Assembly: GCF_963921235.1 (NCBI RefSeq)
Contig: NC_086097.1
Location: 69,876,001-69,940,000, forward strand
Direction: 5' to 3'
From: Mobula hypostoma
Lineage: Eukaryota
DNA: 64,000 bases
Below, one piece after another: positions 1 to 64,000 of the stretch (position 1 is the first letter of the stretch; every line of letters starts with the position of its first letter). Both the position numbers and the translations under genes were made by a program. The notes beneath the pieces are model-generated. The model ran no database searches and was not told the origin of the DNA. It saw nothing but the letters and a program-made list of their open reading frames with translations.

Positions 1-1726
1 AGTACCTTCAGAGTAACATTAGTAAAATGAGATATTCTTGTAGGCTTGCAATTAACCTTCATTATAGTACCCTGTAGTTAAAAGACACCTTTTGAAGAGT
101 GCAGGCTGCTTTTATATAGTAGCAACAATGCATTATTTTGATGCTGCTTTTTTTCCCACCTTTTAATTAGGCAGATTGTCGGTGAATGCATGCATAGAAC
201 TGAAGCCCCGTTGATGTTATTTGAATAATCAGGTTCAATAATTTTTATTCAACAGTTTACAGTCACGTATCTGTTGTAGGACCAATTTCCTGTACATGTG
301 GTACAGGTTCACAATGTATATAAAGATAGGGTGGAATGTGAGAAGGTTTTCCCTTTCTTTGGCATGGAAATTAGTGGAAGTGTTTTCCTCAAAAGCAAAC
401 ATAGAAAGTGAAATTGTGAGAGTAGGCCGGTGTGAATGGCAAGCAAAGTAAATTAATGATTGCATCATTGATTGCAACTATGAAAAGGAGAGGCTGTATA
501 TGGTGTGACCTATTTGGGAAGATTGTAGTTATAAAGAATTTTGAAATCCATGTCAGGGTCTTTGAGGCAGCATTTGTCTCAGAGCTTCCAGATGGATAAT
601 TTGCATACGTTCGTGGTAACCAGCTCCAGATCAATGACTGATAGTCGAGAAACCCAAATTGTAACATGGCTGATGGTGGTGACTTCCCAGGTGAAATGAG
701 TTTGATTTGGATTTACTCAGTAATGACCCAGCAATTGAGGGCTGTAATTTGTCATAGCATTTACACCTTGGAGAATAGATTACATGTGACACCTCACAAA
801 CCTTTTCAACAACAACTTGAATTCAACCATGTGGCAGAATTAATTAAGGCAATGTAGTTATTTTGAAGGAATATGTTATCACTTTTTTAAAATATATGAT
901 TAGATGTGAAGGGCAGACAGATGCGGCCACCAGCAGTGTGCCAAACTAGAAGCTTCCATGTTACTTTCTGTGTTTCACAACATTAAATAAGTGCACATGG
1001 TCAGGTGTCATTGTATGTACAGTATATCCCTTTTAAAGATGTGGCCACAGAAGATACCAAAGTTGATTGTTATTATAGGTATATAGTAGTTTGGACATGA
1101 CAGGAGGGTAGTGATTTCAAAGTGGATCAAGTGGTGCTAAAAAAGATATCAAAATCACTGGCAATGTGAAGTTTCTCTATGGTCAGAGCTGAAGGTAGGA
1201 AGAGATTTAAGAAAAATTGGCTGCTTTTAATGGAGAGAATTCTTGCAGGTATATGGGTTTATAAATGACTAATGTGTTTTATACCAGTTGCTCTAATACT
1301 CCGTTATCTGAGCAAAGTGGAATGAAGCTGAGAATCACATTACATAGAATGTATTGTTCTAAGGATCATTTACTTATTGCTACATGACTTGTTTAGTGTG
1401 TGATGTTCTGCTTCATCTGTAACTTTAGAAATTTTGCACTTAGCACTCATAGGCATTATTTTAAATTATCAATTGTTTTAACCTGTTTTGTACTTCAAAC
1501 AGTTAAAACATGTGAAAGTTCTGAAATCCAGTGTTTAGTTTGTGTTGCATGCACTTTAATTGTAATTTTAAGGATTAGCTGAGATTTTGTTAAGTTTTTA
1601 ATTGGCAGCTCTCCATTGTTCTGCAGATCTATATGGGTCAATTAATGGTTTGAAAAATAATTTCTGCAATCTTTAGCTGTAGTTGCGTAGCAGTGATATT
1701 AAGCTGTATTATTTCTTTTCTTTTAG

Positions 1727-1774
1727 GAGTACCTCATTAGATGTGGAGCCAATATATACATTTAGAGCCCATAT
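1727..1774 (+). CDS. STRN3: Striatin-3 internal coding exon (STSLDVEPIYTFRAHI)
   Basis: ttttag acceptor and gtaagt donor; translation matches the striatin WD40 region; 48 bp, phase consistent with the next exon. Confidence 0.95.
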
Positions 1775-2024
1775 GTAAGTAATGTCAGACACATCACTTG
1801 TATGCTTCATGATATTGATGAGTATATTCGACAATGTACAATAGAGTACACTTACAGACGTTTTCATGAAAATAAATGTTTATTTTGGATAAAATGAAAC
1901 CGTTGTAAGCAAAGTGCCAATGAAATGTTTTTGTGCTTGTTTGAAGTATGGTATGATTTAATTGTTCGGTCAGTTGTTGCAGTGATGTTGATAATTCTAT
2001 ACAAATATTTTCTGTTGTGTCCAG

Positions 2025-2146
2025 TGGACCTGTGCTTTCTTTGGCTGTCAGTTCTAATGGTGAACAGTGTTTCAGTGGTGGTATTGATGCAACAATACGA
2101 TGCTGGAATATGCCAAGTCCCAATGTTGATCCATATGATACATATG
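2025..2146 (+). CDS. STRN3: Striatin-3 coding exon (GPVLSLAVSSNGEQCFSGGIDATIRCWNMPSPNVDPYDTY)
   Basis: ccag/gtatgt splice sites; GPVLSLA, CFSGGIDATI and WNMPSP are STRN3-type rather than STRN-type. Confidence 0.95.
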
Positions 2147-3098
2147 GTATGTACTGATTCAAAAATGTGTTTTCAAAATTGTATCTTTTATTTCACTTGA
2201 AGTTAAGTAAATTTGTTAACTTTTATAATTAATGACAGTACTTCTTACCTGTATAAATAATTTTAATGTTTTTACTTTTGACTATTACATAATTGCTTTA
2301 ATAATGTATAAATGCATTAGGACATGTATTTTCATCAATGTGCAATTTAGTCATTAAGATTCTGTTGGATGCAATGGTTAAATTGAAGGTCAGACAACCT
2401 TAAGGCATCAGTCCAGAATGTGTGGCCTTCAATTGAGATTATCTTCTAATAAATTACTTTTTCTTTTTGCATGATTCTGAGACCTTGCTTAAGTGCTACC
2501 CTTCTGAGCTCTGATATAGTGTCGTTGGTAATTGGGAAAATGTATTTTTTTTTTAATTTTATTTTTATTTGGATAAGGAGTTCACAATTATCATGTACTT
2601 TTTTCACACATATAACCTTTTCCATTTTTTTATATGTATGAAACTACAATTATTTATACATTCTTAAGTACACATTGAGATGATATAAAAGCAAAATAAA
2701 CATTTAAATAGATAATTATGTACTGTGGTAATTCTAACCTATTAGGCGAAGTAATGAAATTAGTTGTTAAGAAAAATGGTAATAATAGTTTCCATACAAC
2801 CCTTCTGGACCATTTCCACTGGTCCAAAATGTTGCATACAAGCCTATATACCAACCATTGTAGGTGTTCATATCCCAATTTGTTCGTGCTTGTTCCTGCC
2901 CGCAGACATAATTATCCAATCCCTATGTACTTATTTACTTAATTTTTTCATTTTTTTAAATCCCTTTCCCAAATCTTTCCATTTACTTGTGTTAATTCTC
3001 TATTTTCCAAAAAAAAACAACAAACATTTAGACTAGGGGTGCTTACGTTAGCAATATTACTGTGTTGATGAGAAGAGCAATATAAATCATTAGGAGAG

Positions 3099-6000
3099 TC
3101 ATCTAAAGTCTGCTCGCATTGGGGTTATATAATCAATCCATTTATTCCAGATTTGATAAAATGTTTCTTTTTGAGCTCTCAGGGAGTAGGTCAACTTTTC
3201 CATTTTAAATATTTCCAAGATAATTTCGTACCAATCTTCTAATGTAGGTGGTATTGGATTTAGCCATTTTCTAGTGATTGATTTCTTACTTGCCGCTAAG
3301 AGGGCCTGCAGCAACTTTATATCTTCCTTCTGTTCAAGGAACAATACATGCCCCAAATAGAGCGTCTCAAAGTTCAGAGGTATCTGGGGCCTAAGTACCT
3401 TAACTAATGTTCTATGAATACCTTCCCAAAATAGACTTAATTTAGGGCAATCCCAGAAAATATGAAAATGATTTGCCTCCTTAGAGCTGCACCTTCTCCA
3501 ACACATCACATTTGTATCTTTATATTTTTCCTGATATGGGGTCTTGAAGTATCTTATAATGTTTTTCCAACAATGTTCTCTCCAAGTCAAAGAATTAGTC
3601 GAGGACCATTGAAAGCTGCATATTTTCCCCCAAGCCTCCTCTGAAAGTACCAACCCCGCTTCTTTCTCCCACTTCTCTTTAATATACAGTGTATTTACAA
3701 TTTTAGCATGGGAGAGTGCATTATATAGGCGAGAAACTGATTTACTAGGTATTGAACTGCAAGCCGAATTCAGAATCTTGAAAAATTCTAATTCTACTGT
3801 TGATAGGTCTGTATATCTACAACTCTGGTTAACATAGTTTCGTATTTGAAGGTACCTAAAAAAGTCATTATGTTCTAGGCCATGTTTGTCCTGCAGGATT
3901 TGGAAACTTTGTAATACTCTTTTATCTATAAATGAGAGGTAGGTTGTAAGACCTTTCTTTATCCATAGCTCAAATCTTTTATCTCCTCTGTTGGGAAGGA
4001 ATTCGGTATCATATGCACACCATCTAAAGAGTTTTAGCATGTTATTAATTCCACATGAATTAACCACCTTCTGCCATACTTTTAATGTAAGATTTATCCA
4101 AGCATTATTAAATTTTTCCAACTGGGCCATCAATCCTTTGTCAGCTATTGAGGCCTGAAGAGGAAAACTGTCAACTAATCCAAATTCTATTTCCTTCCAT
4201 CTAGCCTTATATTCCCTATTACACCAATATAACAGAGGGGTTATCTGTGAGGCATAAAAATAATTTCTCAGGCAAGGAAGAACCATACCTCCTCTTTCCT
4301 TCCCTAACTGTAAGGTGTTATATCGAATTCTAGGTTTCCTTCCTTGCCAAATGAAGCGGGAAATCCATTTGTCCCATTCCCTGAATTGATTATCATCCAC
4401 CTCCACTGGTAAAGTACGGAAAAGATATAATAACCGAGGAAGAATATTCATTTTTATAGTATTTATCCTTGAATTTAAACTTAAAAAGGGGATAAGATTC
4501 CATCTATGCATATCTGCTTTTATCTCTGAGATTAATGGTCCATAATTTACCTGTGACAGTGTTGAAAGATCCTTCGGCAGGGTTATTCCTAAATATTTTA
4601 ATGATTTAGCTTCCCACTTAAGATCGTATGTATCCTGCAATTTTTTGGATGGTGTATAATTTAGGGACATAACCTGCGTTTTCTTTACATTTATTTTATA
4701 ACCTGATATTTACCCAAAGTCATCCAACAGTGTAAACAATCCTATAAATGATTTTTCTGGTTCACTCAGATAAACCAAAACATCATCTGCGAATAACGCC
4801 ACTTTCTGTTCAATCCCTGCCACCTTGATACCTTTTACGATTTCGCTCTGTCTTATTAGTTGGGCAAGTGGTTCAATATATAGCGCAAAAAGGAGAGGAG
4901 AAATTGGGCATCCCTGTCTAGTGCCTCTCTCTAAAATGAAGGAGTCAGAGAGGTCCCCATTTATCTTAATTCGGGCTGTTGGGCTGTCATACAGAGTCTG
5001 AATTACTTTAATAAACCTTTCTTGAAAGCCGAATCTTCCTAACACTCTGTATAGGAATGCCCAACTAACCGAATCAAAAGCTTTCTCAGCGTCCAATCCT
5101 ACTACCATTGTCTCTGTCTCGTTCTTATTAACCTGTTCTAATATGTGCAGAGTTCTCCTTATGTTGTCCTGTGTTTGTCTTTGTTGAATAAATCCAGTCT
5201 GGTCTAAATGGATTAGGCCAGGTAAAAGCTTTTCCAATCTGCGCGCTAATATAGATGTAAATAGTTTGTAATCTAAATTAAGAACACTAATTGGCCGATA
5301 ATTGCCACATTCTAGTTTATCTTTACCCTCTTTAGGAATAACTGAAATAATCGCTTCTCTCCAGGAAGGTGGAGTTTCTCCTCTCTGCAAGATCCAATTA
5401 AAGGTGTTAAGTAGTAATGGGGCTAACTGTGTCTTCAGGGACTTGTACCACTCTGAGGTAAACCCATCAGAACCCGGGGACTTTCCAGCCTTTAACCTAG
5501 AGATGGCCACGTTCAGTTCTTTGACAGTTACTGGTTCTAATAAACTTTCATTTTGTAAATCTGTAAGTTTAGGTAGATCTAAAAAATTCAATACACTGTC
5601 TATATAGGGCTCATTGGGGGCCCGGGGTTGGGAGTACAGCTCTCGATAATACGTTTCAAAACTCTCTTGAATTTTCCCTATTGTACTCTCCACAAGCTTT
5701 GTCTTTGGATTCTTTATTTTATGAATTGTATTGTCTGCTTGTTGTTTTCGTAATTTATATGCTAATAATCTAGCTGATTTACCTCCTACTTCATAATTCT
5801 TTTGTCTCAGGTAAAGAAAATTTGTTTGAGTTTCCAACGTATAAATATCATCAATTTCACTTTGCAATTTCCTAATTTCCTGTTTTCGATTTGAATTACT
5901 TTTGTTGCTATTATCAACTTGAAGTTGTTTTAATTTTCCTTGAAGGTCTGCTAATTTTTGTGCATTGATTTTTTTCATGTGAGTAGTAATGGAAATAATT

Positions 6001-6887
6001 TTCCCTCTCAGTACAGCTTTCAATGTATCCCATAAAATCACTGGTGATGTTTCTCCCGTGTCATTAAGGTCTAGATATTCTTTGATTTCTCCCCTTAATC
6101 TCTCCATTACTTTTGGGTTATTAAGTATATGTGAGTTTAGCCTCCATAGTGTTTTCCTCATTTTCTTTTCCAGGATTAGAGACATAGAGACTGGGCTATG
6201 ATCCGACAGATCAATTGTTGCAATATTACAGTTTTTTATCCTGAGTCTATCTGTATTAAAGATAAAGAAATAGTCTATCCTTGAGTAGGCTGAATGAGGG
6301 AAAGAGTAATATGTATAATCTTTACTAGTAGGGTGTAATTCCCTCCAGACATCTATAATTCCCAACTCCTCCATCAATGAATTCACTTTCCGAGTCAGAG
6401 GTTTATTCTGAGTAACTATTCTTGAAGAATCTAATATAGGATTTAATCTAATATTAAAATCCCCTCCACAAATTACTACCCCTTGAGAACTGACCATTAG
6501 GTCAAAAATGTGTCTATAAAATGACCATTCACTACCTGGAGGAGCATAAACATTCAGCAATGTTATTTCTGTACCTTCTATTCTTCCTGTGATTTTTACA
6601 AACTGTCCTTCTTTGTCTCTAGTCTCTGAAATATGTTCATAATTAAGAGTACTTGATATTAAAGTAGTTACCCCTCTTTTGTGACTCAATTTATATGATG
6701 AATAAAATACATGCTTAAAGCCCATTCTTTTTAATTTTCCATGTTCAGATTGGCTCATAGGTTTTTCCTGGAGGAAAGCTATTTGTGCCCTCTCTTTTTT
6801 CAGTTTAGACATAATCTTATTTCTTTTAATTGGATTCAAAACCCCATTAACATTATAGGAAATTATTTTTACCAATTCAGTTTGCAT
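3099..6887 (-). pseudogene. L1 ORF2 (APE endonuclease, RT, CCHC) broken by one in-frame TAA at 4710-4712
   Basis: SYNVNG, GGDFN, SRIDY, SDH (EN); LDAEKAFD, GTRQGCP, FADD (RT); CxxxC..HxxxxC; the two ORF-track pieces share a frame (...DDFG*ISGYKIN...). Confidence 0.93.
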
Positions 6888-7249
6888 TTTTCTCTAGTAG
6901 AAAAAAAGCACTCTCCTTTTCTAACCAAACAGTAAGCAATCCCTTCTCAACAGTAAACCAAGACATATAACCACACCCTAGACATTTCTGAACGTATAAC
7001 ATTTGAAAATTTTCCCCGACTTCCCACAGTGAGGCCTGAGCACCGACCCGCCTCAGTTCAGAGGGATAACCTCTATCTTCACCCTGTGTTAGAGGGCCCT
7101 CAGCAGTTTGAATAATCATAGAGAATTTTCTCCTATTTATGTCTCGACCATATTGCTATCATTCAAGTTATTCCGCCTAGATTATTTTCAGTTACCAGTT
7201 TTCATTTTACTTTTAAGTCCGATTTTCTCTTTTCAGTCATTTCTCTTAA

Positions 7250-8236
7250 TTAATCTGTATTCTCTGTACATTCGCGTCTGAATATTTGCAGCTTTTCCTT
7301 GTAGTTTGACACTTTGGTTCGAGTGGAGCGTCCTCGCCCCACTAACTGCCACGACTTCTGCCGAATCCTCTCCAGTAGCGACTCCGGTTGGGTGATAACT
7401 TTAATAGGTAGTCCCCGGTCCGCCAGGTCCGACGTTGCCTCCTCCACCGTAGCGTAAGTTTTTGTCCCTTCGTCGTAAAAGACTCTCAGCCGAGCTGGAT
7501 ACAGGGTCTGGAATCTGATGTTGTTTTCCTTCAGGACTCTCCGTGTTTCCGTATATTCCTTCCGTCTGGCAAGAATCCCCGGTGCGTAGTCGTGGTCTAA
7601 ACTGATTTTACAGTTGTTCCACATGAAACCTTTCTTTTGCCATGCTCTTTTAAGCACCTCTTCCTTCGTTCTGTAACTGAGAAATCTGATCAGAATCGAT
7701 CTGGGCTGGGTGCCTGCCGGAGGCTGTGGTGCCAACGCACGGTGAGCCCTTTCTATCTGTAGGTCTTTTGCGGCCGGTATATCAAGGTTCTCTCTAAGCA
7801 GCTTCTCCACGAAGGGAATCATCAATCCGGGTTTACCTTCGGTTCCTTCGGGAACTCCGTAGATCCTCACATTTTCCCTTCTCGAGCGGCCTTCTTGATC
7901 TATTAGTTTCCACTGGAGTTGGTCTTGTAGCTTCAGCATTTCTGCTATCACTTCCTCGGCATTTTGTAGCTTCTCTTCAATTCCAACAATCCTCGCTTCG
8001 GCTTCATCTATCTGCGAGTTAGTTTTTACTATTTCTCCTTTAATATCTTTCAGCTGTTTGCTGTTATCTTGTCGGAACTCGCGAATCTCTCCGAGAATCA
8101 AAGACAGAGTCACCGATTCCCCCTCATTATCTCCGTCCTGGCTTGCCGTGGGGGAGCTAGGCCCGTCGCCTTGCTGTATCTCTTTATGTTTATCAGCCTT
8201 CGAAGTGGACTTTTTATTCTTGTTCTTAGACATCAT
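7250..8236 (-). CDS. L1 ORF1p (coiled coil, RRM, CTD), intact, 328 aa
   Basis: Heptad region followed by EGRSRRENVRIYGVPEG, IERAHR and YPARLRV motifs typical of L1 ORF1. Confidence 0.92.
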   Translation of the reverse strand: MMSKNKNKKSTSKADKHKEIQQGDGPSSPTASQDGDNEGESVTLSLILGEIREFRQDNSKQLKDIKGEIVKTNSQIDEAEARIVGIEEKLQNAEEVIAEMLKLQDQLQWKLIDQEGRSRRENVRIYGVPEGTEGKPGLMIPFVEKLLRENLDIPAAKDLQIERAHRALAPQPPAGTQPRSILIRFLSYRTKEEVLKRAWQKKGFMWNNCKISLDHDYAPGILARRKEYTETRRVLKENNIRFQTLYPARLRVFYDEGTKTYATVEEATSDLADRGLPIKVITQPESLLERIRQKSWQLVGRGRSTRTKVSNYKEKLQIFRRECTENTD

Positions 8237-8432
8237 CCTTGCCCCTTTTATTAATATAGTTATGCAATATTAAGTATTTGTCTAAATTCGATTTTGGGGC
8301 AGTTTACCTTCTTTTTTGTCGAGAGACCTTTTCCTTACGCCGCCACTCCCTTGATGACCCCGGGAAAATGTATTTTTATTTAAAATATTAGCATACAATA
8401 ATTAAAAATAATATAATCAAAACTTAGAAGTT

Positions 8433-8523
8433 ACATACGCAAAATGCTGGAGGAACTCAGCAAGCCAGGCAGCGTCTATGGAGTGGAATAAACAGTCAAC
8501 GTTTCTGGCCCTTCATCAGGACT
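8433..8523 (-). repeat. Penelope-like element terminal fragment with hammerhead-like motif
   Basis: Same terminal sequence as the PLE ends at ~33950, 35269, 57612 and 59352; - strand AGTC-CTGATGA-..-GAAACGTT-GACT. Confidence 0.75.
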
Positions 8524-8784
8524 CAAATTCAGCAGTTCCCAGTTTGCTGATTATGGCCGGATTATTTGTGCTTGTTCTGCAATTGAGAGTAAGTAACATG
8601 ATTGTTGCCAGGCCAATGAGGGTGCTGTACACTTTCAGAGCTGATTCAGTTCACATTTACACTTATCACATCACAGTACATTATTACACTCTTAATTGAC
8701 GAGTGGATGTCAGCTCACTCAAATGAATCAAAATAACTTGCCATTCATTACTACAATAAAGAGGTATGAACACAAAATAAGAGC

Positions 8785-11700
8785 AAAAGACCAAGGAGCA
8801 GATTTAGGTCATTTGGCCCATTGAGTCTGCTCTGACATTCGATTATGGCTGATTTATTAACCCTCTCAACTCCTTTCTCCTGCCTTCTCCCCACAACTTT
8901 TGACGCCCTGATTAATCAAAAACTAATCAACCTCTGCCTTAAATATACCCAATAACTTGGCCTGCTCAGCTGTCTATGGCAAAGAATTCCACAGACTCAC
9001 TACCCTCTGGATAAGAAATTTTTCCTCATCTCTGCTCTAAGTGCACATCCCTCAGTTCTGAAGTTGTGCCCTCTGGTCCTAGACTCCCTCACTATGGAAA
9101 ATATCCTCTCCATGTCCATTTTGTTTTGGCCTTTCAGTATTCGATAGGTTCCAATGAGATTCTTCCTCATTCTAAACTCCAACGAGTACAACCCAGAGCC
9201 ATTAAACACTGTTCATATGTTTCATGCTTGAAGTTATTCTTGTGAAACTCTTCTGAACTCTCTCTAATAGCAGCACATCCTTTCTTAGATAAGGGGCCCA
9301 AAACTGCTCTCAATACTCCCAAGTGTGGTCTGATCAATGCCTTATAAAGCTTCAGCACTACATCTTTGGTTTTGTATTCCATCCTCTCAAAATGAATGCT
9401 AAATTACACTTGCCTTCCTTATCACCAACTTAAGCTCCAAGTTAGCCTTTAGGGAATTCTGTACGAGGACAGGATCCTCTGCGCCTCTTATTTTTGAATT
9501 TTCTCCCCATTTACAAGATAGTCCACCCCTTTATTACTTCTTCCAAAGTGCATGACCATATGCTTCCTTCCATTATATTCTATCTACCACTTCTTTGCCC
9601 ATTCCCTCAATCTGTCTGAGTACTTCTGCAGACTACTTGCTTCCTCAACACTACCTGCCTGTCCACCTATCTTCGTATTGTCCACAAACCTGGCCACAAG
9701 GGCATCAATTCCTTCATCCAAATCATTGACATACAACGTGAAAAGAAGCAGTTGCAACACCAACATCTGCAGCACACCATAAGACACCGGCAGCCGACCA
9801 GTAAAGGCCCCCTTTATTCCCACTCTTTGCCTCCTGCCAGTTAGTCAATCTTCTATCCATTCTAGTGCTTTTCCCATAATACCACAGGCTTTTATTTTGT
9901 TAAAAAGCCTTGTGTAGCACACTGTCAAAGACCTTCTGAAAATCCAAGTAAACAACATCCACTGACTCTCATTTGTCTGTCCTGCCTGTTAATTCCTCAA
10001 AGAATTCCTTCAGATTTGTTGGGCAAGGTTCCCCCTTTAGAAAACCATGCTGACTTTGGCCTATTTTATCTCGTGCCTCTAAGTACCCGGAAACCTCATC
10101 CTTAATAACAGATATGAACATCTTTCCAGCCACTGAAGTCGGACTAACTGGCCTTTAATTTCCTTTCTTAAGAGTGGAGTGGCATTTGCATCTTTCCAGT
10201 TTTCCAGAACCATGCCAGAATCTAGTGATTCTTGAAAGATCATTACTAATGCTTCCACAATCTCTTCAGCTATCTCTTTCAGAACACTGGGGTGTAGTCT
10301 GTTTGGTCCAGGTGACTTACCTACTGTAAGAATTTTCAACTTTCCAAGCAACTTATTTTAGTAACAGCAATGGCACTTATTATCTGCATCCTGACACTCA
10401 AATGTCTGGCATTCTGCTCGTGTCTCCCACAGTGAAATCTGGTGCAAAATGCTTAAGTTCTTCCTTCATTTCTTTGTCCCCATTACTATCTCTCCAGTGT
10501 CATTTTGTAGCAGTCCATATCCACTCTCATCTCCATTTTACTCCTGTATTTCTGACAAAACATTTGTATCCACTTTTATATTATTGGCTAGCTTAACTTC
10601 ATATTTCATCTTTTATCTCTCTTTGACTTTTTTAATTGCCTTCTGTTGGTTTTTTAAAAAACTTCCCAATCCTGTTACACCCCACTATTTTTTGCTCTAC
10701 TATGTGCCCTCTCTTTTGCTTTAATGTTGTTTTTGACTTCCCTTGTCAGCTGTGGTTATCTCATTCTCCCTTTAAAATATTTCCTTGGGACATATCTATC
10801 CTGTGCCTTCTGAATTGCTCCCAGAAACTCCAGCCTTTGCTGTTCTGCCATCATCCTTTTAGTGTCCCCTTCCAATCAACTTGGTTAACTCCTTTCTCAT
10901 GCCTCTGTAATTGCTTTTACTCCACTTATTTTGATCCATCTGATTTTATCTTCTCCCTCTCAGACTGCAGGGTGAACTTGATCATAAGGTTCCTAATCAA
11001 TTCTAGGTCATTACGTCACACCCAATCCAGGTTGCTGTTCCCCTCGTGGGCTCAACCACAAGCTGCTCTAAAAACTCATCTCTAAGGCATTCTACAAATA
11101 CCCTTTCATGGGAGCCAAAATCAGCACCAAGCTGATTTCTTCCCAATCATCCCATGTATTGAAATCCCCCGTGATTATTACAACATTGTCCTTCTTAACT
11201 ACCTTTTCTGTCTCCCATTGAAGTTTGTGGCCCACATCTTGGTTTCTCTTCAAAGGCCTGGATTTAATTTCCATCAAGGTCATTTAATCCTTACAGTTTC
11301 ATAGATCTACCTACAACAATACTACATCTTCCAATCCTGTGTCACCTCTTTGTAAGGGTTTGATCTAATTTTTTTTTCACCAATGGAGCCACGCTACCCC
11401 TCTGCTTACCTGCCTCTCCTTTCAATACAATGTGTATCCTCCGTGACTTGGAGATGCCCACAAGTTCGTATCTGCCGATCTTTAATTGCGCTACAAGATC
11501 ATCTACCCAGTTCCATATATATTTTGTGCATTCAACTATAACAACCTTCAGTCCTGTATTCATCACCCTTTTTGATTTTGGCTCCCTGTTACACTTTAAC
11601 TCATTCTACTAACTGCAATTTTGCCCTATTATCTGCCTGTCCTTCCTCACAGTCTCACTACACACTGTATAGTGAGACTTGTATAGCAACTGCCCATCCT

Positions 11701-12700
11701 CAGCCCTATCACGACGTTTCCCACCCCCTGCCAAATTAGCTTAAACCCTCCCAAACTGCTCTAGCAAACCTGCCTGCAGGGATGTTTGTCCCCCTTGGGT
11801 TCAGGTGTACCCACCTTTTTTATATAGATCATATCTTCCCCAGAAGAAATACCAATGATTCAAAAATCTGAAACCCGGTCCCCTGTGCTTATTCTTCAGC
11901 TGCACATTCATTTGCCAAATCATCCTATTCTTACTCTAACTGGCACAAGGCACAGGTGGCAATTTAGAGATTACTAGCCTGGAGGTCCTTCTTTTCCGTT
12001 TCTGCCTAACATTCTCTATTCTCTCTTCAGGACCTCCTCCCTTTTCCTACTTATGTCATAGGTACCAATAGGTACCATGACTTCTGGCTGTTCACCCTTC
12101 CTCCTTTAGAATTCCATGGACTCATTTTGAGACATCACTGACCCTGGCATCTGGAAGGCAACATGCCAACCGGGTATCTCTTTCACGTCTACAGAACCTG
12201 CTGCTTTCTGTCCTCTTAATTATGGAATCCCTTGTGATTACTGCATTCCTCTTCCTCTTCTCCCCTTCCCTTCTGACCCACAGAGCCAGACTCAATGCCA
12301 AAGACCTGGTCACTGCAGCTTTAGGTCATTCCTCCCACCCCTTGCTCCTCCCAACAGTATCCAAAGTGGAATATTTATTTTTGATGGGAGTAGCCACAGG
12401 GTATTTTGCAGTGGCTGCCTATTCTTTTTCCCTCTCCTGACAGTCACCCAAGGACTTGCCTCCTGCACCTTAGGGTTGACTATTTCCCTGTAGCTCCTAT
12501 CTGTCATCTCTTCATTCTCCCATATGAGCCAAAGGTCATCCAGCTGAAGCTCCAGTTCCTTAACATGATCGGAGGAGCTGCAGCTCGATGCACTTCATGG
12601 AGATGAAATTATCAGGGAAACAGGAGGTCTCCCATATTTCCCACATCTCACTCAAGGATCATACCACTACTTTCAGATCCATTCTCAGCTCACTAGCTAT
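8785..12700 (-). mobile_element. Decayed near-full-length CR1-clade LINE
   Basis: Frameshifted RT remnants (KSPGP..LHP.VLKE, LYKALIRPHL, GLYSLEFR); ORF1 esterase (DSII..CCLPDARV) and leucine-zipper remnants; boundaries approximate. Confidence 0.85.
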
Positions 12701-13234
12701 GTACTAACAGGAAAAAAAAAACTTACTAAGGAACTATCTTAGAACCTCTTCCTGTGCCTGTTCTCACTTAAGTATGTTGAGTCAAAGCTGGTCCTCCAAC
12801 AAAGGCTGCTCTGCTTATACTACTTTTTTTAATTGGCCCTGTGTTGATTGCCACCTGCCAGGACAAAATTAAACCTCGTGCAGCATTACCAACGAATGAC
12901 ATCTCATGTTGATTGCTACCCACCAACTAAGTAGTGGAAAAGCACCCGAGCTCTTTTTAATCCTGTGCTGCATCACCAACAATCGACCTCTTGGGATGAC
13001 TTTTGCCCCACGAAAAAGTGATATATTTTGGTTTACATTAGGAGAATTATTTTGGGTTAAATGCCTCAGTGGTTGTTGAATGATTTGAATTTTGTTTTGT
13101 CAAATGATCGTTTTATATTTTTTTCCTAATACTGCTAAAGGGCTGATAGGATATCTGTGCTGTTAATAAAGATTCAACAAAAGTGTGAAAGAGCTAGTTC
13201 CAAGCTAACTATTTTGTTTCACTTTGGTCTGCAG

Positions 13235-13402
13235 ATCCAAGTGTCATACTAAGTACGCTTGCTGCCCACACTGATGCCGTATGGGGTCTTACATTTAGTA
13301 ATATAAAGAACCGGTTGCTATCCTGTTCAGCAGATGGCACTATTCGGTTATGGAATCCAGCTGAGAAGTCTCCTTGCCTCAGTACTTATAATGTAGAAAG
13401 GG
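13235..13402 (+). CDS. STRN3: Striatin-3 coding exon (DPSVILSTLAAHTDAVWGLTFSNIKNRLLSCSADGTIRLWNPAEKSPCLSTYNVER)
   Basis: gcag/gtaagt splice sites; WD repeat; frame continues from the previous exon. Confidence 0.95.
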
Positions 13403-14326
13403 GTAAGTGAACTTTTTTTTTCCACTTACTAGGTTTGAAGTGTACTCTTTTTAACAGTTGCACAGCTGTAGAGTTAAAATTTTGTGTAATGTAGGTGAAT
13501 TGTATGTGGCAAATAGTCTGTTGAAAAGAAAAAAAAGTGATTTGACTGCAGGGTCTGTTATCTCAATGCAAAGATTCAAGGCATGTTCTTCAAAAATTGT
13601 GAAGGAGTCTGGTGCAGTTGCCTGTTAGTTGACATACAGCAAATATATTGTGAAGTAATGTGCTTGATTTATGATCAAAATTTTATAACACACGACGACT
13701 CGGGGGTTAGGTAATAGAGATTGCAGTCGCAATCTCTGGTGTTTGGGGCTGTTGTAGTGTTCTGCACTTGGAATGCGAAAAGCCCACCATATGAATACTT
13801 TGTCTGTATTAAAGTTGTGGATCATCCTCCCGTAGATGAGCATTCCCATGCTCAACTCAGCCTTTAGGAGTGGAAGGTTGTGGAATGAATTCTTGACAAT
13901 AAATTACATATGTAACATTTATGCATTTGTAAAAATGTATATAATGTATAAATAGATTTACATTTTTCTTTTGTTGATCATGAATGAAAGCACTTTTTAA
14001 AAAAGTTAAAATATGGTTAGAAGCAAAGTAAGATTTATTCTATTCCATATAATTAATGTAACCAAATGTTATCAATGCAGCACTTTCCCTTCCTTCCAAT
14101 AACCAGCTCACAAGTTCTCTATTCAAAGTCAAATTGGGCAGAAATTGGTTTCAGACAGCAACATTAATTTCGCATAAAACCTCTGCAACAAGTAAATAAG
14201 TAATACTGGATTTTAGTCACAGAAATGAAAAATTACTTCTAACCCATTCTGCCATTCAATCCTCCATTTAATGTTTCTTAACCTAGGTAAAAGAGTATAA
14301 TCAATTTGTTTTAAACTTCTTTTCAG

Positions 14327-14467
14327 AGAACGGAATCCCCACTTCTGTTGACTTTGTAGGTGCTGATCCAGCACACATAGTGGGTTCTTTTACTAGTGGC
14401 AACACAGTCATTTATGATATGGAAACTTCTCAGTCCTTGGTGATGCTGGCATCACAGGTGGATGCTG
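14327..14467 (+). CDS. STRN3: Striatin-3 coding exon (ENGIPTSVDFVGADPAHIVGSFTSGNTVIYDMETSQSLVMLASQVDA)
   Basis: tttcag/gtgagt splice sites; matches STRN3 GIPTSVDF..DPAH..ETSQSLV. Confidence 0.95.
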
Positions 14468-15204
14468 GTGAGTAGCATGAAGATAAGTTTCAGAAAACCT
14501 CTTTGTTATGCTGTAAACAAGTATCATGCATTTTTTTCTTGAAATTATTCATTCTTCAGCTTGCTGTCAGTGATTCCTTGAGGAAAATCATTAAATCGGT
14601 TAATTTTATACCCCTTTTCACTTATTCCACTCCCCCTTCCTGTCCCTTAAAACATTATTTAGGCAGTGAACATATAAGTGAGGCAATGTTCCTGTTACTT
14701 GACAAACTAGATTTGGGAGGAATTTAAAACTACTGCCTTAATTTCAGAATAACGGGTTATCCGTATAAAACAGATGAAGAGGAATTTGCTTTCAGAGGTT
14801 CATGAATTTTTGGAAATCTTCCCCATGGTGCTCGGAAATTCTGAATCATAGAGTATATTCAACATAAAGAATGGCAAATATTTGGTCTAGACTTGACTAT
14901 TGGGGAACATCATAGTGGAACTGATACAAATAGTAAATCAACCACCGTCTTGCTGAATGATATAGAGCAGACTAAAGACCCAAATGACCTATTCCTGCTC
15001 CTCTGTCTTTTATTTTCTGTACTGCAGTTTGCACTTTTTTTTTGATCAGCAAAGGTCCAAAACAGTTCAGGAGACTTTCAAGCTTTAGATAAAATCTGTA
15101 GCTTTCTGAGTAGATAAAACATTGAACCTAGTACCAAGATCAAATTTTAATAAGTGGTAGTGCGGACTTTTCTACTGAGCACAGCAGCTCCTTGCTACCT
15201 GGGA

Positions 15205-15513
15205 CATTTTCCTTCCTCCAGAAGGCGGTGTCCATCATTAAAGACTTCACCATCTAGCAGGTGCTCTCTTGATGCTGTCAGGAAAAAGGTATAGACACCT
15301 GAAGACCCACACTCACTTCCTCGGACCAGCTTCTTCCCCTCCACCATCAGATTTCTGAATGGTACATGAACACTACCTCATTATTCAATTTTGCACTGGT
15401 TATTTATTTTTGTAACTTTTATAGTAATTTTTTTATGACTTGCATCGTACTGCTGCAGCAAAACAACAGATTTCACAACTTATGTCAGTGATGGTATACC
15501 TGCTTCCAATTCT
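15205..15513 (+). mobile_element. Rex-Babar LINE 3' fragment
   Basis: Similar to the 3' end of the element at 29893-31800 (aaggc.g.gtccat.attaa, gcctgaag.c.cacactca, degenerate GATTCT tail). Confidence 0.65.
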
Positions 15514-18500
15514 AAGCTTTGTTTTAGGATTCCTGTATTATTCAAGATCACGATAAAAGAAGGAATTTAAATAAAGGAAATAAAGCAGGAAATTATCCAG
15601 TCAGATGGTACAAAGACTGCAGTTAAGTGAAATGAATATATGATGAGTGACATAATTTTGGCCATAAAATGTCACGAGAATTTTTTTTATCGTATTTTTG
15701 ATATTTTAGAGCAAAAGGGAAACTGTTGAATTGAAATATCACTGAATACCTTTCTTCTTCTGAATCAGCAGTTTTGCTAGGACTTGATTACACAATGCTA
15801 TTCAGTGATACTAGTATATTTTGACAGGTGGGCATACTTTATATGACGGTATATGATGTACTGCAGCACAGGGCTGGATTTATACTCTTTATTTTCATTA
15901 TTTTGGTAGAGCAGGTTCTTATATATTGTGATTCTAGTTTATGAAAGAAAATAGGAACAATAAAACTAGTTATTCTTCTGACTTTTTAAACTGGTCATGG
16001 GTTATGGTTTTTGAGCATAATGCAGATCCAGTTTCATAATCTGCATTCATCAGTGCATCCAAATTACTTAAGAGTACTGACTTTTTTTCGCTTTCTTCTG
16101 CTTCCTTTTGTTTTCCTGACTTTGAACTGTGCAAGATGCCTGAATGAAGGCTTCTGCATTCAGCAGAAAACTTTCTACAGCCATTCAGATGATTTTTTTT
16201 GTTAATAAGAAACCAAAGCAAATACTATTCTTGGTACTAAGTTCAATCTTCCATCTATCATAAGGTATCTTCTGCTGTGCGTTTAGATGTATCCAATTAA
16301 ATCACTTCTAGTACAAATTTATATTGAGCATGGTTATATCAGTGATAAGCTATCATTTTGTTTAGTAATGAAATAATTTCTTTATAGCAAAATAAAGGTA
16401 TAACAGCCAGTATTTCAATTTGTGTACAAAAATATATATTTTTTTACTCTTATTGCAAATGCAACTTAAATTATGCTTTTGTAATTCAAGTTAAAGCAAG
16501 CTAACATATTTCAAATGATAGATTAATTATTTCTCTTGTTACTCTACCTATTACAGATAAATTTAAATTCTGCATTGTATACTACTCCTTAAAAATAGGT
16601 GGGCAGGTGGCTTGGATCTAGGTCAGCTCATCTTCAGGAAGGAATGAATAGTACCTTGGACGCTTGCTGGTTTTCATTTTGTCCCTGTATAAAAATGCCA
16701 CTTTCCAGGTGGTCTGACTTAAATAGTTGGGCTGTTGCTTCATAGTATTAGTGCACATCCTTCACTACCCATATCCTTCATATATTTTTAATTATAGAAA
16801 GTAGCTATTTTGTGTGTGCTTATAACTAATGAAAGCAATAGCACTGAGGGTCAGTACAGCAGTTTGCATTAATACTAACATTTTGCACAGATGTCGAAGA
16901 AGGATGATTATGTAGTAAAGACCCATTTATTATGGTTCTGCAAACTTCCTTCAAATTGATTATAAGATGTTTAGTTTTATATACATCTGTAAGCATGTTT
17001 TTTTTTTAACTCTTTTCTGGGATCTGAGCATCACTGTAAAGGCATTTCTTGCCCATTCCCATTTCTCCTTAAGAAGGTAGTGGTGAAGTGTCATCTCGAC
17101 CTGCTGGTGAAGGTAGTCCCACAGTGCTGTTGCATAGAGTGTTGTAGGATTTGGACCTAACAATAATGAATAAAAAATGATAAATATCTACTTCAGGATG
17201 ATATGCAATTTGAAGGGAAATCTTCAGGTCATGATGGTACTATGAACTTCATGGTAAAAGAGGATACAGGTCTGAGAGGACCATGTTTGAGGATACAGGT
17301 TTGAGAGGTCCTCTCAGAGAGGTCAAGGTGAATAAATGTTGACCATTTTGCTGGTGCACACTAAAACGCTGTGTGCCAGTGGATGTTTGGTATGTATTTA
17401 GGGTGATAGGTCAGGTGACTTTCTCCGAGGTTGCTTTGTTCTGGGTGTTGCTTGTAGACATGGTGTTTATTTGGCTGGCCCTGTTGAGATTCTGGTCAAT
17501 GGCACTGTAACAAAGTTATTGCATGATACTTAGCAGCCCATGCAGTCTTGGTGTCTAGGTCTTGTCAATGCAAGCATAGCTGCCTCATTTGCTGAGGAGT
17601 TGTGAATGGAATTTAACACTGTGCAATCATCAGCAAACATTCTTCCTAATGACATTAAGATGGAAGGAAAGTTAATTCTGAAGTAGCTGAAGACAATCGA
17701 GCTGTGATAAATTGGTGTTGAAATGTTTAACCTCTGATATTCAGATCCTCAATGTAAGGTTTGACTCTCAGCTACCAGAGTGTTTTCATTTTGATGCTTA
17801 TTAACTTCAATTTTACAAGGCTTATTGATGCCACATTCTATCAAACGTTGTGTTGTCAAGGCCTGTCACTCTTATCTTACCTCTGGAATTCAGCTCGTTT
17901 GTTCATGTTTCCAGATCTTCACTTGAGTGGTCATAACAAGATCCAGCGTGGGTATTTGTGAATAACTAACTGGTGAGGAAGTACAACTTGATAAGCCCTG
18001 TCTTTATCAGCATCGGTCACTTTGTTGCTGACTGAGAGTAGAAAAATTAACTGTGGCTTAGCTAGATTGAATGTGTTCTTTTTGGGAACAGGAGCACATG
18101 AACAATTTTCCAAACTGTTAAGTAGATATCAGTATTGTAACTTCTACCAAAATGACTAGGCTAGAAGACCACTCTAGCTCTAGAGTGGTCTTCAGTACCA
18201 TACATGGATTTCTGATTCAATGGCTTTTGCTCTCAGCTGTTTCGTGATATCACATCAGTTGAATTGGTTGGAAATTGGCTTCTGTCATGGTGGGGATCTA
18301 AAGAGAAAGCTGAAATAGGTCATGTATTTGGTACTTCTGGCAGAAATGAATGTTTTGGCCTTTAGCAGTCATGTGCAAGGCTGTACCATTGTTGAGGATG
18401 AGATTAAGGACAAATGTTTTTAAAGCCTTCTATGGCTATTGCTTTAAATTTCTGCTACCTTTCATGGGAAAATGTGGTAGATATACACAACCTTAATCTG

Positions 18501-19003
18501 ATCTATTGGTTATGAGGTCAGTTTGCCATTCACTGTTTTTTGCATTCTGGAATTGCTGTTTAGTAGTCCTGTATTACAAATTCATTTTGTTTGAACTCAT
18601 TATTTTTAGATTTACTTGATGGTGCTTGTGCCTTACCAACTTATTCCCCAATATGAACCAAGCTTGATGTTGATGGTGCACAGTAAATTGTTTAGACCAG
18701 AGAGATATTTTCTGAACTTATTGTATTTAGTGCCACACAATACAGTGATGGGTGTCCTAGGTGTAAAAATGTTTTTTGTCTCCATAAAGAATTTCACCAG
18801 TGTTCCCATGGGCAGACGCATATTATCACAGGTATTTTGGTGAGGACAAGTCGAGCAGCTTTGTTCCCCCGTGTTGGTTTAGGTTTGTCTGACTACCACG
18901 TCAATTGGGAAGCAACCAGCTTGCTCTGTGGTAGTGCTACATAGCCAATGGATGTAGGCATCTCTCCCCTAGAAGACATTTTCTGTCCTTGCTCCCTTCA
19001 TTG

Positions 19004-19255
19004 TGTAAGGGGGTTTCATCTTTTATGTTACTGCGGAGGCTAATTAAAATGGCTTCTTTGTTATGTTATAATCGGGAATGCTTCTTGTTATGTTAAATGC
19101 TGAGAAAGCTTTGCGCTAGCAGCTTTTGTGAGTTGGGGGTGATAAGAGGATGTTATGAACCAATTGGGATAGTTGTTATGACCTTGGTGTATCTGGAAGA
19201 TTTGTATACGCGGGGTTTTGAGGGAGAAGGCAGGAGGGTGGCCAGGGGGGCTACA
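19004..19255 (+). repeat. 5' LTR (252 bp)
   Basis: TGTAAGG...GGCTACA; about 95% identical by eye to 21638-21903. Confidence 0.93.
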
Positions 19256-19258
19256 TTG

Positions 19259-19276
19259 TGGGGGCTCGTCCGGGAT
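19259..19276 (+). promoter_or_regulatory. Primer-binding site complementary to tRNA-Pro 3' end
   Basis: Perfect TGGGGGCTCGTCCGGGAT, 3 nt after the 5' LTR. Confidence 0.93.
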
Positions 19277-20832
19277 TGGGTCTGCTGGTATGCTGTGTGG
19301 GTGCCCTGTTTAAATCTGTAATGTGCGTCTCTGTGGGTTATTTGCTGGTGATTGCTGTATGCATTGTGGGTGCGGTCTTTGTTCGAGTTCAGGCTGGCAT
19401 TAACGAGTTGGAGGTGGCACTCGGGGCTGTCCATGCGGTTGGGATAGAGAGGAAAGAGTGGTCTGATTTGGAGGTAGGGTCTGCGAATAAATGTTCTAAC
19501 TCTGGCAGGCTCCACCTGGCGCTTGGGATAGTGTCCACCCCAAGAGGAGCAGAGACGTGGGCGGAACGGATCTCTCAGTTGTTAGATGAGTGACAGTGCT
19601 TGGTTGAGGGAGAGCGACAGGGATTGGTTGAAAGTTTAAATAAGCGGGCTGGTGACGGTGTTAGAGCTGTCAGGTTCACTTACACTGTAGTGACAGCGGT
19701 CAGTTATTTAAAAGAGGGGGGAAAGTTTTCAGTATGTCTTTTCTGGCTAGGAGGGCAGCCAAATTGCTTGCAGTGCCAGGGGAATCATTTCAGGGGATCA
19801 TGCCCCTCCTTCAGTTGTTCAGCTGATCAGAGAGGTGTCGGGAAACTTAGTGGTGGCCCAGTGGGGGAACGGCTTGGGATCTCTGGGGAAGCACGTTCCC
19901 AGCAATGTACCAATGAACTTCCGCAAGGAAAAGACCCTATTCCTGAAGGCATAGAGGGACCACACCCCAGGGTGTCGTTATGGAGAGAGGGAAGCAATGC
20001 TAAAGCCATCCTCGACCCTGAGGTGCAGGTCAAGTTGCTGTACAGTTCGTTTTTACAACCGGTGTCTGAAGCATTTACCCTTGACAAGCGCAAGGGCACC
20101 GGAGATTTTGGATACCAGTGCCATTAGTTATCCAGAAGACGATGATTGGTTAATGACCCTGGAGTTCATGGGGGCATTGTCTGGGCACCCAGCGTGTCGA
20201 GTTGCTTCTGAGGACGTGTGTAGCAGCCTTGAGCTGGTACTGAATTTAAGCGAAACCCAGTGGTGGTACAGCCTGGGGAAAGTAGCTGAGGGTGAGACCC
20301 TCTTAGTAGATGCTCTGAACTACCATGAGGGAGGGGAGTTGACCGCTGAAGACACCTCAGTGAGAGAGAGATTGCGGCAACTGGACCCTGGCGCCGTGGA
20401 AGATGGAGGCAGCGTGTGTGTGGATTATGCAACGTGGTTTAATGTGCTGGATCTGAGGAGTGGATGTTGCCAGATCCCGAGGAGTGTGGCTTTCGAGCTG
20501 AAGACAGCTGTTATTAGTTCCCTAGGATTCTTCCGATCCGAAAAGATGCCAAGGGCATATCCGGAGCCCCTGCTTCCTTCCCGCGGGGCATGAGGAAGAC
20601 TATGGGGGAAGTGAAGGTGTATGGAGTTTTGCCGTATGTGGATGACCGCCTAGAGGTTGGATTCGCCTGGGGGGACTATGAGGTGAGACGAGTGGCTGAG
20701 CCCGGGCGACAGAAGCGAAGTGTCAAAAGTGTAGGAGTTTTTCGCCAGAGGAGTTTGGTGCAATGTGAGAAAAATGACCTGACATACCAGTTGAATTTCC
20801 TGGTGTTGGAACAGACGGTGGTGGACCTGGGG

Positions 20833-21155
20833 ATGGAAACCCAGGTCGTCAATCTGAATGAGACACGGGAGAGAGGGGATTTGCACCACTGAACTGAGTG
20901 CTCAGAAATGCCAGCCGGAGACTGAGTGCCACAACTGTGGAACGACCATTGCAGACTTGGAGTTCACGCTCGTCAACATGGAGATGGTCAAGAAACCTGA
21001 GTCAGAACTGCGGAGGCTGTGGCAAGAGCTGAAGGAGTCCCCGAAGAAGCTGACGTCTCGACTGCAGGAGGCTGAAGGAGTAGCCCCAGCAAAACGTTTC
21101 AGTTTGGAGAAACTTAACCAGCAGCTACCGATCGAGAGAATGAGGAAGAATACGG
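20833..21155 (+). pseudogene. Captured fragments of sarcomeric myosin heavy-chain rod inside the LTR element
   Basis: [70 protein letters not shown] resemble four separate, collinear MYH rod segments (recalled, not searched). Confidence 0.72.
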
Positions 21156-21624
21156 ATTCGAAGGATGATGTGCTGCCCATGTGGTACATGCTGCCTTTCG
21201 CTAACTTCCCCGTGATTGAGGAAGAGACCTTTGACCCTTCTCCCACTGAGTCAGGTGTAGTGGGGAGGGCTAGCTGTGGGCAGTCTGAGTTACGGCAGGA
21301 TCAGGAAGGAAAAGAAGCAGGGCCCTGGACACGGGACAGGGGGCTCTGAGCTGTAATGGTGGCCTGAGTGAGAGAGGAGTTGGCAAGCAGGCCCGAGGTA
21401 TCCCTAGGAGTGTCTGAGCCTTTTGGGTTTAGGTGAGGGGGTACGGAGGTCTCGGAGGGTTGAGAAGCTCCCAGATGGGTTGGCCTATGTAGCGCCCATG
21501 GGACGGGCGTAAGGTCCACTGTTTGGGGAGCACTGTCACTGTGTGTATCTGTGTATGTGTGTGTTGTGTGTCTGCAGGACTGGTTGGTGAGTTATTTAAA
21601 AGTCATGAGGACATGACTTTATTT

Positions 21625-21637
21625 GGTGGGGGGAGAG
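21625..21637 (+). promoter_or_regulatory. Polypurine tract
   Basis: GGTGGGGGGAGAG directly before the 3' LTR. Confidence 0.85.
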
Positions 21638-21903
21638 TGTAAGGGGGTTTCGTCTTTTATGTAACTGCGGAGGCTAATTAAAATGGCTTCTCTGTTATGT
21701 TATAATCGAGAATGTTTCTTTGTTATGTTAAACGCTGAGAAAGCTTTGCGCTAGCAGCTTGTTGTGAGTTAGGGGGTGATAAGAGGATGTTATGAACCAA
21801 TTGGAATAGTTGTTATGACTTTGGTGTATCTGGAAGATTTGTATGCGCGGGGTTTTGAGGGAGAAGGTGGGAGAGTGACCCTAAGGGTGGCCGGGGGGCT
21901 ACA
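21638..21903 (+). repeat. 3' LTR (266 bp)
   Basis: TGTAAGG...GGCTACA direct repeat of the 5' LTR with an ~11-bp extra segment near its end. Confidence 0.93.
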
Positions 21904-22818
21904 GTTGCTTCTTCCGAGTGTTATTCACCGTGTAGGAGCACTAATTCATCAGCTGAGGGAGGACAGTAGCTGGTAATTAGGAGATGTCTTCATGGGACTG
22001 AATGGGCTCTTGATGTGTTTGAGAAGACAGCAAGGAGTGCTCTCTGATTGTTCCACCATTCCTGGTGGTTCTGTCTGCTGCTGGGACAGGATGTACCCAG
22101 CGATTGTGATGGAGGAGTCTTTACGGTATGGTTTTGTTAATATTATTATGTAAGCTGTTGTTTGACTCGTCTGCGCAACAGCTCTCCAAATTCAGACATC
22201 AGTTCCCAGATGTTAGTAGAACTTTGCTGAATTCAAGACCACTTCAGGGAGTATTTAAGAATCGACCACACTGTTGAATCTGTAGTGCTAAATGTTTTTC
22301 ATACATGAGTGTATCTATTATGCTGCACATACTGAACTACAAAACTGTTGAGTTATAGATGATTTCAGTCAAAATGAAATGAAATGTAATGCATGCAATA
22401 TACAGTACAAGTCAGTACAGTTTCCCAGAGATTGGGAAATGTAGTAATCAGTTGATACACAGCAAAAAAACAACTTTCAAGGTCCTTTACAAGAACATTA
22501 ACAAAATTTGGCACGGAGTAACATTGGTATGTTAGACCACAAGACTCAAAATTTTCTCGTAGGAGAGCAGATTGGAGGAACATCTTGAGGTTGGGGGGGC
22601 ATAGGAAGCGAAATTTGGAACTTCACCCAAGGAGGCTGAGCTTCATTTTCAAAATTGCAACTTTTTGATTAAATTGTGCCGTTTCCATTTTATAAAATCT
22701 TCAGTCCCTTGGATTTCTGGATATGGTGCAGTAAGAACTATATAGTTTGGTATAATTATAATTTGTTTATATTTACATAATTTCCTTTATCAATCTTTGC
22801 CTTGCTTTCTATTCACAG

Positions 22819-22926
22819 TGTCTCCTCTAGCCAATCAAATAAATAAAGTTGTCAGTCATCCCACATTGCCCGTTACTATCACAGCTCATGAAGATAGGCA
22901 TATTAAGTTTTTTGATAATAAAACAG
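22819..22926 (+). CDS. STRN3: Striatin-3 coding exon (VSPLANQINKVVSHPTLPVTITAHEDRHIKFFDNKT)
   Basis: cacag/gtgagt splice sites; near-identical to STRN3; an in-frame alternative AG exists at 22829-22830. Confidence 0.93.
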
Positions 22927-23038
22927 GTGAGTAATAGCAAGTATTGAGAATTATGACAAAATTACACATTCATCTGGCTTATCTCTAATATCCCTTGTAT
23001 TTTATTTTACTTTGACTCATCTTTGCTTTTTTATGTAG

Positions 23039-23125
23039 GTAAACTGATCCATGCTATGGTTGCTCACTTGGATGCTGTTACTAGTCTAGCAGTGGATCCT
23101 AATGGAATCTACTTGATGTCAGGAA
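23039..23125 (+). CDS. STRN3: Striatin-3 coding exon (GKLIHAMVAHLDAVTSLAVDPNGIYLMSG)
   Basis: tgtag/gtatgt splice sites; LDAVTS and GIYLMSG are STRN3-type. Confidence 0.95.
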
Positions 23126-23477
23126 GTATGTGGCTCAATTTTATAATAGAACAATTGTTTCTGAATGTCGATATTTTAAGTTGATCTACTATAGTTAAAA
23201 TTTCCAAATCAAGAATTAAATTAAGCCTAAACTATACAAAATTGATAAAGTGATACATAGTTTTCAGAAGTTATGTAATTTTAAAACCTTAAGATTTGTA
23301 AGCTATATTCACTACTGGCTATATGTTTATGGAAGATTCTTTGCTTTGATTTCTTGTTATAATTCAATCCAAATACAATTTTTTAATAAGCCTGTAAAAA
23401 GAGTTGTTGATATTATCAGTGATTATCATTAAACACTTCTACTGTAATGCAGATTTTCTATATTTGATTTGTACCAG

Positions 23478-23647
23478 GTCATGATTGTTCTATTCGCCTG
23501 TGGAACTTGGATAGCAAGACATGTGTTCAAGAGATTACCGCCCATCGAAAGAAATGTGATGAATCTATTTATGATGTAGCCTTCCATCCATCAAAGGCCT
23601 ATATTGCTAGTGCAGGAGCTGATGCCCTTGCCAAGGTGTTTGTGTAA
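23478..23647 (+). CDS. STRN3: Striatin-3 terminal coding exon (SHDCSIRLWNLDSKTCVQEITAHRKKCDESIYDVAFHPSKAYIASAGADALAKVFV*)
   Basis: accag acceptor; canonical striatin C-terminus; TAA at 23645-23647. Confidence 0.97.
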
Positions 23648-24954
23648 CAATTGCTAGAACACATTTGTCCCAAAATAGCAGGTGAGCTGGAAGCAAACAG
23701 GAATTGCTGCACTGCCATTAGTTACCCAGTTATCATACAACACTAAGTACTGGTCTGTTCTTCCTGGGCAGTGGTTTCCTGGTATCTATTTAGGGGAGGT
23801 GTTCACTGATCAGGTATCACCAGATCCTTGAATAATATCAGGTTGACTAATTTTAATTACTGTAATTAAAAAAGAAACAAACCAGTATTTATAGCCTTGA
23901 CTGGATTTAAACTGAGCTAAATTTACTGTTATGTAGGTGTTCAAAGTCTTGTGGAATTTATTCTTACAGCAGTAAATTCTTTGGGCTCTTGTCCTGCCTG
24001 GTGGCTAGGACAACAGTACAGTGGTGGGCAGCAAGATTAAAGTTGAACCATAGAATGTCATCCTTCTATTCCTTTATCAGTTTTCCACCACCAAACATAC
24101 TTTTAAATCAACTTTCAGCATTATAAAGAAAATAGAAATTAAATATATTTTAACCTTAGTTTTACAGTATTTTTGACAGGATGTCTAGTTTTTATATGTC
24201 TTTTGTATAATTTTCCTGTCAGAATAATGCTCCAAACAGGGTTAATACTATGTTTCATTGGCTTAAAACCCAGTCAAATCTTCATTGATCCACTATTAAC
24301 TGCATCCTTCCCTTGCCCGGCTTAAATGAAACAAAATCCTCAGTGAATTCTTCCACATGGATGCTATTTTAACATCACTATAAAAACTGTTAAGTATAAT
24401 CATTGAAAACTGTAAAATGTGTTGGAATTAAACACAGAGGGTTTAATACCCACAATTAACTCTTTTAAATAAAATTGCAGCATCCTATCACTATGTGATA
24501 TTTTGTACATCTTATTGTATTTACAAGTTTATTTATCAAGGGTTAACCATCTTAATGCTATTGGCCTACTGTTATTTATTTCACTTTTCTGTTGGTCTTT
24601 ATATCCTTCATGTATTGAGTGTTAACGGGCCTTGTATATCTTTGTCTAACATGGGACTCTTGCAGAAGACTAGCAAACTCTAAATATAGGTTTAAAGTGG
24701 AACACTGTTATATCACAGCCCAGAATTTCCTGTTAGGATACCTGCTTTAGGGGCTTACCCTAATTCCATAAATCTGAAGAATTTGTGTGAAATCCGGAGT
24801 GAAAATGTTTTATTTTGGATTAAATATAGAAAACTGAAATGGCCAAATCAAGACTCAGAAAGCTGCTGTATTTGATCTAGTTATCCCAGATTTTCAAAGT
24901 GCTTCAGTTAATGGTGTAACTAAAGATTTTGTTTGTGTCATGCATGATTAATAC

Positions 24955-24960
24955 AATAAA
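24955..24960 (+). promoter_or_regulatory. Probable STRN3 polyadenylation signal (3'UTR ~1.3 kb)
   Basis: AATAAA followed by T-rich sequence at the end of a TE-free, AU-rich stretch after the stop; other AATAAA hexamers exist, so not unique. Confidence 0.55.
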
Positions 24961-26034
24961 GTATTTTTTCTAGTCTTCCACAAAGATTTCTGATGAGTTT
25001 GCAAGTTCTGATGAGTTTTGTAAGGTTTTTGTTTACAATACATGATTAAGTAAATTTGTAAGATTGTATCACATAGCTAAAATACAGTTCTTTAAAAGTA
25101 ATGTATATAAAATGCATATAATAAATATTAAATGGTGTACCTGTAAATTAGTGTTGGTTATTACATTACTTGAGTTGTATAGCTTCAAAAATGCCGCCTT
25201 AGTATTTTGTGGAATTCAATTAATTGTCCTAATGATGTAAAATAAGATTATGTGGAAATTTAAGTCCCTTCTTTTATCATTTATCTATTTAGAAAAGGGA
25301 TTTGGAAATAAAAAAAATATATATCTTCTGGGTGCAAGTGCATTTTCATTTATGTTCTTTAGCCAAGTACTGTATTATTCCACCTAATTGTTTGAAACCC
25401 TCCAACGATTTCTCGGAATCTGAATATATTAACTAGAACTCAAAACTCCAATTTTCAAAAACGATTGGAAATTTTATTTTCATTTCATGTAATTATTATT
25501 ATTTTTTCAGTACATAGATGTGGGTGCACAATCAAATGTAAGGAATTTGTTCCATTGTGAAGAGCCCTTAGGACAGCATAGACTGGTTAGTGTATTTTAC
25601 AGGTGAATGTAAAATGAACTTGAAGTACAGAATATGAAATGATGTATTTTGTATGAACTATAAAGAAAATTTTATATTCTGTTTTTTTAAAAATAAGTAG
25701 AAATTTAAATGTTCCAACATGCCCTTCTTAAAATAGAAATCCATGAACAGCTTGAATTATTATAACATTCATTTTTCAGAAAAGAAATGATTCAATTACA
25801 TAAATTATTGCATAGAATAGAGGTTCGCTGATTGAAGGACTACATTATTGATTCTTTTTTTGGTTGCATTACTTTGGAATGGATCCCAAGATTAAAATTT
25901 GCAGATTGTAGAAGAGATGCAGATTGATCATTGTGGGAGATGAAGCTGCCTCTCATTATTAGTAAAGGATGAAGAAGCTCCCCATTTATTGGAGCTGCAT
26001 GTAGTAAGATAAATAGGAAGGCTCAGAATACAAT

Positions 26035-27130
26035 GAACATAGAATCTATGTCACAGGAACAGGCACTTCTGCCTACAATGTTGTGTCAAACCAAATAAGT
26101 TGGTAATCAAATGGCCAACTAAATTAATCTCTTTTGCCTACACAATGTCCATATCCTTCCATTTCCACACATTCATGTGCCTATCTAAATGACTCTTAAA
26201 AGTCCTTTATGTATTTGCCTCTACCACCATTCCAGGCACCCACCACTCTCTGTTTTTAAAAAAACAAAATACTAACCCCTCACGGCTCCTTTGAAATTAA
26301 TCCCTCTCATCTTAACTGCATGCACTCCAGTGTTGGACATTTCAACCCTGGAAAAGACACCATCTGTCTATCGCTGCCTCTCATAATCTTACAGATCTCT
26401 TATCAGATCTCCCCTAAGCCTCCTCCATTCCAGTGAAAACAAGCCATGAATGTCCAACCTCTCGTTACAGCACGTACCCTCTAATCACTCTAAACCCCTT
26501 CTGCACCCACCCCAAAGCTAACATCCTTTCTATAATGGAGTGACCAGAACTATGTACAATACTCCAGATGTGGCCTAACTGAAGTTTGATAAAGCTGCAA
26601 CATAACTTACTGACTTTTGAACTCAGTGCCTCTACTAATAAAGGCAAGCATGCCATATGCCTTTTTAATCATCCTGTCTACCTGTGAGCCGCTCTCAGGG
26701 AACTATGGACTTGGACCCCAAAACCCCTCTGCTCATCAACACTGTTAAGGGTCTTGCCACCTGTCTTAGACCCCTCCCACAGTGCTGCACTCTCACCATT
26801 CCCAACATCCTTTGCTCCTGCCAGATTTGCAAACTTACTCTCTGCTCCATGTTGACAAATGCAAGACATTCTATACATGCAGTATTGTCCAAAAGTCTTA
26901 GGCACCCTAGATACATGTATGTACCTAAGTATTTTGAACAGTACTGCACATATAGAATGTCCTCGGATTCTCCTTAATCCTACTTGCCCAAGGACTTATG
27001 GCACCTCCTGACTTTCCTAATTCCCTTTGAGTCTTTTCTGATCTCTTTAGTCATCAATGACTTTGTTTGATTCGAGTTTCCTTAGCATTGCATACTTGTC
27101 TGATTCTTGACTAAATTCATCACCTCCTTT
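26035..27130 (-). mobile_element. Decayed CR1 3' fragment
   Basis: Frameshifted LQLYQTSVRPHLEYC-like remnant and CR1-type 3' end. Confidence 0.65.
26880..26946. mobile_element. 67-bp Tc1-like miniature inverted-repeat element
   Basis: CAGTATTGTCCAAAAGTCTTAGGCAC ... GTACCTAAGTATTTTGAACAGTACTG, imperfect 26-bp inverted repeats with CAGT termini. Confidence 0.7.
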
Positions 27131-29892
27131 CCTCCCACCATCAATGGAATGGAGGTTCAGGTACAGCTGAACAAATTCTTGGTTAGTCCACAAGTGAGTC
27201 TTCTCCATAGCTTTGAGACCACGCTTTAGAAAGAATCTGTTAACTATGGGATACAGTGGAGTGTAGATTTTCTGGGATTTGTGTTATCAGTTGACATAAA
27301 ATAGAGTGGTTTTACCTGAATTAGTTAGCCTTCAAGATAGAAAACTTTCCACTGGTTTGGGTGTAGTATGTAAAAGTTAGAGACAGATTTTTGGACAGTG
27401 AAGCTGAGAAATGCTTCTGGGTACTCAAGGTGGTGGGAGTATGGAACTCTTGCAAATGGCAATTAATGCTAGGTCATTTGTTAAATTTGAGAATGCTTTT
27501 AACACACTTATGAAAACTAATGAATGATGTAGAGCTGTGTTGCTGATTGGTCATCTCATCAGTGAATCTCATTGAATATCAGAGCAGGCTTGAGCTAAGA
27601 ATTCATTGGTGATTTCCAGGAGCTTGAGGAAATTTATAATGTTAAATGAAAAGAGGAAATGATGTATACATGGAAATGCGTAACTGGCACTTCTGTGACA
27701 CATCTGCTGTACCTGCAGCAGTAGGCAGTTACTGCCACATTATCTGGGGAACCACAAATGGAGCTAGGTGCCAGGCAACCATTGGAAAATATCCCACCCA
27801 CACAATGAAGAAGTAGAAAATGTTTGAACCAAAGTCACTGACCTGTGACTGAGATAATTGATATTTAAAATAACTAGATGCTTTTATTTGTGTTAAGTAC
27901 AATTTCATCCAGGTAAAATGTTAATCCTTCCTACTAACTTCAGTTTTGCTGGAACTTCTAAATGCTAAACCAGTCAATGATGATCTCATTTTACCTTGAG
28001 AATGCAGCACGTTTGTTCTTGATTGGAGCAACTCTTATGGATCTGGAGCTAAGTGATCCTGGTTTAGTCAATGGAATTTCAGTAACTACTTTTCTGGTGA
28101 TTAAAGTGCAACATCATAAGAAGGTAATTGCTATCTTTTATCTCTTTGCTAATGCATGAGTACTTGATGGACCAGTACTAAGCTGGTCTGGACTTAGTAT
28201 TTTTATGGTGAACAGGGCAATTTTACATTTCATTGGATTTCATGTGTCAGTGAAGAAGCTGGAAGAACTTAATTAAAGCAGTACCAAATTATACAATAGG
28301 GACTTTTAAGAGACTCCTGGATAGGTTCATGGGGCTCAGAAAAATAGAGGGCTATGGGTAACTCAAGGGAATTTCTAAAGTAAGTACATGTTTGGCACAG
28401 CACTGTGGGCTGCTAAGGGCCTGTATTATGCTGTAGGTTTTCTATGTTTCAAATTCTGGACAACAACGCTCAGCATTTCACCTAAGATGTTGACTTTATT
28501 TTCAGCATTTGCAATATCCAGCACCCATGGAAATTTTCCAATTTTACATGAATTTAACTGAGTTGTCTGAAGATTATTATCTGTTATGACAGGGGTCGAG
28601 GGAATTGCAAGAGAAATCTGGCTGAAAATGATAATGAATTCTTCAGTCTTGCCTTCTGAAGTAGCTTACTGGGATCCACTATCATTAAGAATTAGGTTGT
28701 TAATGGAACCAACTCTTTTAGTTAGTGGTAAGATTAGAGCTTTGATTTTATCTGATGATTGTCAGTCGGCTGAGCTCTGCCTGTAATATGTTGCTTCTCC
28801 TGTTTAGCATGCATGTAGTTCTCAGTTGTAGCTTCACAAGTTTAGTATTTGATTTAAAATATGTTTGATGATGTATCAAGCACAGTTCTGCCGTTTATAG
28901 CCCATATTTCCATGTGAATTTTATTGGACATAGTGACAATGACACAATACTCTGTCTGGAATGGAAAGAGAAATTTAAGAGGGCTTGTGCAGTTGTCATC
29001 TCTACCAATAGTCATTTTGTTCAAATGCATCTGTAAAAGGTAGATTGCAAAACAGATCTTTCTGTCACATTGGATCCCTCACCACTATTTATCCAGCCTA
29101 AAAGTTTTGTTCCTTCAGGATTTAGTCGTTGTTTATCACCAGTAATAGTTCAGTAAGTACACAATATGTTTGCACCTTTACATAAGTTCTATCAACGCTA
29201 ATTAATTGGTTCCGAGTGATCAGTAGATGGTCATTAGCCAGAGGATTTCTTCCCCATGTTTAACATGTTGTGAAATCTCATGATTTCTGGAGTCAGTTTT
29301 GATGCCATTCCCAATTGCATTCTTCTGAGCAATATATAACTTTTCCAGTGGTCCTTTCATTGCATGTGAGTACTTCTGCTACAAAGAAAGGATGTGCCCA
29401 GGGATGGCCATGGAGGAAACAGATCCTGGCTGAATCAAACACCGGTGAATGTGACAGTGTCAGACAGCTGCTTCATTTGTCTAAAACATAAATCCAAATA
29501 TTAACAAATGATTACATGGTTAAGTAGGTTGTGTGACTATAACATACATCATACCTGGTTTTGTTAGTGCACTTCAATAAAAAGCTTGAATGTTAAGCAC
29601 AAGGCTAAGGAGTAAACAATAACTCTGAGTGCTGGCATTTTCTTAACTTGCATCCAGACCCATGTTCGCTATTAAAACAAGCTTTCCCAGTGATTTGTAA
29701 TTAGTGATATACACATTTATGAGTACCTTGCCTCAGAGAGAACGTATTGGCCTTGATGGAGAAGCAGCAAGATTGACCTGAAGAGTAAAGGATAAACAGC
29801 CTAATATATGAATGTGCTCTGAATATGTTAATTTTATAATCATTTATGTGCTGGAAGTTATTGACAGAGATGATTAAAGTACTTTGTGAAGC

Positions 29893-31800
29893 TGTGGATG
29901 AACCAGGGTGTACATTGTCTGCTGAAGGCGATATCTGTGGAATTCAAGTCCGGTGATCCAGGCCTGTACCAGAAAACCAGGTAAGATTTGCAGAGGGTTA
30001 TGTCAAGGACGAAGAGACAGTTTCAAATGAGGTTGGAGGCGATATCGGATGCACAGCAACTCTGGCAGGGTCTGCAAGACATTATTTCCTACAAAGTGAA
30101 ACCCAATAGCATGAATAGCAGCAGTGCTTCACTACCAGATGAACTGAATGCCTTCTATGCACGCTTTGAATGGGTGAAAACAACTACAGCTGTGAAGATC
30201 CCTGCTGCACCTGATGACCCTGTGATCTCCATCTTAGAGGCCGATGTTAGGCTGTCTTTAAAGAGGGTGAATCCTCACAAGGTGTAAGGTCCCAATGGAG
30301 TACCTGGTAAGGCTCTGAAAACCTGTGCCAACCAGCTAGTAGGAGTATTCAAGGATATTTTCAACCTCTCACTGCTACAGGTGGAAGTGCCTAAGAAGAA
30401 TAATGTGGGCTACCTTAATGACTATCGCCTGGTGGCACTCAGATCAACAGTGGTGAAATGCTTTGAGAGGTTGGTCATGACTAGACTGAACTTCTGCCTC
30501 AGCAAGGACCTGGACCCATTGCAATTTGCATATCGCCCAATATGTCAACAGCAGACGCAATCTCAATGGCTCTCCACAGGGCTTTAGACCACCTGGACAA
30601 CACAAACACCTACGCCAGGATGCTGTTCATTGATTATAGCTCAGAATTTAATACCATCACTCCCACAACCCTGATTGAGAAGTTACAGAACCTGAGCCTC
30701 TGTACTTCTCTCTGCAGTTGGATCCTTGACTTCCTAACTGGAAGACCACAATCTATGCGGATTGATGATAACATCTCCTCCTCACTGATGAGCAACACTG
30801 GCGCACCTCGGGTGTGTGCTTAGCCCACTGTTCTACTCTCTATATACATATGACTGTGTGGCTAAGCTTAGCTCAAATGCCATCTATAAATTTGCTGAGG
30901 ATACAACCATTGTTGGTAGAATCTCAGGTGGTGACGAGAGGGTGTACAGGAATGAGATATGCCAACTAATGAAGTGGTGCTGCAGCAACATCCTGGCACT
31001 CAATGTCAGTAAGGATAAAAGAGCTGATTTTGGACTTCAGGAAGGGCAAGATGAAGGAACACATACCAATCCTTATGGAGGGATCAGAAGTGGAGAGAGT
31101 GAGCAGCTTCAAGTTCCTGGGTGTCAAGATCTCTGAGGATCTAACCTGGTCCCAATATATGAATGTAGTTATAAAGAAGGCAAGACAGCGGTTATACTTC
31201 ATTAGGAGTTTGAAGAGAATTGACATGCCCACAAATACACTCAAAAACTTGTATAGTTGTAACATGGAGAGCATTCTGACAGGCTGCATCACTGTCTGGT
31301 ACAGAGGGGCTACTGCACAGGACTGAAAGAAGCTGCAGAAAGCTGTAAATCTAGTCAGCTCCATCTTGGGTACTGGCCTACAAAGCATCCTGGACATCTT
31401 TGGAGTGATGTTTCAGAAAGGCAGCGTCCATTATTAAGAACCTCCAGCACCCAGGGCATGCCCTTTTTTCACTGTTACCATCAGGAAGGAGATACAGAAG
31501 CCTGAAGGCACACACTCAGCGATTCAGTAACAGCTTCTCCCCCTATACCATCTGATTCCTAAATGGACATTGAACCTTTGGACGCTACCTCACTTTTTAA
31601 AAATAAACAGTATTTCTGTTTTTGCACATTTTTTTGATCTATTCAATATATGCAATTGATTTACTTGTTTATTTATTATCATTAGTTTTATTTTATTTAT
31701 TCTTATTTTTTCTGCTGGATTATGTATTGCATTGAACTGCTGCTGCTAAGTTAAATTTCACGTCACATGCCGGTGATAATAAACCTGATTCTGATTCTGA
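29893..31800 (+). mobile_element. 5'-truncated Rex1/Babar-clade LINE, decayed
   Basis: [69 protein letters not shown] plus (GATTCT)n tail. Confidence 0.88.
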
Positions 31801-32074
31801 ATTTGATATTGTCTGCAAAGAACATTTTTGCAAAGACATTTGTGGATGTCTGGAATCATTTCTCCTCAGATGTTGCATCAGGGTCAACTGGTAACCTTAA
31901 GATCACCCGGAAAGAATTGTACTGATATTGTATCTTCGATCACTTAGGATGTCCCGAAACCTGTCAATGCTTAGGAAGTTCTTTTTGAAATATAACCACT
32001 GTGAGGAAGCTAGTTTTCATGCAGGAATTCTCTGTCCAGCAGTTTGGCAGTCACAATTATCATTGGATATATGT

Positions 32075-33957
32075 CCTTTACCCTGTACTGCTCGTTTCTA
32101 CCTCCTACTCAAGAACCACAAACTGGACTATCTAGATACACCCATTATTTCTGCCTGCTCCTGTCCACATCCCTCAACTCTTATTTTATCCCCTTTGGTT
32201 CAGTCTTATCCCACATACAGTACATCCAGTACGTCACTTCACATGCTCTCAATCTCCACAATAATTTTCAGTTCCCTGGTCCTAATTGCCTCATTTTCAC
32301 CATAGATATTCACTCCCTGTACACTTCTATTCTCCGTCAAGAAGGCCTTAAAGCTTTCTGCTTCTTTCTCGATAACAGTCCAGACCATTTCCCCTCCTCT
32401 GTCCAGCAGAACTGATACTCTCTCTTAATTTCTCTTTCGACTTCTCCCATTTCTCCAAATTCAAGGTGTAGCCATGGGCCACAGCTATGCCTGCCTTTTT
32501 GTTGGCTTATGTGGAACAGTCCATGTTCCAAGCCTTCCCAGGCAATGCTCTCCAACTCTTCCTACGCTACATTGACGACTGCATTGGTTCTGCTTCATAC
32601 ACACATGCTGAAGTTGTCAATTGCATCAACTTTTCCTCCATCTTTCACCCAGCCCTTAAATTCACTTGGTCCTTTACTGAAACCACTATCTTCTTTCTCA
32701 ATCTCTTTCTGTCTCCATCTCTGGAGACAAATTGTCCATGGATGTTTTTTTCTAAACCTACCAATTCTCTTTGCTATCTTGACCATTCTTACCGTTTACT
32801 CTTCCCTGTAAGAATGCCATTCTCTTTTCTCAGTTCCTTTGTCTCCACTGTATCAGTTCCAGGTATGAGGCTTTCCTTTTCCTGGACATCAAGGGTGTCC
32901 CCTCCTTCAAAGAACGGGGTTCTCCTCCTTCCACCATCGATGGAGCTCTCACCCACATCTCTATTTCCCAGATACTGTATATCTGCTCACTCCATGTTCC
33001 TCGTCCTCACTGCCACAACTTCTGCCATCTTCAACAGGACCATCAAGCACATCTTTACCTCCTCCTCTTCCCCCTCCCTCCCCACTGACCTTCCACTTTC
33101 CACAGGGATCACACTTTATTTGTTTTCCTTGTCCATTCGTACCTCCCAACTAATCTCCCTCCTGGCACTTATTCTTGCACAAGGTAAAAGTATTTCACTT
33201 GCCCATTCACCACCTCCTTCACCACCATTTAAGGTCCTAAACAGTTTTTCCAGGTGCGGCAAACTTCACCAGTGAAACTGCTGGGGTTGTCTATTGTGTC
33301 CACTGCTCCTGATGCAGACTCCTCTTCATTTGTGAGACCTGATGTAAGTTGGGAAACTGCTTTGTTGAGATCTCTGCACTTCTTTCTCTCCATAAAAAGC
33401 AGAATTTCCTGGTTGCCAACCATTTTAATTCCTATCCCCATTCCCATTCCCATTCCAACATGGTCTTCTTTTCTGCCATGATGAGACCACTCTCAGGTTG
33501 GAATTCCTCATATTCTGTCTAGATCACCTCCAACCTGATGATATGAACATCGATTTCTCCAATGTCCAATAAATTTTTCCCAACCCCTTCCCTCTTCAGT
33601 TCCTTACTCTGGCTTCTTACCTCTTCTCCACACCTGCTTATCACCTCCTGGTGCTTCTCCTTCCCTTTCTCCCATGGTCCACTCTCTTAACAGATTCCTT
33701 CTTTTGCAGCCCTTTACCTTTTCCACCTATCACCTCCCAGCTTCTTGCTTCAACCCCCCCCCACCCACCTGACTTTACCTCTCACCTTTCACCTTTCACC
33801 TTCTAGCTTGTCCTTCTTCCACCACCTCATTCTGGCATCTTTCTCCTTCCTTTCCAGTCCCAATTAAGGCCCCTGGTCCAAAATGTCAACTCTTTGTTTT
33901 CTTCCATAGATGTCGCCTGACCTGCTGAGCTCCTCCAGCATTTTGTGTATGTATCCC
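32075..33957 (+). mobile_element. Penelope-like element (RT and GIY-YIG remnants), decayed
   Basis: RFYLL.K.HK, DIHSLYTSI, FLRYIDDCIG; frameshifted GIY-YIG region ~33250-33370; pyrimidine-rich 3' region and shared PLE terminus. Confidence 0.85.
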
Positions 33958-35268
33958 TTGTTTTTTTTTAATAGTTTGGTGAGAACTGTTGTACCTTTCA
34001 GAAAAAGCAGGTAGGCCAAGATCTCTGAGAGAGCATCTTTGATTATGCAGCACTCCCTCACTGAATGACAGCTAAAATTTTTATACTTATTTATCTGGAA
34101 TGGGAACTTGAGCCCTCATCAGTTAGTTGGAGGGAGCTGTTTTTAACTGAGTCATTGTTGGTGGATACAGGGGGCTCAAAAGGCTTGTTCCAAAGATTCA
34201 AGTATTGTTCTGAAAAGAGGCAGGCTTGCTATTGACATATGAATAGACCTAAGAAAACTTTGTGAATCTATATAAATGAATCATTACCAGTCAAGAAGAA
34301 AATAATGGTATTTATAAATTCCTTCAATCATTAAGGGAGGAAGTCAAATGCATATTTGGTAAATTGAACTTGAGTACACTTAGAAGTAGAAACTGCTTGT
34401 ATTAGGTTATCACATTACAAAACAGTGAAGTACTGTATCATCTTTCAGTGGTCTCTTCCTTGCATGTGCATCACATTGACCTACGTATTAATTATTATTA
34501 TCTTATCTTGGACTCTAGGTTAAAATGGGTTGGCATAAGTTTTAAGTTATCATTTAGTTCAGCTGCAGTTATGACCATAATCAATTTCCAAATCAGCTTT
34601 TCAATATATATCAAAGTCTTTAGGAAGTGCTATCCTGTGTATGTTAGAATTATAATGGGAGATTTTTCCAATTCTCCTAATAAACAATCAGGTATATTCA
34701 TGCATTCTATATCAGTTTGCTTTGCAGCTTTCCGTAACGACTTTTCAAGCAAATTTGACATGGGGTAATGTGAGGAGGCTTTTATTTTTTTATCCTGTGT
34801 TTTGTTTAGTATATTGTATATTGTGAATTCCCGCAAGATAATGAATCTCAGCGTAAGTATATGGTGTCATATATATATAAAATAAATTTACTTTGAACTT
34901 TTCCTCGGTCAGTGAGTTCCAGAGCTAGAGTGAATATATTTAAGGTGAGGGGAATAATTTGGCAGGTAAGTTTCTCACTTAGAATGATGATGGTAGCTGA
35001 AACAAGTAGCCAGAGGAGATTGTAAAGGCAGATAATGATGTCTACAAAGCATTAGGACGGGAAAGAGTAAAGAATCTCAGACCTAATGCTCTTCTGAAAA
35101 TCAACATTTGTCTAGATTAATTTTCTTATCTTCATTAGTACCTAATACTCATCCATCTAATTACTTATTCATAGTCATTTCATCTTTTTGTGCTCATTTG
35201 CTAAGATCTTTGATTGCAGCAAATCTTGAAAACATATTGGCCTGGAAACTAGATCTTGTATTACTATA

Positions 35269-35510
35269 AACACAAGAGATTCTGCAGATAATGGAAATCT
35301 TAAGTAACACACACAAAGCCGGAGGAACTCCGCAAGTCAGGCAGCACCTATGGAGGAAAATATGCAGTTAACATATTAGGCCGCGACCCTTCATCAGGAC
35401 TGGAAAGAAAGGGAGAGCCAGAATAATAAGATGGGGTGGGGGGAGGGAGTACAAGCTGGCAGGTAGTTGATGACACTAGGTGAGGAGGAAGATGGGTGGA
35501 TGGGGGCGAT
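35269..35510 (-). repeat. Penelope-like element terminal fragment
   Basis: Same terminus as the other PLE copies; CAGTC-CTGATGA-AGGGTCGCGGCCT motif at 35365-35403. Confidence 0.75.
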
Positions 35511-36315
35511 GTATTACTACATTTTTTTTGTATACCTCACAGATCATTTTAATTTAAAAATAAATGAAACCTTTGAAAATTGGTTTCAGTCTAAGTCCAT
35601 GAATTTTTGTGGGTCGCTCTTGGGATGCTAGCAAGCAGTGCAGGCTTATGTGGCATTGCTGTAATTTTGAAGGTTGCACATGTAGCTGTTCATACTGAAG
35701 AATGTGTGGAGTCTACTTTGAAGTATCTTTGAGTGGGTCTGACAGTATGCATGGTGAGAAGCATATGGAGCTGGCACTCAATTTTCATCCTCACCCAGAG
35801 ACAGTAAACTCCACTCACAGCTTGATTCTCAATCCTGCTAGGACTAGGTTTTTTGACCCCCCCCCCCCCACTTCACCCACTCTGTACCAGACTGCCAGTC
35901 CAAATCCCTCAACCATAGGATGCATCTCTGCTCCCCGCTCCCCAACTACCAATCATTCTACAGGCTCACTAACAACCAAGGCAACTTGACTCTTGACTAG
36001 CAATCTAATGATCCCCACTCTCCAAATAAAGTTCACTGATTATGATCCCCAGGCAGCCAGCCCTTGTTTCCATCCCATGAATTGTGCTCAATTCTTAACC
36101 CTCTCCACTCCGAGGTTACTCACCAACTAATTCCTGGAACCTTGATCTGGACCTAAAAGCTTTTTGATACACACTGTATCCAAATGCCTTGTGGCCTATG
36201 CTACTAAAATAACAAGCCATTGGCAATCGAATAAGAGCTTGTTGATCTGCCACCAACAATTTGAGCATAGTATGTTTTTTAAAGATTTGCCAAAAATCTT
36301 TTGCCAATTTGCCAG

Positions 36316-36665
36316 TGTATAAGATGATGAGAGGCATTGATGGTGTGGATAGTGAGAGGCTTTTTCCCAGGACTGAAATGGCTAACACAAGAGTGGCTAG
36401 CAGAGTCTCAAGATGCTTGGAAGTAGGTACAGAGGAGATGTCAGGGGTAAGTTTTTTTATGCAGAGAGTGCTGAGTGCATGGAATGGGCTGCCAGCGATG
36501 GTGGTGGAGGCAGATACCTTAGGGTCTTTTAAGAGTCTCCTGAATAGGTACGTGGAGCTCAGAAAAATAGAGGGCTATGGGTGACCCTAGGTAATTTCTT
36601 AAGTCAGTACATGTTGGGCACAGCATTGTGGGCTGAAGGGTCTGTAGTGTGCTGTAGGTTTTCTG
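36316..36665 (+). mobile_element. CR1 3'-end fragment (shorter copy of the same end at ~28295-28450)
   Basis: VYKMMRGID.VDS.RLFP, FF.QRV..AWNGLP; shared 3' sequence agaaaaatagagggctatggg. Confidence 0.8.
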
Positions 36666-36844
36666 GGTTCTGGGTTTCAAAAATCTGAAGCATTTGGATA
36701 AGTGGCAACTAATCCAAATCCTCATCCTGTACAAGATTGTTCTTTTGCTTCCCGAACGCAAGTTGTTCTGACGGATATCATTTGGCTTAGTCGTGGAACT
36801 TGAGCAGATAACAAACACAAATTTTACAGTCCAATTTCAGAATA

Positions 36845-37065
36845 GTGTAGATGTAAGCGTAACACAATTACAGCACTAGCATTTTGGGTACAATTCTGCC
36901 CCTATCTATAAGGAGTTTTCTCCATGACCGTGTGGGCTTCCTGCAGCTGCTCCCCTTTCCTCCCAAGTTCTAAAGATGTAGAGGTTCATAGGTTAATTTG
37001 GTCACAAGAATGTAATAGAGTGGTATGGGCTCTTTGGGCCGGAAGGTCCTGATATCTGTAAATAA
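36845..37065 (+). mobile_element. Degenerate V-SINE-like SINE
   Basis: Resembles the V-SINE core (gtgggNttcct..gctgctcc..tttcctccca) with a CR1-like tail (gggccggaagg.cctg). Confidence 0.5.
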
Positions 37066-37724
37066 TTAAGGGTAGAAAATATATTTTTTCCCATAGGATT
37101 ATTGGTGCTTCTAAATAATCAGACCTGGCCATTTACAAACTAATTTGTTTTCTTAGTTTTAGCATTGGTATTCAGTGAATTGCAGAAAAAAATACTTCCT
37201 ACTGAGTTCCTCCAGCATTTTGTGTAGGTTATATCTTGCAGCCTAGATATAAAGAGTGGTATACGATGGAGAGGCAGGGGATCAACAATTTGTAATTTTT
37301 CTAAATGAGTAAGATGAGGGCGCCAATGGTGTGGCTGTCAACAGGTTTTTTGATGATGCATAGATAGTAGGAAGTAATAAAGAATATCTGAGGCCATAAA
37401 GGGAATATAGATGGGAAAAGTAAATGTGCAAAGATCACAGTATAATGTGAGAAAATGTGAAAGCTTTCATTTTGACAGGAAAATAAATGAAGCATATTAT
37501 CTATATGGTGAGAGGTTGTAGAGCTCTGAAATCTTGAGGGATGCAATTGAGATTCTGATTACTGAATGATTTGCAAAAGGTTTGTACCTACAGCAATTTT
37601 AAATGCTTGCAGAATGTTTTATTTCTCAGGATATTGAATAAAAGTAAGGAGTTCAACTTCAATTATATATGACCTTTATGAGATCACACATGGACTATTG
37701 TGGACAACACTGATCTCCTGAAGA

Positions 37725-40700
37725 GACCATAGACTATAAGAGATAGGAGCAGAAGTAGGCCATTCAGCCTATCAAGTGCTCTCATTTCATTATGGCTGAT
37801 CTATTTTCCATTTCAATCCCATTCTTCTGCCTTCTCCCCATAACTTTTCATGCCTTGACTAATCAAGAACCTATCAATCTCCCTAAATACAGTCAAATGA
37901 CCTGGCCAATGGCAATGAATTCCACAAATTCACCACCCTCTTGCTAAATAAATTCCTCCTCCTCCATTCTGTATGTCCCTCTATTCTGAGGGTGTTCGCT
38001 CTGGTCCTAGACTCCCCTACTATAGAAAGTATCCTCACTGCATCTGCTCTATGTTTGGCAAAAGAATAAATCAAGGAAGGTAGTGCACCCATGGCTGACA
38101 AGAGAAATTAGGGATAGTATCAATTCCAAAGAAGAAGCATACAAATTAGCCAGAGAAAGTGGCTCACTTGAGGACTGGGAGAAATTCAGAGTTCAGCAGA
38201 GGAGAACAAAGGGCTTAATTAGGAAGGGGAAAAAAGATTATGAGAGAAAACTGGCAGGGAACATAAAAACTGCCTGTAAAAGCTTTTGTAGATATGTAAA
38301 AAGGAAAAGACTGGTAAAGACAAATGTAGGTCCCCTACAGACAGAAACGGGTGAATTGATTATGGGGAGCAAGGGCATGGCAGACCAATTGAATAATTAC
38401 TTTGGTTCCGTCTTCACTAAGGAGGACATAAATAATCTTCCAGAAATAGTAGGGGACAGAGGGTCCAGTGAGATGGAGGAACTGAGCGAAATACTTGTTA
38501 GTAGGGAAGTGGTGTTAGGTAAATTGAAGGGATTGAAGGCAGATAAATCCCCAGGGCCAGATGGTCTGCATCCTAGAGTGCTTAAGGAAGTAGCCCAAGA
38601 AATAGTGGATGCATTAGTGATAATTTTTCAAAACTCGTTAGATTCTGGACTAGTTCCTGAGGATTGGAGGGTGGCTAATGTAACCCCACTTTTTAAAAAA
38701 GGAGGGAGAGAGAAACCGGGGAATTATAGACCGGTTAGCCTAACGTCGGTGGTGGGGAAACTGCTAGAGTCAGTTATCAAAGATGTGATAACAGCACATT
38801 TGGAAAGCAGTGAGATCATCGGACAAAGTCAATATGGATTTGTGAAAGGAAAATCATGTCTGACGAATCTCATAGAATTTTTTGAGGATGTAACCAGTAG
38901 AGTTGATAGGGGAGAACCAGTGGATGTGGTATATTTGGATTTTCAAAAGGCTTTTGACAAGGTCCCACACAGGAGATTAGTGTGCAAACTTAAAGCACAA
39001 GGTATTGGGAGTAAGGTATTGATGTGGATAGAGAATTGGTTAGCAGACAGGAAGCAAAGAGTGGGAATAAACGGGACCTTTTCAGAATGGCAGGCGGTGA
39101 CTAGTGGGGTACCGCAAGGCTCAGTGCTGGGACCCCAGTTGTTTACAATATATATTAATGACTTGGATGAGGGAATTAAATGCAGCATCTCCAAGTTTGC
39201 GGATGACACGAAGCTGGGTGGCAGTGTTAGCTGTGAGAAGGATGCTAAGAGGATGCAGAGTGACTTGGATAGGTTGGGTGAGTGGGCAAATTCATGGCAG
39301 ATGCAATTTAATGTGGATAAATGTGAAGTTATCCACTTTGGTGGCAAAAATAGGAAAACAGATTATTATCTGAATGGTGGCCGATTAGGAAAAGGGGAGG
39401 TGCAACGAGACCTGGGTGTCATTATACACCAGTCATTGAAAGTGGGCATGCAGGTACAGCAGGCGGTGAAAAAGGCGAATGGTATGCTGGCATTTATAGC
39501 GAGAGGATTCAAGTACAGGAGCAGGGAGGTACTACTGCAGTTGTACAAGGCCTTGGTGAGACCACACCTGGAGTATTGTGTGCAGTTTTGGTCCCCTAAT
39601 CTGAGGAAAGACATCCTTGCCATAGAGGGAGTACAAAGAAGGTTCACCAGATTGATTCCTGGGATGGCAGGACTTTCATATGAAGAAAGACTGGATGAAC
39701 TGGGCTTGTACTCGTTGGAATTTAGAAGATTTGAGGGGGGATCTGATTGAAACGTATAAAATCCTAAAGGGATTGGACAGGCTAGATGCAGGAAGATTGT
39801 TCCCGATGTTGGGGAAGTCCAGAACAAGGGGTCACAGTTTGAGGATAAAGGGGAAGCCTTTTAGGACTGAGATTAGGAAAAACTTCTTCACACAGAGAGT
39901 GGTGAATCTGTGGAATTCTCTGCCACAGGAAACAGTTGAGGCCAGTTCATTGGCTATATTTAAGAGGGAGTTAGATATGGCCCTTGTGGCTACGGGGATC
40001 AGGGGGTATGGAGGGAAGGCTGGGGCGGGGTTCTGAGTTGGATGATCAGCCATGATCATAATAAATGGCGGTGCAGGCTCGAAGGGCCGAATGGCCTACT
40101 CCTGCACCTATTTTCTATGTTTCTATCTAGGCCTTTCAACATTCGATAGGTTTCAATGATATAGCCCCTCATTCTTCTAAATTCCAGCGAGTACAGGCCT
40201 AAAGCCATCAAGTGCTCCTTATCCTCATTCCTTTTCATTCCAGGAATCATTCTTGGGAATCTCCTCTGAACCCTCTCCAATGTCAGTACATCCTTTCTTA
40301 GACAAGGGGCACACACTGCTTACAATACTCCAAATGAGGCCTCACTTGTGCCTTGTAAAGCCTCAGCATTATGTCCTTCCTTTTATATCCTAGTACTCTC
40401 AAAATAAATGTTAACATTCCATTTGCTTTCTCACAATTGACTTAACCTGCAAGTTAACATTCAGGGAATCCTGCACAAAAGCTCCCAAGTTATTTGAATT
40501 TTTGATTTTCTGCCCATTTAGAAAATAGGCTATGCTATTTTCATTCTACAAAGTGCACGACCATACACTTTCTGTAACTATTCCATCTGTCAATTCTTTG
40601 CCAATTCTCCTAATCTAAGTCTTTATACTACCTCCCTGCTTCTGCAATACTACCTGCCCCTGCACCTATCTTGATATCATCCACAAAGCTATCAATTCCA

Positions 40701-42980
40701 TCATCCAAATTGCTGGCATATGATGTGAAAAGAAGTGGTCCCAACAACCTCTGTAGAACACTGCTAGTCACCTGCAGCCGACCAGAAAAGGCTTCCTTTA
40801 TTTCCACTGTTTGCCTTCTGCCAATCAGTATATCCTCTATCCATGCTGGTGTCTTTTCTGTAATACCATGCTCTCTTGTTAAGCAGTCTCATGTGCAGCA
40901 CCTTGACAAAGGCCTTCTGAAAATCCAAGTACATAATGCCCACTGATTCTATTCTGCTTGTTATTTCTTCAAAGAATTTGGACTGATTTGTCAGGCAAGA
41001 TTTTCCCTTAAGGAAACCATGTTGAGTTTGGCCTATTTTATCATGTGCATCCAAGTACCCTGAGACTTCATCCTTTTACAATCCTCCCAATTATTGAAGT
41101 CAGAGTAACTGGCCTATAATTTCCTTTGTTCTGCTTCCCTCCCTTCTTGAAGAGTGGAATTTTCCAGGACTCCGGAACCATGCTAGAATCTAGTGATTCT
41201 TGAAAGATCAGTAGTAATGCCTCCACAGTCTCTTCAGCTACCATATTCAGAACCCTGGGGTATAGTCCATCTGATCTACCTTACCAAGCATCTTCTCCCT
41301 AGTAATAGTTAATGCACTCACTTCTGCCCTCTGACACTCTCAAGCTTCCGCCATACTGTTCGGGTCTTCCACTGTGAGGGCGGATACAAAATACTTATTT
41401 GGTTTGTCCGCCATTCCCTTGTCCTCCATAAGTACCTATCCAGCGATCTGACATCTTCTCTCGCCTCTTTTTTTTAAACTCTATTTATCGGGGGGAAAAA
41501 AGCTTTTGATATCCTTTTCGATATTATTGACCAGCTTATCTTCATATTCCATCTTTTGCTTATAGTTTTCTTAGTTGCCTTCTGTTGGTTTTTAAAGGCT
41601 TCCCAATCCTCTTAACTTCCCACTAATTTTTGCTTTACTGTAGGCCCTCCCTTTTGCTTTTATGTTGTTTATGACATTCCTTATCAGTCTGTCTTTAAAA
41701 TACTTTTTCTTTGGGATATATCTATCTTAAGCTTTCTGAATTGCTCCCAGAAACTCCAATCACTGCAATTCTGCTAATGTCCTCTTCAAATCAACTTCGG
41801 TCAGCTCCTCTCTCATTCCTCTATAAACCCTTTACTGCACAGTAATACTGATTCATCTGAATTTAGCTTCTCCCTCTCAAACTGCAAGGTAAATTCTATC
41901 ATATTATTATTACTGGCCTCTAAGGGTTCCTTTACCTTAAGCTCTCTTATGAATTCCAGTTCATTGCACGACACCCAATCCAGAAGTAGCTGTTCCCCTA
42001 GTGCGCTCAAACATGAACTGCTGTAAAAAGCCACCACATAGGCATTCTACAAATTCTCTATCTTGGGATCCAGCACCAGCCTGATTTTTCCAATCTACCT
42101 GTGTATTGAAATCCCCCATGATTATCCATGAGGGGTTAACTTCACCGAGAAGGATTCTACATCTTCCAATCCTATGTCACCTCTTTGTAAGGATTTGATT
42201 TCTACAGAGCCCAACCCTTCTGCCTACCTGTCTGTCCTTTCAATACAATATGTATCCTTGGAAGTTAAGCTCCCAACTATGATTTTCTTTCAGACAAGAC
42301 CTTATTCTATATACTGCATACATTCAAATATAACAACTTCAATCCTGTATTCATGAGGCTTTTATATTTTGCCCCCATGTTACACTGCAACTCATCCCGC
42401 TGACTACAATTTTGCCCCATCATCTATCTGTCCTTTGTGACAGTCCCACTGCACAGTGCATCTAGTTGTGTACCAACTGCCTAATCCTCAGCCCTATCAC
42501 TCTAGTTCCCATCCCCTTGCCAAATTAGTTTAAAGCCTCCCCTGCAGCTCAAGCAACCCTGCTCACAAGGATATTGGTCCCCTTCAGGTTCAGGTGTAAC
42601 CTGTTCCTTTTGTACAGTTCATACATACCCTGGAAGGGATCCCAAAGATCCAGAAATCTGAAGACCTGCCTCTGGCTCCAGTTCTTTGGCCATGCATTCA
42701 TGTGCCAAATCATCTATTCTCACTTGCACTGGCATGTGGCACAGGCAGCAATCCAGAGATGACTACCTTGGAGATCCTGCTTTTCAGCTTTCTACCCAAC
42801 TTCCTAAATTCTCTCTTCAGGATCTCCTCCCTTTTCCTACTTGCGTTGGTGATACCAATGTGCACCAAGACTTTTGTCTGCTCATCCTCACCCTTCTGAA
42901 TGCCATGGACCCGATCCGAGACATCCATGACCTTGGCATCTGGGAAGTAACTTACCATTTGGGTGTCTCTTTCACGAGTG
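37725..42980 (-). mobile_element. Old CR1 LINE split by a younger CR1 insertion
   Basis: 3' end at ~37725; RT remnants (QHGFLKGKSCLTN, YLDFQKAF, LERVQRRF) at 40127-41100; ORF1 esterase remnant at 42710-42958. Confidence 0.85.
38053..40126 (+). mobile_element. Young 5'-truncated CR1 LINE with nearly intact RT ORF
   Basis: 555-aa ORF (KSPGPDG, YLDFQKAFDKV, GVPQGSVLGP, KFADD); one frameshift near 39731, C-terminus continues to 40036; (TTTCTATG) tail; TCTAT at both junctions. Confidence 0.93.
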
Positions 42981-43419
42981 AGGAAGAATATTAATGAATT
43001 GGGAGCAATACTGAGAAACTTTGCTAGATTAGTAATTGGGGAAAAGTGGGTTGTTTTGAGGAGAGATTAGATAGGTTAGGCTTGAATCATGTGGAATTTA
43101 GAAGAGAACAAAGGATTTGATTGTGATATACAGAATCAATGGGAAGAGGATGGTTCCTGTTATGGGAGAATTTAAGAAACGGACCACTTTTTAAAAGTAA
43201 GATTTGCCATTTAAAGTACTGGTGAGGCTAATCTTTTTTGCCCCATTGATTCTCTTCCTCAAAGAATGGTGGAAGCAGAATTGAAATATTCTTAAGGCAG
43301 AGGTAGGTATATGGGAATGTTAATTTGATTGAGGTTAAATAAAATGATGGTTAATCTGAATGTAATGACAGAGCAGACTTGAAGCCCAGTGGCATTATCC
43401 TGGCTTCTAATTTACTTGT

Positions 43420-43765
43420 ACACTGCTTCGACAGGTGGGCTAAACCAGAACAGGATAGCCAGGGGGCCTCACAGCCAACATGTCCTAACATGTGAAGTCA
43501 GCTCTGGTAGACTGGGCAGACGAGATCAACAGTGAGATCCAACGACCGGGAAGGCGGTTCTGCAGTGCTTCGTGAAGAGTGAAGGGCATGACAAAAGAAG
43601 CCATGGTCATCTACTGCAACCAAGGTTATCCCCAGTTTATGATGATTACTTTGTACCACTGGAACCAGTCTTCTGAGGTCAAGAATGGAACTGCCCCAGA
43701 GCAATGGCTTTCACACTTTAAAAACTCCTGCATAGCTCTCCTGTCATTACTGGATATGACAGACA
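43420..43765 (+). mobile_element. Probable RTE-type LINE/SINE remnant
   Basis: GC-richer island resembling RTE 5'UTR-derived repeats; family assignment from memory only. Confidence 0.35.
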
Positions 43766-44012
43766 GTCAACAACAATTTACTGGTATGTATGCTAATTCA
43801 CGTGAACCTTCGTATATTTTGTCTAAGTGGCAATTTTTTAATAAGATACATTTGAAACTGATCAAAAGCTTTTCTACCAGAAAGGGTAACTCTATTCTAA
43901 CCCATATTTCCAGCAAGAATTACAAGCTGATAATCAATAAAAAGGACTCTGGTTTGTTTTCAACCAGCTTTCTTCAGCAGCATTGAAAAGTTTGTTAAGA
44001 TTAGTTAGTTAG

Positions 44013-44104
44013 TTTGTTTAACTGGTACTGTGTCCTTCAGCAGAATTCCAGAGAAGTTTTGTTTAACTGGTACTGTGTCCTTCAGCAGAATTCCAGAGAA
44101 GTTT
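44013..44104. repeat. Perfect 45-bp tandem duplication (2 copies)
   Basis: TTTGTTTAACTGGTACTGTGTCCTTCAGCAGAATTCCAGAGAAGT starting at 44013 and 44058. Confidence 0.95.
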
Positions 44105-45166
44105 CTACTTGTGTCTTTTCAATAAATGTATCTATAGTCATAATATGTAATTAGATTGGCTCACTTCAGACTTCCATTATTGGCTGCAGCAGAGGAAATA
44201 TTGAAGTACTGGGAATTAAAAGTAAGATTATAAAAGCTTTCCCAAGTAACTGGTATCTTTAAATTCAATCCACATTAAAATGCAGAATGCAATTAGCCAT
44301 TTGATAAGTTAACAGTCTAAATACAGAATGTTGTTTTACAAAAAAAGGGAAGGCTCTACTTTCAGACTACCATAATCGATTTATTTCTGATAGATCATGG
44401 AATCCATCCAATAAGATTATTGTGAATAGTTCATTACATTTATAGTTTGTAATAAAACAGTTTAAAAATTACATAATAGAAAATTTCATTGCTAAATGAT
44501 TCATGCCACCATAAATTTGTTTTAGAAGATATTTTGTATTTCACAGAAAGATTGTATGATGTTCTTTAGATGTAAAACATTTTAGGGAGACTCAGTGCTT
44601 AGGATCAATCTCATTTTGAAGAGGATTATTTATTAATGAATAGTAACATTTTTGGAGAGTTGCTAAATTAATCTTGAGTATAATTATGTCATATGATACC
44701 AATTTCCCAACTCAAATGTAATAATAGATTGTGAGATTTATTGCAAACAATGAGATATTTTGCAAAGTGGCTTGCATAACATTCAGGCACATAGAAGACA
44801 CATTAAATGTAATTTGCATTTAAATATTTAACTGAGGTTACGTGTCAGTGAAATCAAATGGCCATCAATGTTTTTCCAACACTCTCACTGAACCTACAAC
44901 AACATTTTCCTCAAACATGCAATTGTCTCTTGCACAATACAAGCAGTTTATAAATGCATCTTTGTACATAAATGTAATTAAGCTTTTCCAGTGCTGCTGT
45001 CAGTTTGGATAGTTTGTAGGAGTAATGGCACATGCAGGACTGTTTGTTAATAATCAGGCCTAGATTTCTACAAAATATTGCACTATCACATTTGTTAGTA
45101 TTGTCATAAGAGATCTAATATGTTGTTGATAAAAGATTCCCTTTGAATATCAAAGCAGGTGCTGGA

Positions 45167-45342
45167 TCACATTGCTTTTGCTGAATAGTCGTTGCAAATT
45201 CCTTTAAGAATATCAGGCACCAATTTGTTCACCATTGGGAAATCTTTCGCAAAGAAATTATGTGAATCTTTAGGTTCTGAAGCCATCGCTCTGAGTTCAT
45301 TTGGCATTGCCCATGAAATTCCAACTGAATAAACTATGACAC
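45167..45342 (-). CDS. COCH: Cochlin terminal coding exon (GVIVYSVGISWAMPNELRAMASEPKDSHNFFAKDFPMVNKLVPDILKGICNDYSAKAM*)
   Basis: tttcag acceptor; 176 bp to TGA; matches cochlin C-terminus (MASKPKESH..GICRDF). Confidence 0.95.
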
Positions 45343-46138
45343 CTGAAAGGGGAAAAAAAGTACATGAATACTTGGGAGAAATATTTCATTGTTGAAATCC
45401 AAACCAATATCACCTAAGCTTCCTTGGGGTATAGTATATTATTTTGTAGGATTCTGCCTCTTAAATTACTCGAGTTTTTAGCCAAAGTTTGATTGCCAGA
45501 GACATAACATGATGGTTTTAGTGGGCAACCTTTTAAAGCATTGCAGCAAGATTTAATGAATATGGCTCCTCAATTTTCAAATAGAATTTTTTTTATCGTA
45601 CAAACATCAAATCACCACAAGTACTAAGCTATTAAAATATCAGTTGGGGTTGTAAATTTCTTTTGTCTAAGATGGTTGTTGTTACACTGCCACTATTTTT
45701 TTAAAGGTTTAAGACTAATGACAGCAAATTGAGTTCTAAACCTTTACTCTGATAAAGCAGATTTTCATTATCCCTCTATCCTTCTAACAATTACTTTATG
45801 TATTTTGATCTTGAAATTGGTTAATTCCATTTTCTCTTTTTGGCTTCCTCATAATTTTATAAATATTAGCTTTAATTCTGGTGCTAGAAATGGATTACTA
45901 GGTTAAAGCTCCTCCTTTGTCTTTTCTATATCTCTAAAATACAGTTCCTTTTAAAAGTATTTAGCTGCCAACCCTTTGTTCACATAAATCAGTATTACAA
46001 CCAGGGATTTTGATCAATTTCACTGAGAATTTTTATTTGTGAATCACATGCTCCTTTTTTCATTGTAGATTCCAAAAAAAGGGGGAAATTGTAAAGCATG
46101 AGAAACTAAAAACAGTTGAAAAATATTTATTCCCTGTG

Positions 46139-47144
46139 CTCAATACTCAGTTAAACCATCTCTCGCAGCTATTACAGACAGTAGTCTTTTTGGATTAGTC
46201 TCTATTAGCTTTGCACAAAGTGGTGGAGCAAGTTTTGTCCATTCCTCCTTGCAAATTTGCTCAAACTGTGCCAGTGGACAACAATCAGATGTTTGATTGA
46301 GTTAAGGTCAGGACTCTGGGCCACTCAAGGGATAATTTTTCTTCATTTAAAGCCACTCTGCGGTTGCTTTGGCAGTGTGTTTTGGGTCATTGTCCTGATG
46401 AAAGACTAACCTCCTCCCCAGTTTGAGCTTTCTGGCAGAGGCCAGCAGGTTTTTTAATCCAGGATCTCTGTATTTAGCAGCATTCATCTTCCCATCAATC
46501 ATGACCAGAATTCCAGTCCCTCCTGCTGAAAAGCATCCCCTGTTCCCAGTAATTTAATAATCCATTTCAAATGCATTTTTAAATTACCAGAATTAAAGTG
46601 GCTGTGGTTTCATGTTTTTTTTTCCAGTTTTTCACAATGGACTGCACTGAGCTCCGAGATATGTTCAGTGCCTTTGAGATGGTCTTATAGCCTCCCCAGA
46701 TTTGTGCTTCTCTATTATCATTTCCCTGAGTATATTTAATGTACTTTTGTGTTCATTTTGGTTTGGTCTGTTGAAAACCTACTATAGTGTTAGACCTAAC
46801 AGAGAGAGGGGGTATTCTTATGAATTCATTGAAAAAAAGGTGATCCTTCTATCTTCTGCATCAACAAATTGGTTGTGTTGGAAGATAATATAGATTATTG
46901 CACCCGAGGAAAGTTAGTGTAGTAATTGCAAATGGGATAAATACCTTTTCAGCCTTACAATTCTGGTTTTTAACTTTTAGTAAATTGTCAACAGCTTTTG
47001 AAATTTTTCTTTTGATTTGATATGATGCATAACAGTTTACAGATTAACTCAAAAATATCCTACTTCAATATATTTTAAATTTAGAAAATGAGACGGTAAA
47101 ATGTGAAAATAGTTGTGGGGGCTGAGTACTTTGTCAAGGCAGTG
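46139..47144 (-). mobile_element. Tc1/mariner DNA transposon remnant in the last COCH intron
   Basis: - strand [18 protein letters not shown] and EWP..SPDLN.I transposase motifs; Tc1-like terminus ending CAGTG+TA at 47144; other TIR not found. Confidence 0.85.
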
Positions 47145-47419
47145 TATATTGGTTTTCAACTTTTAAGTCCTTAAATTTAAAAAATAACCAGTTTTAAAAA
47201 CTTTTGTGAAAGATTTAAGTAAAGTTATATAACAAATTGAATAAGTTAAATAACTTAGGGAATTTGTTTTTTATTTGTGGACAGATCAAATATTGACCAA
47301 TTCAAGTGGTGCTTCTTTAATGCAGTCATCTTTAACGATGCAGAATTCCGTAAGCATTTTCCTGCCAAGAGGATCACAAAAGGTAGGATTGTATTCTTAA
47401 TTAAAGTTTCACTTTTGAA

Positions 47420-48240
47420 TGTACCAAGGCATGATTGGCAAGTTTGCTGATGATAATAAATTAAGGGGTCTTGTTGATAGTAGAGCAGATTACAATGAAT
47501 TCCAAAGAGATCTTGATCGGTTATGGAGATGGGCTGAGGAGTGGCAAATGGGTTTCAACTTGGATGAAGGTGAGGAGATGCATCTTGAACAGTCAAACCA
47601 AGGTAGGACCTATACATTGAATGGCAAGGCACTGACGAGTGTTGCAATATAGAGGGACCTGGCAGTTAAAGTTACAGGGAGAAGGCAGGAGAATGGGTTT
47701 GAAAGGGATAATAGATCAGCCATAACAGAATGGTAGAGCAGCCTCCATAATCTAATTGGCCTGATTCTGCACTCCATGTCTTATGGAGTATAAGCGCATA
47801 GTTCACTGAAAGTGGCTGCACAAGTAGGAAAGGTGCAGTAGAAACAGAAGGCATTTAGTATGCTGGCCTTCATCAGTCAGGGCACTGAGTTGGGAGGTAG
47901 AGACATTATGTCATTCCTAAGCCTGCACTACGAGTATTGTGTACAGTTTTGGTCACCCTGTGTAGGAAAGACACTGTCAAGCTGAAGAGATTTACAAGGA
48001 TGCTAGACTAGAAGGCCTATGTTCTAGGGAGAAGTTGGCTACGCTGCATCTTTATCATGAGCTGCCAGAGAATGTGGTTGAGGCAGGTACAAATGCTATA
48101 TAAAAGAGGGATTTTCATTAGAACGTGGAGGGAAAGGACCTGGAAGGTTATGAACCAAACACTGGCAACTGGGCCTAGCAGGGAGCACACAGTGCTGCGC
48201 ACATACCAGTTAGTTCAAAGGGCCTGTGCTGTATTATTCT
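47420..48240 (+). mobile_element. Decayed CR1 RT/3' fragments
   Basis: IGKFADDNKL..DLDRLWRWAEEWQMGFN; a short CR1 3' piece appears nested at ~47672-47790. Confidence 0.75.
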
Positions 48241-48755
48241 GACCTATTGTGCCGTGTGGAGTGTACCGTGAAGATATGACAGTCATGTGGTTTATTGTCT
48301 CAACATAAAAGTTTTAAGTATCAAAATAGCATTTGCATTTATGATGACACAAGGGAGTACAGGTGCCAGGATCTGGAGCAGAAAACAATTGCTGAAGAAG
48401 CTTAGTGGGTCAAACACCATCTACAGAGGCAAATGGGTAGTGACATTTTGGTTCGTCATTATGCATTAGGTTTTTAAATAATTTATGATTGTGGTCATCA
48501 TTGCATTCCAAAATTTAGCCTTGCCATCAAAGGAATAAATGGACACTTTAGAAAAAATGGATAGAAAGAGTTAATTAAACTCACAGGTCTTCTACTGGCT
48601 GGTTATGGATTTGCAGTCTCCTCGAGTGGGAAATGACATAAGATGCAGTATATATTAAAGGGCACTTTATATGCCCTGTATATGTTGTAAAAAAAAGACA
48701 ATATATTCTACATTATAGCTAAGATTGAAGTGATATTATTTTATCATCCACCCAC

Positions 48756-49269
48756 CTGCTTGATGTGCCAGAGTTGCTGGACTCTGAACATCATCATAAG
48801 ATTGACCATCAGTGATGACAATCAGCACATTAACGTTGTTGTTCTTGATTTTTCCAAAGAGGTTCTTTAAGGTGTAAGTGAGTGCTTCTCCTGTAGCTGT
48901 GCCACCACTCCAGTAACGGATGCTACTGATGGCATTTAGCACATCATCCTTTGTTAAATGGTCATCAAAATCAAATTCAGTTCTTTGATCATATGTGAAC
49001 TGTACAGCACCAACTCTTGAACCGATCTGATGAATGTCAAAGGGTTTCAAAATTTCACTGATGAAATTCAAAACGGTGCGGAAGTTGCTATCACCAACAC
49101 TGCTTGATCCATCAATTAAGAAGCCAAGGTTGACTGAATTGTGACATGTTCTACTGCATATCATCTGGCTGTGAGAGCACAGCCTTTGTGCTATAGGTTT
49201 TATAAACTTGTACATACCAAACCAGTTTTGGATGGCATAAGAAAATAATCCATTGTTTCTGCAAACAAT
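48756..49269 (-). CDS. COCH: Cochlin vWA2 exon ([11 protein letters not shown]...[14 protein letters not shown]...[12 protein letters not shown]...TDGQSYDDV...AHQA)
   Basis: ttccag/gtggg; 514 bp; intact DxSxS MIDAS motif. Confidence 0.97.
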
Positions 49270-49832
49270 CTGGAATTGAAGAAAAACAATGAAGCATTAT
49301 TATAGTGACACAAGAAATTTTGGATGCGCTAGCAAATTAAGTTCACCCTGATATTTTGTACCAGAACAATGCAATAAAATATATTACTTATTTGAATTTG
49401 GTGGTTAAGTTTTATAATGCTGGTTATCTTTTGCCTAGAACAATATTGCACATTCTACTCTGCTTTTGGAATTGGCTTCCATCAACATCTGTGTCTTTAT
49501 TTATTCCATAAAATGGAATAATTTGACAGAGTAGTTAATTGTGGAAGATTCATTAGCAAATGTTAAAATCTAAAAAGCTACATGATATCCCATTGGTTAC
49601 AAAATTATCTAAAAGGGTTTTAAAATATTACCAGATAGAAAGCAAAATATGAAGCCACCGCCTGAGCAAAATTCACAGCTAACAAAGTGATTGATGGGGG
49701 AAGAACAGGACATAATCAAAATGCTGGTGATGCAATGGATTGGAAATAATAAATACCTTTAACACTTCTATTTTTGTAAATAGAAAACAAATGATTACAT
49801 TATTATACTCTTAATTGCTGCAGTGATCTTAC

Positions 49833-50059
49833 CTTTTCTGCATAATTCTGGTCTCGCACCATTTTTCTCTCTTCAGGAAGGGCTTTTGCAACAGAGACAA
49901 TAAAAACATTAATGCCTGATTCTCTCGCCCGATGTGCAGCGTTTTCAATTTCATCTGAAGGCCATCCATCCACAAGGACAACTACAACTTTTGGATATCC
50001 AGTCCGTGCACCCTTGTTAGGAGTGAAAAAGCCCTCTGTTGTGTGCATCAGTGCTTTAC
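49833..50059 (-). CDS. COCH: Cochlin vWA1 exon (GKALMHT...[17 protein letters not shown]...NVFIVSVAK...YAEK)
   Basis: accag/gtaag; 227 bp; DGWPSD motif. Confidence 0.96.
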
Positions 50060-51379
50060 CTGGTATATACAATGAACATTTTAAGTAAAGAAGTAATTAT
50101 TTAGAAAATTTCTACATAACTTGAGCTGGTCCAGTTAGTACAATCATATGGATGCCAGTAGGAAATACAAGCATCTGTTTTTAGCCTAGTTGGTAGGGAA
50201 CATAAGACATCTTTCTTGCACAGCAGCCCCCCCACCCCCATCCCATCCTTACTGCAAAACAACACATCCATCTCCCAGAAGTTCGCCATTAAATGAAAAG
50301 AAAACTTCTGAACAACTCATTTCATGATACTTTTTTTGTACTGACCTGAAGAAACCAGCACAAGGAATGAGAAACATTAATGCTTTCATGACTGTCCTGG
50401 ATCTCTAAGAAATCTGTGATTTTTGTTAACATTGAGAAGCTATAAACTGGGGCTCCTTTATCTTATTTATTTTAATAAATGTGTAAAATGCAAATGGTTG
50501 GATACATTTTGTAATGGTTGTAGACATATATGCAACTAGTTAATTTTGGGAAAGAAACTAAAAGTGGCCTCTTGGAAGTTTTAGTTTAACATATGAATTT
50601 CCTTATTTGCAAGAAAGAGTTTCAGACCAACTCCTGTAAAGTCCTTTGGAACAGCACCACACTTATTCCCACTGGGATGAACGAAAAAGCAAAGCTTTCT
50701 ACTTTCTTCTGAGTAAATTTTGGAGATCATGTGTAAAACCAGTACTGTCAATCAATATTCAAGTAAAAGTGCTGATGATTGAGGTTTTGATTGGATAGTT
50801 GGTACAATACCCAAAACATAATGTCCACAACCTGCAATAAGTCACTGAGGGTATTTATGTCATAACCCTCAAATGCAGGCATCAATGGAAGATGACTGAT
50901 CTTATTGTACTTCTAGAAGAAACTGTGATTGGTTGTTAGAGAATCTGATAGATTGCTGTCAATATATGTCTTTATTTTTTAAAAAAAAAGGGGGGCAACC
51001 AATGATGCTTTTGACTCCCAGCAGTCTGTTTTGCACCAAAGTCAACTTCCTGAGTTATTTCAGTTTTTTGTCTCTCTCAAATAAGATGTATTTAGAAAGG
51101 GGAGAAATAAAACAGCAGCATCTTCCCAATAAAAGATTGGGAAATTTCCCCTATTAAAGGCAGTGATGGAGAACTGTTATACAAATCACAGAACTTTGAT
51201 TGAAGTGTGCTCACCAAATTTGATTTAAATGTTTACATTTATTTACCATTAATTAATTTGTTTTCTCAGCTCTTCCATATCTCTTTCCCTATAGAATAGG
51301 ATGGTTGCCTTGAAATTAATCTCTGGTTGTTAATCACAGTGAACTGACAGAATTTTTTACTCTGTGTCTGATATTCATT

Positions 51380-51630
51380 TTATTGATTTCAGGGACTATT
51401 ATCGCCCACCCCTCTTCCTTCAATCCCTCCGGCGCTGTTGCATCTAAAGCAACGGAATCCTGGTATACTGAGCTGCCAGAACTGCCCCTCCTGCAAACAA
51501 GTCTCACTAATGACTACAATATCATAATTCCAGGTGTTGATTCTTGCCCCAAGTTCATCTGCCTTTCCTACAATACCCTTATGCACAGCTCAGGATATTA
51601 TTCACACCATGCGCAACCTTTTGCTACACT
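51380..51630 (-). mobile_element. CR1 endonuclease-region fragment
   Basis: IVGKADELGARINTWNYDIVVISET..WQLSIPGFRCFR. Confidence 0.7.
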
Positions 51631-52897
51631 GAGAGCTGCTGGCAATATTTTGCCTGTGGATCAGTTCACCAGTATGGTACCATGCTGTTAGATGTTAGAA
51701 ATGAACTGGAGGTGAAATGCATTTGTTCTCATTCTCTGCCCAACACTCAACAGTGACCAGATTTGGTGCAGAACATCATGCACTTCATATCTACCCTCTT
51801 AGTTTTATCCCAATGATGGCTGGCATATGTACCTTGAACACCTTCAAATGATGGAGTCACTAACTGTTTGAAAAGTTGTGTGTTCCCAACTTAATTCTTC
51901 ATTTTTGATTAGTTAAGTGTACTTGAAATGTCTGTAAGTTCCTAAGATTATCAGAGGCATTCAAAGATATTCAACAGCTTTGGCATGCTGACAGAAGGCC
52001 ATCAGAGAGATTTGGAGATGAGGCTTCAGGGTCCACTGTCTGAGGCCCAATTGCTGCCCGCTCATCACAATGCCTTGATGAAAGGGTGTGTACAGGTCAA
52101 GTCTCCAGCAGGCCCCAAAGAGAAACTGCAGTGGATAAGTGCAGGGTGGTATGAAAGAGAGGGATATGGCTGGATCAACAGTCAGCAAAAACAAACTAGC
52201 TGTTCATCTACCACCAGTCTCAGTTTCATTGACAATTTGACAGAATGAGTTTTAGATTAAAACTAAGCTCTTTTTTAAATATATACATCATTCTTAATTT
52301 ACTGTACCTCTACTTTGAAAGTTGCTATCAGTGAGTCTGTACGGAAACAGTCTGGAAAAATTGCAGATTTAATGATATTAATGAAAATCTCTTGCTCTCT
52401 ATTACTAACCAAGAAATTAGGTACTTGTGTTCTGGAACAAACTATAGGATAGAGAATCTATACCATAAAATGATGAAAATATGACAGACATAACCTTTTA
52501 AGCCTCAGATATTAAATGAATGCACAGATCAAAAGTTGCTGTGTTATAGTTAACAATGCATTGAATCGAGCAGGGATACACCATAGTTACATTTGGAGTC
52601 ATTGATGTGTTATGTTCACTCTCAGAGATGGGATATTAAGAGAAAACAAAACCTGGTAAGTATCATTTGCAGTAATGGTGCTGTGAAAAATACATGCCAT
52701 CTTATTCAGGGAACAATATGTACAAACTACAGTAAAGAGGCCAAAAAGTTTAAGAATCAGGATATCATTCCATATCAATAACAAAATGCATATTTTCAAG
52801 TTGCCAGCTTGATTGGAGAACAATGTTGAAAGTCCAAATTAAAAATGCAGAAGCGAGAATAATGTTAATGTGTATATTGTAATAAAAAAACATTCCA

Positions 52898-53987
52898 AAC
52901 TCTGGCTGAGCAGTTGTCCTGAGCTGCTTGGGAAATAGAGAACCTAGAAAGCAGGAGACGGGAACAGGACAAGAGAAGGAATTTAGGAAGAGACTGTCAG
53001 TTCTCCGAGGGCAGCCCTCACCTCCTCCAGAACAGCCATAAGGTTTGGCTAACTTTAAAAGTGCTGATAAACTAAATGGAAGCAAAAATAGATGGTGATA
53101 TACCTATCTCGAGAAATACATGTTATAATGTGAATTTTACATTACTGAATTAAAAAAAAATCATTTATTCATTCCTTTTTCCCCACCTAAATGAGAATAT
53201 ATACATGGGAGGAATACACAGGGAAATCATTTCTGTGTAATGGACATAGTTTTTTTTTACTTTTATAGGTACTGCAGTGGGGGCCCTCAACCTACAGGTA
53301 GGAGGGGCTATCCCCCACAGCTAAACTTTTCTTCTAGCCCAACCCAGGGTCAGCTAGAGACACCAGTCTTGGAACCACACCTTCCTTACCTTTCTTTTTA
53401 TTATTCACTTTTCTTGGTTCTTATTTGTTGAGGGAGTAGATCGATTAAGTTATATTCTGCAAATTTCAATGATATACTAACAGATAAATACACTTAGTAA
53501 GACCATATATTTTGGGTATATACCTCAAGAATGGTTGAAAAGAGATAAATATAAATATTTAATGAATGTACTGCTGGTGGCTGGTAAAAAGACCCTTACC
53601 AGAAAGTGGTTATCTCAGGAGAGCCCAACTTTAAATGTATGGATGGAAATTACAATGGACATTTACAAAATGGAGAAGATAACAACATCTGTTAATCATA
53701 AGTTGGAACAATTTTATTCATACTGGAAAAATGGTTTAACTACATAACATCTCATAGGCCTGATTTTATTCTCACAATCAATGAATATGTTGTTTAAAAA
53801 AAATCACTCCCTGCTCTGAACATAGTTTTCTTCTTGTGATTGTTCTTTCTTTCCTCCTCTTTCTATAAGAGTATACTTCAGATAAATATTATGTGGAGAA
53901 TTGTGACAAATATGATATATGTACAGTATCTGAAATACATCCTGTGGAAATGTTTGATGATGAAACTCAGTAAAAAATAAATTACAA
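52898..53987 (+). mobile_element. Second-family L1: ORF1 3' end and spacer fused to ORF2 3' end, 3'UTR and A-tail
   Basis: 14-bp TSD AAAAAAACATTCCA at 52884-52897 and 53988-54001; ORF1-like C-terminus (TLAEQLS..WE..RKRLSVLR..*); ORF2 tail (LLVAGKKTLTRKWL..IYKMEKIT). Confidence 0.85.
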
Positions 53988-54006
53988 AAAAAAACATTCC
54001 ACTCAC

Positions 54007-54110
54007 CAACATTGGTCTCGCCTCCCTTATACGTCACATTTTTGATCGCAGAATTAAGATCTCTTGAATTAGTGTTATCCTTCAACATGAACTCAATTTT
54101 AGGATTGTCA
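54007..54110 (-). CDS. COCH: Cochlin vWA1 exon (SDNPKIEFMLKDNTNSRDLNSAIKNVTYKGGETNV)
   Basis: tacag/gtgagt; 104 bp; frame continuous with neighbours. Confidence 0.94.
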
Positions 54111-54245
54111 CTGTAATACATGAAGGACATTGTGACTCATTTTACACCGATGCAGACACTCACATTTTCACAGGTGCAAATGATAGTTTAGCCTTAATTG
54201 GAAAAGTTTAAGAGAGCAATTTGATACAGTTTTTTCCTATTTTAC

Positions 54246-54393
54246 CTGACTTGTACAATGCCAACAAGTGGCCCTTCTGGCCCAATACCAAGCAAATTGG
54301 TAACTCTGATGACAAAATTCTTCTGTAGATTAAATCTGCGTTTACCTAGGTTCCAGCTCCCATCGATTAAAAAAGCGATATCAGCTTTGCAGT
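54246..54393 (-). CDS. COCH: Cochlin vWA1 exon ([49 protein letters not shown])
   Basis: cacag/gtaaa; 148 bp; [13 protein letters not shown] and [10 protein letters not shown] identical to cochlin. Confidence 0.96.
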
Positions 54394-54475
54394 CTGTGGG
54401 ATAAAGAACATACGGCCGTTCAATCAGTAGGTAAAATTTTACTAAAAAGAACTGTGTGTGGGGGAGGGTCCTTAC

Positions 54476-54538
54476 CTTTGATTACTGGTTTTGAATTCCT
54501 TTTCGCATTTTTTGCAGGTTTTTTCTTTATAGTTCTTG
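54476..54538 (-). CDS. COCH: Cochlin Lys-rich linker exon ([21 protein letters not shown])
   Basis: ttttag/gtaagg; 63 bp, phase 1-1; equivalent to cochlin GKRLKKTPEKKTGNK. Confidence 0.85.
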
Positions 54539-56018
54539 CTAAAATATGAATAATGGAACCTTTTAGGTGAAATACAGTTCTTATATGTTTTCTTTTACAG
54601 ATCTTAGTGAAGTTTGCAAATGAGCAAATAATACCATGTTAAATGAAGAGTTTTTTTCTTAAAACATCCACAATCCATTAAAATAGGAACATTTCTTAGG
54701 AACAGAAAGTGCTGGAAATATTCAGTCATTCAGAATGCATTCTTAAGAGGGAAAATAGAAATGACATTTCAAGTCCTTTATCAGTTTCCAGATCAGTTCT
54801 GAATAAGGGTCATTTGCCTGAAGTCAATTGTGCTCATCTTTTCACAGATACCACCTGACTACTTGGGTATTTCCAGCATTTTCTGTTTTTATATCTGATT
54901 TCTATTATCTACAGTCTCATGATTTTCACAAACATCAATATTCATTTACTTTCCAAAATATTTGTTTGTCATAATATTAACAACGTTTATCAACAATATA
55001 CAATAAAGTTGAACCATGTATTATCAGATGTATCTTTCCTAATTCTTTTAAATAGCTTTACTATCGTGAAAGTGCTGACATGAAAAACAAATTAACTGCT
55101 CACAAACTTCTCCATCGACCTTGAATAAGTGTCTGGCTGAAATCTGTAAAATCCTATATTCTTAACTAAATAGTATTGGATGAGAAGGATTAGGTAGATC
55201 AAAATTAAATAATAACTGTAGGACAGTGCAGGTTTGTCATGGCTGAAATTCAATCATATATATCAGGCACTTGGAAAAAGAACACTGACCAAAACAATTG
55301 TTATAATATCCAATATGTTGTAAAATTATCCAGAAAACATGTTTCAATAACAATAAGTAACTATATTCTATAGAGTCATAGAAAAGTATAACACAGAACC
55401 AGGCCCTTCAGCCCATCTAGTCAATGCTGAACCACTTAATCTGTGCAACTGGAGAATTGGGTCTGGTTCTGTCTGGTAGCTACAGTTCTGGATGTGGAGG
55501 TACCATCTTGAGGTTACGGGTGTTCAGTAAGGAGTTGTTTTCTTTGGAGGAAATATAATTGAGAAGAAAATTGGTAGATGTTTACAACATGTGGAGCAGA
55601 CACAATGGACCAAATAGCCTAATTCTGTTCCTATGTCTTATGGTCTAATTTCATTACTGGTTTAGCTGGGATAAACTTTCCTATTAAAAGTGAGAGACAA
55701 AGGGTATGGGGAGGAATGAGGGAAAGCTCTTTTCTTTTTAGGAAAAAAAACCACAGTGCCAATGATATGCAACTGATGGTACGATGATCAAAACAGAGTT
55801 AATTGAGGCTTTCAAAAGATAATTGAACAGGCAGTTAAGGAAATTTACTTACTGCCCAAGGAAAAAGCAAGTGAATGGGACTAAATGAATTGATGTACAA
55901 ATCCTGGGAATGTAACCGCTGGACAGAATAGCCTCTTTTTCAGCTTTAATAGTTCTAAAATTCTGCAACAGGTTTTGTTGTAACGATTTTCAGTCTGATT
56001 AGACATCACACAGTATTA

Positions 56019-56436
56019 ATCTTAATGGCTCCGTCTGTCTAAGTAGACAATGGATGCGCCCGGTTCCGGGGCGCAGACCTGGCGATGAATATGGAGATCC
56101 TGGGCTGCCCAGACATCAAGATCCCCCTCTCGGCCTCGCAGATGTGGTCCAAAGGAATGCGAAGCAGTACATTTGGCATCAGCTTGGGTGCAGGAGCTGC
56201 CGGCAGGTGACGTGATACATCATCCAACTGCCTTAGGGGCTCCACTCCGGATTTGTGTAGGGTTTACTCCTTAGCCTTCTCTTCTCCTGAAGATACCCAC
56301 AAGGCAGTGGGATCCATAACCCTGGATAGGGGCCCATACCGGGTACTGTCAGCCAGAGCCAGCTGAGCCCGGGACTCGTGTAAGGCAGGGTCGTCACGCC
56401 CTGTAGTAGTGACATATGGAGCCACTACCCACTACC
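56019..56436 (-). mobile_element. Non-autonomous RTE-like SINE with structured 5' region
   Basis: 12-bp TSD with one mismatch (CACACAGTATTA 56007-56018 / CACACAATATTA 56437-56448); GC-rich; short (ATTAAG) tail; RTE assignment from memory. Confidence 0.6.
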
Positions 56437-56474
56437 CACACAATATTATGAGATGTATAGTAGGCAATACAAAC

Positions 56475-56534
56475 CAGTTGGAACTACTGTTGCCTTTGGC
56501 TGTCCAGATACTTCAAGACTTGTCGTATTCCCTC
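56475..56534 (-). CDS. COCH: Cochlin linker exon (RGNTTSLEVSGQPKATVVPT)
   Basis: ttctgcag/gtttgt; 60 bp, phase 1-1; resembles cochlin [21 protein letters not shown]. Confidence 0.8.
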
Positions 56535-57611
56535 CTGCAGAAGAAATTAAGTTAATATTTCAGACTTTGTACAACTTTGAGAAACAGCTTTCTATTTGTG
56601 TGGAATAAGACCATCTTATTTACAACACTGCGTTTACATCTTTGGCCTGAATGCAAGTCGAGATTTATTGCCTTTTGATGTTTTTATGCACGCCACATGT
56701 TTAATTTTGTAAACTGAGAGAAAACAGTGTAAACCGCATGCTGGTTATGCGATTTGCAAGGCCTATTCAGATTTTAAATAGAGAAAGCGGGCATGAGATT
56801 TTCACAACCACCAAAATGTGAAATAAGGTGAAAGAACTTCAAATATTTAAAATGACATCTTTAAAAGTTTAGTCACATTGAAGTTTCATGCAGGTCAAAG
56901 CAAACTATGGTGTCTGGTTAAACCTTTTTCTCAATTTGAAAGCAAGGTCACTTTGAAGCAAATCACTTCTATGTTTTATTTTGGAAATTATTTCGGTGAA
57001 TATTGTCATTGCAATATTGCTGGTGATTTATGAAAGCAAAAGGAACGATTGAATATTTAATAATCTACAAGTTGACAAATTTGGTGATTAATATTGTTAA
57101 GTATTGGAATTTAATACAACTTTTATAAAATGCATACAAAAGGAATATTCCATTAAACTTTAACCAAATCTATTTATATATATGTTAATTATTTTGATAT
57201 ATTTTCCATTGGTGATGGTACATTGCTCTGGTTTAAACTTTCCAAGGTTTTATAAACAAATATTAAAGCTTATTTTAAAAAAATATGGTCTTCACATTTA
57301 AGCACACGTTGATAAACAAATTTGAAGAAACTCCTGTGTGGAATGAGACTTAATAGGTAGATTGATAATAATGGTGAAACATTCACTTTTCTTAAATAAA
57401 ATGAAATATTATTGAAAACAGCAGGCCAGTCACCATCTATGGTGATGAAATGTTACTGATCTGAAATATTTTATCTGTTTTTCTCTCTCCACTGATACTT
57501 TCCGAACTGCTGAGTATTTTCTGGTATTTTGTTATTTTTTAAGTTCAGGTATTCAACATCCACAGTTTTGCTTTTGTTTCATGATTGACTCTTCATATAT
57601 TAACTTTTGTA

Positions 57612-59388
57612 AACACACACAAAATGCTGGAGGAACTCAGCAGGTCAGGCAGCATCTATGGAAAAAAACAGTTGACATTTTGGGCTGAAACCCTTCAGCA
57701 GGCTGGAGGAAAAAAGGCTGAGGAGTAGATTTAAAAGGTGGGGGAGGGGAGAGAGAACCACCAGGTGATAGGTGAAACTTGGAGGGGGAGGGATGAAGTA
57801 AGAGCTAGGAAATTGATTGGTGTAAGAGACAGAAGGCCATGGAAGAAAGAAAAAGGGGGAAGGAGCACCAGAGCGAGGTGATGGGTGGGCAAGGAGATGA
57901 GAAGGGGGATGGGAAATGGAGAGGGGGGCAGTTTGGGGGGTATTACCAGAAGTTTGAGAAATAGATGTTCATGCCATGGGGTTGGAGGCTACCCAAACGG
58001 AATATAAGGTGTTGTTCCTTCAACCCAAGTGTGGCCTCATCACGACAGTGAAGGAGGCCATGGATGGACATATCAGAATGGGAATGGGAAGTGGAATTAA
58101 AATGGGTGGCCATTGGGAGATCCTGCTTGTTCTGGCGGACAGAGTTACATGCTTGGCGAAGCGATCTCCCAATTTACATCGGGTTTCACTGATACAGGAG
58201 CCACACCAGGAGCACCAAACGCAGTGATTGACTCCAACAGACTCACTGGTGAAATATTGGCTCACCTGGAGGGACTGTTTCAGGCCTGGGATGGTAGTGA
58301 GGAAGGAGGTAGGGCGGGGAAAAACCTCATAGTTCCCACACCCCGCACCTCCCTTATCTACCTCCTACCCAAGATCCACAAACCCATTCAAGTAGACCCA
58401 TTGTTTCAGCTTACTCCTGCCTCACTGAACTCATATCTGCATACCTCGACTTTGTTTTATCCCCCCTGGTTCAGCCCCTTACCACCTACATCCATGACAC
58501 CACACACGCTCTTGCTCTTCTCAAGGATTTCAAGTTCCCTGGCCCCCATCATCTTATTTTACCATGGTTGTCCAGTCTGTATACACCTCTGTCCCCTACC
58601 AAGAAGGCCTCAAAGCTCCCTGTCTTTTTTCTGGACACCAGACCTAACCATTTACCCTCCACCACCACGCTCCTCTGCCAAGTGGAACTTGTCCTCACTC
58701 TAAATAATTTCTTCTTTGGGTCCTCCCACTTCCTTCAAACAAAAGATGCAGCCATGGGCATTCGTATGGGTCCCAGCTATGCTTGGCTGTTTGTTGGCTA
58801 CCTGGAGCAGTCTATGTCTGAAGCCTACACTGGTGGCTGTCCTGCACTTATCCTATGCTACATTGACAACTGCATTGGTGCTGCTTTCTTCACCCATGCT
58901 GAACTTGTCGACTTCATCTACTTTGCCGCCAACTTCCACCATGCCCTCAAATTCATCTGGTCCATTTCCAGGAGGCCACACTGGGAGAACCGAACACATT
59001 AAACTTCCAGTAATGCCCCCTAACCCCTCCCTCTCCATTTCCCATCCCCTTTTCCATCTCTCACCTCATCTCCTTGCCCATCCAGCGCTTCCCTCTGGTG
59101 TTCCTTCCACCTTTTTCTTTCTTCCATGACATTCTGTCCCTTTCACCAATCAACTTCCCAGCTCTTTATCCCTCTCCCCTCGAGGTTTCACCTATCACCT
59201 GGTGGTTCTCTCTCCCTTCCCCCACCTTTTAAAGCTACTCCAGCTTTTTTTCTCCAGTCCTGCCAAAGGGCTTCAGCCTGAAGCGTCGACTGTACTTTTT
59301 TTCCATAGATGCTGCCTGGCCTGCTGAGTTCCTCCAGCATTTTGTGTGTGTTGTTCAGATTTCCAGCCTCTGCAGATTTTCTCTTGTT
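57612..59388. mobile_element. Penelope-like element with inverted termini in a COCH intron
   Basis: - strand GIY-YIG remnant (58020-58265); + strand RT remnant (YLLPKIHKP, AMG.RMGPSYA, YIDNCIG); ~350-bp ends are inverted copies. Confidence 0.88.
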
Positions 59389-59469
59389 ATTTTTGCATAC
59401 AATGGGAATTTCGTCAGTAATCATTCATTTATTATTTGAAATTCTTGAAAAGAATAAAGCACTACTCAC

Positions 59470-59603
59470 TGGAGACTGTAAAAGAGTTCTTCCATTGACG
59501 AAGTGATAAAGACCATATCCCATTTGTAAAGGAAGGTTGATAACCAATCTGTCCTGGTAGAAACTTAAGATGAACCGGTCCTCCGTTGCTGTCAATTACA
59601 CCA
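59470..59603 (-). CDS. COCH: Cochlin exon, second half of LCCL domain (GVIDSNGGPVHLKFLPGQIGYQPSFTNGIWSLSLRQWKNSFTVS)
   Basis: tgcag/gtgagt on - strand; 134 bp; aligns to cochlin GVISNSGGPV...NGIQSQMLSRWSASFTV. Confidence 0.92.
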
Positions 59604-62600
59604 CTGCAATACATCACAATGAAAGACAGCAGTGAGGAAATGCCATTTACATGTGTGTTTGGGATGATTGTTGGCAACATTATAATAATGAGTAGAGAGT
59701 GTTTCTTTAACTGATTAAATCATTGAATATGTTTTCTTTAATTGAACAACAATGAAAGAAAACATGAAATTTCAACTAACAGTTACTTAACAATACATGC
59801 CTTGAGTCTGAATAATATCACTTATAGCAGTGGTTAGTTATTGTAAGAGCATTATTAGTAATATTTCACAACTATTTTTAATGCTGCCAAAGGTACAAGT
59901 GCAATACCATTAAGAGTTTTATAGAAACCTCACCAACCATGATAAAATTACAAATGGTATTATAATTTTGTACAGCCTCCAAGTAGATCTCCAGTGAAGC
60001 GATTTGACATTTTTTGTTTATGGAAAGCTGATTAACTTTTATTATTAGATCACTTCTCCATGCATGATTTTAGTTTTCTAAAATTAGTAGAGATTGATCC
60101 ATTGAAGAGGTTGTTTCTTCAGTAGGGTGAGGCAAAATAATTAAAGAGCTTAAACGTCTCCCAGGGATTGGTTACAGCATATTACAAGCTTGGAGAAAGA
60201 GTTATTCTAAAAGCAAAATAATGTAGATATTGAAAGTATTCAGAAGGTCCTGTGGAGAGAGAAAGCTAGTTATCCCTTTGCATCAATGATCTTATTTCTG
60301 AGAGTAATCCATCTTTCCACTCCAAGTCAGAATGGGATTTAAAGCTTATGATAGTTGTAAATAATATAAGACTTTAAAATAATTGAGAATGAAAGAAACC
60401 ATTCATTCAAACTCAATCATCCCTTCCAGGATTTCCTGCAATTCTCTCATTATAGAGCAGTCACTTAAATACTACAAAATGTCACGAACATTGCACTACT
60501 GCAAGTCCTAAATTTTTCTTATGCCAGTTAACTTGCGATTAACAAGAAAGCAAAAACAGAAGAAAAAATATAAATTAACTTTGGCCCAATATCACACTAG
60601 TTGTGACATGATTTATAAAGTAAAATTGTGTGTGTTACTTTGCATTTCCAGCAGCTGCAGAAATCTCGTGTACATTAATTTTATTCTGGTTTAGCCTTTC
60701 TCAGTTGTGTGTGTTTTATCTGAAGTATTAAGATGCAGAAGAAATATTATTCCAGCAATGGTCAAATTGTCAGAATGAAATGATTGTGCACTTTATGGAT
60801 GTATAGCCAGAGAAATCGCAAAGCCAAATAAAACATTATACAATTTACAGAAAAAACTTGAAAAATGGTCTTACCGGTTGTCACTATTGGTGCATTTTAG
60901 TTGAAGCAATCAAGTTAAAGCTTCATGCTTGTCAGCAAATAAATCACCATTTTGCAAATTGGTCAATCATGGTAAAATCAAACTCAAAATTGTGAATTAT
61001 TGCTTTTTTTGGGAGGAAACAATGAAAATAAGTCACACCTGGAGGCCAGGGATGTGATAACTGCAATTCAACCCATCAGAATTTTAGTCCATTGCCTCAT
61101 CAGGACATGGAAGCCACAAGATGCCTTTCTAAAACTAGTGTTTAGGCACTAGTTACTTTTTTACATTTTTTAAAAACAGCATTTTTATGCTGCAGGTAAA
61201 ATAGAACATGAAAAGAGTACAGAGAAATTAATTGAAGATGAGAGGAAATGTCAGTCATCACGATAACTAACACATTTTCTTCACTCTTTCTTTGAGGCAA
61301 AGAGCTGAAAAAGCTTTACAATGAAAAGACCATGTTCCCAAAAGGAATAATACATGTTATGGAATGCATCAGGTAAATAGAAAATAACACAATGGCAAGA
61401 ACTACATAACCAAAGGGAAACTGATGTGGAATTCCCACCAGCCCTCCATTGTAATTAAAGCTGAGGCATTGCCTCACTTGCTTCCGTAACATGCTGCCCC
61501 GGTCACATCACAAGATGTGCAAGTTTTAGTCCACAGTGTTTTTCTCAAGGGATTAATTGTTCATTCAATTGACCCTACAAGCTCTTCTTGCGGCCTGAAA
61601 ATGAGTGGTGTAAGTTTGACAAGGATGCCTGAGGCTTCTGTGGTTGGCAAAACCAGGGGTTCAGTCTCCTGAGGGTGTATATATATGGATTTCACTGTCT
61701 GGACTAGTGATGGGAAAGTCCCAGCCAGTCTTCCTTCCTGTGCACTGGCAGGCAATAGGTAAGGCTGAGATGAAGGAGGAAACCTTGTGAGAGGGCACTC
61801 TACATCACATCCAAACTACTCTTCATCTCTTTCACTCTTTGAGGAAGAGATCTGATAATGAGTGAAGTTCCAATTACAGGATATTTTGAAGCTGGCAAAA
61901 ATGCTGGAGCCCAGCGTCTGAATGGCACCAGCTTAAATTTTGATCAAAGATGTATAAGCATCTAACAGGATTTCTGTGGAGAAGGTTATTTGTGGTATTC
62001 ACAGAACTGACCGCAGTCTCCTTTCTAACAACACTGGCCAGAATGTTGACGATGTGGCATTTGAGTGTTCAGACTGCGGCAACTGAGAGAGAGACGACTC
62101 AAATCTCCAGTGATTAATAGTGCACAAAGAAACCGTTTTATTTTTGAACTGTGCTGTCACTCCTCTCACCCAGAATACCGGAGGCCACTCCTTTGTTGGT
62201 CCCGTAATGTTCAGTCATGCTCTCTGCATCTTTCTCCAACTATCTTTTCTAGTTATCTCCAGTTCTCAGTATATCTACTTCTGTTGGCAAACAGGTTACG
62301 AGTGAGGAGAGTAATCTCCTCCATAACCTCTTTTGCAGGGTCTAAGTCATGAAAGAAATCCATATGAATGGGAGAGAGAGAGAGAAAGACAAGGGTCAGC
62401 ACATGAGAAGAAATATGTCTTGTTGCACATTGATTTCATGTTTAATGGTGGTGAAATATTAAACCAGGTATTCAAGATTTCTTTGGCATTGGTTCCAGCC
62501 TCACCATTGCTGAAACTCCCACCTTCTATTCACCAGTAATGAGCATTTCTTCACTCCCACCTGTGTCAGAATCTGGATGGAGACTGTTCCTCAGTTCAGC

Positions 62601-64000
62601 GACCCAAACATTCATCCTCCCCTCATTATTCTGGCCTTGGCTCATGAGGCAACATCTCCTATGCAGCAATTACAATTTGTAGGAAGTGTTGCATGATAAC
62701 TCCATGTGGTGAGCACGAAGCTGTATGTCACGGCTGTACTGTACAAAATAACAAATGTGAAATTGGAGGGGTGAAAAACCATCTTGTTGTGAGCCGATGT
62801 CTGGTTGAATGAGTAAGGAGAAGGTACTGTTTGATGTCACAATGATCTGACATGATTGAGAATTAAGGTGAGGAGAACTTGGGTGTTGTGGGGAGAAGGT
62901 ATAGTACAGAAAAATACAGACAGAGGAAAACTACTTTGTTGTCTTAGTCAGGCTGTTGACCTCCTGACCAAGCTTGCTACTGGTCTCAAGTTAGCACTGT
63001 GTCTACTATCATCTCCATAACTGTGCTATTAAACATAGCCTTTGACATGATGGTACAAGTTACACCAATTCAAAATAACATTTCCAAGTGGATGAAATTG
63101 GAACACTAAAATGCTCTTCGTCCTTTAAATTTGTACTAGGTAATCCCACAGCTCAATTACTTGGCCTACCTGTGACTGAAAACTGGTATTTAAAGTAATT
63201 GAGTAGAATCAGAACACAACCAACTAATTTTTGGTGACATAATCACACGGCTGGCTAACATGTTGCTTTCTACTGTGTCTGAAAATTATCCATTTACAAT
63301 AAGTACAATTTAACAAATTGAAATTTATTTAGTGGATTTTGTTTAACATTTAATTTGGTTATGCTTAGTAGTAGGGATTCAAACAAAGGAATTGTGAATT
63401 ACATTTCCTGTTTCATTTCTGGAGGATTTGTATGTTTCTTTTCTAAACATACATATAAATCCAGAGCTTAGAGGACAAACGCAGCATTTTTAAAGTTACT
63501 ATTAAACGTATTCAAAGTGAACTCAATTCACTTCAGTAGTATTACTGACTATTGCTAGAAAGAAGAACACAAGCATAAATACTTTGTTAAGGCATTTACT
63601 TTTAAAATTGTGCAATGTAGTCAGTGACATCCTTATATAAAACATGCAGAAAACTTGAGTTAGATGATAAGCAGATTTCTCATCCAAATGAGAGAAATGT
63701 AAATGGCATAAAATGAAAAAAAGAAATACAATTGAACTTCTAATGAATTTTAATTTACAAAATCCCCTTCAGAGTGAGTAATATTGCACAGTAAGCACAA
63801 ATAGATCTCACCATGTATTTTGAAAATGAGACTTTTTTCTTACAATGTTTTAGAGTTGTCCTTTCATATCCATATTCACTTTTTTGTCCATTTGTGCTAA
63901 TCCCATTTGACCACATTAGGACTGTATCCTTTTGTGCTTCGCCCTCTATTTATAAGTGTCTGCCTTAATGCTTCTTAAATTAGTAATTGTATTCAATTTC

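Follow-up and report, generated by a model that had tools for sequence, protein, structure and literature searches.

Does an LTR retrotransposon of a devil ray carry a piece of a host myosin gene and, if so, from which gene did it come, by which route, and is it of any use to the element? The locus that raises this question lies at positions 20833–21155 of a 64,000-nucleotide stretch of Mobula hypostoma DNA (contig NC_086097.1, positions 69,876,001 to 69,940,000, forward strand), which we call the window throughout. From the letters alone, the initial annotation had proposed that a Gypsy element acquired a spliced myosin mRNA in sense orientation by template switching and then lost most of it. 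The peptides behind this proposal are indeed present at these positions on the + strand, in two frames, with the stretch from TELSAQK to RMRKNT in the second frame. We consider it very likely, taking the account as a whole, that the locus belongs to a non-autonomous Gypsy family in which MYH16-type exons were caught by a template switch and are carried as cargo rather than as a working coiled coil.

Positions 19004–21903 hold a single copy, now decayed, of a non-autonomous Gypsy LTR retrotransposon family, with all its parts on the + strand. The copy is bounded by a left target-site duplication (19000–19003) identical in three of four bases to the right one (21904–21907), and by a 5′ LTR of 252 bases (19004–19255, TG..CA) and a 3′ LTR of 266 bases (21638–21903) that diverge by 4.4%. 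The primer-binding site, which we take to be that of tRNA-Pro, directly follows the 5′ LTR (19259–19276), and a polypurine tract, recognised from its sequence and the same in other copies, occupies 21622–21637. Between them lie a PNMA-like gag remnant that is internally deleted and, in the window copy, broken (19424–19913), remnants of protease and reverse transcriptase with large deletions (19911–20711; RVT_1 is below cut-off in relatives) and an RNase H remnant (20734–20825) which a deletion of the young family fuses straight onto the myosin piece; the names RNase H and, below, integrase are assigned from motifs.

Host myosin-rod sequence occupies 20820–21136 of the window in three pieces. 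The first (20820–20996) agrees in 138 of 174 bases with a donor exon at C68:14524969–14525196 of genome G000 and overlaps, at 20978–20996, the second (20978–21043), which matches the start of a donor exon at C68:14666491 in 53 of 66 bases and ends at a family-wide internal deletion junction. The third piece (21043–21136) corresponds to the donor exon at C68:14707345 up to the 3′ switch (80 of 102 identical). It is followed at 21137–21330 by the end of a Gypsy linker and the C-terminal tail of pol, including RMRKNT, with 75% identity to the tail of the integrase-bearing relatives L124 and L125; the integrase itself is missing here. A two-base gap near 20868, private to the window copy among 21 aligned young copies, splits the reading frame of the myosin part.

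Each LTR of the window copy falls about 430 bases short of the family length, and the loss therefore predates the insertion of this copy. The last coding exon of a striatin-3-like gene was found at 23480–23644 (+ strand; Striatin-3 residues 659–713, E = 1.8e-30); the element lies upstream of the last exons of this gene on the same strand, presumably within an intron. Elsewhere in the window we observed two long diverged copies of another repeat (9220–12098 and 40233–42888, 76–84% identical blocks) and several short interspersed copies with a common end of 50–56 bases (at 8433, 33897, 35305, 57613 and 59296), which we take to be LINE- and SINE-like.

The initial annotation had left it undecided whether this was a gene-carrying family or a single chimeric copy, and the genome search spoke for a multi-copy non-autonomous family. 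Patterns of 25 bases across the junction inside the myosin piece and across the myosin-tail junction gave 583 and 710 matches in G000, respectively, which are lower bounds at two mismatches; reversed-pattern controls gave 0 matches. When G000 was searched with the window sequence, 40 of 1545 candidates were scored and found to be, the window itself aside, 92–95% identical, most of them with about 430 extra bases in the myosin part. The longer, less deleted versions that had been proposed as a search target thus exist, and nine older relatives described below also belong to them. The young set comprises 21 loci (20 and the window), and the LTR pair was measurable in 11, where the two LTRs are 3.8–7.6% apart (median 4.4%). 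LTRs measure about 690 bases in the ten other measurable copies as against 252 and 266 in the window, and 10 of the 11 have exact 4-base target duplications, the window copy being the exception.

Paired TG..CA LTRs with a 4-base target duplication, a primer-binding site after the 5′ LTR, a polypurine tract before the 3′ LTR and the order protease, reverse transcriptase, RNase H, integrase (in 18 of 30 relatives, integrase-like sequence comes after RNase H) assign the family to Gypsy. The reverse transcriptase was recognised by Pfam RVT_1 in P0006 and remained below cut-off in P0013; for gag, the Pfam match to PNMA is just below cut-off in Hypanus relatives. In the interior, deleted remnants of gag, protease, reverse transcriptase and RNase H precede the myosin piece and the pol tail. 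No myosin-bearing copy examined is autonomous: all lack integrase, and their reverse transcriptase and RNase H are internally deleted. The integrase-bearing relatives seen are decayed (70–83% identical), and no young intact helper element was identified among them. Later deletions delimit subfamilies, the large deletion of the window copy being shared with L013, and the copies in G000 grade from host-like ones into derived ones. The copies of the young family have a frame break in gag in common. A programmed −1 frameshift at this break was considered, but the candidate heptamers vary between copies. The CxxC-like peptide of the gag region is not a zinc knuckle, as it lies in an alternative frame made by a deletion.

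Taken alone, the 91-residue window peptide is borderline as a myosin. Its best PDB match is an MYH7 fragment at E = 0.034, and a Pfam search with this peptide and with P0001 recognised no myosin family; an older copy reached Myosin_tail_1 at E = 0.0005, below the Pfam cut-off. The 568-residue open frame of L031 (P0001) aligned with MYH7 residues 912–1096 at E = 2.6e-13, gapless over about 170 residues, and the window DNA aligned with the host gene at a best score of 131 bits, compared with a maximum of 35.6 among 50 codon shuffles. The window DNA fits three exons of one host gene in order, which bears out the expected collinear multi-segment match to myosin. Longer proteins holding the myosin region were searched for and none was found among 1253 candidates, which is weak evidence. 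The sarcomeric MYH stretches named in the initial annotation were aligned to MYH7 through the longer copy L031, with the exception of the last one, ERMKKN. Its supposed counterpart in the element, RMRKNT (21138–21155), follows the 3′ switch, in sequence that aligns to the myosin-free Gypsy form and to the pol tail of integrase-bearing relatives, so that the resemblance of the two motifs is due to chance; the capture stopped well before the ERMKKN region.

The donor is a gene at C68:14480496–14719552 of G000 (L053, L054, L069–L088 and L119) with introns of up to 44 kb. A search of G000 with a classic myosin exon gave 21 matches, comprising 12 gene exons and the nine older relatives of the element with fewer deletions. 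In the old copy L061, nine exons of the C68 gene follow one another in order at 80–96% identity, joined at AG/GT borders and without the donor introns of 2.7–39 kb. These exon joins, which the initial annotation had named as a check, are direct evidence of a spliced mRNA source: a Gypsy element captured a spliced myosin mRNA in sense orientation. The donor exon at 14524969–14525196 is 87–91% identical to old element copies, the captured donor exons contain no stop codon when joined, and the gene extends past the captured part.

A classic sarcomeric MYH gene had been expected as the donor, an expectation that did not hold. The borders of the donor's rod exons coincide with those of a complete MYH16-type gene at C36:112.72–112.75 Mb (for MYH16, see the part of PMC11050549 used here) and not with those of the classic sarcomeric genes, and residue identity to the C36 gene is 42–75% per exon. 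The donor is an intact multi-exon MYH16-type rod gene. It differs from MYH16 in being a second, diverged gene, located on C68, whose introns are very long and in which no motor exon was detected. A search for the most conserved motor exon, with 54 of 54 candidates scored, located it in 11 muscle-type genes and nowhere near the donor (the rod-exon search gave 12), and none was found in the 54 kb upstream of the donor. The donor is probably headless, unless an assembly gap or strong divergence hides the motor, and may represent a paramyosin-like rod gene of rays without a head. Over captured exons D–E, the donor shares 90% identity with an electric-ray protein (XP_069785580). The most CpG-rich of 1476 intervals scored over 295 kb is the 5′ edge of the first captured exon, and an in-frame ATG is located just upstream of this exon, at the CpG island (C68:14524700–14524970) and inside the S2 region. 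An internal CpG-island promoter beside the first captured exon may have made the donor RNA; we infer it to explain how this RNA met a germline particle.

Other myosin genes were rejected as donors. The exons of classic sarcomeric genes match just short stretches at about 70–88%, matches of the C36 MYH16-type gene are likewise limited to short stretches, and non-muscle myosin genes and dispersed MYH9-like pieces gave no match. Eight classic sarcomeric myosin heavy-chain genes are clustered at C68:15.30–15.91 Mb, about 0.6 Mb from the donor, and several of them are 99% identical in the exon tested. Upstream of the first known exon of the donor, a solo LTR of a related Gypsy family lies on the opposite strand (C68:14471861–14472375). 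We also observed dispersed, decayed pieces of a non-muscle myosin II rod (L044–L049 and L052, at C18:48745314–48746731 and on C50, C184, C21, C22, C9 and C12; also on C157) with a common 5′ leader and a common 3′ end seemingly running into intron sequence. Compared with the Gypsy insert they gave no match, and they are perhaps a second myosin-carrying mobile element.

RefSeq includes proteins from Mobula birostris, M. hypostoma, Hypanus sabinus and Hemitrygon akajei in which reverse-transcriptase remnant, myosin and tail are fused, and in all three genera the records long enough to cover the 3′ junction agree in it. Independence from G000 is not assured for the Mobula records, so that the outside support comes from the two stingray genera. 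Hypanus has three single reading frames of 729 amino acids that run from gag to tail and are 93–97% identical. Deletions of their own mark the stingray versions, whose proteins are 40–62% identical to young G000 copies in the main blocks of the alignment. RefSeq titles of element copies include 'myosin-16-like' and 'myosin heavy chain, cardiac muscle isoform-like'; P0004, P0009, P0005, P0021, P0023, P0026, P0030, P0056 and P0171 are labelled as myosins or host genes, and two host-named records (transmembrane protein 192 and glutathione S-transferase theta-2) are made up of the element's frame. Myosin counts of ray genomes are consequently inflated by these names.

The part of PMC6485097 used here dates myliobatiform diversification to the late Late Cretaceous and the origin of pelagic rays to near the K-Pg boundary, and under vertical descent these dates would place the capture beyond about 65 million years. 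If a later horizontal transfer explained the presence in devil rays and stingrays, the family would not need to predate their split, and in derived tail residues the Hypanus and Hemitrygon proteins do agree with the G000 subfamilies of young and middle age and not with the oldest. The graded series in G000, from host-like to derived copies, and the separate deletions and low protein identity of the stingray versions make such a transfer rather unlikely.

To what extent the captured frame is used was judged from lineage changes, which 80% or more of the young copies have and the old ones lack, in comparison with private changes. The myosin part was scored against the donor exons in 21 of several hundred young copies, and the codon context used to class private changes was that of the host or the reference, which is an approximation. 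Lineage changes in the myosin part comprise 31 silent, 68 replacement and 0 stop changes, and private changes 34, 99 and 9, respectively. In the pol-derived part, 22 silent and 84 replacement lineage changes were counted with no stop in the young state, as against 112 silent, 255 replacement and 11 stop changes among private ones. Pooled, stops account for 0 of 205 lineage and 20 of 520 private changes (p = 0.0017). The ratio of silent to replacement changes in the myosin part (31:68, private 34:108; p = 0.24) does not differ from decay, and no residue constraint was detected in the pol-derived part of G000 copies. The pol-myosin frame was kept stop-free in the replicating lineage while its residues drifted, and this drift makes a working coiled coil unlikely. 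Young inserts share a proline at 8 of 238 positions compared with none in 323 host codons; stingray proteins have 1–2 prolines in 119–173 myosin-derived residues.

Shared deletions in the myosin part are in frame in 8 of 8 cases and private indels in 5 of 35, although large shared deletions and small private indels are not compared like for like here; a ninth shared deletion measures 106 by the chain method and 105 after netting a one-base gap. Repeated glutamate codons tend to guide in-frame deletion without selection.

The myosin piece would be a working part if a fusion protein of Gag, reverse-transcriptase remnant and coiled coil aided packaging or mobilisation. Such a protein would agree with the in-frame position of both junctions relative to pol, with the missing stops among lineage changes, with the three long Hypanus frames, which contain one proline in 119 myosin-derived residues, and with the 710 matches of the myosin junction pattern as against 4 of the myosin-free one. 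Both patterns, however, were fitted to known copies, and of the two forms the myosin-free one is the older and more decayed, so that the preponderance of myosin-bearing copies over their parent is suggestive. A silent-to-replacement ratio indistinguishable from decay, the eight shared prolines of the young family and the deletion of different rod parts in different subfamilies render a working fusion unlikely, and the protein constraint of a functional chimeric retrogene like Bs1 was not found in the G000 copies. Most likely, judging from these changes, the myosin is cargo and not a working coiled coil. Element RNA likely fares better, in stability or packaging, when ribosomes read through it, whatever the residues; the shared frame break in gag means that continuous translation from the gag start cannot be what the young G000 family preserves. 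In four contig runs that are not on record as RNA and in which the striatin control exons are blank, depth was 20–2250 on the element and 0–23 on its flanks.

The insert might alternatively shield the element from silencing, or silence the donor, if small RNAs directed at the element had the host gene as a second target. The large expansion of myosin-bearing over myosin-free copies, the CpG island at the captured exon, which hints at germline transcription, and the closeness of old copies to the host (3424 of 5299 26-base windows with at most two mismatches) are in line with this idea. Young copies, on the other hand, match the host in just 919 of 8552 such windows, and almost no targeting is found at 79–82% identity in the part of PMC13534243 used here. 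Anti-silencing capture of the TART/nxf2 type involves a gene of the silencing pathway, whereas the donor is a structural myosin rod gene, whose captured exons D–E are 90% identical to the electric-ray relative and give no sign of flight from targeting. We therefore regard a role in silencing as distinctly improbable. Neither of the uses suggested in the initial annotation, a source of small RNAs or a coiled-coil peptide, found support, the latter in view of the eight shared prolines of the young insert.

The route of capture was deduced from the junctions. The RNase H end missing from the young family, used as a query, gave 40 matches; among the 30 loci analysed, 18 continue into integrase, six pass directly from the linker to the tail without myosin, five carry myosin (four of these were among the copies already identified) and one is truncated. 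In the chimeras, myosin occupies the place of about 60 linker bases of the myosin-free form, and it is most likely, given these forms, that integrase was lost before the capture and not replaced by it. At the 5′ switch, linker and donor agree in 12 of 13 bases including the last two of the intron (10 of 11 if the exon alone is counted), and no other site in the 1796 host bases scanned does as well. The agreement at the 3′ switch is 10 of 12 bases, one of three such sites; 29 of 200000 random sequence pairs reached 10/12. Both near-matches lie 3′ of the crossover. In minus-strand switching, the nascent strand anneals 3′ of the crossover, so that similarity is needed on that side. The near-matches at both junctions strongly support template switching by reverse transcriptase as the capture route, the one initially proposed.

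The position of the 5′ junction, at the very start of an exon, would also follow from splicing. An upstream insertion of an element into the donor could have produced this junction by read-through transduction, leaving the 3′ junction alone to template switching, and the solo LTR of the related family is situated in an upstream intron. This LTR is on the opposite strand, however, no gag-pol remnant longer than about 55 bases was detected in 99 kb upstream, the myosin-free forms have no GT donor at the position of the 5′ junction, and the 12/13 near-match already accounts for the site, all of which makes the splicing route very improbable. A LINE-made processed pseudogene dropped into a Gypsy copy, which would fit the lost introns and the other dispersed myosin-derived pieces in the genome, is refuted by the junction structure and hardly merits consideration, as the insert replaced linker, ends inside an exon, shows near-matches to the element at both ends and has neither poly(A) nor a duplication at its borders.

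With template switching as the preferred route, the following order of events may be proposed. An autonomous Gypsy element would first have lost its integrase through an in-frame deletion, an order suggested by the surviving forms. The polymerase would then have swapped from element RNA to a co-packaged host mRNA and back at two purine-rich near-matches, with the result that about 60 bases of linker were replaced by myosin mRNA. Every copy examined lacks about 200 internal myosin codons; no copy holding the deleted rod middle was found, and the deleted exon matched the donor and two paralogues only (3 of 3 candidates), so this part may have been lost at capture or soon after. The chimera would have been copied in trans by related autonomous elements, and further deletions would have worn it down into several subfamilies. 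The deletions that delimit the subfamilies confirm that captured myosin was lost internally at later stages, as had been predicted.

One can speculate that the capture made a defective element a winner: a headless MYH16 duplicate driven by a germline CpG island would have provided stop-free, host-like RNA escaping decay or silencing, the parent would have been outnumbered more than 100-fold, and the family would have survived since the split of stingrays and devil rays, more than 60 million years ago. We put this forward as possible but doubtful.

Gene capture by LTR elements in animals is known mostly from young, low-copy cases, and the ray capture represents a large, long-lived family. One genome holds all stages, namely integrase-bearing, integrase-deleted, freshly chimeric and eroded forms, together with the donor gene. 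Existing genomes allow tests of whether captured host sequence boosts the success of an element and of why non-autonomous elements retain open frames after their proteins cease to matter. In addition, a second, probably headless MYH16-type gene in rays has been brought to light. Within a literature search whose scope lay outside Repbase, subscription journals and supplements, no paper describing the ray myosin-Gypsy family was found, nor was a description of its scale, its persistence or the full series of intermediates.

Acutely transforming retroviruses capture oncogenes in defective, helper-dependent genomes. The ray element resembles them, as well as HERV-K/FAM8A1 (described in the part of PMC5131818 used here), in being defective and helper-dependent and in having intron-free host sequence fused in frame to gag-pol remnants. 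It differs from both in being a Gypsy element that is germline, long-lived and multi-copy and whose cargo is a structural rod without evident benefit. Telomeric elements of Drosophila with captured nxf2, piwi or aub, as reported in the relevant part of PMC13534243, likewise carry host exons and have more copies than their non-capturing kin; they are non-LTR elements with piRNA-pathway cargo and targeting shown by small-RNA data, whereas the ray element is of the LTR type and carries a structural rod gene.

The nearest family-level precedent in the sections of PMC5131818 considered is maize Bs1, which has 1–5 copies and three donor genes and is argued there to be a functional hybrid gene. Both are non-autonomous LTR elements with captured cellular exons, switch points common to the copies and an open hybrid frame. 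In contrast to Bs1, the ray family has hundreds of copies, one donor and no detected residue constraint.

Among animals, the same sections (Tan et al. 2016) report LTR-linked retrocopies as 5 of 7 in zebrafish, 4 of 10 in chicken and 8 in mouse, which are young or polymorphic and include cases of further copying as non-autonomous elements. The ray capture agrees with these in that a partial spliced mRNA, devoid of the parental introns, replaces an internal part of the element in sense and in frame, with short similarity at both switch points, with neither poly(A) nor duplication, and with later rounds of non-autonomous copying in which the switch points are shared. It differs in having founded several subfamilies with at least 583–710 copies in one genome, in its presence in three genera and in the survival of both precursor forms. 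The mechanism is thus known from Tan et al. (PMC5131818), as far as the sections considered describe it, and what is unusual in the ray family is its copy number, its host span, its complete intermediates and the retention of an open frame.
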